A stretch of DNA of 64,000 bases, from positions 288,001 through 352,000 of the forward strand of contig CAWBWI010000003.1 of assembly GCA_963792585.1 (NCBI GenBank), in the 5' to 3' direction. This document shows, one piece after another, positions 1 to 64,000 of this stretch. Numbering within the stretch: the stretch's first letter is position 1; each line of letters starts with the position of its first letter. The translations under genes were made by a program, and so were the position numbers. This DNA is from Candidatus Eiseniibacteriota bacterium. GTDB lineage: Bacteria > Eisenbacteria > RBG-16-71-46 > CAIMUX01 > VGJL01. The notes under the pieces were generated by a model, which saw only the letters and a list, made by a program, of their open reading frames with translations, was not told where the DNA came from and ran no database searches.

Positions 1-96
1 ACCGCGTACACGGAGCAGTAGGCTCGAGGAACCGGGGCTCACGCCACGGGATCCCGGCACGAGGGGCGGACGCCGAATCCCACTAGCCGCCGGAGG

Positions 97-1323
97 GTGA
101 ACGTGGACCAGCCTGCTCCGAAGGACGGCAGACCCGGCATTTCCACACGAGCCATCCACGATCCCGCCGCCACGGGACCTGCGCCCTTGGGCCATCCGCT
201 CGCGCCGCCCATATATCAGACGAGCACCTTTGAGTTCTCCACTCCCGAGGAGATGATGGCCGTCTTCGCGGGGACGTTGCCTGGCTACGTCTACTCGCGT
301 TACAGCAATCCGACCGTTGCGGCGGTCGAGCGCAAACTCTGCAGACTCGAGGACGGTGCCCGAGCGCTGCTATTCTCTTCCGGGGTGGCGGCGATTCACG
401 CAGCATTCTGGTCGACACTCGCGCCCGGGGACCGGCTCCTCGCCGGTTGCGATCTCTACGGTGGAACGGCTGAAATGCTCGCACACATCTTGCCGAGACA
501 CGGTATCGAAATCGAAAGAGTCGATTTCGGGGACCACGATGCGACCAAGCACGCACTCGATCGGCGGCCCCGCGCCCTCTACCTCGAAACGCCCACGAAT
601 CCACGGATTCGCGTTCTCGACGTGCCGAGGATTGTGGAGCACGCCAGGGCCGTCGGAGCGCTGGTGATCGTGGACAATACCTTCGCGACCCCGGTGTTGC
701 AGAATCCCATTCTATGGGGTGCCGATCTCGTGGTGCACAGCGCGACGAAGTACCTCGGAGGGCACTCAGACATCGTTCTCGGCGCCGCGGTCACGGCCCC
801 GACCGTCGACGCAGATCGGATTGAAGAAGCCCGCCGCAGATTTGGATCGACACCCGATCCGTTTGCCGCGTGGCTCCTCAATCGCGGGCTCATGACTCTG
901 TCGATACGAGTCCACGCCCAAACAGCTTCGGCGGGCCTCCTCGCGAGGAGACTCTCCGAGCATCCGAATGTACAGCACGTTGACTACCCGGGGCTTCCCA
1001 ATGATCCCGACCACGCGCTGGCGACGAGGATCATGCGCGGATACGGGGGAATGCTCGCGTTCGAACTTCGCGGGGGTCTGGAGGCGGCGCAAGAGTTCAT
1101 GTCCGGATTGCGCCTATTCCACCTCGCGAGCAGTCTTGGTGGACCGGAGAGTCTCATTTCACATCCCGCGACGTCCAGCCACGCCATGATCTCGGCAACC
1201 GAACGGGAGGCCTTGGGCATTGACGACGGACTCCTTCGGCTTTCGGTGGGACTGGAAGATGTTGAGGACCTCGCTGACGATCTCGATAGGGCGCTCGCGG
1301 GTGTCGGTAGAGGAGAAAGGTGA
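97..1323 (+). CDS. Cys/Met metabolism PLP-dependent enzyme (methionine gamma-lyase / cystathionine gamma-synthase family)
   Basis: PIYQTSTF, YSRYSNPT, DNTFATP, HSATKYLGGHSD (PLP lysine), SLGGPESL, RLSVGLE motifs. Confidence 0.92.
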   Translation: MNVDQPAPKDGRPGISTRAIHDPAATGPAPLGHPLAPPIYQTSTFEFSTPEEMMAVFAGTLPGYVYSRYSNPTVAAVERKLCRLEDGARALLFSSGVAAIHAAFWSTLAPGDRLLAGCDLYGGTAEMLAHILPRHGIEIERVDFGDHDATKHALDRRPRALYLETPTNPRIRVLDVPRIVEHARAVGALVIVDNTFATPVLQNPILWGADLVVHSATKYLGGHSDIVLGAAVTAPTVDADRIEEARRRFGSTPDPFAAWLLNRGLMTLSIRVHAQTASAGLLARRLSEHPNVQHVDYPGLPNDPDHALATRIMRGYGGMLAFELRGGLEAAQEFMSGLRLFHLASSLGGPESLISHPATSSHAMISATEREALGIDDGLLRLSVGLEDVEDLADDLDRALAGVGRGER

Positions 1324-2222
1324 CGCACCCGCATCATCCCTCGCCCAACCGGCTGCGGTGGGTCCTGTTGATGACGGCGATCCTGATGGTTGTCGAATTC
1401 GCGGGTGGGCTGCTCTCCAATAGCCTGGCGCTCCTGTCCGACTCCGGGCACATGCTTTCGGATGTGACGGCGCTCAGTCTCGCTTGGTTTGCCATCGTAC
1501 AAATGAAACGCCCTCCGGACGATCGTCGCAGCTATGGCTACCATCGACTCGAGGTCGTATCCGCGCTCTTGAACGGCGCGCTTCTCTGCGCGGTCGCTCT
1601 TCTCGTCTGGACGAACGCCTATCGCCGGCTGCACGAGCCACCCGAGATCCGCAGCGGGTTGATGCTCGCCGTCGCGGTTGTGGGCCTGGCGGTCAACGTG
1701 GCCGGTATCGCGCTACTGCGTCGAGAGAGCACGAAGAGCATAGGCGTGCGGGGAGCGTTCCTGCATGTGGTGGGGGATACCGTCGGCAGCGTCGGAGCAA
1801 TCGTCGCTGCGGTCGTCATCCGTGCGACGGGGTGGATGACGATCGACGCGATCGTCAGCTTCGCGATCGGCGGACTGATCGTGTTTTCCGGCAGCCATCT
1901 GATCCGGGAGAGCCTCCACATCCTCCTCGAAGGAGTGCCCAGACACATCCGGCTTCCAGAGGTCGAGCTGGAATTGCAGAAGCTGGACGGGATCGTCGGG
2001 TTGCATGATCTCCACGTGTGGCGAATCGGAAGCAACTTCGATACGCTGACCGTGCACCTTGTGGTGGGGGACATCGAGGAGGGCAACCGGAGAAAGGACG
2101 CGGCGCGCGCGATGCTGCACGAGCGATTCGGGATCGAGCACTGCACGATCGAGGTCGAGGGTCCCGGGGAACACGTCGGGATCGATTGCTCCCGACCTGC
2201 CCGATGGGGAGCGAATGGCTGA
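1320..2222 (+). CDS. Cation diffusion facilitator (CzcD/ZitB-like Zn/Co/Cd exporter)
   Basis: SLALLSDSGHMLSD, SYGYHRLE, AFLHVVGD, LHDLHVW, HCTIEVE; GTGA overlap with the upstream gene. Confidence 0.93.
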   Translation: MTHPHHPSPNRLRWVLLMTAILMVVEFAGGLLSNSLALLSDSGHMLSDVTALSLAWFAIVQMKRPPDDRRSYGYHRLEVVSALLNGALLCAVALLVWTNAYRRLHEPPEIRSGLMLAVAVVGLAVNVAGIALLRRESTKSIGVRGAFLHVVGDTVGSVGAIVAAVVIRATGWMTIDAIVSFAIGGLIVFSGSHLIRESLHILLEGVPRHIRLPEVELELQKLDGIVGLHDLHVWRIGSNFDTLTVHLVVGDIEEGNRRKDAARAMLHERFGIEHCTIEVEGPGEHVGIDCSRPARWGANG

Positions 2223-3204
2223 GCGGCCCGATGCGCGTCCGTTAGTCGGCCTCTCCGATGCGGGCCCCGACGTGCCGGCTCACCGGATCGAGGGAGAGGA
2301 AGCGATCCGGGCGCAACTTGCGGCTGGGTGCCCGATCTGGATCGACGTCGAGGATCCGAGCGACGCCGAAATCGAACAGATCCAGAGAATCTTTCCGTTC
2401 CACCCCCTCGCCGTGGAAGATATCCAGCACGCGATCCAGCGGCCAAAACTCGAGGAGTACGACCGCCACATCTTCGTCGTCGCCTTCGGTTTCCTTGCAG
2501 AGGAGGGGACCCGGTTTGCGACCCTCGAGGTCGACGCATTCCTTGGGGAGGGATACCTCGTCACGTTTCACGAAGGGCCCGTGCCGGCGATCCGCGATGT
2601 CGCCGATCGCTGCTGCAGAGGTCTCCTTGCGTTTGAGAAAGGCACGGATCGTGTCCTCCATGCAATCCTCGATGGATTGATCGACTCCGCTTTCCCAGTC
2701 CTCGACGCGCTCGACCAGAGGACCGAGCAGATAGAGCATCGGATCCTGAAGTCGAACGATGCGGATCTTCTGGGGGAGATCTTCTCGACGAGGAAGGATC
2801 TTCTGGTCTTCCGCAGGATGCTGATGCCCCACCGGGAGGTTCTTGGACACCTCTCGTCGCGCGAGTACCCGTGGGTGACGCCTTCGGTCCGAATGTACTT
2901 CCGTGACGTCTACGACCACGTGATGAGGGTCACCGAGTCCGCGGACAATTTCCGGGAGCTCCTCGACACGGGGGTCGAGACCTATTTGAGCCAGGCTGCG
3001 GAGCGGACCAATCAGGTCATGAAGCTCCTGGCGATTATCGCCACGCTCGGTCTACCGCTCACGGTGCTTACGAGTTTCTACGGAATGAACTTCGAGCACC
3101 TCCCTGGACTGCATCATCCCTCGGGTGTGCTCGTGTTGACCGTGGTGATGCTGGGAATCGAAGCTGCGCTCCTCTTCGTCTTCCGCAGGAAGGGATGGCT
3201 GTGA
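2215..3204 (+). CDS. corA: Magnesium/cobalt transporter CorA
   Basis: HPLAVEDI, QRPKLEEY, YFRDVYDH, YGMNF signature and two C-terminal TM helices; start placed at ATG 2215. Confidence 0.92.
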   Translation: MAERPDARPLVGLSDAGPDVPAHRIEGEEAIRAQLAAGCPIWIDVEDPSDAEIEQIQRIFPFHPLAVEDIQHAIQRPKLEEYDRHIFVVAFGFLAEEGTRFATLEVDAFLGEGYLVTFHEGPVPAIRDVADRCCRGLLAFEKGTDRVLHAILDGLIDSAFPVLDALDQRTEQIEHRILKSNDADLLGEIFSTRKDLLVFRRMLMPHREVLGHLSSREYPWVTPSVRMYFRDVYDHVMRVTESADNFRELLDTGVETYLSQAAERTNQVMKLLAIIATLGLPLTVLTSFYGMNFEHLPGLHHPSGVLVLTVVMLGIEAALLFVFRRKGWL

Positions 3205-5021
3205 AACGAACCGTATTCGAGATCGTCGCGCCGCTGATACTTCTCATCGCTGCGTTTGCGCTCTATGGGGGCGCGATCCCGCATCCGCGTGTCCTGGACG
3301 AGGAGGAACTGGTCTGGGGTAACCCCGCCGTGAACGGACGGAGCCCCGCGCAAGTGCTCGAGGGGCGCTGGCAGGCGGGGGACTATCGGCCCCAGGTGCG
3401 GCCCGTCGCAACCCTCTTCCGCGCGGCGGAGCACCTGTTTCACGACTTCGATCGGGGCAAGTATCAACGGGATCAGATTCTCCTCCACGGAATCGCAGCA
3501 TTCATTGCCTATCTCTTGTTGCGACGCTGGCTCCGATCGCGGACGGCCGGATTCCTTGGGGCCGTGCTCTTCGTGGCGCATCCAGCGGCGGGCCACTCAG
3601 TCCTCTACCTCGGGGGTCTGTCCGAAATCCTCTCCACGATCTTCGGTCTGCTTTGCCTGCTGTCCCTGAGGTCCGACGTGAGGCCGACCCGGGGAAGACT
3701 CGCCGTGGTCGGCGCGTTCGTGTTCCTGGCTATCCTCAGTAAGGAAATCGGTTTTCTGATTCCTCTGATCGCCGGCGGCGTGCTCCTCGCCGCCAGGCCC
3801 GTCGCGACGACAAGGCGGGCTTACGCCATGGCCCTCGGCCTCGGGCTCCTTGCGGCTCTCGTCTATCGAATTGGGGCTCTAGCGGCAGTCCCGGAGATCC
3901 AACGGCGGATCCCCGCGATTGATCCAACCACCGCGCTTTCGTTCTTCCCGCTCATCCTCCAATCAATCGCCGGTATTGCGGTCGAGACGAGCGTGCTCCT
4001 CGCGCCGACCCGGCTAAGTGTCGACTACTCCTGGCTGCTGACCCTGCGTGGTGCGCCGCTGTTCGGGCTCGCCGGAATCGGCCTCTTGATCTTGGTGGGA
4101 GGGGCATTGCTGATTCGCCGTAGCAGAAGACCAGAGACGACCGGGCTGGCGCTTCTCTGTTTGCTGCCGATGCTCGGGGCGGCCCTGCTTCCGGGCGCGC
4201 ACGGTTCGGTCGCGGGGGAGCGGATCCTCTACTTCGGGCTCGCCGGTTGGTGCGGACTTCTCATCCTTCTGGGCCAGGCAATCGCTGCCCGCCGTCCGAC
4301 CCTCGCACCAATCCTCGCCGGGCTCGCCGTCGGGCTTGCGATTCTCGTCGGCGCCCGCTCGTACGTGCGGATTCCCGATTTCGCGAGTGATGAGAAGATC
4401 CTCGCGTCGGCGCGGAGCAGCTATCCCGCCAACCCGCAAATCCTGTATGTGATCGGAAACTCGCGGCTCAGCCTAGGCGACTATGCGGGCGCCAGACCCT
4501 ACTACGAGGAGGCGCTCAAGCTTCGTCCGGACTTTCCCATCTGCTCGCTCAATCTAGCCACGACCTACTTGGGGGAGGAAGCATATGGTCTCGCGCTGCG
4601 GATCCTGGATCCCGTTGCGGCACGCGTGAAGCACGTGCGGTCGCTCCGACAAGTGGATGCAAAGGCACACTATCATGCTGGCCTTGTTCTGATGCAGCAA
4701 TCCCGTTACATGGAGGCCGCCGAGGCGTTCGAACGCACGCTCCTCTTCTATCCGGACCACATCGGGGCGCTCGGGAATCTCGGATTGATCTATGTCAAGT
4801 CGGCGCCCTATTCCGAGCGGGGGATTCGACTCCTGAAGGTGGTCATCCAGCGCGAAACCGATGAGAAGCGCCTTGCGACCCTGCGAAAGGGCCTATCCAT
4901 GGCCGAAGACCTGCTTAATGAGTATGTCCAGCAGCGCGGAGGTCTTCCCTCGAAGCTCGAGCCGGAGGAGAAAGGGCTCTTGGGCGAGCCTTGGAAGAAG
5001 GCCGCGACGGAGGGGATGTAA
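3195..5021 (+). CDS. TMTC-like multi-pass membrane protein with C-terminal TPRs (putative GT-C protein O-glycosyltransferase)
   Basis: N-terminal acidic loop (LDEEE), YRP, LFVAHP, SKE, LSVDY, ERILY motifs, many TM segments, then TPR repeats. Confidence 0.65.
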   Translation: MAVKRTVFEIVAPLILLIAAFALYGGAIPHPRVLDEEELVWGNPAVNGRSPAQVLEGRWQAGDYRPQVRPVATLFRAAEHLFHDFDRGKYQRDQILLHGIAAFIAYLLLRRWLRSRTAGFLGAVLFVAHPAAGHSVLYLGGLSEILSTIFGLLCLLSLRSDVRPTRGRLAVVGAFVFLAILSKEIGFLIPLIAGGVLLAARPVATTRRAYAMALGLGLLAALVYRIGALAAVPEIQRRIPAIDPTTALSFFPLILQSIAGIAVETSVLLAPTRLSVDYSWLLTLRGAPLFGLAGIGLLILVGGALLIRRSRRPETTGLALLCLLPMLGAALLPGAHGSVAGERILYFGLAGWCGLLILLGQAIAARRPTLAPILAGLAVGLAILVGARSYVRIPDFASDEKILASARSSYPANPQILYVIGNSRLSLGDYAGARPYYEEALKLRPDFPICSLNLATTYLGEEAYGLALRILDPVAARVKHVRSLRQVDAKAHYHAGLVLMQQSRYMEAAEAFERTLLFYPDHIGALGNLGLIYVKSAPYSERGIRLLKVVIQRETDEKRLATLRKGLSMAEDLLNEYVQQRGGLPSKLEPEEKGLLGEPWKKAATEGM

Positions 5022-5056
5022 GCGTCCGAGAACCAACGATGCGAAAACGAATCGTG

Positions 5057-6905
5057 TTAGTGATCCACGTTCGAAAGTGCCTGGATACGCGTGATTCCGC
5101 GATGCGCTTCGGTTGCCGCAGGGGTATCGGGCGCCAGGATCGCGATGCGGTTGTACATCGATAGTGCCGACTGCTGGTCCCCTAGAGCCTCCGCGAGGCG
5201 GCCCTTCTTGTACTCGAGATCGGCGAGAGTGGCCAGACGTTGGCGAAACCTCGGCGCCGTCGGCGAAGTCCCGTGCGTCTGGACGAAGCGACCTACCATC
5301 TCGATTCGCTTCAGCGTGTCCGCCAGAGCCTCCATTCGGGCGCCGGCCGCGGCGAGGATCTCGGGATCCCTCGCGCGATCGATCAGCCTCTGCACGACCT
5401 CCGGATCGGCGACCTGCGGGAGTGTCCGCAAGATCTCAGCGCGCCCGCGGACGGCGTCCGTCGAATCGTTGCCGGTCGAAGATCGATCGGTTGTCGGCTC
5501 GGAATCCGCACCGCTCGCGAAGGACGCAAGCCGGGCCAGAGCAAGGTCCGGCCGCCAGCTGCTTCGATAAGCCCGGGCGAGACGGAGGCGGATTCGATTC
5601 GCCTCTGGTCGATCCGGGAAGTTACGGACAAAACCCTCGAGTATCCCCGTGCTCGCCCCGGGTTGTTCGATCGCCTCCAGGTAGCCGGCAAGCAACCCGA
5701 GCCTCAATGCTTCGATCGAGTCACGCGCCGCGATGGCGCGGGCCATGATCTGACGATCCACACGAGCCCTTTCGCCGGCGGCAAGCAAGCTATCGTACTG
5801 GGCCCTTAGAGGTCCGTAGGAACGAAGCAGCGGCGGGCGGCGGCCTGTTCGATCCCCGCGAAAGCGCAGCAGTTTCTCGTGGACCGTGAAGCTGGAACCC
5901 TCAGCGGTGCCCGCATGCAGGGCGAGTTCGAATAGGTAGGAAGCGAGCCGTTCATCCTTGAATGCCGTGGCCGCGGAGGCGAGTCCCTGTTGCACGCCGA
6001 GCCGATAGGCAGCGACCTCGCTTCTAGACGGACCCTCGTCCGATCCAGGACGCACAGCGCGGGCGGAGGCCACGCGGTCTACGAAGTACGGATGGGTCCT
6101 CCAGTAGCCATACTCCCGATCCTCGAAGATTCGATCATGGAGTTTGACCATGAGAGCCTCGCCTGCCTGGCGCGGGTATCCGGCAAGAGCGGCCAATCGT
6201 CTGCCGCCGTCGTCAGCCTCCATTTCGAGCTTCCTGCTGAATCCCCTCAGAAGGAGTTCGTGGAACACGCTTCCGAATACGACCGATCCCTGCAGAACAG
6301 CGTCGGTCGACGACTGCGGGTAGTTGTACGATCCTGGCGACTCGATTACCGGACCCGAGTTCGAAGAAGATGGACCCGCTAGCGAAATAGCGACCATGAG
6401 GGCCGTCTGGAGGAGTGAGAGCAGCCCATCGAGCCGACCTTGGCGGGAAAAATCTTTGTGTGTGACATGGGAGATCTCGTGACCGAGCAGGTGAGCGAGT
6501 TCGGCGTCACTCAGACCGACATCGAGGATCCCCTTCGTAATGAATACCCACCCGCCGGGAAGCGCGAGCGCGTTTGGTTCGTCCATATCGAGGATCTGAA
6601 AGGTAAAGAGCATGTCAGGATGACCGACACCCAGAGCGACCCGGTAGCCGACGTCGTTGATCCTGCGGACAAGGGAGTCTGATTCGATGAGGCCGAAATT
6701 GGCTGCGATCATGCGCGACGCCTCGAGACCGAGAACGAAGTCCGACGGCAGATCGGCGTCGGTGGCGTAGTCAATGGGTCGCTCTCGAGACTGCGCCGCC
6801 ACCCCACCCGCAAACGCCGCGATCGAAACCACGATGCAAAACAGCGCGGGGAGAAGAGAGACGCGGATCGCGACTCCGCGGATGCCGATGCCGGTCCGGG
6901 TCATG
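5057..6905 (-). CDS. M48 family metallopeptidase with C-terminal helical/TPR-like region (in-frame with upstream mscS in this sequence)
   Basis: PNALALPGG, LGHEISH (HExxH), FSRKLEMEAD, THP; signal-peptide-like MTRTGIG...AAFAGGVAAQ after an internal ATG with GGAG upstream. Confidence 0.8.
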
Positions 6906-8002
6906 ACGATCCGCTCCGGTCCGAAATTCGGGGGAGACGTCCGCGCGAAGATCTGTTCGAGTTCAGGCGCGTGAATCGTTCGCGTCGGGAATGGGAGGTC
7001 GATGCCTTCCTTACGGAGGCGGGCGAGGATCCTCTCGCGCAACTCGCTTTGAATCAGGAACTGGTCGGTGAAGGCGCTGACCCGTACGATCAGCAGGAAG
7101 CTCAGCCCGTTCTCGCCGAAGCCGGGACTGAATCGGGCGAGCGGCTCTAAATCCCCGATAAGTCCGGGCACCGCACCGATGGCGCCCCGTGCCTCCTCGA
7201 TGAGGATTCCCATGACTTGGACCGGATCGGCGCCTGTCGCGACGACCACCGGGATCGAACATGACATCGAAGGATCGGGCAGATTGTAGTTCGTCAGGAT
7301 CGATTCGGAGAGCCGCCCGTTCGGCACGATGATCAGGTTGTTTGCGAGCATCTGGATCCGTGTCGCCCGCCAACCGATCTGCTGAATGAAGCCTTCCTCC
7401 CCACTCTCGAGCTTGACATAGTCCCCCACCCGCACCGGTCGATCCGCGAAGAGGTAGACGCCCGCAAAGAAGTTCGACAGCGTGTCCTTGAGCGCGAGAC
7501 CGACCGCGAGGGAGCCGATTCCCAAGCTCGCGATCAACGGCTCGACCGCGATCCCAAGACTCTGGAGGAGCATCACGCCGCCAAGCGAGAGTACGACGAT
7601 CCGTCCGACGACGCGGACCATCACGGACGAGGGGGCGAGCGAGGGAGATTTGACCAGGACATCCTTCGAAATCCCATTGATCGTTCGGAGACCCACCGCC
7701 ACAAGCAGGACGGTGGAGAGGACGATCCAACCCCGATTGAGATAGGGATCCATCTCGCTGGAGAGGGGCAATGCCCGAAGTGCGAGCCAAGCACCGGCCA
7801 GACCGGCGGCGACGCACACGGGCGCACGGACCGCGCGGAGGATCACATCGTCCAATTCCGTTGGGGTTTTCTGCGTCGCCTTCGTGACGAGTTCGATGAC
7901 GAGACGCCCGACCCCGAGGCCGATGCCGCCGAACAACAAGACCACGGCCGGGCCGCCGAGGATCAGGGGAAGGGGGATTTCGATCCCGAACAACTCCGTC
8001 AT
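6902..8002 (-). CDS. mscS: Small-conductance mechanosensitive channel (MscS family)
   Basis: SLGIGSLAVGLALKDTLSNFFAG, RPVRVGDYV, IGWRATRI, IIVPN, IDLPFP; no stop before the M48 domain in this assembly, so the 3' end is approximate. Confidence 0.88.
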
Positions 8003-8017
8003 GGCGTGTTCCTCTTC

Positions 8018-9073
8018 CTACTTCTCTCCGCCGGACGCATCGGAGCCGATCGCCGCGCATGCGGTCGACAGAGAGATCGCTCCGGCCGCATACGCGTCCC
8101 AGTTCTTCCTGTACGATGCGGCACGGGTGGCGTCTGCGGGTAGAGACACGATGCCCTCCCAACCATAGATCTTCGCGAACTCCTTGGAGACCGCATACCG
8201 CAGAAGGGACCGCGAGAGATCCTTCGCAAGGTGGGGTGATTGGGAAGCCTTCACCGATCCCACCAACAACCGTGTCGCAGAGGCAGTGTTCTCTGGGGCA
8301 AGGGCATCGCATGCTTGCAGATATCCGCACAGGAGATCGACCGCCGCTTCCCTCTCGGCGACCGGCTGCGCCCGGGCGACGATGGTGGCAACGCCGCTCC
8401 TCACAACGGGATTCGAATCCGCGGGGGGCCCATCTCCTATCACCACCAGGATCCGTACGCGCGATGTGTCCGGAATGGGAATGACAAGAATCCTGCCGAG
8501 TTCGGCAAGCAGCGCCGACTCGTGAGGCCGGATCGCGCCCGTCACTGCTCCGATCCACGCGTCCACGCGGCGCTCACGCGCGGGCCAGGTCGTCGCGAGG
8601 AAGGACGGGTAATCCTGTTTGTACAAATCCCGCAAAGACACTCGAATTGAATCGGCCCGCGTGCCGCAGAGGGGACGCAACTCCACGGCGATCTGATCCA
8701 ATGCCGCGTCCAGCTCCTCGGGCGTGGTCACGCAGGAGAGTGCCGGATCGAGCCTCCTCCAAAGGAGTCGATCGATCGCCTCACGGTATTTCGGATTCTT
8801 CCGATGGGCGATGAGCACCGTATTCGCCGGAGTCCGGAGCGGGAGGCTCTCGGGAAGCTGTTCGGTCAATAGGGCAAGACGGGCTCCTGCGCTTCGTAGC
8901 GACGCGGATTCTCCGGGTAGGGTGTCGCCGGAACTGAAACCGCGGAGGGCTCCGTAGAAATCGGAAAGCGGCGCCGGACGAAGAACGGGCAACTGCGGGT
9001 CGCCACTTCCCGCTGCTGCCCGCCCGAAGGTCGCGACGGCAATGACCAGCCAGATTGTTAGGGTTCGGCCCAC
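8018..9073 (-). CDS. Hypothetical secreted protein
   Basis: Fills the gap between rocD and mscS on the same strand; signal-peptide-like N-terminus from GTG 9073; no recognised motif. Confidence 0.6.
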   Translation of the reverse strand: MGRTLTIWLVIAVATFGRAAAGSGDPQLPVLRPAPLSDFYGALRGFSSGDTLPGESASLRSAGARLALLTEQLPESLPLRTPANTVLIAHRKNPKYREAIDRLLWRRLDPALSCVTTPEELDAALDQIAVELRPLCGTRADSIRVSLRDLYKQDYPSFLATTWPARERRVDAWIGAVTGAIRPHESALLAELGRILVIPIPDTSRVRILVVIGDGPPADSNPVVRSGVATIVARAQPVAEREAAVDLLCGYLQACDALAPENTASATRLLVGSVKASQSPHLAKDLSRSLLRYAVSKEFAKIYGWEGIVSLPADATRAASYRKNWDAYAAGAISLSTACAAIGSDASGGEK

Positions 9074-9078
9074 TTGCG

Positions 9079-10284
9079 TCAGGCGAGAACTTTCGCCACC
9101 CGCTCGAGCATCCAGTCGATGTCCTCCTTGCGGATTACGAGAGGAGGCGCAAACCTGATGACCTGTTCGTGGGTTTCCTTGCACAGGATCCCGAGATCCC
9201 GCAGCTTCTCGCAGAACGGTCGCGCCGGGCCGGACGCGCGGAGAATCTCGACCCCGATGAGAAGGCCGCGGCCACGGACTTCCTTCACATGAGGCGAGGG
9301 GATTTCCCGTAGCTTCTGGGTGAAGTAGGCGCCGAGCTCAGCGCTTCGATCGACCAGCTTCTCTTCGACGATGACACGCATGGCCGCGCGTGCGACCGCG
9401 CAGCCCAACGGATTCCCGCCGAACGTCGAACCGTGGTCGCCAGGGCGAAAGACCGCCATGACCTCCTTGCTGGCCAGGATGGCGGATACCGGGTAGAGCC
9501 CGCCGCCCAGGGCCTTTCCCAGGATCAAGATGTCGGGATCCTTGATCCCCTCCCACTCACAGCAAAGGAGCCTGCCCGTCCGGCCGAATCCGGTTTGGAT
9601 CTCGTCGTCCATCCAGAGGATTCCGTGTTTGCGGCAGAGGTCATAGGTGCCCCGCAAATATCCGTCGGGGGGCACGAGAACACCCCCCTCGCCCTGGATC
9701 GGCTCGAAGAGAAAACCGACGGTATTGGGGGTAATCGCGTGCTCGAAGGCCTTCAGGTCCCCATAGGGCACCATCACGAAACCCGGGGTGAAGGGGCCAA
9801 AGCCATCACGGTACTGCTCTTCGCTGCTGAAGCCCACGATCGTGGTCGTGCGGCCATGGAAGTTGTTGGAGCAGACGATGATCTCGGCCTGCCCCTCCGG
9901 GACCTTCTTGGCCTTGTAGCCCCACTTGCGGCAGGCTTTGATGGCGGTCTCGACTGCCTCGGCGCCCGTGTTCATGGGCAATGCCGTCTCGAGTCCGCAT
10001 AACTCCGTCAGCTCCTTGAGGAAGGGGCCGAGTTGGTCGTTGTGGAACGCCCGCGAAGTCAAGGTGACCCGCCCGGCCTGCTCGACGAGGGCGGCGATGA
10101 TCTTCGGGTGGCGGTGCCCTTGATTGAGGGCGGAATAGGCCGACAGGCAGTCGAGGAACTTGCGTCCCTCCACGTCATGAACCCAAACCCCTTCCGCCTT
10201 CTCGATCACGACATCCAGCGGGTGGTAGTTGTGCGCTCCGTACGTCTCGGCAAGGTGGATCAGATCTTCTGTCCGCGTCGTCAT
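9079..10284 (-). CDS. rocD: Ornithine--oxo-acid transaminase
   Basis: GAHNYHPL, CLSAYSALNQGH, PMNTGAEAVE, FHGRT, DEIQTG, GKALGGG, HGSTFGGNPL. Confidence 0.95.
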   Translation of the reverse strand: MTTRTEDLIHLAETYGAHNYHPLDVVIEKAEGVWVHDVEGRKFLDCLSAYSALNQGHRHPKIIAALVEQAGRVTLTSRAFHNDQLGPFLKELTELCGLETALPMNTGAEAVETAIKACRKWGYKAKKVPEGQAEIIVCSNNFHGRTTTIVGFSSEEQYRDGFGPFTPGFVMVPYGDLKAFEHAITPNTVGFLFEPIQGEGGVLVPPDGYLRGTYDLCRKHGILWMDDEIQTGFGRTGRLLCCEWEGIKDPDILILGKALGGGLYPVSAILASKEVMAVFRPGDHGSTFGGNPLGCAVARAAMRVIVEEKLVDRSAELGAYFTQKLREIPSPHVKEVRGRGLLIGVEILRASGPARPFCEKLRDLGILCKETHEQVIRFAPPLVIRKEDIDWMLERVAKVLA

Positions 10285-10483
10285 AGAACCCCTCCCCTCC
10301 AGTTTTGGGCCCATACCGAAGCAAGTCTAGCCGGGATCCGGGTGCCCGCGGTACCCCCGATCCACCCTTTCCGGTCCAGGCCCGGCGAGTCGAACCGTGG
10401 GCGACCGACGGCTTCCCGAATCGACCCAGCAAACTCTCTAACCCCTAAAGAAGCGAGCAGGTTCGAGCGATCATTGGAGAAGA

Positions 10484-12163
10484 ATGACGATGACGCTTCC
10501 CGATTCTCCCAGACCGAACCGTGATCAGGCCGGGCCGGCTGCGAGCGCCCGCGGCGTCCAGCGCTCGATGTGGGTGTTCTTTTCGCTCCGCGCCCGCCTC
10601 ACGATCACGACCCTGGTCCTGGCTCTCGTCCTGGTTGCGCTCTCATTCGGCACCAACTGGTTCCTCATGCGTCGCCTCGCCCGGCACCAGGTCGAGGGTG
10701 CCGTCGGATCCGTGTGCGCCCTGCTCGCGCACGGGGTGACCGCCGGGCTCGATTTCGACTCTCGCGCGTCCGTACGCGACGCGCTCGCGGGGGTTTTCCG
10801 TCTCGAGGAGGTCCGATACGCGGCGGTGACGTCTCCTGACGGAAGTCTTTATATGAGTCTGGGAGATCCGATTGGGAGCGGTCTGGAGAAGAGGATCCCG
10901 GAGGATCTTGAATTGCGATGGTCGAGGACATTGCTGATCGGACACGCTCCCATCCGAGACGCGTCCTCACGCATCATTGGCGTGCTGCACCTCGGCTACT
11001 CGACCGCCCGGATGCAGGGGGAACTGCAGCAGGGGCTTCTCCTCTTGCTCCTCGCGGGAGGTCTTCTTGCTCTGGCGGCGTTTTTTGCCTCTCGCAACTT
11101 CGGGCGCAGGCTCACGGCACCGATCCTTGAACTCGCCGATGCGGCCCGAAGTATGGCCGAAGGAAAGTTCGAGAAACCGCTCGAGGTCCGTACGCAGGAT
11201 GAGATCGGCATCGTCGCCATGACATTCAATGGAATGGCGCGCAAGCTCGAGGAGTCCATGAACGAAATCGAGCGGCAGAATCGGGAACTGGAACAAAAGG
11301 TGCGGGAGCGAACCGCGGAGCTTCGGCAGAAGAACGTCGCGCTCGCACGGCAGAGCGAGAACGCGCTCGAAGCGAGCCGCCTGAAGAGCGCCTTCCTCGC
11401 GAACATGTCCCACGAATTGCGCACGCCGCTGAATGCGATCCTGGCCCTGTCCGAGCTTCTGAGCGACGAGGTAACCGGGCCGCTCGAAAACGACGAGCAG
11501 CGGAACCAGATCCTGATGATCCATCAGAGCGGCGAGAATCTGCTACGGCTCATAAGCGATGTCCTGGATCTCTCGAAGATCGAAGCGGGGCGCATGGAGA
11601 TCCGCTACGAGGAAACCGACATCCAGAAGTCGCTGCTGCGGGCCGCGGAGCAAATGCGGGGATTGGCCGTGAGCAAGGGGATCGAGTATCGCGTCCGGTT
11701 CGAGGGCGAGGGATGCGGATGGGTGGACGCCGATCGAATTCGTCAGGTCATGGCCAACCTCGTCGCCAACGCGATCAAGTTCACGGAGCGCGGGTACGTG
11801 GAGATCACGGGTCAGATCGATCTCTCAGCCGAACTGCTGACGGTGACCGTTCGCGACTCGGGGATCGGGATCGCGGCAGACAACCACGAGCGGATCTTTC
11901 AGGAGTTCCGGCAGGTGGACGGGTCGACGTCTCGTCGCTTCGGCGGGACCGGCCTCGGCCTTGCCATCAGCCGTCGCCTCGCCCGGTTGATGGGTGGAGA
12001 CGTCGTGATCTCCAGTGAGGTCGGGAAGGGCTCCGCCTTCACGCTCCAGGTGCCGGTATACCGCCAGAAGCCGGAACCCGACGCGGGCCTCGACGATGAA
12101 GCGAACGCTGTTTCGGCCGCTCCGTTCCATACGGACGAGGAAGACGACCTTCGCGTTGCCTGA
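10484..12163 (+). CDS. Membrane sensor histidine kinase (HAMP-HisKA-HATPase, no receiver domain)
   Basis: Two TM segments, HAMP (DEIG), FLANMSHELRTPLN H-box, NAIKFT, DSGIGI, GGTGLGL. Confidence 0.92.
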   Translation: MTMTLPDSPRPNRDQAGPAASARGVQRSMWVFFSLRARLTITTLVLALVLVALSFGTNWFLMRRLARHQVEGAVGSVCALLAHGVTAGLDFDSRASVRDALAGVFRLEEVRYAAVTSPDGSLYMSLGDPIGSGLEKRIPEDLELRWSRTLLIGHAPIRDASSRIIGVLHLGYSTARMQGELQQGLLLLLLAGGLLALAAFFASRNFGRRLTAPILELADAARSMAEGKFEKPLEVRTQDEIGIVAMTFNGMARKLEESMNEIERQNRELEQKVRERTAELRQKNVALARQSENALEASRLKSAFLANMSHELRTPLNAILALSELLSDEVTGPLENDEQRNQILMIHQSGENLLRLISDVLDLSKIEAGRMEIRYEETDIQKSLLRAAEQMRGLAVSKGIEYRVRFEGEGCGWVDADRIRQVMANLVANAIKFTERGYVEITGQIDLSAELLTVTVRDSGIGIAADNHERIFQEFRQVDGSTSRRFGGTGLGLAISRRLARLMGGDVVISSEVGKGSAFTLQVPVYRQKPEPDAGLDDEANAVSAAPFHTDEEDDLRVA

Positions 12164-12351
12164 TCCCGGGTGGACTCCACCCGGCCCCCGCCTTCCAACT
12201 CACGGTGCGCCCCTCGAATCGCGCCTCCGGGTGCGTCCCTGCGCCGCAAGTTCCGGTCCCCGTACAATGGAGACCCCGAACCGAGTCGGTTCGGGGTCTC
12301 AGAGTTACCAAGGAAGGTTCCGGCAAGCAGGCTTGGAGCCCGCCGGTCCGC

Positions 12352-14436
12352 CTATTTGAGCATGACGACCCTGCTCTGAACCTCTCGTCCGCCAAGGGCA
12401 ACGTTCAGATAGTAGATACCGCCAGGGAGGAGATGACCGCGATCGTCGGTCCCATTCCAGCTCGTCACCCCTGTACCTGCCGGCTGCGCGCCCATGTCGA
12501 TCGTCCGGATCAAGCGCCCACCCGCGTCATGCACCCGCACCACCGGGTGACCCGGCTCCGGGAGCATCACCCTCAGGTTCACGATCGGGTTGAAGGGGTT
12601 CGGGTAGGTCGCAATTTCCAGGAGCGCACCCGGTGATGGGAGGTCGGCGACCCCGGCGGGGTTTCCCGTCGGGACCATCAGGCGGACGTCATCGATGTTC
12701 CAGCCTCCGAATTCGATGTTCCCGCTGCTCTTCAAGGTATACCGAATGGTCACGCTCGGATTGTTGTCGGCCAATGCAGAGATGTCGTAGATCACTTCCT
12801 GCCACGCGCCATCGACGAAGTGGACCATGGTCGGGTTCCCGAAGATCTCCGTTCCGTTGACGAACAGACGCGCGTAGTCCGATGGGCGCCGCTGCACGGT
12901 CAGCCACCGCCGAAACGCGAGATAGACGTGGCTCTTGCCGGAGCAGTCGATCGCCGGTGACTCCAGCCACGAATCCGAGTTCACAGCATAGAGATTGTTC
13001 CAGGCGCTACCGGTCTCACTGAGATCGTTGCCGAAGCACGCAGTGCCCCTTGCGGCGGCGCGGGGATCGATCTTTCCGGCACGGGTACCTGGCGTCGCCC
13101 TACGCCAATCATCGTTCGTTCCGCCATGGGTCCAGCTTTGCGCGTCGGCCTCGAATCCCGCCGCATAGAAGACATCCGACGGGCCGAGAAGGAGTGGGAA
13201 GCTGCTGGCCTGGTTTGGCGTTTGTGCGGAATTGATCGTCAGATCGAACGTGACGACACCGACGGTTCCCGGCCCGACCTGCACAGTGAAGTTGGGCGCC
13301 GCAGAAACGCCCGAACCGCCCGCGGGGATGTCAGGGAAGCTGGCCTGGTTGTCGAGGATGGTCACACCCGCCGTCGTGGTCGAAAGGAACGCGGTCACGC
13401 CGGTTGCCGGCAGTCTGCCGAAATTCTTGAGAGTGATCCGCAGTTGGGTCGATTCGCCGGCGTCCAAGAACCCGTTCCCGCCATCGGCCACCTCGACCGC
13501 ATCGAATGCCAACCGTACGGGGGTCGGCAAGTAATCGAGCAGGATCGCGCCCTCGCCGAGACGACAGTCTCCCATCCGGATCCATCCGTAGCCGCCTTCA
13601 CCCCAGCTTCCCCAGCTGTTCTTGATCAGCCAGGCGCCCTGGCCGCTGCAGGCGGCGTCATTCCAGCCGCACATGACGACGCAATGGTTGATCGGATCAT
13701 TGCCGGTGTACTGGAAGCAGCCTCCGCCATAGTAGAAGAGGGAGTTCGGCGCGAAGAGATTCACCGCCAGGGGACCTGTCATGATTGCGGTCTTCAATGC
13801 GGCTTCGTCATTGGGAACGCTCAGGTAGCCCCGGATGCGGTCGACGGAATCGCAGCTGTAGTCGATGCAGGCGCCCGCGTCGTTGCCCGTGTAGGGCATG
13901 CAACTCTCGGTGACCTGGCCCATCGTCATCTGCATGTTGGCGACATACGTGGAGAATCCCCCACTGCATGAGCCCCCGCCCTCGCTGCAAACCAGCCCCT
14001 GCTGTTCGGAAAGGTCGAATGTGTCGCCGCGATAGATCCTGATCATCGATTCGAAAGCGCCCGTTGCACCGAAGGACCAGCAACTTCCGCAGCCACCCTG
14101 ATTGCGGACCCCGGTCATGCCGTTCATGGCGCGCCAATCCCACGAGGCGGGGATATCGCGCGGATTGGCGGCGACGACGGTCCCGATCGACAACTCTTTC
14201 CATGACTCGGGATCGAAGCGCGCCCCCAGCATCGCAGCCTTCTGATCTGGGGGAAGGTCCGATACGGATGTGTGAACCGCGACCCAGTCCGCGCCGCTCT
14301 GTCGAATCTCCTCGCGGATCTGTTGAAGTTCGGTTTCCGGGTTCCATGCGGCGGAGGCCGTGGAGGTCATGCCGAGAAGGAGTATGGCGGCGCCGACCCA
14401 TCCGAGCTGCTTCGAAGAAAAGCCGAGCATCTTCAA
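12352..14436 (-). CDS. Secreted papain-like C1A cysteine peptidase with C-terminal FlgD-Ig-like domain
   Basis: Signal peptide; WDWR, NQGGCGSCWSF (catalytic Cys), INHCVV (His), IKNSWG (Asn); C-terminal YPNPFNP...WNGTD...GIYY. Confidence 0.9.
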   Translation of the reverse strand: MKMLGFSSKQLGWVGAAILLLGMTSTASAAWNPETELQQIREEIRQSGADWVAVHTSVSDLPPDQKAAMLGARFDPESWKELSIGTVVAANPRDIPASWDWRAMNGMTGVRNQGGCGSCWSFGATGAFESMIRIYRGDTFDLSEQQGLVCSEGGGSCSGGFSTYVANMQMTMGQVTESCMPYTGNDAGACIDYSCDSVDRIRGYLSVPNDEAALKTAIMTGPLAVNLFAPNSLFYYGGGCFQYTGNDPINHCVVMCGWNDAACSGQGAWLIKNSWGSWGEGGYGWIRMGDCRLGEGAILLDYLPTPVRLAFDAVEVADGGNGFLDAGESTQLRITLKNFGRLPATGVTAFLSTTTAGVTILDNQASFPDIPAGGSGVSAAPNFTVQVGPGTVGVVTFDLTINSAQTPNQASSFPLLLGPSDVFYAAGFEADAQSWTHGGTNDDWRRATPGTRAGKIDPRAAARGTACFGNDLSETGSAWNNLYAVNSDSWLESPAIDCSGKSHVYLAFRRWLTVQRRPSDYARLFVNGTEIFGNPTMVHFVDGAWQEVIYDISALADNNPSVTIRYTLKSSGNIEFGGWNIDDVRLMVPTGNPAGVADLPSPGALLEIATYPNPFNPIVNLRVMLPEPGHPVVRVHDAGGRLIRTIDMGAQPAGTGVTSWNGTDDRGHLLPGGIYYLNVALGGREVQSRVVMLK

Positions 14437-14446
14437 GATCCTTTCC

Positions 14447-15778
14447 TTATCGAATCACGAGGATCGTTCCCTGTTGCGGGAGCGGTCCGGATAGAACACG
14501 GACATAGTACAAACCGGCGGGGACGGGATGGCCCGCGGCGTCGCGGCCGTCCCATCGGGCAAGGCCCGGCGATGACGGCTCGATGCGCCGGAGGAGTCTC
14601 CCTCCTGCGGTGACGATCTCCACGGCATTTCCAGGGTCCGAAAGGGACGCGTCGAAGCGGACAACCGCTCCTGTCCGCGTCGGGTTCGGAAACGCCAAGA
14701 CGGAGGGCCGGAGCGCGTCTTTCCGGGTCCGAACGGGGATCGACGTGGTCCTGCAAGTGGCGCTGCGCGCCCCGATCCGATCGCAGTCGGATCCACCTGG
14801 ATGTTGCCCCGGAAGGCACGGAGAGTCGGGTTGAAGATCAAAACTCTCGAGCCGGATGGGTTCGGAATCGGCTCCAACGGCCGGTACGCCACAGAACCGG
14901 GGGTCAGCGCCGAAGTCTCCGGGCCCCGGCTCCGCGCCCCAGTAATCCTCATCTCCATTTGCGAACACGTCGTTGCAGTAGAGGGTCGCGTTGCGGAAGA
15001 CGACAATTCCATCTCCAAACTCCCCCGAGTCGTTTCCGCACACAATGTTATTCGAGAAGACCGCTCCATCGAAGGGAAGCTCGATCCCGCCGGCAGGGCC
15101 ATCCGCATGGTTGCCGAAGATTGTGTTCCGTTCGACCGTGGCGACGAAGACCGAGACGCCCCCGCCGATGCACTCGCCATCGCACGTATTGTAGGCGATG
15201 ACATTGTTGCTGATGATCGCGGCCGAGGTTTCGTCGGCGTAGACACCGCCGCCCCGACTAGGGAAACAGCACTGGTACCAGGTTCGATTGTGGGCGATCA
15301 GGTTCCCGTCGATCACGGCGTTGCTTCCGAATGTGCAACAGATGCCGGCCCCCAGCGCACTCTCGTTGTGCATGATGTTGTTTCCACGGATGATGGGAGA
15401 GGCGGAGGTGGCGCGGATTCCGGTCGTGCCGTCACGGATCGTAAAGCCTTCGATGATCGACTCGTTTCCATCATCATAAAAGACGTCTATCACCGGTGAA
15501 TCCTGCAAGGAGAGCCCGTGAAGAATGGTGGTCGTTGGTCCCTGATCGGAGATGAGGAAGATCCCCTTGCCCTCGATCCACAGGTTCGCGGAGTAGTCGC
15601 CGGGTCCGACCCGGATCGTGTCCCCACTGGCTGCCCCGTTGATCGCCTCCTGAATCGTCGGGAGGTCACCCGTTCCGTCGGCACGAACCCGCCAAGTGGC
15701 GGCCCAGGGGGACGTTGAGACGAGGATCAGGAGAAGTCCCAGCGGGAGAAGGGACCCTGTGCGGAGCCCAAGCTGCAA
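14447..15778 (-). CDS. Secreted right-handed parallel beta-helix repeat protein with C-terminal FlgD-Ig-like domain
   Basis: TIQEAINGA..GDTI.VGPG.Y start, repeated N-x-I-x-x-N / GGG units, DPRFC, C-terminal FPNP...WDGRD...AGLYY. Confidence 0.8.
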   Translation of the reverse strand: MQLGLRTGSLLPLGLLLILVSTSPWAATWRVRADGTGDLPTIQEAINGAASGDTIRVGPGDYSANLWIEGKGIFLISDQGPTTTILHGLSLQDSPVIDVFYDDGNESIIEGFTIRDGTTGIRATSASPIIRGNNIMHNESALGAGICCTFGSNAVIDGNLIAHNRTWYQCCFPSRGGGVYADETSAAIISNNVIAYNTCDGECIGGGVSVFVATVERNTIFGNHADGPAGGIELPFDGAVFSNNIVCGNDSGEFGDGIVVFRNATLYCNDVFANGDEDYWGAEPGPGDFGADPRFCGVPAVGADSEPIRLESFDLQPDSPCLPGQHPGGSDCDRIGARSATCRTTSIPVRTRKDALRPSVLAFPNPTRTGAVVRFDASLSDPGNAVEIVTAGGRLLRRIEPSSPGLARWDGRDAAGHPVPAGLYYVRVLSGPLPQQGTILVIR

Positions 15779-15929
15779 TCCGACCTCCCATGGCGAGCAG
15801 GCTGGAACAGAACCTTATATAGTGTACCAGGTTTTTGGATTCCATCCTAGCGGGTCGGGATCGCGAGCCACTCGGGTCTGTTGATCCTCTCCCGGCGGGC
15901 CGATTAGTCTGTCTCGGGGGGCATCGATC

Positions 15930-16634
15930 TTGCCGTCCCAAATCCGGCGAGGAGGACCATTGGCCGAGACACACGGATCCGGGGAACGGAGACTCTCGCG
16001 TGCCCTACGCCAGCGATTGCCTCATTACTACAGGATGTCCGAGCGAATCAGCCGGGCCGGCAGATCCAAGGTGGGGCTCGTCGAGGTCGCCGAGTCGCTG
16101 GGGATCGAGGAGGCGGAGGCGGTCGCGGATGTCAAGGCGCTCGGGCTGGAACCGGCACCGGACGGCACTCTGGACGTGGAGCAGGTTCACGACATCTCGG
16201 AACACCTCTTGGGGTTGCGCCCCGTTAACACCGCCGCCCTCATCGGCATGGGCCGCCTCGGGACCGCGATCGCGTCCTACGAGGGGTTTGGCCCGTATGG
16301 GATGCGGATCGTGGCTGTCTTCGACTCCGACCCCGAGAAGGTCGGCCGCTTTGTCCGGGGCCACCGGATTCTCCCGGTCGAACAGCTGGAAGACGTACTA
16401 GGGATCTTTCAAATCCGACTCGCCGTGCTGACGGTTCCCCCCGATGATGCCCAGGAGATCACGAACCGCCTGGTCCGGGCAGGCATCCAGGCGATCTGGA
16501 ACTTTGTTCCCATTCACCTGGACGCCCCAGCGCATATCGTCGTGAGAAACGAGAATATTGTCGTAGGGCTGGCCCAGTTATGCCGCGACCTGCGCGAGGC
16601 CAATCTCCGTAGACTCCCGCCCGAGGAGGAGTAG
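15930..16634 (+). CDS. rex: Redox-sensing transcriptional repressor Rex family protein
   Basis: RLPHYYR N-terminus, IGMGRLG Rossmann motif, FDSDPEKVG, LTVP, AIWNF; start uncertain. Confidence 0.8.
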   Translation: MPSQIRRGGPLAETHGSGERRLSRALRQRLPHYYRMSERISRAGRSKVGLVEVAESLGIEEAEAVADVKALGLEPAPDGTLDVEQVHDISEHLLGLRPVNTAALIGMGRLGTAIASYEGFGPYGMRIVAVFDSDPEKVGRFVRGHRILPVEQLEDVLGIFQIRLAVLTVPPDDAQEITNRLVRAGIQAIWNFVPIHLDAPAHIVVRNENIVVGLAQLCRDLREANLRRLPPEEE

Positions 16635-16804
16635 TCCAGAGGCGCCGACGTAGATTGGGGGACGAAATCCTGTCGGGGCCCGCGTTTCCCCACTTGTCTA
16701 CCCTCGCCGTCTCCTAGGAAAATAATCGGTTCGAGCTTCGGACGCTGAAACACCGGCAGGGTCACAATGCGGAGGGTCACGACATGCCCACAAAGGGCTC
16801 CAAT

Positions 16805-17953
16805 ATGAAGACTCGCGCGGCGACGGGATCGGTCGCGCTCTTGATCGGTTCGCGAAAAGGGGGTTTCCTCCTGCGGGGTGACCGCAACCGCAAGAGCTGG
16901 AAGATCACGGGACCGTTCTTCCTCGGTTCCCAGGTCCACCACATGGTCCTCGACCCGCGCGACCGGCGCACGCTGCTCATGGCCGCCCGCACCGGGCACC
17001 TCGGACCGACGATTTTCCGTTCGACCGATCTGGGAAAGAAATGGAAGGAGGCATCCAGGCCCCCCGCCTTTAACAAAGCGGCTACCGGCTCGAAGGGAAA
17101 GGTCGTCGACCATGTCTTCTGGCTGACGCCCGGACATTCGAAAGAGCCGGAGGTTTGGTATGCGGGCACGTCACCGCAGGGTCTCTTCCGGTCCGAGGAC
17201 GGCGGCGTCACGTGGGAGGGCATCGACGGATTTAATGAGAACCCGATGCGGTCTGCATGGACCGGAGGCGACCAGGACGGCACGCCGGATGGACCCAAGA
17301 TGCACTCCATTCTGGTCGATCCGCGCGACCCGGCACATTTGTACATTGGGATGTCCGGCGGCGGAGTGTTCGAGAGCCACAACACCGGCCAAGACTGGGC
17401 CCCGTTGAACGCCGGGTGTCTGGCCGACTTTCATCCCGACAAGTATCCTGAGTATGGGCATGATCCTCACTGCGTGAGGCTCCATCCGCTCATGCCGGAC
17501 CGCCTCTATCAGCAGAATCATTGCGGGATCTACAGAATGGAGCGCGCTGAGGGCAAGTGGACGCGCATCGGGGAGGCGATGCCGAAGAAGATCGGTGACA
17601 TCGGCTTCCCAATGGTCCTCCACCCGCGAGATCCGAACACGGTGTGGGTATTCCCGATGGATGGGACGGAGGTGTGGCCCCGCGTAAGCCCCGGCGGCAA
17701 ACCGGCAGCTTACGTGACCCGGAATGCGGGACGAAGCTGGAAGCGGCTCGATGCGGGGCTTCCCCGCGCGCAGGCGTGGTTCACGGTAAAACGGCAAGCA
17801 ATGACCGCGGACGCGCACGATCCGGTCGGTCTGTACTTCGGTACCACGGGTGGGGAGGTCTGGGGATCCAGGAACGAAGGGGTGAAATGGACCCTACTCA
17901 CCGGCCACCTTCCACACATCTACTCCATCGAGGCGGTGGAACTCGGCCGATGA
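16805..17953 (+). CDS. BNR/Asp-box repeat beta-propeller protein (sialidase-like fold)
   Basis: Repeated S-x-D/N-x-G-x-x-W Asp boxes (RSTDLGKKW, RSEDGGVTW, SHNTGQDW, TRNAGRSW, SRNEGVKW); HDPH and QQNHCG motifs; no signal peptide. Confidence 0.85.
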   Translation: MKTRAATGSVALLIGSRKGGFLLRGDRNRKSWKITGPFFLGSQVHHMVLDPRDRRTLLMAARTGHLGPTIFRSTDLGKKWKEASRPPAFNKAATGSKGKVVDHVFWLTPGHSKEPEVWYAGTSPQGLFRSEDGGVTWEGIDGFNENPMRSAWTGGDQDGTPDGPKMHSILVDPRDPAHLYIGMSGGGVFESHNTGQDWAPLNAGCLADFHPDKYPEYGHDPHCVRLHPLMPDRLYQQNHCGIYRMERAEGKWTRIGEAMPKKIGDIGFPMVLHPRDPNTVWVFPMDGTEVWPRVSPGGKPAAYVTRNAGRSWKRLDAGLPRAQAWFTVKRQAMTADAHDPVGLYFGTTGGEVWGSRNEGVKWTLLTGHLPHIYSIEAVELGR

Positions 17954-18210
17954 AGGTCTTCTTGCCGACCCCGCTACGCTCCTACGCGGGCGGCGCGAGC
18001 GTAGTCGACGCCGAGGGCTCCACGATAGGAGCGCTTCTCTCCGATCTCGATCGCCGATTCCCGGGGATTCGCTTTCGGATGATCGATGAGCAGGACCAGA
18101 TCCGTCCCCACATGCGGATCTTCGTCAACGGCAACCAGGAGCTCTCGCTCGATCGAGCGATCACGTCGCATGACGAGATCCAGATTCTGCAGGCGCTGAG
18201 CGGCGGCTGA
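17950..18210 (+). CDS. MoaD/ThiS family ubiquitin-like protein
   Basis: 86 aa from ATG 17950 (ATGA overlap): MKVFLPTPLRSY...IFVNG...QALSGG ending in Gly-Gly. Confidence 0.9.
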   Translation: MKVFLPTPLRSYAGGASVVDAEGSTIGALLSDLDRRFPGIRFRMIDEQDQIRPHMRIFVNGNQELSLDRAITSHDEIQILQALSGG

Positions 18211-18245
18211 TCCCGGGGTGGCGTGCTCCGCGGGGGAATAGACAG

Positions 18246-18276
18246 CGCCCCGTCCGGCCTTCCGCCGGACGGGGCG
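18246..18276. terminator. GC-rich hairpin between convergent genes (probable bidirectional terminator)
   Basis: Perfect 13-bp inverted repeat CGCCCCGTCCGGC-cttcc-GCCGGACGGGGCG; no strong U-tract. Confidence 0.6.
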
Positions 18277-18300
18277 TGATCATTCAGCACGATCGGTGGA

Positions 18301-19023
18301 TCAGGACCTGGCAAGGTTCTCCTCAGCGAAGTCCCAGTTGATGAGATTGTCCAGAACCGCAGTGATGTAGTCCTTCCTGCGGTTTTGGTAGTCCAGGTAA
18401 TAGGCGTGCTCCCAGACGTCAATCGCCAGCAGGGGAACGGCGGCCGTGGTGAAGGGGGTGTCCGCATTCGGGGTCTTGATGACCTTGAGCGATCCCTTGT
18501 CCGAGACCAGCCACGCCCACCCGCTGCCGAATTGTGTCAATCCGGCGTCGACGAACTGCTTGCGGAACTCATCGAAGCCGCCGAAGGAAGCTTCGATCCT
18601 CGCGGCGAGCTCGCCGCTCGGTTTGCCGCCCCCCTTCGGGCGCATCGACCGCCAGTAGAATGTGTGATTCCACGTCTGGGCCGCGTTGTTGAAGACGGCT
18701 CTCTTCTCGGGATCCGCGGCGGCGGCCCGCACGATCTCCTCGAGCCTCATGTCCGCCATCGGCGTGCCCTGAATCAGCTCATTCAGCTTATCGAGGTATC
18801 CTTTGTGGTGCTTCCCGTAGTGGAAGCCGATCGTGTTGCTCGAGATCACAGGTGCAAGGGCGTCGTCGGGATAGGGGAGGGGAGGCAGCTCGATCGGAGC
18901 CGCCATCGCCGGCTTCACGAAGGGCGTGAAGCCCGAGACGGCCGCGGCCGCACCTGCGGCCGCGACCCCGATCAAGAAACCCCGCCGAGAGAACGGCCTG
19001 TTCTCGATCGTCTCAGACATCAA
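18301..19023 (-). CDS. sodB: Fe/Mn superoxide dismutase (Fe-type features) with twin-arginine signal peptide
   Basis: LPPLPY, HYGKHH, FNNAAQTWNH, QFGSGWAWL, DVWEHAYY; N-terminal SRRGFL, hydrophobic stretch and AMA cleavage site. Confidence 0.92.
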   Translation of the reverse strand: MMSETIENRPFSRRGFLIGVAAAGAAAAVSGFTPFVKPAMAAPIELPPLPYPDDALAPVISSNTIGFHYGKHHKGYLDKLNELIQGTPMADMRLEEIVRAAAADPEKRAVFNNAAQTWNHTFYWRSMRPKGGGKPSGELAARIEASFGGFDEFRKQFVDAGLTQFGSGWAWLVSDKGSLKVIKTPNADTPFTTAAVPLLAIDVWEHAYYLDYQNRRKDYITAVLDNLINWDFAEENLARS

Positions 19024-19030
19024 AGCGCTC

Positions 19031-21868
19031 CTACCACGTTTCCGTCAGTTCATCGATGACCTGGCCGTTTTCGTCATAGGTCACCCTGGAGCCGTGGCCG
19101 TTCTCCCAATTGATTTCCGATTGAATGTGCCACTCGGCCGGCTCACCCGTCCAAACGTACTCCTTGAAGAAACCGGTCTTGCAGTCTTCGGAGACGTGCG
19201 TTTCCGTCTTGGAGGATTCGGGAATGATCCAGGTGACGTCCTGCGAGTTGTCGGTGTTCTTCGCCCAGGTGATCTGCGACGAGAGGGTTCCGGCTTCAGC
19301 CACGTCGCCATCGTAGAAGCTCCAAGTTCCCGACTTGCCGTCTTCGGAGACGATCCAGGTCCAGCTGCTGATGACGGTGGTGGTGTTGTCGTCGTAGAGC
19401 CGGAGCGCGCCGCTCGTGCCGGTTTCATTGTCCATCGTTCCGCGAAGCGCGACCCAATTGGAGTAGTTGGACCCGTCGCAATTGCCATTCAAGGTGAGGG
19501 TCCACTCCCAGCCATCGCCGTTCCGGCAGACCCGGTACACGGCCGTGCAACCTACCTCGTAGTCGTAGGTCCAGGTGTAGCAACCGCCGCCCTCATCCGT
19601 CCAGTCCGCTCCCTGGAGAGGCAAGAGGAACGAATTGGCCACGGAGGCGATGATGGCGGCGAAGTTGAGGTTCAACTGAACGACCTGCTGCGCCGCCAAT
19701 GCGTTGGGGTCGGTGTTGTCGAAATTGACGCAGGTGCTGATGTCAGGAACGGGGAATGCGGGGAGGTTCACCCCTCCGGTAACGGTGAAGGGCGTCGACG
19801 CGCAGTTGTTCGTCTCGTCCCCTTCGGTAACCTCGCCGGCGATATCCGCGCACGCCTCCACGGTGTGGTTGCCGAGGGTCGCGGTTCCGAGGTTGCAGTT
19901 GACGATGACGCTGGAGCCCTCCGGCAGAGAGGAAGTATTGATCTCGGCGCACGTGCTGGCGCCGTCTAGGCGAACACGCGTCTTGCTTCCCCCTGCGAGA
20001 GTGCCTCCGGCGTTCCGGACGGTGACGACGGCCGAGACCGGCTGTCCCTCGGTCGGATTGGGCGGCGTGATGGAGATTTCGTCGATCACGAGATCCGCCT
20101 GGGTGACGACGGCCGTCACGTCCAGGTTCACGGTAAGGCAGTTGTTCGCCTCGCTCGATTCCGTGATGGTGGAACCGGCATCCGCGCACCCCTCGATGGA
20201 GTATGTGCCTGCGTCGAGCGTGCCGAGGGCACAGTCGACGGACAGGGTCTCGCCGGCAGGAATTGTCGCAGTCGCGATGCTCGAGCAACGTGACGTGCCG
20301 TCAACCGATGTCGAGGTGATGCTCGCAGCGGCCGCGCCCGTGCCCTGGTTCCGCACGACAACGTGGGCGGTGACCGGTTCCGCGGATGTCGGCTGGGCGG
20401 GGGTGAAGCTGATCGAGTCGACGATCAGGTCGGGGATGCTCGGCGCGACGACCGTGAGGTCCACGCTCAGGCAGTTGTTGTTCTCGACCGATTCCGTGAT
20501 CGCGGAACCGGCGTCGGCACACGCGTTGATGGCGTGCGTGCCGGCGCTCAGCGTGCCGAGATCACAGTCGACGGAAACACTCTGCCCGACAGGAATCGCC
20601 GCCGTAGCGATGCTCGCGCACTGTGGCGTGCCGTCAATTGAGGTCGACGAGACGCTTGCGGCGGCCGCGCCCGTGCCCTGGTTCTGGACGACAATGTGGG
20701 CCGTGACAGCCTCGCCGCTCGTCGGCTGCGCAGGCGTGAACGTGATCGACGAGATCGTCAAGTCGGGCGTGTCCGGGGGACTGACGGTGAAGTTGGCGGT
20801 GAGACAGTTGTTCGTCTCATTCAACTCGGTCACGGCCGAACCGGCGTCGGCGCAGGCCTCCGCTGTGTGGGCGCCGGTCTCGAAGATCCCGAGTTCGCAG
20901 TCGACGGTAACCGTGCCGCCCGCGGGGACACTCACCGTGGCGATGCTCGAGCACTCCGGAGTCCCATCGACTTCCGTCGACGTGATGGTCGCCTCAGCTG
21001 CTGCGGCACCCAGGTTTCGGACGACGACGTGCGCCGTGACCGCCTCACCGGTTGCCGGCTGCGCGGGTGTGAACGTGACCGACTCGATCGTCAAGTCTGG
21101 CATGTCCGGGGGACTGACTGTGAAGTCGGCGGTGAGGCAGTTGTTCGTCTCGTCCGACTCGGTCACGGTCGTGCCGGCGTCGGCGCATGCGTTCGCCGCG
21201 TGCGATCCCGGCTCCAGGGTCCCGAGTTCGCAGTCGACGGTGACCGTGCCGCCCGCGGGGACGCTCGCCGTGGCAATGCTCGAGCACTCAGGAGACCCAT
21301 CGACCGCCGTCGACGTGACGGTGGCCACGGCCTCGGCAGTGCCTTGGTTCCGGACCGTGACGTGCGCGGTCACGGGATCGTCCGGTCCCGCGGGGTCGGG
21401 GGAGAATGTAATCGATTGTACAAGGAGATCGGGCGTTGGCGGCGCCGCGACGGTTAGGTTCGCGGTGCGGCTATTGTTCGACTCGTCCGATTCGCTGATC
21501 GCGCCGGCGACATCCACGGTCGCTTCGAGTGTGTATGCGCCGGCAGTCTGGCCACCGATGTCGCACGTGACCGTCGCCTGCTGTGTCTTTGCAATAGCGG
21601 GCGTCGCGATGGCAGCGCAGGATGTTGTGCCGTTCACCTTGAGCCTGGTGGCGCAGGCGGCCGCGTCCGCTTCGCCCGTGTTCGCGACGGTGATGGTCAC
21701 CGTGATCGGTTCGTCCGTCTGGGGGCTGGCCGGGCTCCAGGTGATGCTCAGGACGGTCAGGTCCGCCTGGTCAGGTTTGGATGGATTGTTATCGTCTCCA
21801 CAAGACGTCAGGAAGAGGGGCAACGCGAGCATACAGAGGATCGCGAGTCCCCAGGATTTGCGAATCAT
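19031..21868 (-). CDS. Lipoprotein with six tandem CARDB (Ig-like) domains
   Basis: Lipobox LTSC; six units of about 110 aa (DL.(V/I)..I...P / V.N.G / E..E.NN). Confidence 0.85.
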   Translation of the reverse strand: MIRKSWGLAILCMLALPLFLTSCGDDNNPSKPDQADLTVLSITWSPASPQTDEPITVTITVANTGEADAAACATRLKVNGTTSCAAIATPAIAKTQQATVTCDIGGQTAGAYTLEATVDVAGAISESDESNNSRTANLTVAAPPTPDLLVQSITFSPDPAGPDDPVTAHVTVRNQGTAEAVATVTSTAVDGSPECSSIATASVPAGGTVTVDCELGTLEPGSHAANACADAGTTVTESDETNNCLTADFTVSPPDMPDLTIESVTFTPAQPATGEAVTAHVVVRNLGAAAAEATITSTEVDGTPECSSIATVSVPAGGTVTVDCELGIFETGAHTAEACADAGSAVTELNETNNCLTANFTVSPPDTPDLTISSITFTPAQPTSGEAVTAHIVVQNQGTGAAAASVSSTSIDGTPQCASIATAAIPVGQSVSVDCDLGTLSAGTHAINACADAGSAITESVENNNCLSVDLTVVAPSIPDLIVDSISFTPAQPTSAEPVTAHVVVRNQGTGAAAASITSTSVDGTSRCSSIATATIPAGETLSVDCALGTLDAGTYSIEGCADAGSTITESSEANNCLTVNLDVTAVVTQADLVIDEISITPPNPTEGQPVSAVVTVRNAGGTLAGGSKTRVRLDGASTCAEINTSSLPEGSSVIVNCNLGTATLGNHTVEACADIAGEVTEGDETNNCASTPFTVTGGVNLPAFPVPDISTCVNFDNTDPNALAAQQVVQLNLNFAAIIASVANSFLLPLQGADWTDEGGGCYTWTYDYEVGCTAVYRVCRNGDGWEWTLTLNGNCDGSNYSNWVALRGTMDNETGTSGALRLYDDNTTTVISSWTWIVSEDGKSGTWSFYDGDVAEAGTLSSQITWAKNTDNSQDVTWIIPESSKTETHVSEDCKTGFFKEYVWTGEPAEWHIQSEINWENGHGSRVTYDENGQVIDELTETW
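19780..21770 (-). repeat. Six intragenic repeats of about 330 bp encoding CARDB domains
   Basis: Near-identical DNA blocks, e.g. cccgagttcgcagtcgacggt.accgtgccgcccgcggggac at about 20888 and 21221; boundaries approximate. Confidence 0.8.
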
Positions 21869-22076
21869 CTCAACTCCTTTCCATGACGATCATGCCGGGT
21901 TCTCTCGGTACGGGTGATATGCATCCGGCGAGGGTCGCCATGATCGCTGTGAACTTTCCTCTACTTATAAGCGGTCGCCATGCCCGCGGCCGGCGACGAC
22001 AGGGCTTGAGGTAACGGGAGTTTACAGGCAGCCGAAAGCCACCGGCAAGGAGGGAATCCGCCGGAGAGGGCGACAT

Positions 22077-23447
22077 CTACTCGATGGCGAACTTCTCCAT
22101 CCGGTAGAGCAGAACATGTCGGGGGATACCGAGATACTCGGCTGTTCGCGTCCGATTCCCTCCCTGCTTGGCCAGGGCTCGGACGATCAGCTCCCGTTCG
22201 AGACCGGGCAAACTCATGTGGTCCTCCGGCAGCTCCCCGAGGAGACTGGATGATGTGACCGGAGCGGGGCCGGTCAACGCCTCGTCACTCGGGAGCATCC
22301 CCTCCTCGTCCAGCGTGTCGGAGAGTCTCAAGAGAACAGTCCGCTGGCAGAAGTTGGCGAGTTCTCGAACGTTGCCGGGCCAGGTACGGCGCATCAAAGC
22401 CCGGATGAGGCCGGGCGTCGAGCGGATGGATACGCCGTCCGCGTACTTTCGCACGAAATGCTCCCAGAGGGCCGGTATGTCCTCGAGCCGCTCGCGGAGG
22501 GGTGGAATGTGGATCGGGATTACGTTGAGGCGATAGTAAAGGTCGCTCCGAAACAATCCTTCGCGCACGCGCGCGCCGAGATCGGTGTTCGTGGCCGCGA
22601 TCAGACGGACGTCGACCTGAACGGGAGTTGTTCCACCTACGACGTCGACGAGGCGGGTTTCGATCACACGGAGCAGCTTCGTCTGGAGATCGGCCTGTAG
22701 ATCTCCGATTTCGTCGAGGAAGAGCGTCCCTTTGTCTGCGCGCTGGAACTTGCCCGGCTTGTCGGTTACCGCCCCCGTGAATGCACCGCGGGCGTGCCCG
22801 AACAATTCGGATTCCATCAAGTCGCGCGGGATCGCTGCGCAGTTGATCGCTACGAACGGCCGATCCCAACGATCCGACAATCCGTGGAGGGCCTGAGCGA
22901 TGACTTCCTTTCCGGTGCCGCTCTCGCCCGTGATCAACGCTGTTGCATCCGTGGGAGCGATCCGCTTGACCATTTCCAGGAGTTGCGCGCTCGCCTCGGA
23001 AGCGTGGACGAACTCGAATCGACGCGTCTGCTCCCGAAGCCGTTCACGAAGTTCCTTATTCTCCCGAATGAGCCTGCGCTGCTCTGTGGCTTTCTCGACG
23101 GTTAGCTTCAGCTCGTCGCGATTGAACGGCTTGGTCAGATAATCGTGGGCGCCGCGCTTCATCGCCTCGACGGCGTCTTCGATCGAGCCGAATGCGGTGA
23201 GGATGATGACGGGAATGGTCGGATCACTCTGGTGCACGCGCTCGAGCACACCGAGGCCGTCCATGCCCGGCATCTTCAGGTCGGTGACGACGACATCAGG
23301 GGCGGCGTCGGCGAGACCCGCCAATGCGCTCTTCCCGTCCGCGTACGCGCTGACTTCGTGCCCTTGTTCACGCAGTGCGAAGGCGAGCACCTCCCTGAGG
23401 TTCGCGTCATCATCGATCAAGAGAACCTTGGACATCATGCGCCTCAC
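22077..23447 (-). CDS. Sigma-54-dependent response regulator (NtrC/ZraR family enhancer-binding protein)
   Basis: Receiver (LIDDD, DLKMP), GESGTGKE, ESELFGH, GAFTGA, FLDEIG, WPGNVREL, C-terminal Fis-type HTH. Confidence 0.95.
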   Translation of the reverse strand: MRRMMSKVLLIDDDANLREVLAFALREQGHEVSAYADGKSALAGLADAAPDVVVTDLKMPGMDGLGVLERVHQSDPTIPVIILTAFGSIEDAVEAMKRGAHDYLTKPFNRDELKLTVEKATEQRRLIRENKELRERLREQTRRFEFVHASEASAQLLEMVKRIAPTDATALITGESGTGKEVIAQALHGLSDRWDRPFVAINCAAIPRDLMESELFGHARGAFTGAVTDKPGKFQRADKGTLFLDEIGDLQADLQTKLLRVIETRLVDVVGGTTPVQVDVRLIAATNTDLGARVREGLFRSDLYYRLNVIPIHIPPLRERLEDIPALWEHFVRKYADGVSIRSTPGLIRALMRRTWPGNVRELANFCQRTVLLRLSDTLDEEGMLPSDEALTGPAPVTSSSLLGELPEDHMSLPGLERELIVRALAKQGGNRTRTAEYLGIPRHVLLYRMEKFAIE

Positions 23448-24529
23448 TCTCGCTCGAGCGGCAGCTCACACTCGACGATCCCTCCGCCGTCGGTGTGATT
23501 GCGGACCGTGATCGTCCCGCCGTGGAGCGCGACGATCCGGTGCGAAACGGCCAGCCCAAGACCGGTTCCCTGCTCCTTGGTTGTGTAGAAGGGTGTGAAT
23601 GCGTTTTCGATGGCCTCCTGCGAGAATCCAGGCCCGGAATCCCGGACGATCAACCGGCAGAATCCACGCGACGAGGAGCAGGAAACCCGCACCAGACCAC
23701 CCTGGCCACCCTGGCCGGCCGACTGGGACGCATTGAGAAGGATGTTGAGAAGGACCTGACGGAGTTGTTCCCGATCCCCTCGGATGAGAACGGGCGGAGA
23801 CGGGTCGACTTCGAATCGCACGCTCCGTACCTCCGCCTGGCCCTGGATGAGGGCAAGGACAGCCTCTAGTTCAGCCCGGATGTCGAAGACCGACCGTTCG
23901 AGGGCCCTGGGTCGTGCGAAGGCCAGGAATCGGGATAGGACGTTGTTCAGGCGTACCGATTCGTCGATGAGCACCCGCAAGAGTTTGCGCTTGGGATGGT
24001 CGGGCGGAAAGTCGTCGGCGAGGATCTCCGCCGATCCCTTGATCGATGCGAGCGGGTTGCGGATTTCGTGTGCGAGCCCCGCGGACATACGACCGATCGC
24101 GGCAAGTTTCGCAGCTTGGACGAGTTGGTCCTCGGTGTCACGAAGCTGCGTAATGCTCCCCTCGAGATCGTGCTGGGCCCCCTTCAGTCGGGACACCAGG
24201 GAACCGGTGATCCCGCCGACGGCGAAGTAGAGGACCATCTCGAGCACCTTCTGAAGCGGCAATGCGGGATCATGGGAAATGATGCCCAGGAGGTGGAATG
24301 CGTGTGGGACGTAGAGCGCAACGACGACGGCCGCGGCGATCAATCCGCCGGTCAGTCCGTGGGCGAATGCGGCGAATATGATCGGAAGATAGTAGAGTCT
24401 GCGGTAGATATCGTGCAGATAGTGTTTATGGGTCGGGGCGAGATAGTGGAGGACGGAAATCACCCCAATTGCGAGATAGATGACGACGTCGCGCCAGTGG
24501 AGCCGCAACCAATGGCGGGGCGAATTCAC
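23444..24529 (-). CDS. Sensor histidine kinase, cognate of the sigma-54 regulator
   Basis: About four N-terminal TMs with His-rich loops, LAHEIRNPL, NILLNA, DSGPG, FYTTK, GTGLGL; GTG 24529 overlaps the upstream stop. Confidence 0.92.
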   Translation of the reverse strand: MNSPRHWLRLHWRDVVIYLAIGVISVLHYLAPTHKHYLHDIYRRLYYLPIIFAAFAHGLTGGLIAAAVVVALYVPHAFHLLGIISHDPALPLQKVLEMVLYFAVGGITGSLVSRLKGAQHDLEGSITQLRDTEDQLVQAAKLAAIGRMSAGLAHEIRNPLASIKGSAEILADDFPPDHPKRKLLRVLIDESVRLNNVLSRFLAFARPRALERSVFDIRAELEAVLALIQGQAEVRSVRFEVDPSPPVLIRGDREQLRQVLLNILLNASQSAGQGGQGGLVRVSCSSSRGFCRLIVRDSGPGFSQEAIENAFTPFYTTKEQGTGLGLAVSHRIVALHGGTITVRNHTDGGGIVECELPLERE

Positions 24530-25071
24530 TTCTTCGCCGACGGGGGCCATACGACCGTGAAGACGACGTCAGATTCGGAGCCCTTGAACCCCTTGATGGT
24601 GACGGTGGCGGTGGCGTCGCCCAAGGACTTGGACAGATCGATCTTCCCGAAGACGCGATCCTGCGGGATCAGCTCCATCCCCCCGCAAGCTTCGCACCTA
24701 CCCGGTTTCGTCTGTGCGACTTCAGCGTGCATCGGACAGAAGAAGAGGATCTTTTCACCCTCCTTTGGGGAATCGAGCGAGAGGGGAACCTCTACCCCCG
24801 GGGAGCCCTTGACCGTCACGATGGCCGCGGCCTTGACGCGTTGCATCAGCATCGGCGCCATCTGTGGGTCGTACAGATAGACGGACACTCCGCTGGAAGA
24901 GAAGACGGTCTCGAATGCGTGCGCCTTCGTCTTGGTGAGGATGCCGTCGTGAGGCCCCACGGGGGAAGTCGGTACCGGCGGGGTCGAGTCTTCACCCGAG
25001 CGAACGACGCCAGGGAGGGCTAGAATGACCAATGCCACGAGAGCACAGCGAATACTTGGAAAGAGTCTCAT
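24526..25071 (-). CDS. Secreted protein with heavy-metal-binding domain
   Basis: Signal peptide; GPHDG; FFCPMHAEV...PGRCEACGGMEL motif. Confidence 0.75.
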   Translation of the reverse strand: MRLFPSIRCALVALVILALPGVVRSGEDSTPPVPTSPVGPHDGILTKTKAHAFETVFSSSGVSVYLYDPQMAPMLMQRVKAAAIVTVKGSPGVEVPLSLDSPKEGEKILFFCPMHAEVAQTKPGRCEACGGMELIPQDRVFGKIDLSKSLGDATATVTIKGFKGSESDVVFTVVWPPSAKK

Positions 25072-25081
25072 AGTAGTTTCC

Positions 25082-25630
25082 TCACACCCGCTCCACCATC
25101 CCGATGCAGTCGAGGGGGCAGGATGCGGCGCACGTTCCGCAGCCGTAACATTCTTCCATCGACAGAGCGAGTCTGCCTCCGACGATGGCGCGGGCACCGA
25201 AGTGGCAAACGTCCACACAGCCGCCGCAATCGTTGCATTCGGAGACGTTCGTTCGCTCGATGAACCGGCCTTTGTCGCATCGTTCCTCTTTGTTCAGGAA
25301 ATACCCGCAGCAGTCGTCGCAGCAAAAGCAGATCCCCTCGGTGGCAGTTCGGTCCTCCCACCCGCGGAACGGTCGGGCAACGAGCCGATGTTCCCGCGCT
25401 TCGCAGAGGATCTCCTCGACCTGCGCGCGGGTGATGGGATGCAGACCGGACGGGTCGGCCGCGGTTCGCTCCAGGAATTGAAGGCAGACGTCAGTCCGGC
25501 TGCGACCGCAGGCGCCCCTCGATACCCGGCAGCCGCAGTTCGAGACCCAGAACTGGTCCCGGGAACTCACCAGCGACGCCGCTTCTTCCCAGGTACAGAC
25601 ATAGTGGAGGGCGGGCTCGGTCTGGCTCAT
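25082..25630 (-). CDS. 4Fe-4S dicluster ferredoxin-like protein
   Basis: CGCR...C...C, ICFCCDDCC and two C-x2-C-x2-C-x3-C motifs (CNDCGGCVDVC, CYGCGTCAASCP); start ATG 25630 with GGAGG upstream. Confidence 0.85.
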   Translation of the reverse strand: MSQTEPALHYVCTWEEAASLVSSRDQFWVSNCGCRVSRGACGRSRTDVCLQFLERTAADPSGLHPITRAQVEEILCEAREHRLVARPFRGWEDRTATEGICFCCDDCCGYFLNKEERCDKGRFIERTNVSECNDCGGCVDVCHFGARAIVGGRLALSMEECYGCGTCAASCPLDCIGMVERV

Positions 25631-25658
25631 GGGCACCTCCGGAGGTTGTACCGTCCGG

Positions 25659-25705
25659 TGGAGAATATTCTCCAATTCGGCCGCGGTCCCGGAGGATTTT
25701 CTACA
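25659..25705. promoter_or_regulatory. Putative tandem upstream activator sites for the sigma-54 regulator
   Basis: Perfect 16-bp palindrome TGGAGAATATTCTCCA (25659-25674) and a degenerate copy CGGAGGATTTTCTACA (25690-25705), 31 bp apart. Confidence 0.6.
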
Positions 25706-25815
25706 ACTCTCGGGCCCCCGGACAGATCGGGAGACGGCTCGCACGAGGGCACCGCGTAACATATTGTCCTATCATGCGTTAGAGGCCCACAAAAACCCTG
25801 CTTCGAGCGCGGGGA

Positions 25816-25830
25816 TGGCACGACCCCTGC
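25816..25830 (+). promoter_or_regulatory. Sigma-54 (-24/-12) promoter of the cusCBA-copA operon
   Basis: TGGCACGACCCCTGC fits TGGCACG-N4-(T)TGC with exact GG-N10-GC spacing; ends 25 bp before the ATG, which has a GGAGG RBS. Confidence 0.75.
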
Positions 25831-25854
25831 CTAGGGCCACGAGGGAGGTATTCA

Positions 25855-27114
25855 ATGCTGCACCGAGTCCGGCCGGTAGCGCTCTTATTGGGGGTCGCCG
25901 CGTCGCTCGCAGCCGGGCTCGCGCCGGCCGCGTCCCTCGACTCGCTGGTCGTGGTCGCGATGCACGAGAACTCCCGGTTGCAGTCACTGGAATCGGCTTG
26001 GCGCGCGGCGCTGGAACGAGTTCCCCGGGCCGCCGCCCTGCCCGATCCGATGCTCGAGTGGAAGGCGGAGGCCTCGCCCCTGCGGCGACCGGCTCCCGGC
26101 AACGCGGGATCTCAGAAGATCGCAGTGAGTCAGATGCTGATGTTCCCTGGAAAGCGCGGCGCGATGCGCTCGGGGATGGAGGCGGAGGCGGAGATGGCGA
26201 GGGCGCAACTTGACCGCGCGCGACTGGAAGTCGCCGCCGAGCTCCATCGGGCCTACTACGATCTCTACCTCCTCTTCGAGTCGGCGGATATCCTCGATAC
26301 CGATCGGGAGGCACTGCACGCGATGGCCGAGGTTGCACGCACGAAATACGAGGTCGGTACGGCCATGCAGCAGGATTTGTTGAAGGCGAATGTAGAACTG
26401 GCGATGGAGGAGAACCGCCTGGCCATTTTCCGTGCGCGGATACCCGCAGCCATCGCCCGTATCAACGCAGTCCTGAACCGGCCGATGGACGCACCGGTTG
26501 AGAGACCGGTCCTTGGCGACACAACCGCGGTTTGGCCGGGATGGGCGGCGCTCGAGCAAACCGCGCTCACACGTCAACCGATGCTTCGCATGAAGGATCA
26601 GGCGATCGCGAAGGGGGAATCCGATCGTCGTCTCGCGGGGAAGGCGGGGTGGCCCGATCTGACCGTCGGCGTCGAGTATATGGCGGAGCGGGACATGGAA
26701 GACGCGGTGACCTGGATGGCGGGAATCAACCTGCCGATCTGGCGGCGTGGCCGCGTGGCGTCGGCGAAGCGTGAGGCGGATCAGGCGCTTGCCGCAGCCC
26801 GCACGGACAGGTTGCAGACGGGGAACGAGACGGCGTTCATGGTCCGGGACGCCTACACGATGGCGACGACCATGCGGTCTCAGGTCGCTCTCTACCGCGA
26901 CGCCGTTCTTCCCCAGGCTGCGCAGGCGCTGGGGTCGACCCGCGCCACCTACGAAACGAACGGGACCGAATTCATGATGTATTTGGACACGCAGCGTTCG
27001 CTCCTCCAGGCGCGACTGATGTACGTGGAGGCGCTCGCAGAATTCATGAAAGCCCGAGCCGAACTCGGCCTCGCAGTCGGCGAGCCGACCTTGTTGGGGG
27101 TGAAGGATGAGTGA
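25855..27114 (+). CDS. TolC/CusC-family outer-membrane efflux protein
   Basis: Signal peptide, LPDP, Q..MFPGK, AYYDL, INLPIW, Met-rich; first gene of a CBA efflux operon. Confidence 0.88.
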   Translation: MLHRVRPVALLLGVAASLAAGLAPAASLDSLVVVAMHENSRLQSLESAWRAALERVPRAAALPDPMLEWKAEASPLRRPAPGNAGSQKIAVSQMLMFPGKRGAMRSGMEAEAEMARAQLDRARLEVAAELHRAYYDLYLLFESADILDTDREALHAMAEVARTKYEVGTAMQQDLLKANVELAMEENRLAIFRARIPAAIARINAVLNRPMDAPVERPVLGDTTAVWPGWAALEQTALTRQPMLRMKDQAIAKGESDRRLAGKAGWPDLTVGVEYMAERDMEDAVTWMAGINLPIWRRGRVASAKREADQALAAARTDRLQTGNETAFMVRDAYTMATTMRSQVALYRDAVLPQAAQALGSTRATYETNGTEFMMYLDTQRSLLQARLMYVEALAEFMKARAELGLAVGEPTLLGVKDE

Positions 27115-28627
27115 CGGGCGCAATGCGAGCAGTTGGCGCCAGCGCGCATGGATGTTCTTCCGGATCCTGAACGTGCGGCTCCGCTTCATCTTGCTCATGG
27201 TCGCGACGGGTCTCGTCGCAGCCCAATGGGACAACATCGTCGCCCACTGGGAGAGGTGGACGCGATCAACGCACGTCGCGGTCGGGGAGTCCCGGCAAGG
27301 GATCGAGTTCTACTGCCCGATGCATCCAAGTGTCGTCCGCTCCGAATCCGGGAACTGCCCAATCTGCGGGATGCCGCTCGTGAAGCGCGCCAGAGGCGAG
27401 AGGGCCGCGCTGCCGGAGGGAGTTCTGGGCCGGGTGCAACTCTCCCCCTACCGAATTCAGCTTGGCGGAATCGCAACGAGCGAGGTGACCTCGCAGGCGA
27501 TCGGCGGCTCCATCCGCACCGTGGGAACGATAGACGCCGATGAGAGGAGAACGGCGCACATCTCCGCCCGCGTCGCGGGGAGGATCGAGAAGTTGCACGT
27601 CGACTTCACGGGAGAACGCGTCGAGAAGGGGTCGCCTCTCGTCGATCTCTACAGCCCGGAGTTGATGACAACGCAACGGGAGTACCTCCTCGCACGGGGC
27701 GCGCTCGACCGCGCAATCGCGGGTGGCGTGGCCACGACGATCGCCTCGGCGCAAGCGGTCTTCGATGCCACTCACCAGCGGCTGCGGTTCTGGGGCATCA
27801 ACGATGCACAGCTGGCGGAACTGGAGGGGGATGGTCAGCCGAATCCACGTCAGACGATCCTCGCCCCCGTCTCGGGCATCGTGACACAGAAGAACGTCCT
27901 CGCCGGTCAATCGGTGATGGAAGGGGACGATCTCTACACGATCGCGGATCTGTCAGGAGTTTGGATGAACGCATCCGTGTTCGAAGCTGACATCTCGAGG
28001 ATCAAGGTGGGACAGGAAGTCACCGTCACCGCTGGAGCTCTGCCGGGACGGAACTTCGAGGGGAAGATCGGTTTCGTCGCGCCCACCATGGACCCGGCGA
28101 CGCGGACGGCCACGGTTCGTGTCGACATCTCGAATCCCGACCTCGCGCTGAAACCGGGAATGTACGTAGACGCGGACATCGCTGCCGCCGAGAGGAACGA
28201 CGCCGGCGCGAGGTCTACGGTCGCGCGGTCGTACTACACCTGCCCCATGCATCCGCAGATCGTACGCGACGGGCCGGCTGACTGTCCCATTTGCGGGATG
28301 CATCTGGTCAAGGTCGAGGCGAGGGCTGCAGGAGTATCCCTTGCTGTCCCGGAGAGCGCGGTCATCGACACCGGAACACGCAAGGTGGTCTACCTCGAGC
28401 GCGAACCGGGAACCTTCGATGCGGTCTCCGTGGAGCTCGGCCCGCGGGCCGGCGGATTCTACACCGTGCTTGGCGGCCTTTCCGAAGGGGACCGTGTCGT
28501 CACGCAGGGAGCATTCCTCGTGGACGCCGAGAATCGACTCAATCCGGCCGCCGCCGGCACCTATTTCGGCGCGACGGGAAGTCCCGCAAAGAACGGTGGT
28601 GATATCCCACCGAGTCATACGCACTAA
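27107..28627 (+). CDS. cusB: CusB-like RND periplasmic adaptor with two heavy-metal-binding domains
   Basis: YCPMHP...CPICGM twice, GRIEKL, YSPEL, LKPGMY, VPESAVIDTG. Confidence 0.9.
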   Translation: MSDGRNASSWRQRAWMFFRILNVRLRFILLMVATGLVAAQWDNIVAHWERWTRSTHVAVGESRQGIEFYCPMHPSVVRSESGNCPICGMPLVKRARGERAALPEGVLGRVQLSPYRIQLGGIATSEVTSQAIGGSIRTVGTIDADERRTAHISARVAGRIEKLHVDFTGERVEKGSPLVDLYSPELMTTQREYLLARGALDRAIAGGVATTIASAQAVFDATHQRLRFWGINDAQLAELEGDGQPNPRQTILAPVSGIVTQKNVLAGQSVMEGDDLYTIADLSGVWMNASVFEADISRIKVGQEVTVTAGALPGRNFEGKIGFVAPTMDPATRTATVRVDISNPDLALKPGMYVDADIAAAERNDAGARSTVARSYYTCPMHPQIVRDGPADCPICGMHLVKVEARAAGVSLAVPESAVIDTGTRKVVYLEREPGTFDAVSVELGPRAGGFYTVLGGLSEGDRVVTQGAFLVDAENRLNPAAAGTYFGATGSPAKNGGDIPPSHTH

Positions 28628-28639
28628 AGGCGGCGGGGA

Positions 28640-31600
28640 ATGATCGAACGGATCATCGAATTCTCGATCCGGAACCGGTTCGTGGTTCTCCTCGGCATGC
28701 TCGTCGTCGTGGTTTGGGGTATCTACTCGATCGGACACACGCCGATCGATGCGATCCCCGACCTCTCCGAGAACCAGGTGATCGTCTTCACCGACTGGAT
28801 GGGCCGCAGCCCCCAGGAGATCGAGGACCAGGTCACCTATCCCGCTCTCGGTCAACCTGCAGGGCCTGGCCGGCGTGAAGGCGGTGCGGTCGTCGAGCGA
28901 GTTCAACTTCTCGATGATCAACATCATCTTCGAGGACAAGATCGACTTCTACTTCGCCCGCCAGCGCGTGCTCGAACGGCTCTCGATCGCTCGCACCTTC
29001 CTGCCGCCGGGCGTCGTGCCCTACCTCGCCCCCGACGCCACGGCGCTCGGGCAGATCTTCTGGTACACCGTCGAGGGCGAGGGCAAGGACCTCGGCGAGC
29101 TGCGGGCGATCCAGGACTGGTACGTCCGCTACCAGCTCAACTCCGTCCCCGGCGTGGCCGAGGTCGTCGAGCGTCGGCGGCTTCATCAAGACCATGAGAT
29201 CGACATCGACCCCAACAAGCTGCGCGCCTACGAGGTCACGCTCGGCGAGGTGTTCTCGGCGGTTCAGCGCAGCAACTCCGCCGTCGGCGGCAAGGTCTAC
29301 GTCCAGAACGACGCCGAGTACCTGATCCGCGGCGTCGGCTGGATCCGAGGACTCGACGACATGCGAAACACGGTGGTCACCGACGCGGGACGGCGTGCCC
29401 GTCACAGTGGGCCATCTCGGCACCGTGCAGCTCGCCCCCGAGGCGCGCCGCTGCGTGCTGGAGAAGAACGGCAGCGAGGCGGTCGGCGGCGTGGTCCTGA
29501 TGCGCTACGGCGAGAACCCGCTGGAGGTCACGCAGCGCATCAAGGAGAAGATCGACGACCTACAGCCCGGCCTGCCCGAGGGCGTTCGGATCGTGCCGTT
29601 CTACGATCGCACCCGCCTGATCAAGGATGCGATCCATACGGTGACGCGGACGCTGAAGGAGGAGATCATCATCGCTCGATCGCGATCCTCCTGATCCTGA
29701 CGCACCTCGGCAGCGCCCTGGTCGTCGTCATCACGCTGCCGCTGGCCGTGCTGATCTCCTTCATCCTGATGCACCTCTTCGGCATCCCGTCCAACATCAT
29801 GTCGCTCTCCGGCATCGCGATCTCGATCGGCATCCTGGTGGACCCGGCGATCGTGATGATGGAGAACGCCACCCACGACCTGACCGCGGAGTTCGGCCAC
29901 GAACGGGTCCGCGGCGACACGCGCGAGATCATCCTGCGCGCCTGCGAAGCTCGTCGGGCGGCCGATCTTCTTCTCGGTCCTGATCATGCTGATCTCCTTC
30001 CTGCCGGTCTTCGCGCTCACGGGCCAGGAAGGGAAGATGTTCCACCCGCTGGCCTTCACCAAGACGCTTCGCGATGATCGGCGTGGCGCTGCTGGCGATC
30101 ACGCTCGTGCCGGCGCTGATCCCGATCTTCCTCCGGGGCCGGCTTCAGAGCGAGGAGGACAATCGGATCGTCCGCAGCTTCATCGAGATCTACAAGCCGG
30201 TGCTGAACGTTCCTGCTCCGTCACCGGACGGCGTTCGTCTGGTCGTTCGTCGTTCTCCTCGGCATCGGGTTCAACCTCTCGCGGCACCTCGGCCGCGAGT
30301 TCATGCCGCCGCTCGACGAGGGCAGCGTCCTCGACATGCCGGTCACGATCCCGAGCGTCGTCGGTGCCGCAGGCGGCGAGACGACCTGAAGGCGCGTGAC
30401 GCGATGCTCCGCACGTTCCCCGAGGTGTCGAGTCGGTGGTCGGCAAGGCCGGCCGCGCCGAGACGGCGACCGATCCCGCGCCGCTGGACATGGTCGAGAC
30501 GATCATCAACCTGCATCCGCGCTCCTGGTGGCCCAAGCGCAAGATCCGCTTCGAGGACACGATGAAGGAGGCGGGAATCCTATTGAGTGCCCTGCAGCAG
30601 CAGGGTGTTGTCCGGAAAGACCTTTCCGACGACGAGAGAGGGGTGCTTCTCAACGAGGCGTCCATGGCGGCCGCGGAGCGAATGGACGGAATCCTCCGAA
30701 CGCAGGCCCGCGAAGCGGAGATCGCCTTCACTCCCAACATTGGGAGCGATCTCGCGGCGACCGGTATGAAACGGGTCGTTGACATGGCGCGGCGACAGAA
30801 CGCGCTGAGTGCGGGGACCGATCCTGGCGTGATCAGCGGAATCGAAGCTGCGCTCTCTCGTAGCTTCGGCATGCAACTTGCGGTCGAGCCCGACGCCGTC
30901 GTTGTGAACCGACTCCTCGCCGCAGCCCGCGATTCTCTCGCGGCGCGTGGCGTGATTCAGACCCGGGGAGACATCTTCCGGCCCGAACGATCCCGGTGGG
31001 CGTCGCTCAGCGACCCGGTTCGGACCGTGCTTGGAGGATCAGCCCAAAGCGTCCAGGAATCGGCGCTTGCCTCGATCGAAAAGGCCCGCGAGAGGCTATG
31101 GAAGAAGGCGATGCGGGATGAGAACGATCGACTTGCCGACCGCGCACCCAAGGAACTCGTCGATGCGCTGACCGATGCGCTCACCGCAGGAGCGTCCACT
31201 CACGGCTTCGTTCAGCGTGACCTTACCGAGGCGGATCGCGAGGCGCTCTGGGGCCGGCGGGAGAAGTCGCTTCGCCGCGGACTCTTCCTGTGGCACAAGA
31301 CGAAGGTCGATATCGTGCAGGAGTTCGACACCGCTCTCCAGGTCCCAGGGTGGGGAAACATATGGACGCAGCCGATCATCAATCGTGTCGACATGCTTGC
31401 CACCGGCGTACGGACGATGGTCGGCGTGAAGGTCTTCGGGGACGACCTATACAAGATCCAGGATGTGTCGCAACAGGTTGCCGGAGTCCTGAGGGGCATC
31501 CCTGGCGCCGTCGATGTCTTTCCGGATCAGATCGTCGGAGAGAACTATCTCGAGATCGACGTGGATCGGGAAAAGGCCGCCCGGTATGGGGTGAACGTGG

Positions 31601-32619
31601 GAGACGTCCAGGACGTGATCGAGGTCGCCCTCGGGGGCATGACGGTCACGAACACGGTCGAAGGCCGACGTCGTTTCCCCGTGCGCGTCCGCTACGCGAG
31701 GGACTTCCGCACCGACGCGGAGGAAATAGGAAGGACGCTCGTAGCTTCCGGTGGGCCGGCAATGGGAGCCGCCCCGGCAGCCATGGGCTCGACGATGTCG
31801 ACCTCGGTCGCCCCGGGAGGGGGAACGGGACCGGTCCAGGTGCCCTTGTCCGCGGTCGCGACGATCCGGGTCACTCAAGGTCCCAGCATGATCAAGAGCG
31901 AGAACGGCATGCTGCGCTCCTATGTTCAACTGAATGTTCGGGGGCGCGACGTGGTCGGATTCGTCGAAGAGGCGCAACGGCTGGTCGCAACGAATGTAAA
32001 GCTTCCTCCGGGCTACTACATCGAGTGGAGCGGTCAGTTCGAACACCAGGTCCGGGCCAAGAAGACCCTCTCGATCGTCTTTCCGATGGTGATCCTCCTG
32101 ATCTGCCTGATCCTCTATCTGACCTTCCACGATCTTGCGCACGCGTTGCTGATGGTCTTGGCCGTGCCCGGAGCGCTCGTCGGGGGTGTGATCTTTCAGA
32201 AGCTGTTCGGCTTCAACTTCAGCGTGGCGGTCTGGGTTGGATATATCGCGGCCTTCGGCATGGCAACGGAAACCGGAATCGTCATGATGGTGTACCTACG
32301 CGATGCGCTCCACCGCAAAGGGGGTCTGGCCGCGATCAAGAGCGAGGAAGAGATCCGGGAGGCCGTTGTGCAGGGGGCCGTCCACCGATTGAGGCCGAAG
32401 CTCTTGACCGAAGGGGTCGCAATCGTCGGATTGATGCCGATGCTCTGGGCGCACGGGACTGGCGCGGAGGTCATGCGCCCGATGGTAGCTCCGGTCCTCG
32501 GAGGGCTTCTCGTCGCCGACGAGGTGATCGACCTCCTGATCCCCGTTCTCTTCCATTGGGTCGAAACGAATCGATGGCGGCGCATGAATGCGACGGCAGT
32601 CGCCGGGACGGACGTCTAG
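28640..32619 (+). pseudogene. cusA: CusA-family Cu/Ag RND efflux pump, multiply frameshifted between about 28840 and 30440 (pseudogene or assembly error)
   Basis: [101 protein letters not shown] are spread over different frames. Confidence 0.9.
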
Positions 32620-32620
32620 G

Positions 32621-35266
32621 ATGGAACCCATGGATGGGACAAAACCCCGCATGAGGCAACACATAATCGTAGATGGAATGACCTGCCAGGGTTGTGTGAG
32701 CAGTGTCACCCGAATGCTCGCCGCCGTCCCCCTCGTGGAGTCGGTCGAGGTGGATCTCGAGAAGGGACGTGCCGTTGTCACCCATTCCGGCGCCAGCATC
32801 GAGGAACTCCTGGCGCCGTTCCTGGCGGGCGGGCACAAGTTTCGTGCGCGCGCCTGTCACAGTGAGCCGGCCGAGGGAACGGCCCCCGCGCCGGGGGCGC
32901 CGAGGACATTGCAGCCTGAGTCTCCGGTGCACTCAATTCGGCGACGCGACGCCGCTCCGGAGCGGGAAACTCCGGCGACTCCGACCGGCGCGACCGATGC
33001 CGGCGATTCCTCCGCACGAACAGGGGCGGCCCCCGGAGATGACGTCTTGCATCTCGCGGTGACCGGCATGAGCTGCGCATCGTGCGTCTACAAAATCGAG
33101 ACGAAACTGAGGTCGCTTCCGGGCGTCGTGGACGCGAGCGTGAATTTCACCTCGGGGATGGCCACGGTGCGGACGCGAACTCCGGCCGACCCTGAGACCC
33201 TGGTCGCAGCCGTTCGCTCCGCCGGCGCCTACGGCGCCCGGGCGATCCTCGGGTCATCCGGGGAGAGGATCCTCGCCCACGAGCATGAGCAGGCGTTTCA
33301 CGCGCTCCGCCGACGCTTCTTCGTGTCGCTATCCCTCACTGTCCCGATCCTGCTGCTTGCGATGCCCGCGATGCTCGGTCGGCAGGGCTGGATCCCCGAG
33401 CGGCTGAGCCAGGCACTGCAGCTCGGTCTCATGCTTCCGCTCATGATCTACGCCGCCGGCCCGTTCTTCCGCGGATTTGTTGCGGCGCTCCGGTCGCGGA
33501 CTGCCGACATGAACAGCCTGATCGCAATCGGAACGGGCGCCGCCTTCTCGTATTCCGTAGTCGGCACGATCGCGCCCGAGTTGTTTCCCCACGAGATGCG
33601 GATGGGCGGCGCCGTGCACGTCTACTATGAGACTGCGGCCGTGATCGTCACACTGATCCTGATGGGACGGTTGCTTGAGGAGCGTGCGAAGGGGCGCGCC
33701 TCGGATGCGATCCAGAAGTTGATCGGCCTCCAGCCTGGGACGGCCCGCATTCGCAGGGATGGAGTTGAATCCGACATCCCGATCGGGGATGTCGTCGCCG
33801 GAGATCTCGTGATCGTCCATCCCGGGGAAAGAATCCCCGTCGACGGAGTGATCATCCAAGGCCGGTCGAGCCTCGACGAGAGCATGGTCACCGGCGAATC
33901 GCTACCTGTTGAGAAGCACCCGGGCGACCAGGTGATCGGTGCGACGATCAACAAGACGGGGAGTTTCGTCTTCCGCGCCACGCGGGTCGGCAACGAGACG
34001 ATTCTCGCGCGGATCATCGAGATGGTCCGCCGGGCGCAGGGGAGCAAGGCCCCCATCCAACGGCTTGTCGACCGTGTCGCCGCAGTCTTCGTGCCGGCCG
34101 TGATTCTGGTCGCCATCGCCACACTCGCCGTCTGGCTCGTGGCCGGGCCGCAGCCGCGTGTTGCCTATGCCCTTTCGAACTTCGTCGCCGTCCTCATCAT
34201 CGCCTGTCCCTGCGCGCTCGGACTTGCGACGCCGACGGCGATCACGGTGGCAATGGGGAAGGCCGCAGAGATTGGGATTCTATTCCGTTCCGCCGAGTCC
34301 CTGGAATCGCTCGGGCGGTCAACGGCCGCGGTGCTCGACAAGACCGGAACGCTGACGCGGGGGCAGCCGACCCTCGTGGATGTACGGATCCTGAGCGGCC
34401 AGCCGACGGCGGACTTGCTCCGCCTCGTCGCGGGGGCGGAGACCCGCTCCGAACATCCCCTGGCGGCGGCCGTGGTGGCGGGGGCCCGGGCACGCGGAGT
34501 TCTGCCGGCGGAGCCGGTGCACTTCGAAGCCGTGACCGGTCAGGGAATCGTGGCTGAGATCGAAGGGCACACGATCGTTGCCGGAAACCGCGGCCTGCTG
34601 GAAGCGCGCGGGATCGATGTTTCTGCGACGGTCAAGTTCGTGGAAGAGGAGTCGGCGATGGGACGAACCGTCGTTCTCGCGGCTATCGACGGCCGCACCG
34701 CCGCCATCCTCTCGATCACCGACCCGATCAGGGACAGTGCCCGAACTACGGTCGAGTCCCTCGCCGCTCGGGGAATCCTCGTCTCGATGCAGACCGGGGA
34801 CGCGCGCCGGACCGCAGAGGCTGTTGCGTCCCAAACCGGCATTACGCGCGTTTTCACCGAGGTGAAACCGGAGGACAAAGCGGCCGCCGTGCAGACGCTC
34901 CAGGCGGAAGGGCACACAGTCGTGATGGTTGGCGACGGGATCAACGACGCTCCGGCCCTTGCCCAGGCGGACGTCGGCGTGGCAATGGGCACGGGCACGG
35001 ATGTCGCGATCGAGAGCGCGGGCGTGACCCTCCTCGGAGGCGACCTCTCCCGACTGATCGCCGCGTACGACCTTTCCCGCCGAACGATGCGGACTATCCG
35101 GCAGAACCTCTTCTGGGCCTTCATCTACAACGTCATCGGGATTCCGATCGCGGCCGGTGTTCTCTACCCGTTCACCGGGAAGCTCTTGAACCCCGTGATC
35201 GCGGCTTTCGCGATGGCAATGAGTTCCGTTTCGGTGGTCAGCAACAGCCTTCGACTGAAGCGCTAG
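32621..35266 (+). CDS. copA: Copper-translocating P1B-type ATPase
   Basis: Two HMA domains (GMTCQGC, GMSCASC), [26 protein letters not shown] and MAMSS motifs typical of Cu(I) pumps. Confidence 0.95.
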
Positions 35267-35290
35267 CGTCAGCCGAGCAAGGAGGAATTA

Positions 35291-35887
35291 ATGCGTAGAT
35301 TTGTCATAGCGGCCGCGGCGATTGCCGCCCTCTTCATTGCCTTCAGCGGCATCGCAACGGCCGAAGAGGGAATGAAGATGTCCATGGGTAAGGAGAAGGA
35401 CTCGGGTCCGGCCGTCGATCCCGTCTCGGGGAAGAAGGTGACGGCGGAAGAGGCTCCGGAGGCCATCTTCCTCGATACGCTCTTCCGGTTCGAGTCGGCC
35501 GAGAATCTCGCGAAGTTCCGCGTCGAGCCGGAGAAGTACGCAACCGTCGATTGCCCGGTCTCTGGAGAGCCGGTCCGGATCCGCGACGCAAAGGTCAAGA
35601 CGACCCATTCCGGTCGCACGTGGTACTTCTGCTGCGGTGACTGCATCAAGAAGTTCGAGAAGAACCCAACGAAGTACGTGACGATCCGGTGCCCGGTCTC
35701 CGGAGAGGTGGTTCCGATGGCAGATGCAGTCAAGGCCCCGATCGAAGGACGAGACATCTACTTCTGTTGTGCCGGTTGCAAACCGGCATTCGAGAGGAAC
35801 TCGGCCAAACTGTTCGCGATGATGGTGCCCGAGGGCGGGGACGCCAAGCCCGCTCCCGCCGTACCCCCATCGGAGAGCAAGAACTGA
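35291..35887 (+). CDS. Secreted YHS/TRASH-domain protein (three repeats)
   Basis: Signal peptide; DPVSG...FRFES, CPVSG...YFCCGDC, CPVSG...YFCCAGC. Confidence 0.82.
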   Translation: MRRFVIAAAAIAALFIAFSGIATAEEGMKMSMGKEKDSGPAVDPVSGKKVTAEEAPEAIFLDTLFRFESAENLAKFRVEPEKYATVDCPVSGEPVRIRDAKVKTTHSGRTWYFCCGDCIKKFEKNPTKYVTIRCPVSGEVVPMADAVKAPIEGRDIYFCCAGCKPAFERNSAKLFAMMVPEGGDAKPAPAVPPSESKN

Positions 35888-36008
35888 CCTCGCCGAGGAT
35901 CATGTGTGTGCTCGAGCGGTCCGGCCCGGCCGGGCCGCTCGTCGTTTCGGCGCCGAGAGTCCCGGGTGTACGATTGAGCGGAAACCAAAGGACGGGAGGA
36001 AAGCCGCG

Positions 36009-36872
36009 GTGCCGACCTGCTTCTTCGTCACGGATCTGCACGGTCATACGGATCGATATGACAAGCTGCTCGGTACGATCGCGGCCGAACGCCCCGCGGC
36101 GGTCTTCATGGGAGGAGATCTGTTGCCGAAGGGGGCGATTTCCCGTCAAAGCCTCGAGGTCGGCAACGCCGACTTCATCGATGCCTTCCTCATCCCCGGG
36201 TTTCGTCGACTACGGGAGTCGATGGGCTCCGAGTACCCAAGAGTCTTCCTGATTCTCGGAAACGACGATCCGCGCTGTGAGGAGGCGGCGTTCCTCGATG
36301 CGGCCGTCAATGGAATGTGGAGCTGTATTCACGAACGCAGGGTCGCGTTCGCGGGGTTCGATGTCTACGGATACGGATACGTTCCGCCGACCCCCTTTCT
36401 ATTGAAGGATTGGGAGCGATACGACGTTTCGCGGTACGTTGATCCGGGAAGCGTCTCGCCCGAGGAAGGCTGTCGCAGCGTACCGGTCTCCGCGGACGCG
36501 ATCCGCTTCGGCACCATTCAGAAGGATCTTGCCGCCCTCACCACCGACGCGGCGCTCGGTCGGGCGGTATTCCTCTTCCACTCTCCGCCATACGGCACGG
36601 TTCTCGACCGCGCCGCGCTGGACGGCAGGAGCGTCGATCATGTTCCACTGGATGTCCACATCGGGAGCATCGCGATAAAGCGATTCATCGAGGAGCGGCA
36701 ACCGCGAGTGACCCTGCACGGCCACGTGCACGAATCGACGCGCCTGACCGGAAGTTGGAAGACGAGAATCGGACGGACCGTTTGCATCAACGCGGCCCAC
36801 GACGGATCGGAGCTCTCGCTCGTTCGGTTCGATCCCGAAGACCCCGACGCAGCGACGCGGCAACTACTCTAG
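36009..36872 (+). CDS. Calcineurin-like metallophosphoesterase
   Basis: DLHG, GGD, GNDD, HSPP, HGHVHE motifs; GTG start with GGAGGA RBS. Confidence 0.88.
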   Translation: MPTCFFVTDLHGHTDRYDKLLGTIAAERPAAVFMGGDLLPKGAISRQSLEVGNADFIDAFLIPGFRRLRESMGSEYPRVFLILGNDDPRCEEAAFLDAAVNGMWSCIHERRVAFAGFDVYGYGYVPPTPFLLKDWERYDVSRYVDPGSVSPEEGCRSVPVSADAIRFGTIQKDLAALTTDAALGRAVFLFHSPPYGTVLDRAALDGRSVDHVPLDVHIGSIAIKRFIEERQPRVTLHGHVHESTRLTGSWKTRIGRTVCINAAHDGSELSLVRFDPEDPDAATRQLL

Positions 36873-36873
36873 A

Positions 36874-39800
36874 TCACAAGGACTTCATCGGCAGTTCGCG
36901 GGCAGGGTCCGTTATGGCACCGATCTTCACCGCAAAGCTCGTGCGCTGGGCGATGTCCTCATCGGTGATCAGGTGCACATCGAGGAGCCCATCCGTCCGG
37001 TAGCCTGTCCGCAGAAAGTTGATCTCGCCGAGGCAGTCGCTCCACCCCTCGAGCCACAGCAGCAACTCACTACGTTGCTTCTCGGTTCCGCGGAAGTGGA
37101 GCAGGATGTCGATGTCGCTCGCCGGTCCCGCCGTCGCGTTCTTGGTGCTACCGATCACGTAAAAGGCCATCACCCCGAATCGCGCGCCGTCCAGCTCCGC
37201 CGCAAGCCGTTCCGCGAAGCGAAGCCGCCACCGCCAGTGGTTCTCATTGCGACCGGACTCCTGTTCGGTGACCACGGCGACGTCCTGGGCGACTTGCTGC
37301 GGCGGTGAGAAGAAGGCAAGCGCCTCCTCCTTGTCGGCGTTCATGAGAAGCCGGAGGATCATCCCGTCGCTCACCCTCGGAATATCGATCACGCGCAGGG
37401 TGTCCGCGAGTCCGGCAAACTCCGGGAGCAGGTCCAGAAGCAAACTCGGCGCCATACGCAGGAAACCCTCGTTGAAGACGATCCCCTCGTCGTCGGGATA
37501 GAGTGGGAGATAGCGGATCTTCGCCTCCACGAGGTCCTGGAAAAAGTGGGTTCCAAACGAGAGATCGGGAAGGTAGTTACCTTTCTTGCGGGCGATCTCG
37601 ATGAGCGCCGCGGTGTTGTTGATGTCAGCATAAGTTACGTTCACGCCGAGCTTGATGTCTCCACGGCTGCCCCAACGTCCCGGACCCATCAGGATGAACT
37701 GGTGCTTCGGGAGGATCTTGTTGAGCTTGCCGACCGCGCGACCGACGGCGCGCAGCTCCTCTAGCGTCGGCAGGCGGTTGTACTGCTCGGGATCGATGTA
37801 GACGACATGCGTGATGTTCGGGACCATCCCGTTGGAGACGAACTTCCTCGCGGAGAAGAGGATCCGCTCCTCCGGCACGTCCCGCGGAATCACGGCCGGC
37901 GGGGCGGCGCCTCCGGAGCTCTGCGGGCGGCACTGGAGCAAGTAAAGGTCGCGTCCGTCGGACGCGAATTCGATGTCGACCGACGAGCCGATCTCCCGTT
38001 CGAGCAATTCCAGAATCGCCCGGATTTGACGGATGAAAGGTGTTCCGCCGACCAAACCCTCGAATGTGAAGACCAGCCGGCCAGGGTCGGAGGCTGCCTC
38101 GTTGCCGATTGGGCGCCGGACCCGATCCCCGTCGACGATCGACACCATGTTCGCGATCTGAGGAAGCTCGAAGCCGGCCTCGGCGAGGAAATCGCTTGCA
38201 TCGATTGTGTCGAAGGCGCCTGTCTCCAAATTGATCAGGTCGATCTTCTTCGGAGAGTATCGAACGATCTCGTCGAGGGTGACGTTGACCCGCAGATTAG
38301 GCTGGCCCGGCGCCAGCAGGACCGGGTAGTCGTCCTTCAACCTGTCGACGGCCCGGGTGCCGAGACCAGGCACGAGCCGTACCAAACCGTCCTCGCGACG
38401 GATACGGGCGGACCAGCGAAACTCATTGCGGCTGAAGGCGACGCCTGAGAAGGCGGGAAGGAAGTACCGGCCAACACGGGTGCCCACGACCTCCTGGATC
38501 AGAATACCCATTTCCTCATAGACGTCGATCAGGCCCCGCTCGGTTCGATACTCGATCGGGTCCGGACCGAACGTCGAGGCATATACCTCGGCAATCGCAT
38601 CCATCAAAGCCGTCAGCCGCTCCGGTTTGGTGCCCTGGTTAGCGAGAAAGAGACTCTTGTACTTCCCGCTGAAGGCCGCGCCAAAGCGATCCTCGAGGAG
38701 GCTGGAACTCCGCACGATCAGCGGTACTCCCTCGAGATCATCCAGAAGAACGGAAAGGCCTTTAACGATCGTGGGCGAGAAGTGAGAGTTTTTGAAGATC
38801 TGCACAATGTGGGGATACTCGTACCGGAGCTGGTCGATGTCCGCATACTTCTGGTTGTACACATCCTCGAGGTTGTTGAATTGGATAAAGTCGAGCAGCG
38901 CGTCGGTCGTTATATACCATGTTTTCGGAGTCTTGATACCCGCAAGAAGATCCGAGGCACCATCTGCCTTTCGGAGGATGTTCATTGCAAGAAACAGGCC
39001 GGCAGTCTTTCCCCCAAGTTTTCCCCGGCTCTTCGGGGGGAAGATCATTCTCTGCACCAGATCGTAGTAGTCGTCCACGGCAATCCAGCGTTTGGCTACG
39101 TCCATGTAGGCAGGCAGATCGGTGAAGAAGTGTTCGATCAAGGAGACGGGGAGACCCTTCTGCGCGGACGGAGGGAACTCCACCTCCTCCTTCGGGATGT
39201 GGTGGAACCGGCGGATGGCGTCGGTGACCTCGTCGAGTGACGCGTCATGACTCGCGACGGCATTGACGAGGAAGCGGGCCCGCTCTTCGCGGATCCACTT
39301 CTGGACGCAGCTGAGGATTTCTTCTTCGCCTAAACGGTCGCCGGCGATCTTGAATGTGGCATCGGTCAGCGCCGGAATATCGCCGCTCTTTGTGTATTCG
39401 ATCGGCCGGTTTTCATCCTCTTCTTGACCATCGCCGGGCCGCGGGGCATAGCCGACGCTGTGCAGCAAGTCGACGGCCTCCTGAATCCCGATCCAGCAAA
39501 GGTGGTTGAGCATCTTGCGCGAGATACGAAGCAGCAGGGTCTGGTCCGTGTGCTTCAGGAAATCGAGGATGATCCGCCACTGCCCCTTGGAGGAAGGGGA
39601 GAGCTGCTGCCGTGCCGTTTCGAGACTTTGGAACGCCATCTGCATTCTCTTGTGCGCAATCGCATAGCCGAGGCGCACGGAGACGGCGCTCAGGAGCTTG
39701 CGTTCTTCCTTCAGGAACGGGCCTTCGTCCGACTTGCTCACCTGTTCCTTGTAGAAGACTTCGATCTTCCCCGCCCGTTCCGCGTCAACGGTGAGGATCG

Positions 39801-40053
39801 TGCTCTGAACCCAGGGGGTCTCGACGAAGTCCGGGGATTGGACGACGAGGTCCCGGCAGGTGATTCGGGCGACGCAGACGTTCGGGAACTGATATCCGGC
39901 CGGAATGACCGCCACGATCTCCTCGAAGATCGTGCTGAGCGGGAGATCACTCGCCTTGAGGATCTCGTCTACCTTGAAGAGGCAGTCGAGCTCCTTCGTG
40001 CGCTCCTGCAAGGCGCGCAGGATTGAATCGATCGATGGTTCCGGTGGATTCAC
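36874..40053 (-). CDS. PEP/pyruvate-binding (PPDK_N ATP-grasp) domain protein with GAF-like N-terminus and C-terminal nucleotidyltransferase domain
   Basis: LGGKTAGL, VRSSSLLED..FSGKY, IQEVVG, GLGT, DIEFA, LLQCRP; GRWGS..SFGTHFF domain; C-terminal IGSTKN..SDIDI. Confidence 0.85.
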   Translation of the reverse strand: MNPPEPSIDSILRALQERTKELDCLFKVDEILKASDLPLSTIFEEIVAVIPAGYQFPNVCVARITCRDLVVQSPDFVETPWVQSTILTVDAERAGKIEVFYKEQVSKSDEGPFLKEERKLLSAVSVRLGYAIAHKRMQMAFQSLETARQQLSPSSKGQWRIILDFLKHTDQTLLLRISRKMLNHLCWIGIQEAVDLLHSVGYAPRPGDGQEEDENRPIEYTKSGDIPALTDATFKIAGDRLGEEEILSCVQKWIREERARFLVNAVASHDASLDEVTDAIRRFHHIPKEEVEFPPSAQKGLPVSLIEHFFTDLPAYMDVAKRWIAVDDYYDLVQRMIFPPKSRGKLGGKTAGLFLAMNILRKADGASDLLAGIKTPKTWYITTDALLDFIQFNNLEDVYNQKYADIDQLRYEYPHIVQIFKNSHFSPTIVKGLSVLLDDLEGVPLIVRSSSLLEDRFGAAFSGKYKSLFLANQGTKPERLTALMDAIAEVYASTFGPDPIEYRTERGLIDVYEEMGILIQEVVGTRVGRYFLPAFSGVAFSRNEFRWSARIRREDGLVRLVPGLGTRAVDRLKDDYPVLLAPGQPNLRVNVTLDEIVRYSPKKIDLINLETGAFDTIDASDFLAEAGFELPQIANMVSIVDGDRVRRPIGNEAASDPGRLVFTFEGLVGGTPFIRQIRAILELLEREIGSSVDIEFASDGRDLYLLQCRPQSSGGAAPPAVIPRDVPEERILFSARKFVSNGMVPNITHVVYIDPEQYNRLPTLEELRAVGRAVGKLNKILPKHQFILMGPGRWGSRGDIKLGVNVTYADINNTAALIEIARKKGNYLPDLSFGTHFFQDLVEAKIRYLPLYPDDEGIVFNEGFLRMAPSLLLDLLPEFAGLADTLRVIDIPRVSDGMILRLLMNADKEEALAFFSPPQQVAQDVAVVTEQESGRNENHWRWRLRFAERLAAELDGARFGVMAFYVIGSTKNATAGPASDIDILLHFRGTEKQRSELLLWLEGWSDCLGEINFLRTGYRTDGLLDVHLITDEDIAQRTSFAVKIGAITDPARELPMKSL

Positions 40054-41820
40054 GAGCTGCTTCCTCCGTCCGGATGGCCGATGACGCCGCGTCCGGTTCT
40101 CCCATCGACCTTGATCCGCAGGGGCCGCGTGAGTCGCACGTGGCGCACGTGTGGAGTCTCCATGACGAGGTCCTGAAGGTCAAGCCAGTCCCAGTCGATC
40201 GGGTGCCGGTCGGTGTGCCGCACCGAGAAGTAGAATACCCGGAAGCTCGTAATGTTGTGGAAGAAGTGAGATCCCTGGCTGGGGTCCGCCTGAAATTCCT
40301 GGTAGCGAGGATTCGACGATGGCCTTCGCACCCGAGATCTGCGCCCATTTGACCGGGATCCCGAGCCATGGATCCGAGCTGCCCCAACGTCCGAAGCCGA
40401 TCAGCAGATAGGGTCGTCCCGATTCGACGAGCGCCCGGTTCAGCCCCTCGATTTCGGCTGCGATCGTGCGGGTCACACTCGTGTCGAAGGTGTCCCGCCG
40501 CAGATAGACGATATCGGAGATCCCTTCATGGGAACCGTTTCCGAGGACGGCCGCGGAAGCGGCGAGATTCTCCGAGGCGTCCAGGTCCTCATCCGTGACG
40601 ACGATCTCTTCGCTGGAAACCACCATCGGGCGCATCTGCAGAAAGCCGAACCGTGCTTTCTCATTCGAATCGCCCGGGAGCGTGATCGCGAATTCGATCT
40701 CAACGGGAGCGTTGACGGCCTTCTCGGCGATTCGCAAGAGGGTCTGTAGCAGCTCGTTGATTGGATACAGGTCGAGGCGAATCAGCGGCGCGAAAGTCAG
40801 AACCCGAGGACCTTCGATCGCGGTCCCGGACACGAGTCGGTCGGAGGCCGCGTCGTAGGTTGACGCGGCGTAACGCAGGGTGCCGTCAGCCTCGGCCGCG
40901 GCCAGATCCAACTGCAATAGATACTCGGTCTCCTTGATCGGATCATAGGCGGGCGGCTTTCCCATGTTGACCGCCCAGAAGGACGTCTGCGTCTGGTAGA
41001 GAAGGTCCCGCAACGTGCCGTACGGTGGATTCGCGCGCGGATAGGTGGGGACGTAGTTCCACGCGAGCCCACCATCGACAATCGTCTTGCCCAGGCCCAG
41101 CGCGAGGTTCACCACGCCGTCCTTCGGTTCCGCGTGACCCATCGGATAGAAGTTGTAAGACCGCGCAACCCCGGAGACATCCGGGTAGAATCGCTCGTCG
41201 TGTCGCCGGCCGACGACCTCCTGGATGATCACCGCCATCTTCTCTTCATCGGCGGACCGGCCCGTCGACCGGATGTAGCTCTTGGCCTCCCGGAAGAAGG
41301 TGGAGGCCCAGACAAACTTGATCGCCTCGACGAGCTTGCGGAACCGCGTCTCGACGTCGAACTGGTTGTTTGGGATCATCTTCGTTTCGTACACGCCTGC
41401 GAACGGGTGCAAGAGCGCATCCTCGAGCTTGCTCGAAGAGCGCACGGCGAGCGGCTGATGGACCTTCTCGATCAACGCGCGCAGATCGCCGACGATCGTT
41501 GCAGGGATCGATCCCTTCTGGAAGGCATGGGCGATTCGGTCATCGGGCTCGTCCGAAGCCGCGATCGCCCCGAGGTCGTTCTCCTTGAGGAAGACATCGA
41601 AGGCATCGGTGGAGAGGACCGTGAGCCTTGGAATGCCTATGTCGATGTTCGGGAACGGAGACAGGTCCACATTCGATGAGAGGATCTGCTGGATGAATGC
41701 GAGTCCCCTCGCCTTGCCCCCAAGAGAGCCGGCTCCGATGACCGTGAAGTCCTCGGTCGAATCGAAAAAGGCGCGTTCGAACCGAGGGAATGCTTCCCCG
41801 TCTATCCGATCGCCCGGCAC
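40050..41820 (-). CDS. Second PEP/pyruvate-binding (PPDK_N) domain protein, one frameshift near 40295
   Basis: LGGKARGL, VRSSSKLED..FAGVY, IQEVVG, GLGKT, EIEFA, LQMRP, GRWGS; the conserved PSQGSHFF tail continues in the 40050..40331 frame. Confidence 0.82.
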
Positions 41821-41857
41821 CGGCTCCCTCCCCGGCTTACGCAGTCTCCGACAAACG

Positions 41858-43144
41858 CTAGATCCAACCGCGTTCGTGGCAGGCCCGCGCGACCCGACCG
41901 ATCGCGATCACGTAGGCCGCGTCCCTCATATAGAGCTTCTGCTTGCGAGCAAGATCGCTGACGGCGAGGAATGCGGAAGTCATCTTGACATCGAGCTTGC
42001 CGAGCACCTCGTCCTTCTCCCAGTAATAGTTCATATTGCTCTGGACCTGCTCGAAGTAGCTACATGTGACCCCTCCCGCATTGGCGAGGAAGTCGGGGAT
42101 CAAGAAGATCCCGCGTTCCTGGATCACTTTGTCGGCGTCGGGCGTCGTGGGACCGTTCGCGCCTTCTGCGATCATCCGGACGTTCTTGTGAATCTTCGTG
42201 ACGCTGTCGACCGTGATCTGGTTCTCGAGCGCCGCCGGAATCAGGAGTTCCACGTCCTGCTCGATCCAGGCGTCGCCCGGCAATACGTCGTAGCCGAGAC
42301 CGCGCGCCTTGTCCTTGTCGATGCCGCCGAAAGGATCGGTGATTCTCATCAGCTCGTCCATATCGACGCCGGAGAGCTTGCGGAAGGAATAGGAGGTCTG
42401 ATCCTTCTGGTCCCACGACGAGACGCAGACGACCTTTCCTCCGAGTTGCTGGAAGAGCCGGATCGCATATTGCGCGACGTTACCGAACCCTTGCACGCTC
42501 GCGCGCGTCGAGGACGGGCTCATGCCGAGTTCCTTGAGCGCCTCACGGACCGTGAAGATCACGCCGTACCCGGTGGCTTCCGTCCGCCCCAGGGATCCTC
42601 CCATGCCGACGGGCTTCCCTGTGATGAACCCGGGGAACTTGCCGCGATGGATCGCCTCGAACTCATCGAGCATCCAGAGCATGTGCTGCGCGGTGGTCAT
42701 GACGTCGGGGGCGGGGACATCGGTCACCGGTCCGACTTCGCGGGAAATCTGGCGAACCCAGCCGCGGCAGATCTGCTCCTGCTCGCGCGGGCTCAGGTTG
42801 TGCGGATCGCAGATCACACCCCCCTTGCTTCCGCCGAGTGGGATGTCGACGACCGCGCACTTCCAGGTCATCCACATGGCGAGCGCTCGAACGGTGTCGA
42901 TCGTCTCCTGAGGATGGAACCGGATGCCGCCCTTGCCGGGTCCCCGCGCATCATTGTGTTGCACGCGGAAGCCTCGGAAGACGCGAACGGTACCGTCGTC
43001 CATGCGGACGGGAATCGCGAACGCGTATTCCCGGAGCGGCGCACGCAGGAGTTCCCGTGCCGCCCCATCGAGCCCGATGGTCTCGGCCACCTTGTCGAAC
43101 TGCGCCTGCGCGACCTGGAACGAGTTGTAGGCTTTCTCTCTCAC
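41858..43144 (-). CDS. gdhA: Glu/Leu/Phe/Val dehydrogenase, most likely glutamate dehydrogenase
   Basis: KGGIRFHP, MTWKCA, GGSKGG, DVPAPD, ITGKP..GGSLGR.EATG.G, QGFGNV, EGANGP, NAGGV..SYFE. Confidence 0.95.
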   Translation of the reverse strand: MREKAYNSFQVAQAQFDKVAETIGLDGAARELLRAPLREYAFAIPVRMDDGTVRVFRGFRVQHNDARGPGKGGIRFHPQETIDTVRALAMWMTWKCAVVDIPLGGSKGGVICDPHNLSPREQEQICRGWVRQISREVGPVTDVPAPDVMTTAQHMLWMLDEFEAIHRGKFPGFITGKPVGMGGSLGRTEATGYGVIFTVREALKELGMSPSSTRASVQGFGNVAQYAIRLFQQLGGKVVCVSSWDQKDQTSYSFRKLSGVDMDELMRITDPFGGIDKDKARGLGYDVLPGDAWIEQDVELLIPAALENQITVDSVTKIHKNVRMIAEGANGPTTPDADKVIQERGIFLIPDFLANAGGVTCSYFEQVQSNMNYYWEKDEVLGKLDVKMTSAFLAVSDLARKQKLYMRDAAYVIAIGRVARACHERGWI

Positions 43145-43442
43145 GATATCCTCCCTTCATCCACCTCCCCACCCATGAGCGGAAGGTCATTCCCACCTAT
43201 GAGTCTACGGCCCGGCGTAACAGGGCGGCACGCGGGATCTTGCCAATTCCTGTATTAGTTGAACTTGGTCACCGCAAGGCCCATCACGACCACAACCCGC
43301 AACGTGAGAGTCCAGGATACACCTTTGGGTCTCCGACGAGGCGTCCACGGAGTCGGTATTCCAGAAGGGCGGCGAATAATGCCCCTGGAGTCGTGGGTTT
43401 CGTGGGGTAAAACGCCCCGGCCTCCAGTGCGTCTCGAGCGGG

Positions 43443-43468
43443 GTTCACGCGTAACGTTCACGCGTAAC
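43443..43468. repeat. 13-bp tandem direct repeat in the divergent promoter region
   Basis: GTTCACGCGTAAC twice, 27 bp upstream of a TATAAT (43496-43501). Confidence 0.7.
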
Positions 43469-43577
43469 GTGCAGCTCAAAGGGTGCATTTTCCGCTATAA
43501 TCGAACCGCTGTGATTCGGGCCGCCAAGTTCCGAGGGTCCGGTGGGCCTGACACCGCACCACTAACCGGAGGGAAAC

Positions 43578-44708
43578 ATGCGATCTGATTCTGCCGCGAT
43601 CCGGTGCTGCTTCCTGGCCGCACTGGTTCTGTTGTCTTCACCCGCGGGGACCGTGTCGGCCGCCGAGCTTCGCCTGACGCCGCTCCTCGATTCTCCAGAA
43701 GATCTCGTGCGCGTCGTTCCACTCACCCAGGGCGGGGCTGCGCTTCTCGATCAGCGAGGAATCGATGTCGTGCGGCCGGGAGAAGCCCGCGTGTCCGTGG
43801 TCCGCGCCAGCGATGGACAACGTGTGGTCATCGCCGATGGTGGCGGGTTCTACGGAATCATCACGCACCGCGACGGACCGGCGGACTTCGCTCCGACGAA
43901 GTCCTTCGAATTGCGCTCCATGGACGGCTCACTTGTCTGGTCCATGGGGGCCACAGAGGACGTCACCTATGCAATCTCGTCCACCGGGGCCGTCGTGGGG
44001 TTGAGCCTCAATATCAACACTCCCGAGCGCAACGCCCTCCATTTCTATGGTGCGGGTGGCGTGGTGAACGCGACGAAGACGATCCCCATTCTCACTGGAG
44101 GGAAGTTCGACGCGGATGGACGCGTATTCACCGCCCAGAGCGCCACCGGCGGGATCCAGGTCTTCGATCCGATCGGGAGTCTCCTCTGGACCGTCGACGA
44201 TGCGAAGATGTCCGCAACGACGCCGGGGGGACAGATGACTGCGGTTCTGCGCACAGGAAGCCTGCGGCTGCTGCGGGCCGGAATCCCGATTGCGGAAATT
44301 CCGATCGAGTCCGACTTCCTCGTCCGGCGCATCGCGATCGCCCCCGACGGAAGTCGTACGGCGATCGCAGGGAAACACGAGATCCGCGTCTATGACAGCG
44401 CCTTGGCGCAGACGGCCGTGATCCAGGCCGGAGCCGACGCATTCTCCTGGACCTCCATCGATGTCGCGGCCTCGAACGGATGGCTCTTGGCATGCGTAGC
44501 CCGGGATCTCGGTCCCACGATGCCGGTCGATCACCGCCATCCGGACGGTGAGGTTCGGGCGTACGACGCCTCGGGCACTCTCGTCCACCGCGCGAGCCTC
44601 CGGTTCGGCGTCTGGAACATTTTCACGCCCACGGCCATCCTCGATCGCTCGGGTCGTGCCGCAACCATAACGACGCGCCGGTCGGTCTACAGGACGGTGC
44701 TGCCATGA
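43578..44708 (+). CDS. Hypothetical secreted protein, probable beta-propeller
   Basis: Signal peptide, GGAGG RBS, repeated DGSLVWS / GSLLWT / APDGS blade-like motifs; ATGA-coupled to the next gene. Confidence 0.65.
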   Translation: MRSDSAAIRCCFLAALVLLSSPAGTVSAAELRLTPLLDSPEDLVRVVPLTQGGAALLDQRGIDVVRPGEARVSVVRASDGQRVVIADGGGFYGIITHRDGPADFAPTKSFELRSMDGSLVWSMGATEDVTYAISSTGAVVGLSLNINTPERNALHFYGAGGVVNATKTIPILTGGKFDADGRVFTAQSATGGIQVFDPIGSLLWTVDDAKMSATTPGGQMTAVLRTGSLRLLRAGIPIAEIPIESDFLVRRIAIAPDGSRTAIAGKHEIRVYDSALAQTAVIQAGADAFSWTSIDVAASNGWLLACVARDLGPTMPVDHRHPDGEVRAYDASGTLVHRASLRFGVWNIFTPTAILDRSGRAATITTRRSVYRTVLP

Positions 44709-46339
44709 CGCGGGAGGAAATGATGAGAAGGCTCACAATGATCTGCGCATTCACGCTCTTGGCGCTTGTCTTCGGGTCCACGGCCCATGGGGAGCCGTGG
44801 CCGTACCAGCCTTTCGACCAGCCGCATGGTGTCGGAAACGCCTATGGCGAGTACCAGAACTACGGCGGGAGCCCGTATTACCACGACGGGATCGACCTCG
44901 TGACGCCCAGCGGTCCGACGCAGACGTATTCCGTGTCGGCCGCAACGGTCACCCACCTGACGTACGACGACCCTTTATATAGCGGGATCATGATAGGCGA
45001 ACCGGTCTCCGGTGGGCAGGGGTGGCTATACTGGCACATCAACTCGACGACGTTTCAGTACGACGTGGGGGATTTCGTGCCCCTGCATGGTTATATCGGA
45101 ACGACCGCCAACTGGCCTGTCTCGCAATTCCATCACACGCACTTCAACAGGGTCATCGGGACCGGCGGCTACCCATGGGGATGGTATGAGGCGACGGAGA
45201 ATCCTCTCATCCTCATGGAGCCCCGCACCGATCCCGATCCTCCCGTATTCGAGACCACCTACAACGGGAAGATCTTTGCATTCGGACGGCAGGGCGCGTC
45301 GACTTTGCTGGATTCCAACGCGCTCACTGGCGACGTGGATATCATCTCGAGGATCAAGGATATCGTCGGGATGCCCCAGTGGGGGCTGAGCCCCCTGTCG
45401 ATTTGGTACTACATCAATGGGGCCACGCAGTCCATCCCGCCGACCCGCTCGGTCAGCTTCGCCGGCCACATTCCGCCAGACAACACCATAAGCACGATCT
45501 ACAGGACGCAATCTCCCCTGAATACGCAGGGCAACTATGACTCGCGTATTTACTACTTTATTGTTACCAACACGGACGGCGACGGCTTCGTCGAGTCCAC
45601 GGACGGGGCATACTGCTGGCAGACCGCGACCTTTGCGCCGGGCGACTACTGGGTCTATGTGCGCGCGACCGATGCCGGATCCAACGCCACGGTCGACAGC
45701 ATGATGTGTACGATTGCAGGGGCAACGAACCCAAGCGCCGTTCTCCCGGAGACCGCGCACGACTTTCAGGGCGTGCCGCTGAACACGACGGTGACCTGGG
45801 ACATCCGTGTCCAAAACGTCGGAGCCGACCCGTTGTCGGTTCGCGCGGTGACATCGACATTGCCGGAGTTCAGGGTGAACCGTTCTCACTTCTTCGTCCC
45901 CCCGGGCGGCGAAATCCCGGTCACCGTGTCGTTCACTCCGACGGCGATTCAGACCTACCTCGGCATCGTTCAGATCAAGACGAACGATCTGCTCCATCCA
46001 CAGTTCAACGTGGCGGTGCAGGGCCAAGGTCTCGATCCGGCCGCTGTGGATGGGGCGTCATCGGCACTCCGCTTCGGGGTGAGGGGGACCTGCCCGCGCG
46101 GCAGTGGCCTCGAGGTGGTCTATGCCCTTGATCGTCCCGGGGACGCGACGATCGAGGTCTTCGATGCGTCGGGCCGCAAGCTCAGGGAAATCATGTCGGA
46201 AGGGATGGGAGCCGGCATTCACTCCTGGATCTGGGATGGCGCAGACGAAGCGGGGCGCAGAGTATCGAGCGGGGTCTACTTCGTCCGGCTCCGGTCGGGA
46301 ATTCGCGTCGCGTCGGGGTCCGGTGCCCTCCTGCATTGA
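44705..46339 (+). CDS. Secreted M23-like metallopeptidase with Ig-like and C-terminal FlgD-Ig-like domains
   Basis: YHDGIDL (HxxxD), YWHI, HHTHF (HxH); C-terminal VFDASGR...WDGADE...SGVYF. Confidence 0.75.
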   Translation: MTREEMMRRLTMICAFTLLALVFGSTAHGEPWPYQPFDQPHGVGNAYGEYQNYGGSPYYHDGIDLVTPSGPTQTYSVSAATVTHLTYDDPLYSGIMIGEPVSGGQGWLYWHINSTTFQYDVGDFVPLHGYIGTTANWPVSQFHHTHFNRVIGTGGYPWGWYEATENPLILMEPRTDPDPPVFETTYNGKIFAFGRQGASTLLDSNALTGDVDIISRIKDIVGMPQWGLSPLSIWYYINGATQSIPPTRSVSFAGHIPPDNTISTIYRTQSPLNTQGNYDSRIYYFIVTNTDGDGFVESTDGAYCWQTATFAPGDYWVYVRATDAGSNATVDSMMCTIAGATNPSAVLPETAHDFQGVPLNTTVTWDIRVQNVGADPLSVRAVTSTLPEFRVNRSHFFVPPGGEIPVTVSFTPTAIQTYLGIVQIKTNDLLHPQFNVAVQGQGLDPAAVDGASSALRFGVRGTCPRGSGLEVVYALDRPGDATIEVFDASGRKLREIMSEGMGAGIHSWIWDGADEAGRRVSSGVYFVRLRSGIRVASGSGALLH

Positions 46340-46401
46340 TCGTTACTGAGCTAATCCCTTGGCTTTGAAGCGATAACAGATAGTCTCCAGCGCTGATGCC
46401 G

Positions 46402-46435
46402 AAGACGCCGGTCCCATCGGGGCCGGCGTCTTTGT
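46402..46435 (+). terminator. Rho-independent terminator
   Basis: AAGACGCCGGTCCC-atc-GGGGCCGGCGTCTT stem running into a short T-rich tail. Confidence 0.7.
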
Positions 46436-46577
46436 GCGAACGTGAGGGGCTATTGCACGAAATCATAAGGGAGGCTTGTCGTTATGGCTTCCGATACGCT
46501 AGAATTCTTACGGTTTCGTCTCCATCCGGGGGTGCCGGACGGCGCCTCGAGATTTGCTCCATTGAAAGGATCGTGTG

Positions 46578-49500
46578 ATGAGAATTTGGAAGGTTCTGCT
46601 GCTCGGGTTGGCCCTTCTGGGCCTGGTCGCGAGCGTCTCCCAGGCAGAGGTCCGCAACCTCACCCTCTCGTCCGCCAAGAACGAACTCACCCTGATCGAA
46701 CAGCAGGGGGACGCGCTCCACTACCGGGCGCAGATCGGGACGCTGACGGCGATGGACGTGATGACCAGGGAGGGGCTGTTCACGCGGCTCCTGATTCCCG
46801 GTTTCCACACTTCGCATGTCGAAGGCGCCCCGGAACTTCCCATGATGAACAGGATGATCGAGATTCCCTCCGGCGGCCGAGCTCGGATCGAGGTGATCTC
46901 GTCTCAGAGCCGAAGTTACAGGCTGGCCGACCTGGGGATCGACAACAGGCTCATGCCGGCCCAGCCGAGCATGCCCAAGAACGCCGATCCCGCGACATGG
47001 CCGTTCGTCTACGACGACCGGGCCTACGCGTCGCCTCGCGTCGCCCTGGATCTCGTCCGGGTGGCAGAGGTGGGGCAGCTCCGCTCCGTCGAACTTGGAC
47101 GGCTCGAGGTCTCGCCGGTCAGTTACTTCCCCACGGAAGGGCGGATCGAGGTCCAGGAATCGATCGAATTCCGGGTGATCTTCGACGGTGGCGATTCCGC
47201 CGCCGAGGCCGATCTGAAGGATCGCACCGCGAGCCCCTTCTTCGACCCGGTCTACGGCAGGGTCGAGGGCTACCGGGATTTGCACGACAACAATCCCGAC
47301 CGGGTGCGGGATGTCGTCACCATGGTTGTCGTCACGCCGCCCCAGTTCGCCGCCCAACTCCAGACCTTCGTCAGCTGGAAGGTACGCCGCGGATTCAACA
47401 CGATCCTCGCGGTGACGGGAAGCCCTCCCGTCGGCAGCACGAAGGAAGAGATCAAGGCCTACATCACGGGATTGTACAATAACGGAACGGCGCAGCAACC
47501 GGCCCCGAGTTTCGTCCTGTTCGTGGGCGACGTCGAGCAGATGCCGACCTGGATGATCAACGGCGACGCGACGGACCGGCCCTACTGCGACATCGTCGGG
47601 GACCAGGTCCCGGACATCTACTATGGCCGCTTCTCGGCAACGAACCCTACCCAGCTTCAGGCGATGCTGGACAAGACGCTCATGTACGACCAGTTCACGA
47701 TGCCCGATCCAAGCTATCTGAACGAAGTCGTGATGATCGCCGGCATGGACTCGAACTATGGTCAAGTCTGGGCGAACGGCCAGATCAACTATGGAACGAC
47801 TTACTACTTCAATGAGATCCATGACATTCTGAGCCACACGTATCTCTATCCAAATTCCGGTAGCCAGGAAACGGCGATCATCGCGAATCTGAACAGTGGC
47901 GTCGCCTATGCGAACTACACTGCGCACGGTAGCGAGACCTCTTGGTCGGATCCGAACCTGACGCAAGCCAACGTCAACGCCCTCACCAATACCGGCAAGT
48001 ACTTCCTCGGGGTCGGCAACTGCTGCCTGACGAGCACCTACGACTATCCCGAGTGCCTGGGCGAGACGATGATCCGCGCGGCGAACAAGGCGGCGATCGG
48101 ATACATCGGCGGAAGCAACTCCACGTACTGGGACGAGGACTACTGGTGGGGCGTAGGCTACACGTCCAATATTGTGGAGCATCCGACGTACGAGGCGACC
48201 GCGACGGGCGCATACGACGGGTTGTTCCACGACCGTCCCAACGAAGCCGACATGGGGCAGTGGTACGTGACGAACGACGCGATCATCTTCTGCGGAAACC
48301 TGGCTGTCATGGAATCCGGATCGAGCCGCATCGCCTATTACTGGAACATCTACAACTTGCTCGGCGATCCAAGCCTCTCGACCTATCTCGGCGCGCCGGG
48401 ATGGAACAACGTCGTTCATCCGACGACGGTCTTCACGAACTGGAGCACCATCGATGTCCAGGCCGCCGCCGGCAGCTACGTGGGGCTTACCAAGGACGGG
48501 GTTCTCATCGGCGCGGGCACGGTGGATGCGACAGGAAACCTCGTTCTCCCCATATGGGCGGAACCCCTGACGCCCGGCACGGCTCACATCGTTGTCATGG
48601 CGCAGAACCGTCAGCCCTATCAGGCGGACATCAACGTCCTCGTCCCCGCGACGGTCATCATCGACCCGAGCACGATCGACGCGAACGTCACGACGGCGAT
48701 CGATGTCGGCGTCTACGAGTTCGACGGTGTCACCCCGAAGCCCGGCGTCGACGTCTGGGCGGCGGGTCTGGACTATGAGTCCGTCCATGCCATGACCGGC
48801 GCCGACGGGCATTGCACGCTCAGCGTGACCTACCCCTACGGCCCAACGCTCGACATCATCGGGAAGTATCCGTCGGATCCCTACGTGCTCTTCGCCCGCG
48901 CGATCAGCGTGCGCGCACAGCTGCTCACACAGCCGGACCTCTGGGTGACGACGGACATCGGCATGCAGAACATGTTCGCCCTGAACTTGCCCGGAGTTCT
49001 CCATGTGCAGGTCGGTCAACCCGGGCACACTCTGTTCGCCTTCTTGAACGGAAGCCCGGTGGGGAACACGACGGACACGAGCCTCCAGATCACACCGGCC
49101 GAAACGGGCGAGGTCGAAGGGATCATCGCCGTGAGCGGCTACAACCTGTATCGGGAGAACTTTGCGGTCGTCGAGGCCTATGGGACCCTGACCGGCCACG
49201 TCACGGCGGGAGTGGCGCCGGCGGTCGGAGCGGTCGTGACGGGTTACGACGGCACTAATCAGGAGGTGTTCCAGGCAACGACGAACGCCCAGGGCGACTA
49301 CAACGTTGGCGAGGACATCCTCTGTGCGCCCTACACGATCAAGGCCGACCTGTTCGGCTTCTTGCACTGGGAACAGTCGTACTTCGTCAACTACGGACCG
49401 AATGTCCTCAACATCGCCCTCGACGCCGCCCCGAGCGGCATTCTGAGCGGATTCATCACCGAGACCGGCACGGGCACGCCCCTCGAGGCGACCGTAAAAG

Positions 49501-51350
49501 TCTATCGCATGGACAACGGACAGCTCTATACCCAGACGACGAGCAGTCCCGTGGACGGATCCTTCGCGACGACGAGCCTCCCATATTTCGACTACAGGGT
49601 GGTCGTGAAGGCCTACCGGCACATCCCGGTAACGATGACGATGACGATCGATGAACCGAACGAGAACGTGCTCATCGCCCTCGACCCGACGATCGGGGAT
49701 ATTCTCCTGATCGACGATTCGGCGAAGAGCGGGACGAATCCGGAGAAGGTGGACGAGAAGTCAGGCCTGGTCCTGGCCGATGGCTATGTGTCGGATGACG
49801 GGAAGGCCGCGGTCGACCTGGAGAACGACCTAACGGACCTCGGCTATACGGTCACCGTCGAAACGATGCCGGCGTCGAACCCTGCGGACTGGCCGAACTA
49901 CGACATGATCATCAGTTCCAGCGGTAACAGGACCGATCCCCTCGCGAATGCGACGTTCAGGACAAACCTCGTCGCCTACGTGCAATCGGGCGGTCACCTG
50001 TTACTCGAGGGCGGCGAGGTCGGTTACGACCATTACGGCGATTCGGCATTCGGCACCACCGTCATGCACTCGACCGACTGGAACGCGGACCAGAGTGGGA
50101 ACGTCACCATCGCCACGCCCACGCACCCGGTGGTGAGCGTGCCCAACGTCATTCCGGGTCCGATCGCGATGACCTACAGCGGCTACGGCGATGAGGATGC
50201 CATGGCAGTGCGCCCGGATGCCGTGAAGGTCTGCTCCTGGTCGAGTTACGCCAACGACGCGAGCATCATCGCCTATGATCCCAACCCGGCGCCGGAGGGC
50301 GGCCAGATCGTCTTCTTCTGCCTGAACTACTCGGCGATGGACGCCTCCGTGCGACCTCTCCTGCTGCAGAATACGGTTGTCTACCTGATGACGCCGGAAA
50401 TCGGCAACTGCTCGATCTCCGGCAGTGTGACCCTACTCGGGCAGACGGACCACTCGGGCGTCAAGGTCGAGGCGATTCCCAACGGCGGTTTCGTCATGAC
50501 GGCTCCGGACGGGAGCTACTCTCTCAACGGTCTCTTCGCGGGAACCTATACGGTCCGCGCCTCGAAGGACGGCTGGTCGACGGGAGTCGAGCAGGAGTCC
50601 TTGAGCGACGGACAACAGATGACAGGATGCGACTTCATCCTGACCCCGCTCTATACCTACCAGGCATGTCGCCAGCCTCACTTGAGCATTCCCGACAACA
50701 ACCAGACGGGCGTCACCGACCCGATGGGCGTGATGATTCCGGGCGGACCCACGGTCTCCGAGGTCGAGGTCTACGTCAATATCACGCACACATACATCGG
50801 CGACCTCACGGTGAAGATCGCTTCGCCCGACAACACGACGGTGATCCTCCACAATCGGACGGGCGGCACGACCGAGAACATCGTGGGGTGGTATCCGGGG
50901 GACATCACACCGAACCAGAGCCTCGATGCTTTCATCGGGAAGCTGGCCAACGGCGTTTGGCGCCTGACGGTCATCGATCAGGCGGGTAGCGACATCGGCA
51001 CCCTGAACGAGTGGTGCCTGAGGATCAAATACGGTGCGGACGTCGCGGATGCCGAGAATGACACGAAACCGCTCGCGCTCGCGCTCGAGCCCGCGCGGCC
51101 GAATCCTGCCGCCCCCGTGACGGCGATCCGTTTCGATCTGCCGAGTGCGAGCACGATCGATCTCGCCGTTTTCGATGTGACCGGCCGGCGCGTGGTCACG
51201 CTCGCCGCGGGACTGACGGAGGCGGGCCGCCACGAGGCGGTCTGGGAGGGTCGGGACGATCAGAGGCGGGCGGTCGCGACCGGTCAGTATTTCATCCGGA
51301 TGACCGTGGACGGGCGAAGCCTGACCCGCAAGCTGCTGCTCGTCCGGTAA
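46578..51350 (+). CDS. Gingipain-like C25 cysteine peptidase (Kgp-like) with propeptide, beta-sandwich repeats, P-domain and FlgD-Ig-like C-terminus
   Basis: GAPELP propeptide; FVLFVGD, PDIYYGRFSA, NYTAHGSETSWSDP (His), GNCC (Cys), YWDEDYWW, YNLLGDP; ITHTYIGDL P-domain; WEGRD..TGQYF tail. Confidence 0.9.
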   Translation: MRIWKVLLLGLALLGLVASVSQAEVRNLTLSSAKNELTLIEQQGDALHYRAQIGTLTAMDVMTREGLFTRLLIPGFHTSHVEGAPELPMMNRMIEIPSGGRARIEVISSQSRSYRLADLGIDNRLMPAQPSMPKNADPATWPFVYDDRAYASPRVALDLVRVAEVGQLRSVELGRLEVSPVSYFPTEGRIEVQESIEFRVIFDGGDSAAEADLKDRTASPFFDPVYGRVEGYRDLHDNNPDRVRDVVTMVVVTPPQFAAQLQTFVSWKVRRGFNTILAVTGSPPVGSTKEEIKAYITGLYNNGTAQQPAPSFVLFVGDVEQMPTWMINGDATDRPYCDIVGDQVPDIYYGRFSATNPTQLQAMLDKTLMYDQFTMPDPSYLNEVVMIAGMDSNYGQVWANGQINYGTTYYFNEIHDILSHTYLYPNSGSQETAIIANLNSGVAYANYTAHGSETSWSDPNLTQANVNALTNTGKYFLGVGNCCLTSTYDYPECLGETMIRAANKAAIGYIGGSNSTYWDEDYWWGVGYTSNIVEHPTYEATATGAYDGLFHDRPNEADMGQWYVTNDAIIFCGNLAVMESGSSRIAYYWNIYNLLGDPSLSTYLGAPGWNNVVHPTTVFTNWSTIDVQAAAGSYVGLTKDGVLIGAGTVDATGNLVLPIWAEPLTPGTAHIVVMAQNRQPYQADINVLVPATVIIDPSTIDANVTTAIDVGVYEFDGVTPKPGVDVWAAGLDYESVHAMTGADGHCTLSVTYPYGPTLDIIGKYPSDPYVLFARAISVRAQLLTQPDLWVTTDIGMQNMFALNLPGVLHVQVGQPGHTLFAFLNGSPVGNTTDTSLQITPAETGEVEGIIAVSGYNLYRENFAVVEAYGTLTGHVTAGVAPAVGAVVTGYDGTNQEVFQATTNAQGDYNVGEDILCAPYTIKADLFGFLHWEQSYFVNYGPNVLNIALDAAPSGILSGFITETGTGTPLEATVKVYRMDNGQLYTQTTSSPVDGSFATTSLPYFDYRVVVKAYRHIPVTMTMTIDEPNENVLIALDPTIGDILLIDDSAKSGTNPEKVDEKSGLVLADGYVSDDGKAAVDLENDLTDLGYTVTVETMPASNPADWPNYDMIISSSGNRTDPLANATFRTNLVAYVQSGGHLLLEGGEVGYDHYGDSAFGTTVMHSTDWNADQSGNVTIATPTHPVVSVPNVIPGPIAMTYSGYGDEDAMAVRPDAVKVCSWSSYANDASIIAYDPNPAPEGGQIVFFCLNYSAMDASVRPLLLQNTVVYLMTPEIGNCSISGSVTLLGQTDHSGVKVEAIPNGGFVMTAPDGSYSLNGLFAGTYTVRASKDGWSTGVEQESLSDGQQMTGCDFILTPLYTYQACRQPHLSIPDNNQTGVTDPMGVMIPGGPTVSEVEVYVNITHTYIGDLTVKIASPDNTTVILHNRTGGTTENIVGWYPGDITPNQSLDAFIGKLANGVWRLTVIDQAGSDIGTLNEWCLRIKYGADVADAENDTKPLALALEPARPNPAAPVTAIRFDLPSASTIDLAVFDVTGRRVVTLAAGLTEAGRHEAVWEGRDDQRRAVATGQYFIRMTVDGRSLTRKLLLVR

Positions 51351-51372
51351 TCGATCTCGAGGATCCACGCAG

Positions 51373-51410
51373 GAAGGGGTGCGGCCGCGCAGGCCGCACC
51401 CCTTCTCTTT
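51373..51410 (+). terminator. Rho-independent terminator between convergent genes
   Basis: GAAGGGGTGCGGCC-gcgca-GGCCGCACCCCTTC perfect 14-bp stem then TCTTT. Confidence 0.8.
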
Positions 51411-51424
51411 CCGACGGCGATGGG

Positions 51425-52648
51425 CTACATTGCAGCCCGGATGGTCTCCCCCAAACGTCGGGTACCTTCGCGGATCTGCTCTGTCGTGGCGTTGGAGAAG
51501 TTCAGTCGCATGGCGTTGAAGCCGTCCGACTCGCCCGGATAGAAGGCAAGGCCCGGAACATAAGCAACCTTCCTCTCGACGGCTTTCGGGAGCATCTCGG
51601 CGGTGTGGACAGCCTTCGGTACGCGGGCCCATAGAAAGAGGCCGCCCTTTGGGTGGGTCCAACTGCAGCCCTCGGGCCAGAATTCCTCGAGACCGTGGAG
51701 CATCGCGTCACGCCGATCGCGATAGACGCCACGAAGCTTCTTCACGTGCTCCTTGACAATGCCACGCTCGCAGATATCTCGGGCGATCATCTGGACGAAT
51801 GTTCCTGTGTGCAGGTCGGCTCCCTGCTTCGCTTGAACGAAGCGGGTGATGATTGCCTTCGGCGCCACGATCCAACCAATCCTCAAGCCGGGCGCGAGCG
51901 TCTTTGAGAAGGTGCTCAGATAGATCGTCCGCTCGGGGGCGAGGCGGAAAATGGGGGTGATGTCCTCACCTTCATAACGCAACTCACCGTACGGATCGTC
52001 CTCGATGATGATGAGATCATGCTCCCGTGCGATCTCGACGAGTCTGATGCGGCGGTTGAGCGGCATCGTGGTCCCGGCCGGATTGTGGAAGTTCGGAAGG
52101 ACATAGAGAAGACGGGGTTGGACCTTCTTCAACATTTCCGGAATCTGCTCGACGAGAATCCCGTCGTCATCCTGTGGAACGGTGAAGTAGCAGGCCTGGT
52201 ATGCATTCCACGCCTGCAACGCCCCGAGGTAGGTCGGCGCGCTCGTCATCACGCAACTCCCCGGCTCGACGAAGAGCTTGCCAATGAGGTCGAGCGCCTG
52301 CTGGGAGCCGTTCGTTATCAGAATGTTGTCCGGCTCCACCCATATGCCGTATTTGGCCATCGTGGTTGCGAGCCACTTGCGGAGCTCGGGATCCCCCTCG
52401 GTGGTGCTGTACTGGAGCGATTCAGGCCCGTACTTCACCAGGATGTGCTCGCACGCTTCGCGGAATTCCCGTATCGGGAAGAGCTCCGGAGCCGGCAGAC
52501 CGCCCGCAAAGGAGATGATGTCCGGCTGTTGGGTCAGCTTCAGCAATTCCCGGATGACCGAACTCTTCATCCCGGCCGTCCGGGCGGCGAGCTTGGGCCC
52601 CCAGTCGATATGCTGCACGTCTCTCAGGAGTTGGTCTTGCTCAGCCAT
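51425..52648 (-). CDS. PLP-dependent class I aminotransferase (LysN/Aro8-like)
   Basis: SSVIRELLK, ISFAGGLP, GSQQALD, NFHNPAG, EDDPY, STFSKTLAPGLRIGW, RLNFS. Confidence 0.92.
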   Translation of the reverse strand: MAEQDQLLRDVQHIDWGPKLAARTAGMKSSVIRELLKLTQQPDIISFAGGLPAPELFPIREFREACEHILVKYGPESLQYSTTEGDPELRKWLATTMAKYGIWVEPDNILITNGSQQALDLIGKLFVEPGSCVMTSAPTYLGALQAWNAYQACYFTVPQDDDGILVEQIPEMLKKVQPRLLYVLPNFHNPAGTTMPLNRRIRLVEIAREHDLIIIEDDPYGELRYEGEDITPIFRLAPERTIYLSTFSKTLAPGLRIGWIVAPKAIITRFVQAKQGADLHTGTFVQMIARDICERGIVKEHVKKLRGVYRDRRDAMLHGLEEFWPEGCSWTHPKGGLFLWARVPKAVHTAEMLPKAVERKVAYVPGLAFYPGESDGFNAMRLNFSNATTEQIREGTRRLGETIRAAM

Positions 52649-52864
52649 CGGATCCTCCCCGGCGGAATCACCCCGCCCATTCCACACGCACCCTGGAAAC
52701 GACCCAAGGAAATCTTCTGACAAATCCGCTCTGCATTCAACATCGCTTATGGGTGGCGCGCCGGGCTCCTGTTCGCGAGGAAGGAAACTCATTGGGAGAG
52801 CGAACTTCCGGGAGATGGCGGCCAAACTCCTCATCTGTGGTATCGGCAGGGCGCGCCCCGCGCT

Positions 52865-54109
52865 CTAGCCGGAGTGAGCCGCCTCCGCCGCGTCGAGCCC
52901 GGATCGGATCGCTCCATCCACGCTCGGTTCGCGCGTGAAATCGCCGGCAAGGAGCAAGCCCTCGACTGCGGTGCGCGTCTTGGGCAACCGGGCCGCGAGG
53001 CCGGGAGGGAAGGCCCACTGCGCGGCCGGGATCTTGATCGTCCGCAGCCACCGCCAGGTATGGGTCATACCGTGCGGGAACCACCAGGCCATCTCCGTGC
53101 GGACGAGCTCGGATATGGCTCCCTCGTTCATGTCCGGCGTTCCGAGGATCGCCCCCATGAGGAGATGCTGTCCGGCCGGGGCGAGTTCGGGTGCCACGTG
53201 GGTCAGGACGGCAAAGTGGTTCGTCCAGCCATGAGCGTCTCCGCGAATGAAGAGACGCCGTTCCTCCGTCGGCGGGGTCTTCGCGGTGAAGTAGACGACC
53301 GTCGTCCCACGCGTCTCCAGGGCAGGGAGGTCCAGTCCGGCCAGCCGCGCGGCGTCGGACGGGCCGCACGCGAGGACGATCGTCTCGGCGCGCACCTCCT
53401 GTCCCGCAATCGTGAGGCCGGATGCGCGCCCTCCTTCGATCCGAAGCGCCTCGACGGGACAACCGAGGTGGATCGCTCCGGCGGGGATCCCCTCGGCCAC
53501 CTGCGCCGGGACGGCGCCGATCCCGCCGTGCGGAATCCCGACGGGAGAGGCCATGAAGGTCTTCACGATGGAGGCGAAATAGCGCGCGGAGTTCGAGAGA
53601 CTTCGATCCAGGAAGACGCCGCCAAAGAAAGGCTCGAAGAATGACTCGATCAAGTCCCGCGAGAAGCCGAGGGTGCGGAGGTGCTCCATGGTGCTCGTGT
53701 CGGGTGTCCGGTTCGGGTCGGCGGAACGGAGGTTTCGCAGCCGGAGCTTGTCCCTCCATGTCGCGTAAGGGAATCGGGCCGCCTCCAGAGTGTCAGAAAG
53801 CGGATAGAGATGTCCCCCCCTTGACACGACGCAGCCGGCATGGAATGGGCGAACGTCGAGTCGCCCGAGGTCGATTTCCTGAATCACGGCCGGATATCCG
53901 GTCAGGAACACGTGGAATCCATGATCCAGGCGGAAACCCTCGGGGAGGACCTCCGTACGCATGCGTCCCCCGATCGCCGGACCGGCCTCGAACAGATGAA
54001 CATCCCGACCGGCGCGCGCAAGGGCCCGCCCGCATGTCAGGCCGGCGAGGCCCGCCCCGATGATGGCGACCTGGACGGACGAAGGGAGGCTTCCGGCGCG
54101 TGGCTCCAC
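52865..54109 (-). CDS. FAD-dependent oxidoreductase (amine oxidase / phytoene desaturase-like)
   Basis: IIGAGLAGL, GGRMRT, LDHGFHVFLTGYP, LAGD...DGAIRSG. Confidence 0.85.
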   Translation of the reverse strand: MEPRAGSLPSSVQVAIIGAGLAGLTCGRALARAGRDVHLFEAGPAIGGRMRTEVLPEGFRLDHGFHVFLTGYPAVIQEIDLGRLDVRPFHAGCVVSRGGHLYPLSDTLEAARFPYATWRDKLRLRNLRSADPNRTPDTSTMEHLRTLGFSRDLIESFFEPFFGGVFLDRSLSNSARYFASIVKTFMASPVGIPHGGIGAVPAQVAEGIPAGAIHLGCPVEALRIEGGRASGLTIAGQEVRAETIVLACGPSDAARLAGLDLPALETRGTTVVYFTAKTPPTEERRLFIRGDAHGWTNHFAVLTHVAPELAPAGQHLLMGAILGTPDMNEGAISELVRTEMAWWFPHGMTHTWRWLRTIKIPAAQWAFPPGLAARLPKTRTAVEGLLLAGDFTREPSVDGAIRSGLDAAEAAHSG

Positions 54110-54111
54110 GG

Positions 54112-55770
54112 CTATTCCTCCAGAAGGCTCGGCTCGTACCCTTCCGGGGCCTCGAAGCCGAGCAGGTGAAAGGCGGTTGCGGCAACGTTGGCAAGTCCCG
54201 CCGCCGGCAGGTCGGATCTGAGCTTTCGAGCCGAGTCCGATGGATCGAAAACGATGAAGGGGACGGGGTTCAGACTGTGGCTCGATCGCGGTTTCGGCTG
54301 ACCGGTGTCCTTGTCGATTGCGAACGCGCCGGACTTGTCCCGCTCGTACATCTCGTCGGCGTTGCCGTGGTCCGCGGTAACGAGCGCGATTCCCTTCATC
54401 TCCTGGACGACGGTGAGGAGTCTTCCGAGCGAGAGATCGACCGCTTCGACCGCGTAGATGGTTGCGTCCCTGAAGGTGGTGTGCCCGACCATGTCGCCGT
54501 TGGCGTAGTTCAGCCGGACGAAAGGATACGGGCGGGTGCGGAGCGCCTCGATCACGGCGTCCGTGATCTCGGCCGCCTTCATCCAGGGCCGCTGTTGGAA
54601 GGGGACCTGGTCGGACGGGACCTCGATGTAGGTCTCGTAGGACTCATCGAACATCCCACCCCGGTTTCCGTTCCAGAAGTAGGTCACGTGCCCGTACTTT
54701 TGCGTCTCGCTGCACGCGAGTTGCGCAACGCCATTGCGGGCCAGGTACTCACCCATGGTGCGGTCGATCGTCGGCGGCGCGACCAGAAACGACTTCGGAA
54801 TCCTATAGTCGCCGTCGTACTGCATCATTCCTGCAAACGCGACCTCTGGACGCCGGCCACGGTCGAAGAACGGGAAATCGTCCTGCTCGAAAGCCCTGCA
54901 GATCTCGATTGCCCGATCGCCTCGAAAATTGAAGAAGATCACCCCCGCGCCGTCTTGGATCGGCCCGATCGGCTTCCCCTCCGTGTCCGTGACGACGAAC
55001 GCCGGTAGATTCTGATCGCCGACTCCTGGAATCTCCCGCCGGAAGGTCTCGATTGCTTCCCGCGCGGAGAGGAAGGGACGGGCCTGTCCTTGCACATGCG
55101 CGTTCCATCCTCGCTCGACGATTCTCCAGTCGGCCTCGTAGCGGTCCATTGTGGTGATCATCCGGCCGCCCCCGGAGGCGATTCGATACCGGCGCCCTCC
55201 GGCGCCGTCGTACTCAGCCAGCGCCGCCTCCAGCGTTGCGACAAACGGCAGTGCGGAGGTCGGGGGTACGTCGCGACCGTCGAGCAATGGGTGGACGAAG
55301 ACCTCGAGAATTCCGATCCTGGCCGCCTCGCGAATGAGCGCGATCAGATGATCAATGTGCGAGTGGACGTTCCCGTCGGATAGCAGACCGATCAGGTGCA
55401 ACGGGGTCTTCCGTTCCAGGCATCCCCGCATCAGGCGTTGCCAGACCTCGCCCCGGAAGAGGGATCCATCGGCCAGGGCTCTGTTGACGAGTTTGGCCCC
55501 TTGGTCGAAGACGCGGCCGGCACCGAGGGCGTTGTGGCCGACCTCCGAGTTGCCCATGTCCGTGTCGTCCGGAAGCCCCACCGCAGTGCCGTGTGCCCGG
55601 AGAGTCCTCCAGGGGAAGCGAGCGCGCAGGCTGTCCAGAACCGGCGTGCGCGCGAGGGCGACCGCGTCCCCTTGGTCCCCGGCCCCGATCCCGACGCCGT
55701 CCATCACGACCACGACCATCGGTCCCGCCGCAGGCACGATCCGGGCTCGACGTCTCAACGTCCAATCCAA
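54112..55770 (-). CDS. gpmI: 2,3-bisphosphoglycerate-independent phosphoglycerate mutase
   Basis: MDGVG, MGNSEVGH, SDGNVHSH, DGRD, NFRGDRA, ETQKYGHVTYF, NGDMVGH, TADHGN; TTG start after GGAGG. Confidence 0.95.
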   Translation of the reverse strand: MDWTLRRRARIVPAAGPMVVVVMDGVGIGAGDQGDAVALARTPVLDSLRARFPWRTLRAHGTAVGLPDDTDMGNSEVGHNALGAGRVFDQGAKLVNRALADGSLFRGEVWQRLMRGCLERKTPLHLIGLLSDGNVHSHIDHLIALIREAARIGILEVFVHPLLDGRDVPPTSALPFVATLEAALAEYDGAGGRRYRIASGGGRMITTMDRYEADWRIVERGWNAHVQGQARPFLSAREAIETFRREIPGVGDQNLPAFVVTDTEGKPIGPIQDGAGVIFFNFRGDRAIEICRAFEQDDFPFFDRGRRPEVAFAGMMQYDGDYRIPKSFLVAPPTIDRTMGEYLARNGVAQLACSETQKYGHVTYFWNGNRGGMFDESYETYIEVPSDQVPFQQRPWMKAAEITDAVIEALRTRPYPFVRLNYANGDMVGHTTFRDATIYAVEAVDLSLGRLLTVVQEMKGIALVTADHGNADEMYERDKSGAFAIDKDTGQPKPRSSHSLNPVPFIVFDPSDSARKLRSDLPAAGLANVAATAFHLLGFEAPEGYEPSLLEE

Positions 55771-55830
55771 GGGAACCTCCAGTTTGGTGGGAGAGCGAGT
55801 TCTAGCATAGCATCGGGCGGGGAGGGGCAG

Positions 55831-56220
55831 ATGAAGCAGACCGAATTCGTGGATTGGATCGAAGAAGTGCCGGTGGCGATCACCGTGACCGACGCCGAGG
55901 GGACGATTCTGGCGATGAACGCCTTTGCCGAGGCGACCTTCGCGGAGGATGGAGGCGCAGGGCTGATCGGGCGCAGCGTCTTCGATTGCCATCCGGAGCC
56001 AGCCCTCACGAGGACCCGAGAGCTGTATCGGGACCGGGCGGCCAACCACTACACGATCGAGAAGGCGGGTCGGCGGAAGATGATCCACCAGCTGCCTTGG
56101 TTCCAGGGGGGCGCGTTCGCGGGATTCGTCGAGATCTCGATCCCCGTTCCCGACTCGCTCCCCCACTTCATCCGGGAAGCATCGGAAGGGGGAGGCCAGG
56201 GTCAGGAGGGGGGGAAGTAG
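55831..56220 (+). CDS. Stand-alone PAS-domain protein
   Basis: ITVTDAEGTILAMN...LIGRSVFDCHP...YTIEK...GFVEIS; GGAGG RBS. Confidence 0.75.
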   Translation: MKQTEFVDWIEEVPVAITVTDAEGTILAMNAFAEATFAEDGGAGLIGRSVFDCHPEPALTRTRELYRDRAANHYTIEKAGRRKMIHQLPWFQGGAFAGFVEISIPVPDSLPHFIREASEGGGQGQEGGK

Positions 56221-57140
56221 ACCGTCCCCCGCTTGTGACCCTGCTTCCGGAGGACCCCCTCCTGAACGAGCCTGGCGAGGTTGTCCTTGATCGTGTTCCG
56301 GTTCGCCCCGGTGGTGCGCAGGACATCTCCCGCGGTCACCCTCCCATGGCGGTGCGCGATCGCAAGGATCGCCTCTTGAAGAGCGGATCGGGAGGCCAGG
56401 GTCTGGGAGGCAACCCAGCTCGCCTCGGCGCCGCGCCCAACCCCGATGAGCAGTTCCACAACCTCATCAAGCCAAATCCCGAGCTGCTCCTCGGGGTCGG
56501 ACGGTTCAAGCTCGGGTCCTCCAACCACCAGAGGCCTCCCGAGTCGATCCGGCTCGATCGGACCGAATAGAACCTGAACGTATCCCTTCTGCAACAACAT
56601 GAGACGTAATGCGATAGAGTATAGGTGTGAATTGGCACCATTCTGAAGCACCGCATTCTTGATGGAACCATAAAATGCCGATATCTCCAGAAGGGGAACT
56701 CCGCCGCTTTGGCGACCTATCAGTGCCGCCTGAAGTTGCAGGGCGAGGAGGTCTGCGGCGCCGGAAACCTCCATCGTGTCTTTCGAAATCTGGAGCAGGC
56801 GACAGATCTGTGCAACTCCGGCGTCCGTCCAGGGAAATGCCTCATACCAGCCATGGATGAACTGGACAGTGCGACCATAATGCCAAGCCTGGATTATTGT
56901 TGAGGCGCAATTCTCAGGTGGTTTCTCGGCGAGGAGGGTCTCGGGGAGCTTCGCCCCGGTTCGGAGTTCGGGGGGGACGGCGCCAAGAGCTGCCGCCAGA
57001 ATAGCGTCTCGTCTAACCGAGTCAAGCCGCACCGAGGGGCCGTGGAGTCTTGCCTCCCACCGCCCTCGGTCCCGTTCGACGGCCGAGAGGGATTCCCATC
57101 GGTCGAGATTTAGGTAAAAGTCGGTGGTTTGGGTGACCAT
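56202..57140 (-). CDS. Fic-like protein with degenerate catalytic motif and C-terminal winged HTH
   Basis: PLLEI...LRLMLLQKGY...W...HGRVT..TGANRNTIK...G.KRG.VY resembles Fic-wHTH proteins, but HPFxDGNGR is absent. Confidence 0.55.
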   Translation of the reverse strand: MVTQTTDFYLNLDRWESLSAVERDRGRWEARLHGPSVRLDSVRRDAILAAALGAVPPELRTGAKLPETLLAEKPPENCASTIIQAWHYGRTVQFIHGWYEAFPWTDAGVAQICRLLQISKDTMEVSGAADLLALQLQAALIGRQSGGVPLLEISAFYGSIKNAVLQNGANSHLYSIALRLMLLQKGYVQVLFGPIEPDRLGRPLVVGGPELEPSDPEEQLGIWLDEVVELLIGVGRGAEASWVASQTLASRSALQEAILAIAHRHGRVTAGDVLRTTGANRNTIKDNLARLVQEGVLRKQGHKRGTVYFPPS

Positions 57141-57223
57141 AGGACCCCTATTACCGCGAATCCTGCGATCGGGCAAGCATGATCTTCGATTTTTGTATGG
57201 GTGGATCTGGTTGGAGCCATGGA

Positions 57224-57580
57224 TCAGTCGGAGTCCTGCGGATGGACTGCTCCTCGACCTTTCTTCGTCAAAGAGCGTCGCACCTTCTCCGCGAGTCGTC
57301 TCTCCTTGGAGCCCGATGTGGGGCGTGTGGAGACTCTGGGCTTGGGTTTGTGTGCCCTGGCCTCGAGCGCGTCCCGGATCCTCTCCAACGCCCGCAGCTT
57401 GTTGGCCGACTGGCTTCGGCTTTCGGTCGCGATGCGGACGATCCCCGTCGGGAGGTGCTTGACCCGGACCGATGACTCCGTCTTGTTCTTCTTCTGGCCG
57501 CCGGGACCCGAGGACTTGTAGGGGGTGACCTCACAATCTTCGATCAGGTCGAGGAGGTCCCGTGTCCAGCGATGGGCCAT
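57224..57580 (-). CDS. ArfB/YaeJ-like peptidyl-tRNA hydrolase (RF-1 GGQ domain)
   Basis: SSGPGGQKKNKTES, RSQ..N, basic tail RPTSGSKERRLAEK..R...KK.R. Confidence 0.85.
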   Translation of the reverse strand: MAHRWTRDLLDLIEDCEVTPYKSSGPGGQKKNKTESSVRVKHLPTGIVRIATESRSQSANKLRALERIRDALEARAHKPKPRVSTRPTSGSKERRLAEKVRRSLTKKGRGAVHPQDSD

Positions 57581-57588
57581 GGGGACCC

Positions 57589-57999
57589 TTACCCGCCGAA
57601 GACCGTAACGACGATCTCCCGGACGGCTCGGGGGCCGTCGAACTCGCAGAGGAATATGTTCTGCCAGCGACCCAGGACCAGGTCCCCGTCCCGAACCGGA
57701 ATGACCTCCGAGGGGCCCAGGGAGGCTGACTTGATGTGGGCGGCGCCATTGTCGTCGATCCGGTCATGACGCCACCGACCCTCCGGGACGAGCCGATCCA
57801 TCGCATCCAGGAAGTCGTCCAGGAGCTGGGGGTCGTCGTTCTCGTTGACGATGATCGCCGCGGTCGAACCGGCGACGAAGACGTTGCAGATCCCCAGGAC
57901 GATCCCGCTCTCGCGTACGATCTTGCGGACCGCTTCGGTCATGTCGACCAGTTCCCTGCGCCGGGACGTCTTGAGCTTCAGTGTTTCCTGAACAGTCAT
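57589..57999 (-). CDS. yjbQ: YjbQ (UPF0047) family protein
   Basis: STAAIIVNEN.DP, H..DDNGAAHIKS, LGRWQNIFLCEFDGPR. Confidence 0.9.
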   Translation of the reverse strand: MTVQETLKLKTSRRRELVDMTEAVRKIVRESGIVLGICNVFVAGSTAAIIVNENDDPQLLDDFLDAMDRLVPEGRWRHDRIDDNGAAHIKSASLGPSEVIPVRDGDLVLGRWQNIFLCEFDGPRAVREIVVTVFGG

Positions 58000-58073
58000 G
58001 TGCGCTTCCTTGCGACTCCTTCCGGCGGCAGCATAGCATAGCGGGACTGCAATCACCCGAACAGGGAGGGTCC

Positions 58074-59030
58074 ATGATCCGCATCCAGCGGGACGGTGTC
58101 GAGATCGCGCTGACCTACGAGGAGTTCATCCGGGAGGTGCGCGAGGGCAGAGTCACTCCCGAGACGCTGGTCCGGAGCGACGTCCTGACGATGGGGGCCT
58201 GGAAGCCCGCCGGGCAACTCCAGTTCTTTCGCTCCTGGGCGCCTACCGCGAACCTCCCGCCCGACACGGACCCCCCCGGGCCGATCCCTCCTCCGGAGCG
58301 GACGTCCCCGGAGGAGCCTCAGGACCGAGACCGCTCCACGACCGTTCGGATGCCGCCGTGGGACCCGGAGACGGCAGACGAGTCTCTCCCGTGGGAGAGA
58401 ATCGAGCGGGTGGGTTTCTTCCGCGCCTTCACGTCCACGATCCGACTGGCCCTGACCAAGGCCGATGCCTTCGGTCGGGGGATCGCGGCGGGGGAGGTTG
58501 TCATGCCCTCGCTGGTCTTCGGCCTGCTGGTGACGGCGATCGCAGCCATCTTCGACGCCTTCTATGCGGTCGGCGCGCTGAAGTTCGCCGGCCCCATGAT
58601 CGAGCAGATGAGCTCCACGTTGCCCGGAATCTTCGGTCCGGCCGGCCCGCCCACCGCGCGCGATATCCTCTTCCAGCACGGGATGGGGATTCTCTTCTAC
58701 CCGGCATTGGTCTTTGTCTGGGGGGGTGTGGTCCATCTGCTCCTTCGGCTCTTCGGCAAGCCCGAACGGGGATTCGCGGCGACGCTGCGCGTCGCCAACT
58801 ACTCGATGGCGCCGCAGATTCTCACGATTCTGCCGGTCTGCGGAAGCCTGGTTGGTTGGGTCTGGACGATCATCCTCATCGTCCGCGGTCTCATGATCGC
58901 CCACCGGACCAGTGGCGCAAGCGCCACCGCCGCAGCCCTTCTGCCCTTGCTCGGATTTTGTCTCTGGATGCTGCTCGCGAACTTGCAGTCCATGTTGCAG
59001 GCACTTCCCCGTACGGGGATCGGCTCGTAA
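58074..59030 (+). CDS. YIP1-family membrane protein with N-terminal GYF_2-like domain and Pro-rich linker
   Basis: GRVTPETLV...W.PA N-terminus; LPWE...GFF.AF..T; FAATLRV..YS; about five TMs. Confidence 0.65.
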   Translation: MIRIQRDGVEIALTYEEFIREVREGRVTPETLVRSDVLTMGAWKPAGQLQFFRSWAPTANLPPDTDPPGPIPPPERTSPEEPQDRDRSTTVRMPPWDPETADESLPWERIERVGFFRAFTSTIRLALTKADAFGRGIAAGEVVMPSLVFGLLVTAIAAIFDAFYAVGALKFAGPMIEQMSSTLPGIFGPAGPPTARDILFQHGMGILFYPALVFVWGGVVHLLLRLFGKPERGFAATLRVANYSMAPQILTILPVCGSLVGWVWTIILIVRGLMIAHRTSGASATAAALLPLLGFCLWMLLANLQSMLQALPRTGIGS

Positions 59031-59044
59031 AGGGAGGAGACCCC

Positions 59045-59458
59045 GTGCTCGACAACTGGTTTTCTCCAGGCGCGCGGTTCGCCCCGGTCTTCTTGCGTGT
59101 GGTGGTCGGAGTCGTCGCGGTTCTGCATGGGTGGCCGAAGATGAAGGCTCTGGGGACGTTCATCGAGAAGGTCGACAAGATGGGGGTGCCGATTGCCCCT
59201 GTCTTTGCGACAGCCGCCGCCCTCGCGGAGTTTCTTGGCGGACTCGCGCTGATCATCGGTCTCTTCACCCGCTACGCCGCCTTTTCCTTCGCGTGCGTGA
59301 TGGCCGTAGCCGTCTTCAAGGTCCACCAGCCGAGTGGCTTCTTCGCCAAGGGAAATGGATACGAGTACCCGCTCGTCCTGCTCGTCGCGGCGGTCTCCCT
59401 GATCTTCAGCGGAGCCGGTCCGATATCGCTCGACCGGATGTTTGGGAGGAAGAAGTAG
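59045..59458 (+). CDS. DoxX family membrane protein
   Basis: LRV.VG....HG..K, AEFLGG..L..GLFTR, GYEYPL, GAGPISLD; GGAGGAG RBS. Confidence 0.9.
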   Translation: MLDNWFSPGARFAPVFLRVVVGVVAVLHGWPKMKALGTFIEKVDKMGVPIAPVFATAAALAEFLGGLALIIGLFTRYAAFSFACVMAVAVFKVHQPSGFFAKGNGYEYPLVLLVAAVSLIFSGAGPISLDRMFGRKK

Positions 59459-59550
59459 ACCCCGGGGGAGGCGCTTCCCCGCCGGGGTCGGGGCGCGGGC
59501 AAACCGTCCGCGCGGAAGCGACCTCGACCTTCGCGTTCCAGATTCTCAAC

Positions 59551-60792
59551 ATGGTCGCCGGGGCGATCACGAACATCGTGATCGCACGCACGCTCGGTCC
59601 CCCGGGGAAGGGGGTGCTGGCCCTGCTCGGGTACGGCGTCTTCGTGGCGACGAGTCTCGGCGCGCTCGGGCTCCAGGCGGCTTCCGTCTACTTGATCGGC
59701 AAGGGTCGTTATTCCAAAGAAGATATCGCCGGTAGTGCGACCGTCATCAGCCTGGCGACGGGCATCATCTGCGCGGTGGGGACCTGGATCCTGCTGCCGC
59801 GCTTCCAGGGAACGATACCGCTCACGCCGTTGATGATCGGGGCGACGGCCTTGGTTGTCCCGCCGGCACTGTTGCGCCTCAATCTGAGCGGCATCTTCCT
59901 TGGAACAGGCCGGATGCTGGCCTACAACCTCTCCCTGACGGGGCTGTCGTTGGCATGGATGCTCGGCACGTTTGTCCTGCTCGTGCCCCTTCGGGGCGAC
60001 GTTCAAGAGGCGGCGCTCCTCTGGTCGGGGATCCAGATCGCCGGATCGTTGATCACACTCGCGGTGGTCTATGCGGGGGCTCCGCCTCACTTCGGGGTTC
60101 TGCGGGACTGCCTGAGGGCGTCGCTCGACTTCGGGCTCCGCACCTATGCTGCGAACCTGATCTGGATCATGGTATTGCGCGTCGATAGCTTCATTCTCGC
60201 CGCCTACCGATCCGCGGCCGAAGTCGGGATCTACTCGGTGGCGGTCCTCGTCGCCGAGGTGGCGCTTCACCTGCCGAGGTCGCTGACCCTGGTCCTGACG
60301 AGGCGGTTCGCCCAGGGAGAGATGCTCCCCGCCGCCCGTCTCGCGGCCCGAGCATCGCGGCTCGGGAGCATGGCGGTCTTCGGTCTGGGGATCGCCCTGG
60401 CCCTTCTGGCTCGACCGATCATTCCATTCATCTTTGGACGGGGATTCGCCTCCTCGGTCTCGCCACTTCTCTGGTTGATCCCGGGGATCGTTTCCCTGGC
60501 GATCGCCTCTCCGTTGTCGCTCTACCTGGTCCAACAGCGGGGCAAGCCGGTCTGGACGGGCGCCTCGGCCCTCGTCTCCCTGGCGGTCAACGTGGGACTG
60601 AACCTGATCTGGATCCCGGGACACGGCGTGGTGGGGGCGGCCTGGGCCTCGAGCATTGCCTACACGATCCACGCGGGGATCATCTCGGTGCTCTTCCGGA
60701 ACGAGACCGGTTTGAGTTGGGGACATCTCATCTTGCCCAGGCGAGACGACTTCCGGACGTGGATCGACCTCATATCACGACGCGGATCGTGA
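59551..60792 (+). CDS. Oligosaccharide/polysaccharide flippase (MOP/Wzx-like)
   Basis: IARTLGP.GKG, RVD..IL, VGIYSVA, LNLIWIP..G..GAAWASSIAY; start uncertain. Confidence 0.82.
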   Translation: MVAGAITNIVIARTLGPPGKGVLALLGYGVFVATSLGALGLQAASVYLIGKGRYSKEDIAGSATVISLATGIICAVGTWILLPRFQGTIPLTPLMIGATALVVPPALLRLNLSGIFLGTGRMLAYNLSLTGLSLAWMLGTFVLLVPLRGDVQEAALLWSGIQIAGSLITLAVVYAGAPPHFGVLRDCLRASLDFGLRTYAANLIWIMVLRVDSFILAAYRSAAEVGIYSVAVLVAEVALHLPRSLTLVLTRRFAQGEMLPAARLAARASRLGSMAVFGLGIALALLARPIIPFIFGRGFASSVSPLLWLIPGIVSLAIASPLSLYLVQQRGKPVWTGASALVSLAVNVGLNLIWIPGHGVVGAAWASSIAYTIHAGIISVLFRNETGLSWGHLILPRRDDFRTWIDLISRRGS

Positions 60793-60821
60793 TAGGCTAT
60801 TCCGGGCAACGAGGAGGGCGT

Positions 60822-61238
60822 ATGGAGTCGATTGCTCAATGGGTGGGTGGGTTGAAGTTCGAAGCGACCTTCTCAACCGGTCACACAGTTGCGATGGACA
60901 CCTCGCCGGAGCAAGGCGGGGAGAACGAGGGGCCGCGGCCGATCGAAATGCTGCTCGCCGGGCTTGCCGGCTGCACCGGTATGGATGTGCTCGCGATCCT
61001 GCGCAAGAAGCGGCAGGACATCAAGGCATTCCGCGTGCTGGTGCGTGGAGATCGGCGCGAGGAGCACCCGAAGATCTTCACGAAGCTCCACGTGATCTAC
61101 GAGGTCACGGGCAAAGGAGTCGATATCGAAGGGGTGCGCCAGGCCGTTCTCCTCTCCGAGGAGAAGTACTGCTCGGTGGCGGCGATGCTCCGCTCCGCGG
61201 CGCCGATCACGTCCGAAGTCCGCGTTCTGGAGGCCTGA
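60822..61238 (+). CDS. OsmC family protein (YhfA-like)
   Basis: GPRPIEMLLAGLAGCTGMDV, SEEKYCSV; GGAGG RBS. Confidence 0.9.
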   Translation: MESIAQWVGGLKFEATFSTGHTVAMDTSPEQGGENEGPRPIEMLLAGLAGCTGMDVLAILRKKRQDIKAFRVLVRGDRREEHPKIFTKLHVIYEVTGKGVDIEGVRQAVLLSEEKYCSVAAMLRSAAPITSEVRVLEA

Positions 61239-61267
61239 TCACGCCTCGAGCGAGCGTTCCGGAGCGG

Positions 61268-61711
61268 GTGCTCCTCTACACCGACGGCGCCTGCTCGGGC
61301 AATCCCGGTCCAGGTGGTTGGGCGGTGATCCTCGTCCACCCCACGTCGGGGAAGCGACGAGAGATCTCGGGAGCCGAACGGCTCACGACGAACAACCGGA
61401 TGGAACTGACCGCTGCCATCGAAGGCCTTCGAACGTTGAAGCGGCCCGCAAACGTCGAGGTCTACAGCGATTCGCGTTACGTCGTTCAAGGTATGTCCGA
61501 GTGGATCCATGACTGGATCCGGCGTGGGTGGAAGACCGCCGCGAAGAAGCCGGTCTTGAACGAGGATCTCTGGCGTAAGCTGTATCGACTGTCCGGCGAG
61601 CAGGCGTCCGCGAGTTTCCACTGGGTCGCCGGGCACTCAGGGCACGAGGAGAACGAACGCTGCGATGAGCTGGCGGTGAAGGCGTATCAGGAACTCATGG
61701 GCCGATCCTGA
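61268..61711 (+). CDS. rnhA: Ribonuclease HI
   Basis: YTDGACSGNPGPGGW, TTNNRMEL, SDSRYV, N.DLW, WVAGHSGH.ENERCDELA; start uncertain. Confidence 0.95.
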   Translation: MLLYTDGACSGNPGPGGWAVILVHPTSGKRREISGAERLTTNNRMELTAAIEGLRTLKRPANVEVYSDSRYVVQGMSEWIHDWIRRGWKTAAKKPVLNEDLWRKLYRLSGEQASASFHWVAGHSGHEENERCDELAVKAYQELMGRS

Positions 61712-61945
61712 GGATCCGTCAAACCCAGCGCGACCCGCAGCCTCGCCGCGATCTCCTCCGGCACCTCTTCGCGTTCCAAGCACCAGTACGAGTTCGAGCG
61801 TGCCGCGAAGCGACAGGGCTTGGTCGCGGCAGTCCGCGCAGGATTCCAGGTGCTGCGCGACCTCCCTGCAGAACGGCGAGGTTTCGCGTCTTCCCGCATC
61901 TGCGCAGATCTTCTTCAGGATGTCCGCGCAACGTTCACTTGCCAT
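61687..61945 (-). CDS. Zinc-finger (ZAS) anti-sigma factor, apparent frameshift near 61789
   Basis: C...C...C-REVAQHLESCADC (HxxxCxxC); the natural tail YWCLEREEVPEEIAARLR lies in the adjacent frame. Confidence 0.75.
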
Positions 61946-62555
61946 CGTTCCGTCCTTCCAGATAGTCCGCCAGGTGATCTCGCAAGAAGAGCCGGGCGCG
62001 GTGGAGATCGGTCTTGAGGGCCGCGAGGGTGACCCCGGCGGACATTGCGGCTTCCTTGAGCGTCAGTCCCTCGATGTCGACGAGAACGAACGCTGCGCGG
62101 TGCTTCGGCGGGAGTTCGCCGATCGCCGCCTCGAGGCGGCCACGCAACTCACGGTTCTCCAGAAGCGCGTGGGGATTCTCCTCGAGAGAGCGCGTCATCG
62201 GGGCAAGGTTGCGGGAGGGGTCGGTCTCCAACTGCTCGAGATCGACGAAGGTCCGGCCACCGCGGGCGCGGAGTCGCTGCAATGCTTCATTGGTCGCGAT
62301 CCTGTAGATCCAGGTCGTGAGTCGCGACCCGGAGCGGAATCGGGGCAGCGACTTGAAGACCTTCAGGAAGGTTTCCTGCAGGACGACCGCGGCTTCGTCG
62401 GGATCGCCGGTCAACCGCATGGAGAGGTTGTAGACCATCTTCTGGTACCTGAGGACGATCTCCTCACGGGCACGGGAGTCGCCCGCGACTGCGGCACGAA
62501 CGAGCGCCGTCTCGTCGATCGGGAGGAGTGGGGCCCGTGGATCACGCGCGTCCGT
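61935..62555 (-). CDS. ECF RNA polymerase sigma factor
   Basis: Region 2 (QETFLK...FR..SRLTTWIYRIATN) and region 4 (LPPKHRAAFVL.DIEGL...LHRAR); the frame stays open upstream of ATG 62438 through DETALVRAAVAGD to an ACG at 62555 with GGAGG 6 nt upstream. Confidence 0.88.
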   Translation of the reverse strand, partial: TDARDPRAPLLPIDETALVRAAVAGDSRAREEIVLRYQKMVYNLSMRLTGDPDEAAVVLQETFLKVFKSLPRFRSGSRLTTWIYRIATNEALQRLRARGGRTFVDLEQLETDPSRNLAPMTRSLEENPHALLENRELRGRLEAAIGELPPKHRAAFVLVDIEGLTLKEAAMSAGVTLAALKTDLHRARLFLRDHLADYLEGRNDGK

Positions 62556-62609
62556 GCGAAACCTCCGTGTCTCCGCTTCCGTGGTGGAGGAGAGGTTACC
62601 GCGGAGGGC

Positions 62610-62921
62610 TCAAGAACACCACGAGCGCCTTGCCGACAATCGGACATAGAACTTTCCGAGCCCACGCCTCTTTGGGTCATGATCGAGCGTCGACCCGTGA
62701 TAGACCCTCAGGATGTGGGCAACGTCCGGCGGGATCGAAAGGACCACGCCCTCGACCTCGATCTTCTGGTCCCCGGCCTGCGGCTCTTCCAGAGCCAACC
62801 CCAAGCGGGGACCACCTCAGGTATAGTCGTCGATCAGGATTCGGGCGACTCTTCCGGGGACCGGATCGTCCGAGAGGACCGTGCGGAGGTACTCCCGGGC
62901 GGTCGGACTGATCTTGATCAA
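62610..62921 (-). CDS. HesB/IscA-like selenoprotein (in-frame TGA read as Sec35)
   Basis: TTG 62921 overlaps the trxA stop; MIKISPTAREYL...RILIDDYT-TGA-GGPRLGLALEEPQAGDQKIEVEGV...WCS, 103 aa; matches the U-GGP.LGLAL(D/E)E motif of HesB-like selenoproteins. Confidence 0.85.
62782..62796 (-). promoter_or_regulatory. Candidate bacterial SECIS hairpin
   Basis: On the minus strand GGCUCU-GGA-AGAGCC starts 21 nt after the in-frame UGA and has G in the apical loop. Confidence 0.6.
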
Positions 62922-63301
62922 GAGCCCACCGCCGCCGACTTGAGCGCGTGGCGGTCAAGCCACTCGCGGAGCGGGCGCAGGGGCATCGCGCCGACCGCGT
63001 GATCGACGGCCTTGCCATCCTTGAAGAGGATCATCGTCGGGATGCTCGAGATCCCGAAGGCCGCGGCGGTCTGCGGGCTCTCATCCACGTTCAGCTTCAC
63101 GATTCGAAGTCGACCTTGGTATTCGGGCCCGATCTCCTCCAAGAGGCCACCCACCAGCCTGCAAGGGGCGCACCAGGGCGCCCAGAAATCGACGAGGACC
63201 GGCGTCTTCGAGGCGAGGACCTCCGCGGCGAAATTCGTATCGTCAACCGACTGCGGCTTGCCAGGCACCGCCTTCTTGTCGAACAGATCTCGTAGGGACA
63301 T
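62918..63301 (-). CDS. trxA: Thioredoxin
   Basis: VLVDFWAPWCAPC, KLNVDE, SIPTMILFKDG; GGAG RBS. Confidence 0.95.
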   Translation of the reverse strand: MSLRDLFDKKAVPGKPQSVDDTNFAAEVLASKTPVLVDFWAPWCAPCRLVGGLLEEIGPEYQGRLRIVKLNVDESPQTAAAFGISSIPTMILFKDGKAVDHAVGAMPLRPLREWLDRHALKSAAVGS

Positions 63302-63421
63302 GGAGTCGCTCCTTTCGATCGGCGCCCAAAGGCCGCCGTCCGGGTGGGGGTTCATTCCACCCTTCATCCTGTTGGATGCAGCGGCGGCAAGAAGGATTCA
63401 GACTTTAATGGGCCGCGGGAA

Positions 63422-64000
63422 TCAACGATCGGAGGAAGCCGGGGCCGTCGGGGGGCGGGTCTGCGGAGCGAGGGCATCGGCATAGGCGGCGAGCACGGTG
63501 TCCCCGAGGGTGGGGATCGAGAAGACCGACTGGACCCTGGCCCGTCCCGCCTCGCCGAACTGCGCGCGGCGGCGGGGATCTTCGAGGAGGGTGATCAGCG
63601 CCCCGGCGAGCTCGGTCGGCGAAGCCGGGGGAACCAACCACCCGGTCTCTCCATGAACGACGACCTCAGGGATCCCGCCCGCCTGCGACGCGACCACGGG
63701 AAGTCGCGCGGCCATCGCGTCCAGGATCGATGTCCCGAGCCCTTCCTCCACCGAGGGATGGGCGAAGATGTCGAAGGTGTGCAGGAAACGCGCGACGTCG
63801 GTGCGGAAACCGGCGAAGGTCACCCGTGTCTGCAGGCTCCGCTCCCAGCAGTCTCGGCGCAACTCCGCCTCGAGGGGTCCGTCGCCGAAGACCACGAGAT
63901 GGGCCTCGGGCCGCTCGGCGAGGATCCGCGGCATCGCGGCGATCAGGTGCCGATGCCCTTTGTGGGGAACGAGCGATCCGACCGCCCCGATCAGACCCGC
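63422..64000 (-). CDS. Glycosyltransferase family 4 (GT-B), 5' end outside the window
   Basis: GSLVPHKGH, GDGPL, GFRTDV, PSVEEGLGTSILDAMA, GGIPEVV. Confidence 0.9.
   Translation of the reverse strand, partial: AGLIGAVGSLVPHKGHRHLIAAMPRILAERPEAHLVVFGDGPLEAELRRDCWERSLQTRVTFAGFRTDVARFLHTFDIFAHPSVEEGLGTSILDAMAARLPVVASQAGGIPEVVVHGETGWLVPPASPTELAGALITLLEDPRRRAQFGEAGRARVQSVFSIPTLGDTVLAAYADALAPQTRPPTAPASSDR

Follow-up and report, generated by a model that had tools for sequence, protein, structure and literature searches.

A conserved cassette that joins a glutamate dehydrogenase gene to two barrel-less PPDK-like proteins and a metallophosphoesterase in Candidatus Eiseniibacteriota

Introduction

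GlnE and GlnD are Pol-beta-type nucleotidyltransferases that combine nitrogen-related sensing with the writing and erasing of marks on an enzyme of nitrogen metabolism. Enzyme I-Ntr (PtsP) couples a GAF input to a phospho-His swivel and is connected with nitrogen status. Some of the glutamate dehydrogenase (GDH) clades that are paired with the dikinase-like family described below work alone. The closest precedent for this family, judged by domain make-up, is VadK (Rv1127c). VadK is described as a regulatory His kinase, a truncated PPDK lacking the barrel, which autophosphorylates a His residue, interacts with metabolic enzymes and controls the methylcitrate cycle; its His was located by overlaying it on PPDK structures that had been solved (PMC13400623).

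GDH joins carbon and nitrogen metabolism. The cassette analysed here lies beside one particular GDH gene in many bacterial lineages and may well be an undescribed nitrogen-sensing on/off switch on that enzyme. It encodes two PPDK-like proteins, A and B. Like VadK as described, they are relatives of PPDK with an ATP-binding domain and a His domain but without the barrel. They differ in that their His domain is far diverged, in that the paralogs come in pairs, bear GAF or REC heads and are joined by a nucleotidyltransferase and a phosphoesterase, and in that their partner is GDH. The cassette shares with GlnE and GlnD a Pol-beta-type nucleotidyltransferase and a putative nitrogen sensing and writer/eraser logic. 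However, its target would be GDH instead of glutamine synthetase or PII, its nucleotidyltransferase forms the minimal tail of a dikinase protein, and its eraser would be a separate calcineurin-like protein. As in PtsP, a GAF input and a putative phospho-His swivel would be linked to nitrogen status, but the phosphate donor would be ATP via the ATP-grasp domain, not PEP via a barrel, and an HPr/NPr partner does not recur in the cassette loci. In the literature searched, mostly outside subscription journals, no dedicated GDH-modifying cascade built from such parts was found.

Results

The window is the whole stretch of 64,000 nucleotides that was analysed (contig CAWBWI010000003.1, positions 288,001 to 352,000). 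Gene layout and a survey of neighbours indicate that a gdhA-like gene, the genes for proteins A and B, and a convergent metallophosphoesterase gene form one conserved unit (Table 1). The sequence-only reading of the window had described gdh followed by two paralogs, the second coupled to the first by a GTGA overlap, and the coordinates agree: protein A starts with GTG at 41820, and its stop codon TGA (40050-40052) overlaps with the GTG start codon of B. The metallophosphoesterase gene (36009-36872, plus strand) was absent from that reading but belongs to the cassette according to the neighbour survey; its start codon was placed from the ribosome-binding site and homolog lengths. Related contigs (~95% identity) of RNA run X16 span the locus and are uninformative on expression.

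Table 1. Features of the cassette, with positions in the window
Feature	Position	Strand	Remarks
Glutamate dehydrogenase (gdh)	41858..43144	-	428 aa, both ELFV domains; cassette-linked clade; likely target
Protein A	40050..41820	-	~589 aa; ATP-grasp and His domain only; 1-base assembly error at 40293
Extra base in protein A gene	40293..40293		contigs of three runs lack it; assembly error
Protein B	36874..40053	-	1059 aa; GAF, helical domain, ATP-grasp, His domain, minimal nucleotidyltransferase
B GAF domain, residues 10-145	39619..40026	-	homologs in sensor kinases adjoining amt genes
B PPDK_N ATP-grasp, residues 345-722	37888..39021	-	conserved K349, R448, E695, Q707, R709
B His domain, residues 720-920	37294..37896	-	GRWGS loop, E819, S-x-G-T-H836-F-F; modelled swivelling beta/beta/alpha-like fold
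B nucleotidyltransferase tail, ~residues 936-1059	36877..37248	-	GS968-969, D980-x-D982
Calcineurin-like metallophosphoesterase	36009..36872	+	287 aa, convergent with B; candidate eraser

As assembled, the protein A gene is frameshifted into ORFs at 40180-41820 and 40050-40331, with the SQGSHFF motif in the other frame. Base 40293 is absent from contigs of three of the four sequencing runs, and the fourth run has no cover at the site; one of the contigs lacking the base is a 557-bp piece that shows a single further difference. In the loci of relatives, the motif is in frame in 19 of 19 cases. The frameshift at 40293 stems from an error of the assembly, and the true protein A has about 589 residues. 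In view of the run contigs and the in-frame motif of the relatives, the idea of A as a pseudogene is rejected.

The PPDK_N ATP-grasp motifs had been described as intact in both paralogs. Indeed, Pfam matches PPDK_N with E values of 8e-55 for B and 7e-37 for A, and the catalytic Lys, Arg, Glu, Gln, and Arg are kept (motifs in 24/24 and 27-30/30 rows). When the model was compared with solved structures, the closest to the ATP-grasp domain was rifampin phosphotransferase 5hv1 (Z 25.1). A and B share with rifampin phosphotransferase, PEP synthase, and PPDK the ATP-grasp with its catalytic residues and, in the model, a His at a helix start in a swivel-like domain. Unlike these enzymes, they have no barrel, substrate domain or TSHAA motif and lie far under the family cut-offs. 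A domain search found no PEP-utilizer or TIM-barrel domain in either protein, and the model leaves no room for a barrel. The TSHAA motif occurs in none of the 54 aligned rows, and the neighbouring genes include no recurrent barrel gene. All NCBIfam dikinase models fall well short of their cut-offs: the PEP synthase/PPDK family score is 48 bits against 598, and the rifampin phosphotransferase model NF041857 gives 27.5 bits against a cut-off of 999, in a match limited to the ATP-grasp. The earlier view that A and B are not PEP synthases is supported by the absent barrel, the low dikinase score and the cofitness of a Bacteroides thetaiotaomicron member with korAB (see Discussion).

Both proteins also have a small domain with a conserved His, SFGTHFF (H836) in B and SQGSHFF in A, as had been noticed before. 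The His is present in 222 of the 226 profile rows, the other four being gapped at that column, and the motif of A falls in frame once the assembly error is mended. The profile of this domain matches 2504 representatives at 50% clustering. In the model, the domain adopts a swivelling beta/beta/alpha-like fold, with a Z of only about 5: 5.1 against 2fm4 (rmsd 3.8, 116 aligned), 4.8 against the His domain of 5hv1, and 4.7 against enzyme I. The best VIA Z is 5.3, where the noise level of the tool is 8. Foldseek returned nothing at E <=0.001, a PDB sequence search returned nothing significant, and Pfam detected the PEP-utilizer carrier (PF00391) in none of 83 sequences; hhalign against 29 PEP-utilizer carriers gave probabilities below 1%, with profiles of low diversity. 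From such negative searches it does not follow that the folds differ. It had been proposed to superpose this His on the phospho-His of PPDK. Fold class and element order agree with such a placement, but at a Z of only 5.1 and a profile probability below 1%. Because the Z is about 5 and a sequence link to the PPDK carrier is lacking, the role of the His domain as a phospho-carrier is putative.

The GAF-like N-terminus attributed to the larger paralog was recovered by structure comparison of the model as a GAF fold over residues 10-145 of B (Z 13.0, rmsd 2.2, 123 aligned), which also matches the PtsP GAF 3trc (Z 11.2). Outside B, homologs of this GAF were examined in 21 loci. In 10 of these, they belong to kinases of two architectures whose genes are 195-1825 bp away from the ammonium transporter gene amt; in the remaining 11 loci they do not adjoin amt. 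This GAF subfamily may be an unrecognised nitrogen sensor. In the ESM Atlas, the helical domain (residues 152-338) matched nothing but unnamed clusters, all below 0.9. At the other end of B, the proposed minimal nucleotidyltransferase domain (GS-x9-DxD) holds up: NTP_transf_2 (PF01909) reaches 21.8 bits where the cut-off is 21, G968, S969, D980, and D982 are kept in 110 of 110 sequences, and the DxD in 54 of 54 motif matches. The sequence-only reading had staked itself on the conservation of the His and nucleotidyltransferase residues, and both are conserved. GlnD and GlnE models had no match on the cassette proteins in the domain and family search. Nine of the best 120 homologs are 1629-1648 residues long, and the four examined over their full length are A-B fusions.

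The metallophosphoesterase matches PF00149 with 34 bits (cut-off 21.5). Its metal-binding motifs DxH, GD, GN, H, and GHxH are kept in 44 homologs, with GNDD replacing the usual GNH(D/E). It is the candidate eraser of a putative mark on GDH.

Is the linkage to gdh consistent or sporadic? A GDH of at least 70% identity is present in 45 of the 151 genomes of the host phylum, and B in all 45 of them, these genomes, like those in the synteny counts below, being related and hence not independent. B occurs in 47 of the 151 genomes; of the two extras, one genome carries a frameshifted gdh and the other is 87% complete. All 38 B loci retrieved from the phylum have gdh next to B, 37 the cassette GDH clade, 35 protein A, and 30 the phosphoesterase; A is missing in three, the phosphoesterase in eight, and the nucleotidyltransferase in one. 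The 80 named GTDB loci include 25 with B, of which 24 carry the GDH clade and 14 carry the phosphoesterase. No other neighbour recurs in 61 loci. A metagenome scan with B as the sole query gave one short locus. The linkage is therefore strong and not sporadic, and the link of A and B to GDH is strongly supported. The GDH clade has its own invariant residues, H115, Q122, H154, and W244, and also M149, C361, and Q366. REC-headed (C) and helical-headed (D) subtypes of the family pair with other GDH clades. The link of the C type to gdh is looser (11/20 phylum loci), and gdh was found in 20 of the 29 named non-B loci with full flanks.

Co-folding of B residues 340-918 with GDH gave a score of 0.59, while the best of three controls gave 0.00; the runs share at least 77% of contacts, and the partner pLDDT is at least 89. 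In the calibration, passing scores of 0.60 or less comprised 18 of 157 solved pairs and both of the mismatches that passed (2/215), for which reason the co-fold is rated weak. Binding to GDH is thus weakly suggested by the models.

Discussion

Four points are directly established: the anatomy of the proteins, the conservation of their catalytic residues, the strict pairing of the genes, and the presence of the same GAF beside amt. With a probability of roughly one half, I consider that the cassette switches its own GDH by a covalent modification, which a nitrogen signal would control and the phosphoesterase would erase. The GAF domain of B would sense a nitrogen signal, perhaps glutamine, 2-oxoglutarate, or ammonium. 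The ATP-grasp domain would phosphorylate the His domain, His836 being autophosphorylated in the manner of a dikinase (ATP to AMP + Pi), and A and B may act as a single complex. The His domain is predicted to dock on GDH and then hand the phosphate over; H115 and H154, which are found only in this clade, are candidate acceptors. The nucleotidyltransferase may add a second, optional mark, an NMP on A, B, or GDH, and the phosphoesterase would probably take the mark off. The net effect may be that glutamate supply is protected, with assimilation switched on or deamination off. A more far-reaching version is tentative: widespread ATP-grasp protein-histidine dikinases would phosphorylate GDHs directly, here at a clade-specific His, gated by nitrogen-sensing GAF domains or receivers and complemented by an NMP layer and a dedicated eraser, as a GDH counterpart of GlnE/GlnD, and BT1972 would be the trans-acting factor of 1996 (see below).

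It is rather unlikely that the proteins are small-molecule enzymes at the 2-oxoglutarate/glutamate node, whose dikinase core would phosphorylate a metabolite or a GDH-bound intermediate (e.g., for ATP-driven amination at low ammonium), or whose nucleotidyltransferase and phosphoesterase would make and destroy a signalling nucleotide controlling GDH. The nearest structures are those of small-molecule dikinases, the invariant GRWGS loop could hold a small anion, and the korAB cofitness suits a role in glutamate supply. However, A has no visible separate substrate-binding domain, the sensor or receiver heads are swapped among the subtypes, and the GDH partners of the family come from several unrelated clades. 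Regulation by binding is also unlikely, in which autophosphorylated A and B would bind GDH depending on their phosphorylation state with no group transfer, the nucleotidyltransferase and phosphoesterase acting on A and B themselves. The weak co-fold would suit it, the clade-specific GDH residues could be a mere docking patch, and regulation of this kind is the model proposed for VadK with methylcitrate synthase (PMC13400623). On the other hand, group transfer would better explain why a phosphoesterase partner is conserved and why the His domain is swivel-like, though both features are compatible with regulation by binding. Ordinary PEP synthase or PPDK activity, as the source annotations "pyruvate, water dikinase" and the PPDK_N domain would have it, possibly with the barrel in trans, is highly improbable in view of the absent barrel and TSHAA motif, the neighbourhoods without a recurring barrel gene, the korAB cofitness, and the other PPDK_N loci of the genome, which sit close to PEP-utilizer carrier domains (C2 60 kb and C2 353 kb).

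Baggio and Morrison reportedly described in 1996, by the title of their paper, one or more trans-acting genes downstream of gdhA in B. thetaiotaomicron. BT_1972, a C-type family member and not an ortholog of A or B, also lies downstream of gdhA (BT_1970), at 2.1-5.1 kb, although a catalase gene separates the two and identity with the cloned gene is only putative. In RB-TnSeq data, its sole partners at the cofitness threshold of 0.8 are korB (0.82) and korA (0.82), and no cofitness of at least 0.8 with gdhA BT1970 is listed (PMC8121099 Table S3), which makes a strict requirement of BT1972 for GdhA less likely. The korAB data, which come from a different subtype, suggest a role in sustaining glutamate supply and not in catabolism. 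Thus, of the earlier proposal of a module acting on GDH or glutamate catabolism, the link to GDH is strong, while the only genetic data, from this other subtype, favour supply. Since BT1972 belongs to a tractable model organism and has a fitness signature, both the idea of a switch and the unexplained factor of 1996 are directly testable. A family member is present in all 41 Bacteroides genomes searched, where it is annotated as PEP synthase.

Gene organization and domains

The cassette consists of gdh, the genes A and B, and a convergent metallophosphoesterase gene. The reading frame of A, split in the host assembly, is intact in all 19 loci of relatives. An extra base at 40293 in A is absent from the contigs of three of four runs, the fourth having no coverage there, and other frameshifted genes are present in the 7-contig host genome. 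Names of some of the top homologs suggest that the host probably belongs to Ca. Eisenbacteria. Once this base is discounted, the B start overlaps the A stop as GTGA, in agreement with the sequence-only reading. Indel errors of the assembly would also fit a CusA-like efflux gene (by look; 28875-32619) that is split across several frames, and a further 1-base indel at 43214-43216, upstream of gdh.

Features of the gdh cassette and of an amt-linked gene run in the host genome
Feature	Position	Strand	Remark
gdh	41858-43144	minus	ORF in the window
A	GTG start at 41820	minus	ORF, split in the present assembly
B (1059 aa)	40053-36874	minus	ORF
Metallophosphoesterase	36009-36872	plus	ORF; end one base from the B stop
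amt, BBP2 porin, GAF-GAF histidine kinase, NtrC-like regulator	fetched locus L173:4701-10101 (G000 C3:849.7-855.1 kb)		One gene run

Pfam places PPDK_N in both A and B and NTP_transf_2 in the B tail. The structure model of B (pLDDT 81) has five parts: GAF, helical region, ATP-grasp, His domain and NTase. The GAF-like N-terminus noticed earlier is supported as a GAF fold (residues 10-145, Z 13.0 by structure comparison of the model), and the structure nearest to the ATP-grasp is rifampin phosphotransferase (RPH; Z 25.1, rmsd 3.0). K349, R448, E695, Q707 and R709 (which I take to correspond to PPDK catalytic residues), GRWG, H836 and GS..DxD are invariant in 110 close B sequences, a set biased by its identity of 58% or more. 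Across the subtypes, 222 of the 226 profile rows show this His, and the remaining four are gapped at its position.

Linkage to gdh

I found four subtypes built on a common core: A, which is nothing more than the core; B; C, about 990 aa long with a head of receiver-domain type; and D, whose head is helical. Among 151 genomes of the phylum, B occurs in 47 and a GDH of at least 70% identity in 45, all 45 of which have B, although these genomes are related and not independent. Of the two B genomes without such a GDH, one carries next to B a gdh with a frameshift, and the other is 87% complete. A GDH at 61% occurs in one genome that lacks B. In the 38 B loci fetched from 37 of the 47 B genomes, again related, gdh is adjacent in all 38 (cassette GDH clade in 37), A adjoins in 35 and the phosphoesterase does so in 30, being also missing from all three loci without A. 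The link of B to GDH, for which a synteny survey had been proposed, is strongly supported. The linkage of C is looser (11 of 20 loci in the phylum). Named matches in GTDB number at least 641. Among the best 80 of these, the cassette GDH clade accompanies B in 24 of 25 loci, the exception beginning at a contig end, and the phosphoesterase in 14 of 25; gdh is found at 29 of 55 non-B loci, and at 20 of 29 where the flanks are full. Record titles of these B loci include Acidobacteriota, Bacteroidota, Ignavibacteriota, Phycisphaerae, Gemmatimonadota, Dehalococcoidia, Aminicenantes and Chrysiogenia. A length of 1629-1648 aa is seen in nine of the 120 top homologs, and all four read end to end are A-B fusions. 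The cassette GDH keeps the catalytic motifs. Some of its residues, H115 and H154 among them, are invariant or nearly so across 55 members of the clade and rare among 48 other GDHs.

Several variants were observed. In a second pair in the host genome (G000 C1:1071.9-1076.5 kb), an NADP-type gdh and a C-type gene with a REC head converge, and each is frameshifted in the assembly. An NADP-type gdh also neighbours a C-type gene in L155, whose record title is Ca. Heimdallarchaeota archaeon. A second B copy in genome G060 (L055:7248-10430) has eroded kinase motifs (KD for ED, GRWG lost) and an intact NTase, while the B of L054 has no NTase; judging from these sequences, the two activities seem separable. 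A 1202-aa B homolog (P0049) has a duplicated GAF head. Very diverged paralogs of 555-580 aa with no Pfam match (L034:1776-3443, L043:1559-3235, L177:4175-5914) lie close to cassette or other family genes, and the two that were read keep the GRLGS and TQGTHF motifs. In the phosphoesterase, 44 homologs conserve GNDD where GNH is usual and share an invariant LKDWERYDVSR insert, a possible partner-binding surface.

Proposed mechanism

The most economical reading, with a probability of about one half, is that A and B would be a signal-gated writer, the cognate GDH the target and the phosphoesterase the eraser, with phosphotransfer from His836 as the putative core chemistry and NMPylation as an optional extra layer. 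Chemistry on a small molecule or second messenger is rather unlikely, and control of GDH through binding only is unlikely. That A and B are PEP synthases is highly improbable, as the sequence-only reading had held: Pfam finds no PEP-utilizer domain in either, and the NCBIfam dikinase models score less than one tenth of their respective cut-offs. A and B do not belong to PPDK, PEP synthase, RPH or GlnD/GlnE; in mode of working they may resemble VadK (PMC13400623). Searches of the literature, largely outside subscription journals, gave no paper on such a system, and the few papers returned were unrelated.

The isolated His domain gave a confident model (pLDDT 93.5). Its best structural matches, presumably mostly swivelling beta/beta/alpha domains, include the PPDK phosphoryl carrier (Z 5.1, joint top), the RPH His domain (4.8) and enzyme I (4.7), with RraA and cyclases also near the top, all below the noise level of the tool. 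Foldseek, Pfam and profile-profile comparison gave no match for this domain. Judged by eye, the element order (strand-helix-strand-loop-His at helix start-strand) is as in carriers; from this order and the sub-noise swivel-domain matches, a phospho-carrier role may reasonably be inferred.

Co-folding, suggested earlier as a check on action upon GDH, scored 0.59 for B residues 340-918 with GDH against 0.00 for the best of three controls, with at least 77% of contacts shared between runs and a partner pLDDT of at least 89. By the rating of the tool, such a score is weak: 18 of 157 solved pairs passed with 0.60 or less, and so did both of the only two mismatches among 215 to pass. The result raises the odds modestly, because the pairing was already likely beforehand.

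GAF domains and ammonium transporters

In the host genome, the only other copy of the B-type GAF found is in the kinase of the amt-porin-kinase-NtrC-like run. Non-B GAF loci number 21 (the host's own plus the full set of 20 detected in 30 relatives). The distance to amt is 195-1825 bp in 10 of them, which suggests that the ligand may be nitrogen-related; one of the 21 is part of a gdh/dikinase-like cluster, and the remaining 10 show neither association. The amt-linked kinases have two architectures, HisKA with a sigma-54 regulator and HisKA_3 with a LuxR regulator. The host-type run is possibly an undescribed ammonium-responsive two-component system. A similar GAF-kinase/amt/porin grouping with a LuxR regulator recurs in other families.

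Bacteroides member

All 41 Bacteroides genomes searched have a C-type gene. It usually lies close to the two gdh genes or between them, and in four genomes it comes immediately after the 444-aa gdhA type. In 1996, Baggio and Morrison reportedly restored activity in E. coli with a 3-kb fragment downstream of gdhA; a catalase gene also lies downstream of B. thetaiotaomicron gdhA. The gene order there (PMC7366714) is BT_1970 (gdh), BT_1971 (catalase), BT_1972 ('PEP synthase'; 2973 bp, opposite strand) and BT_1973 (gdh). Since the 2973-bp gene in a fetched locus of the same order is C-type (44% identical to A), BT_1972 would be a C-type member by position, size and annotation. In RB-TnSeq data of 523 experiments (PMC8121099), the only listed cofitness partners of BT1972 at r of at least 0.8 are korB (0.82) and korA (0.82), and korAB and gdhA mutants cluster with amino-acid biosynthesis genes. 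These data place the family at 2-oxoglutarate/glutamate supply. BT1970 is not among the partners listed there at that threshold, which counts against a simple 'GdhA activator' role. In two of 11 contrasts of PMC10994844, BT_1972 expression is flat (log2FC -0.07 and 0.15) and the two gdh genes shift in opposite directions.
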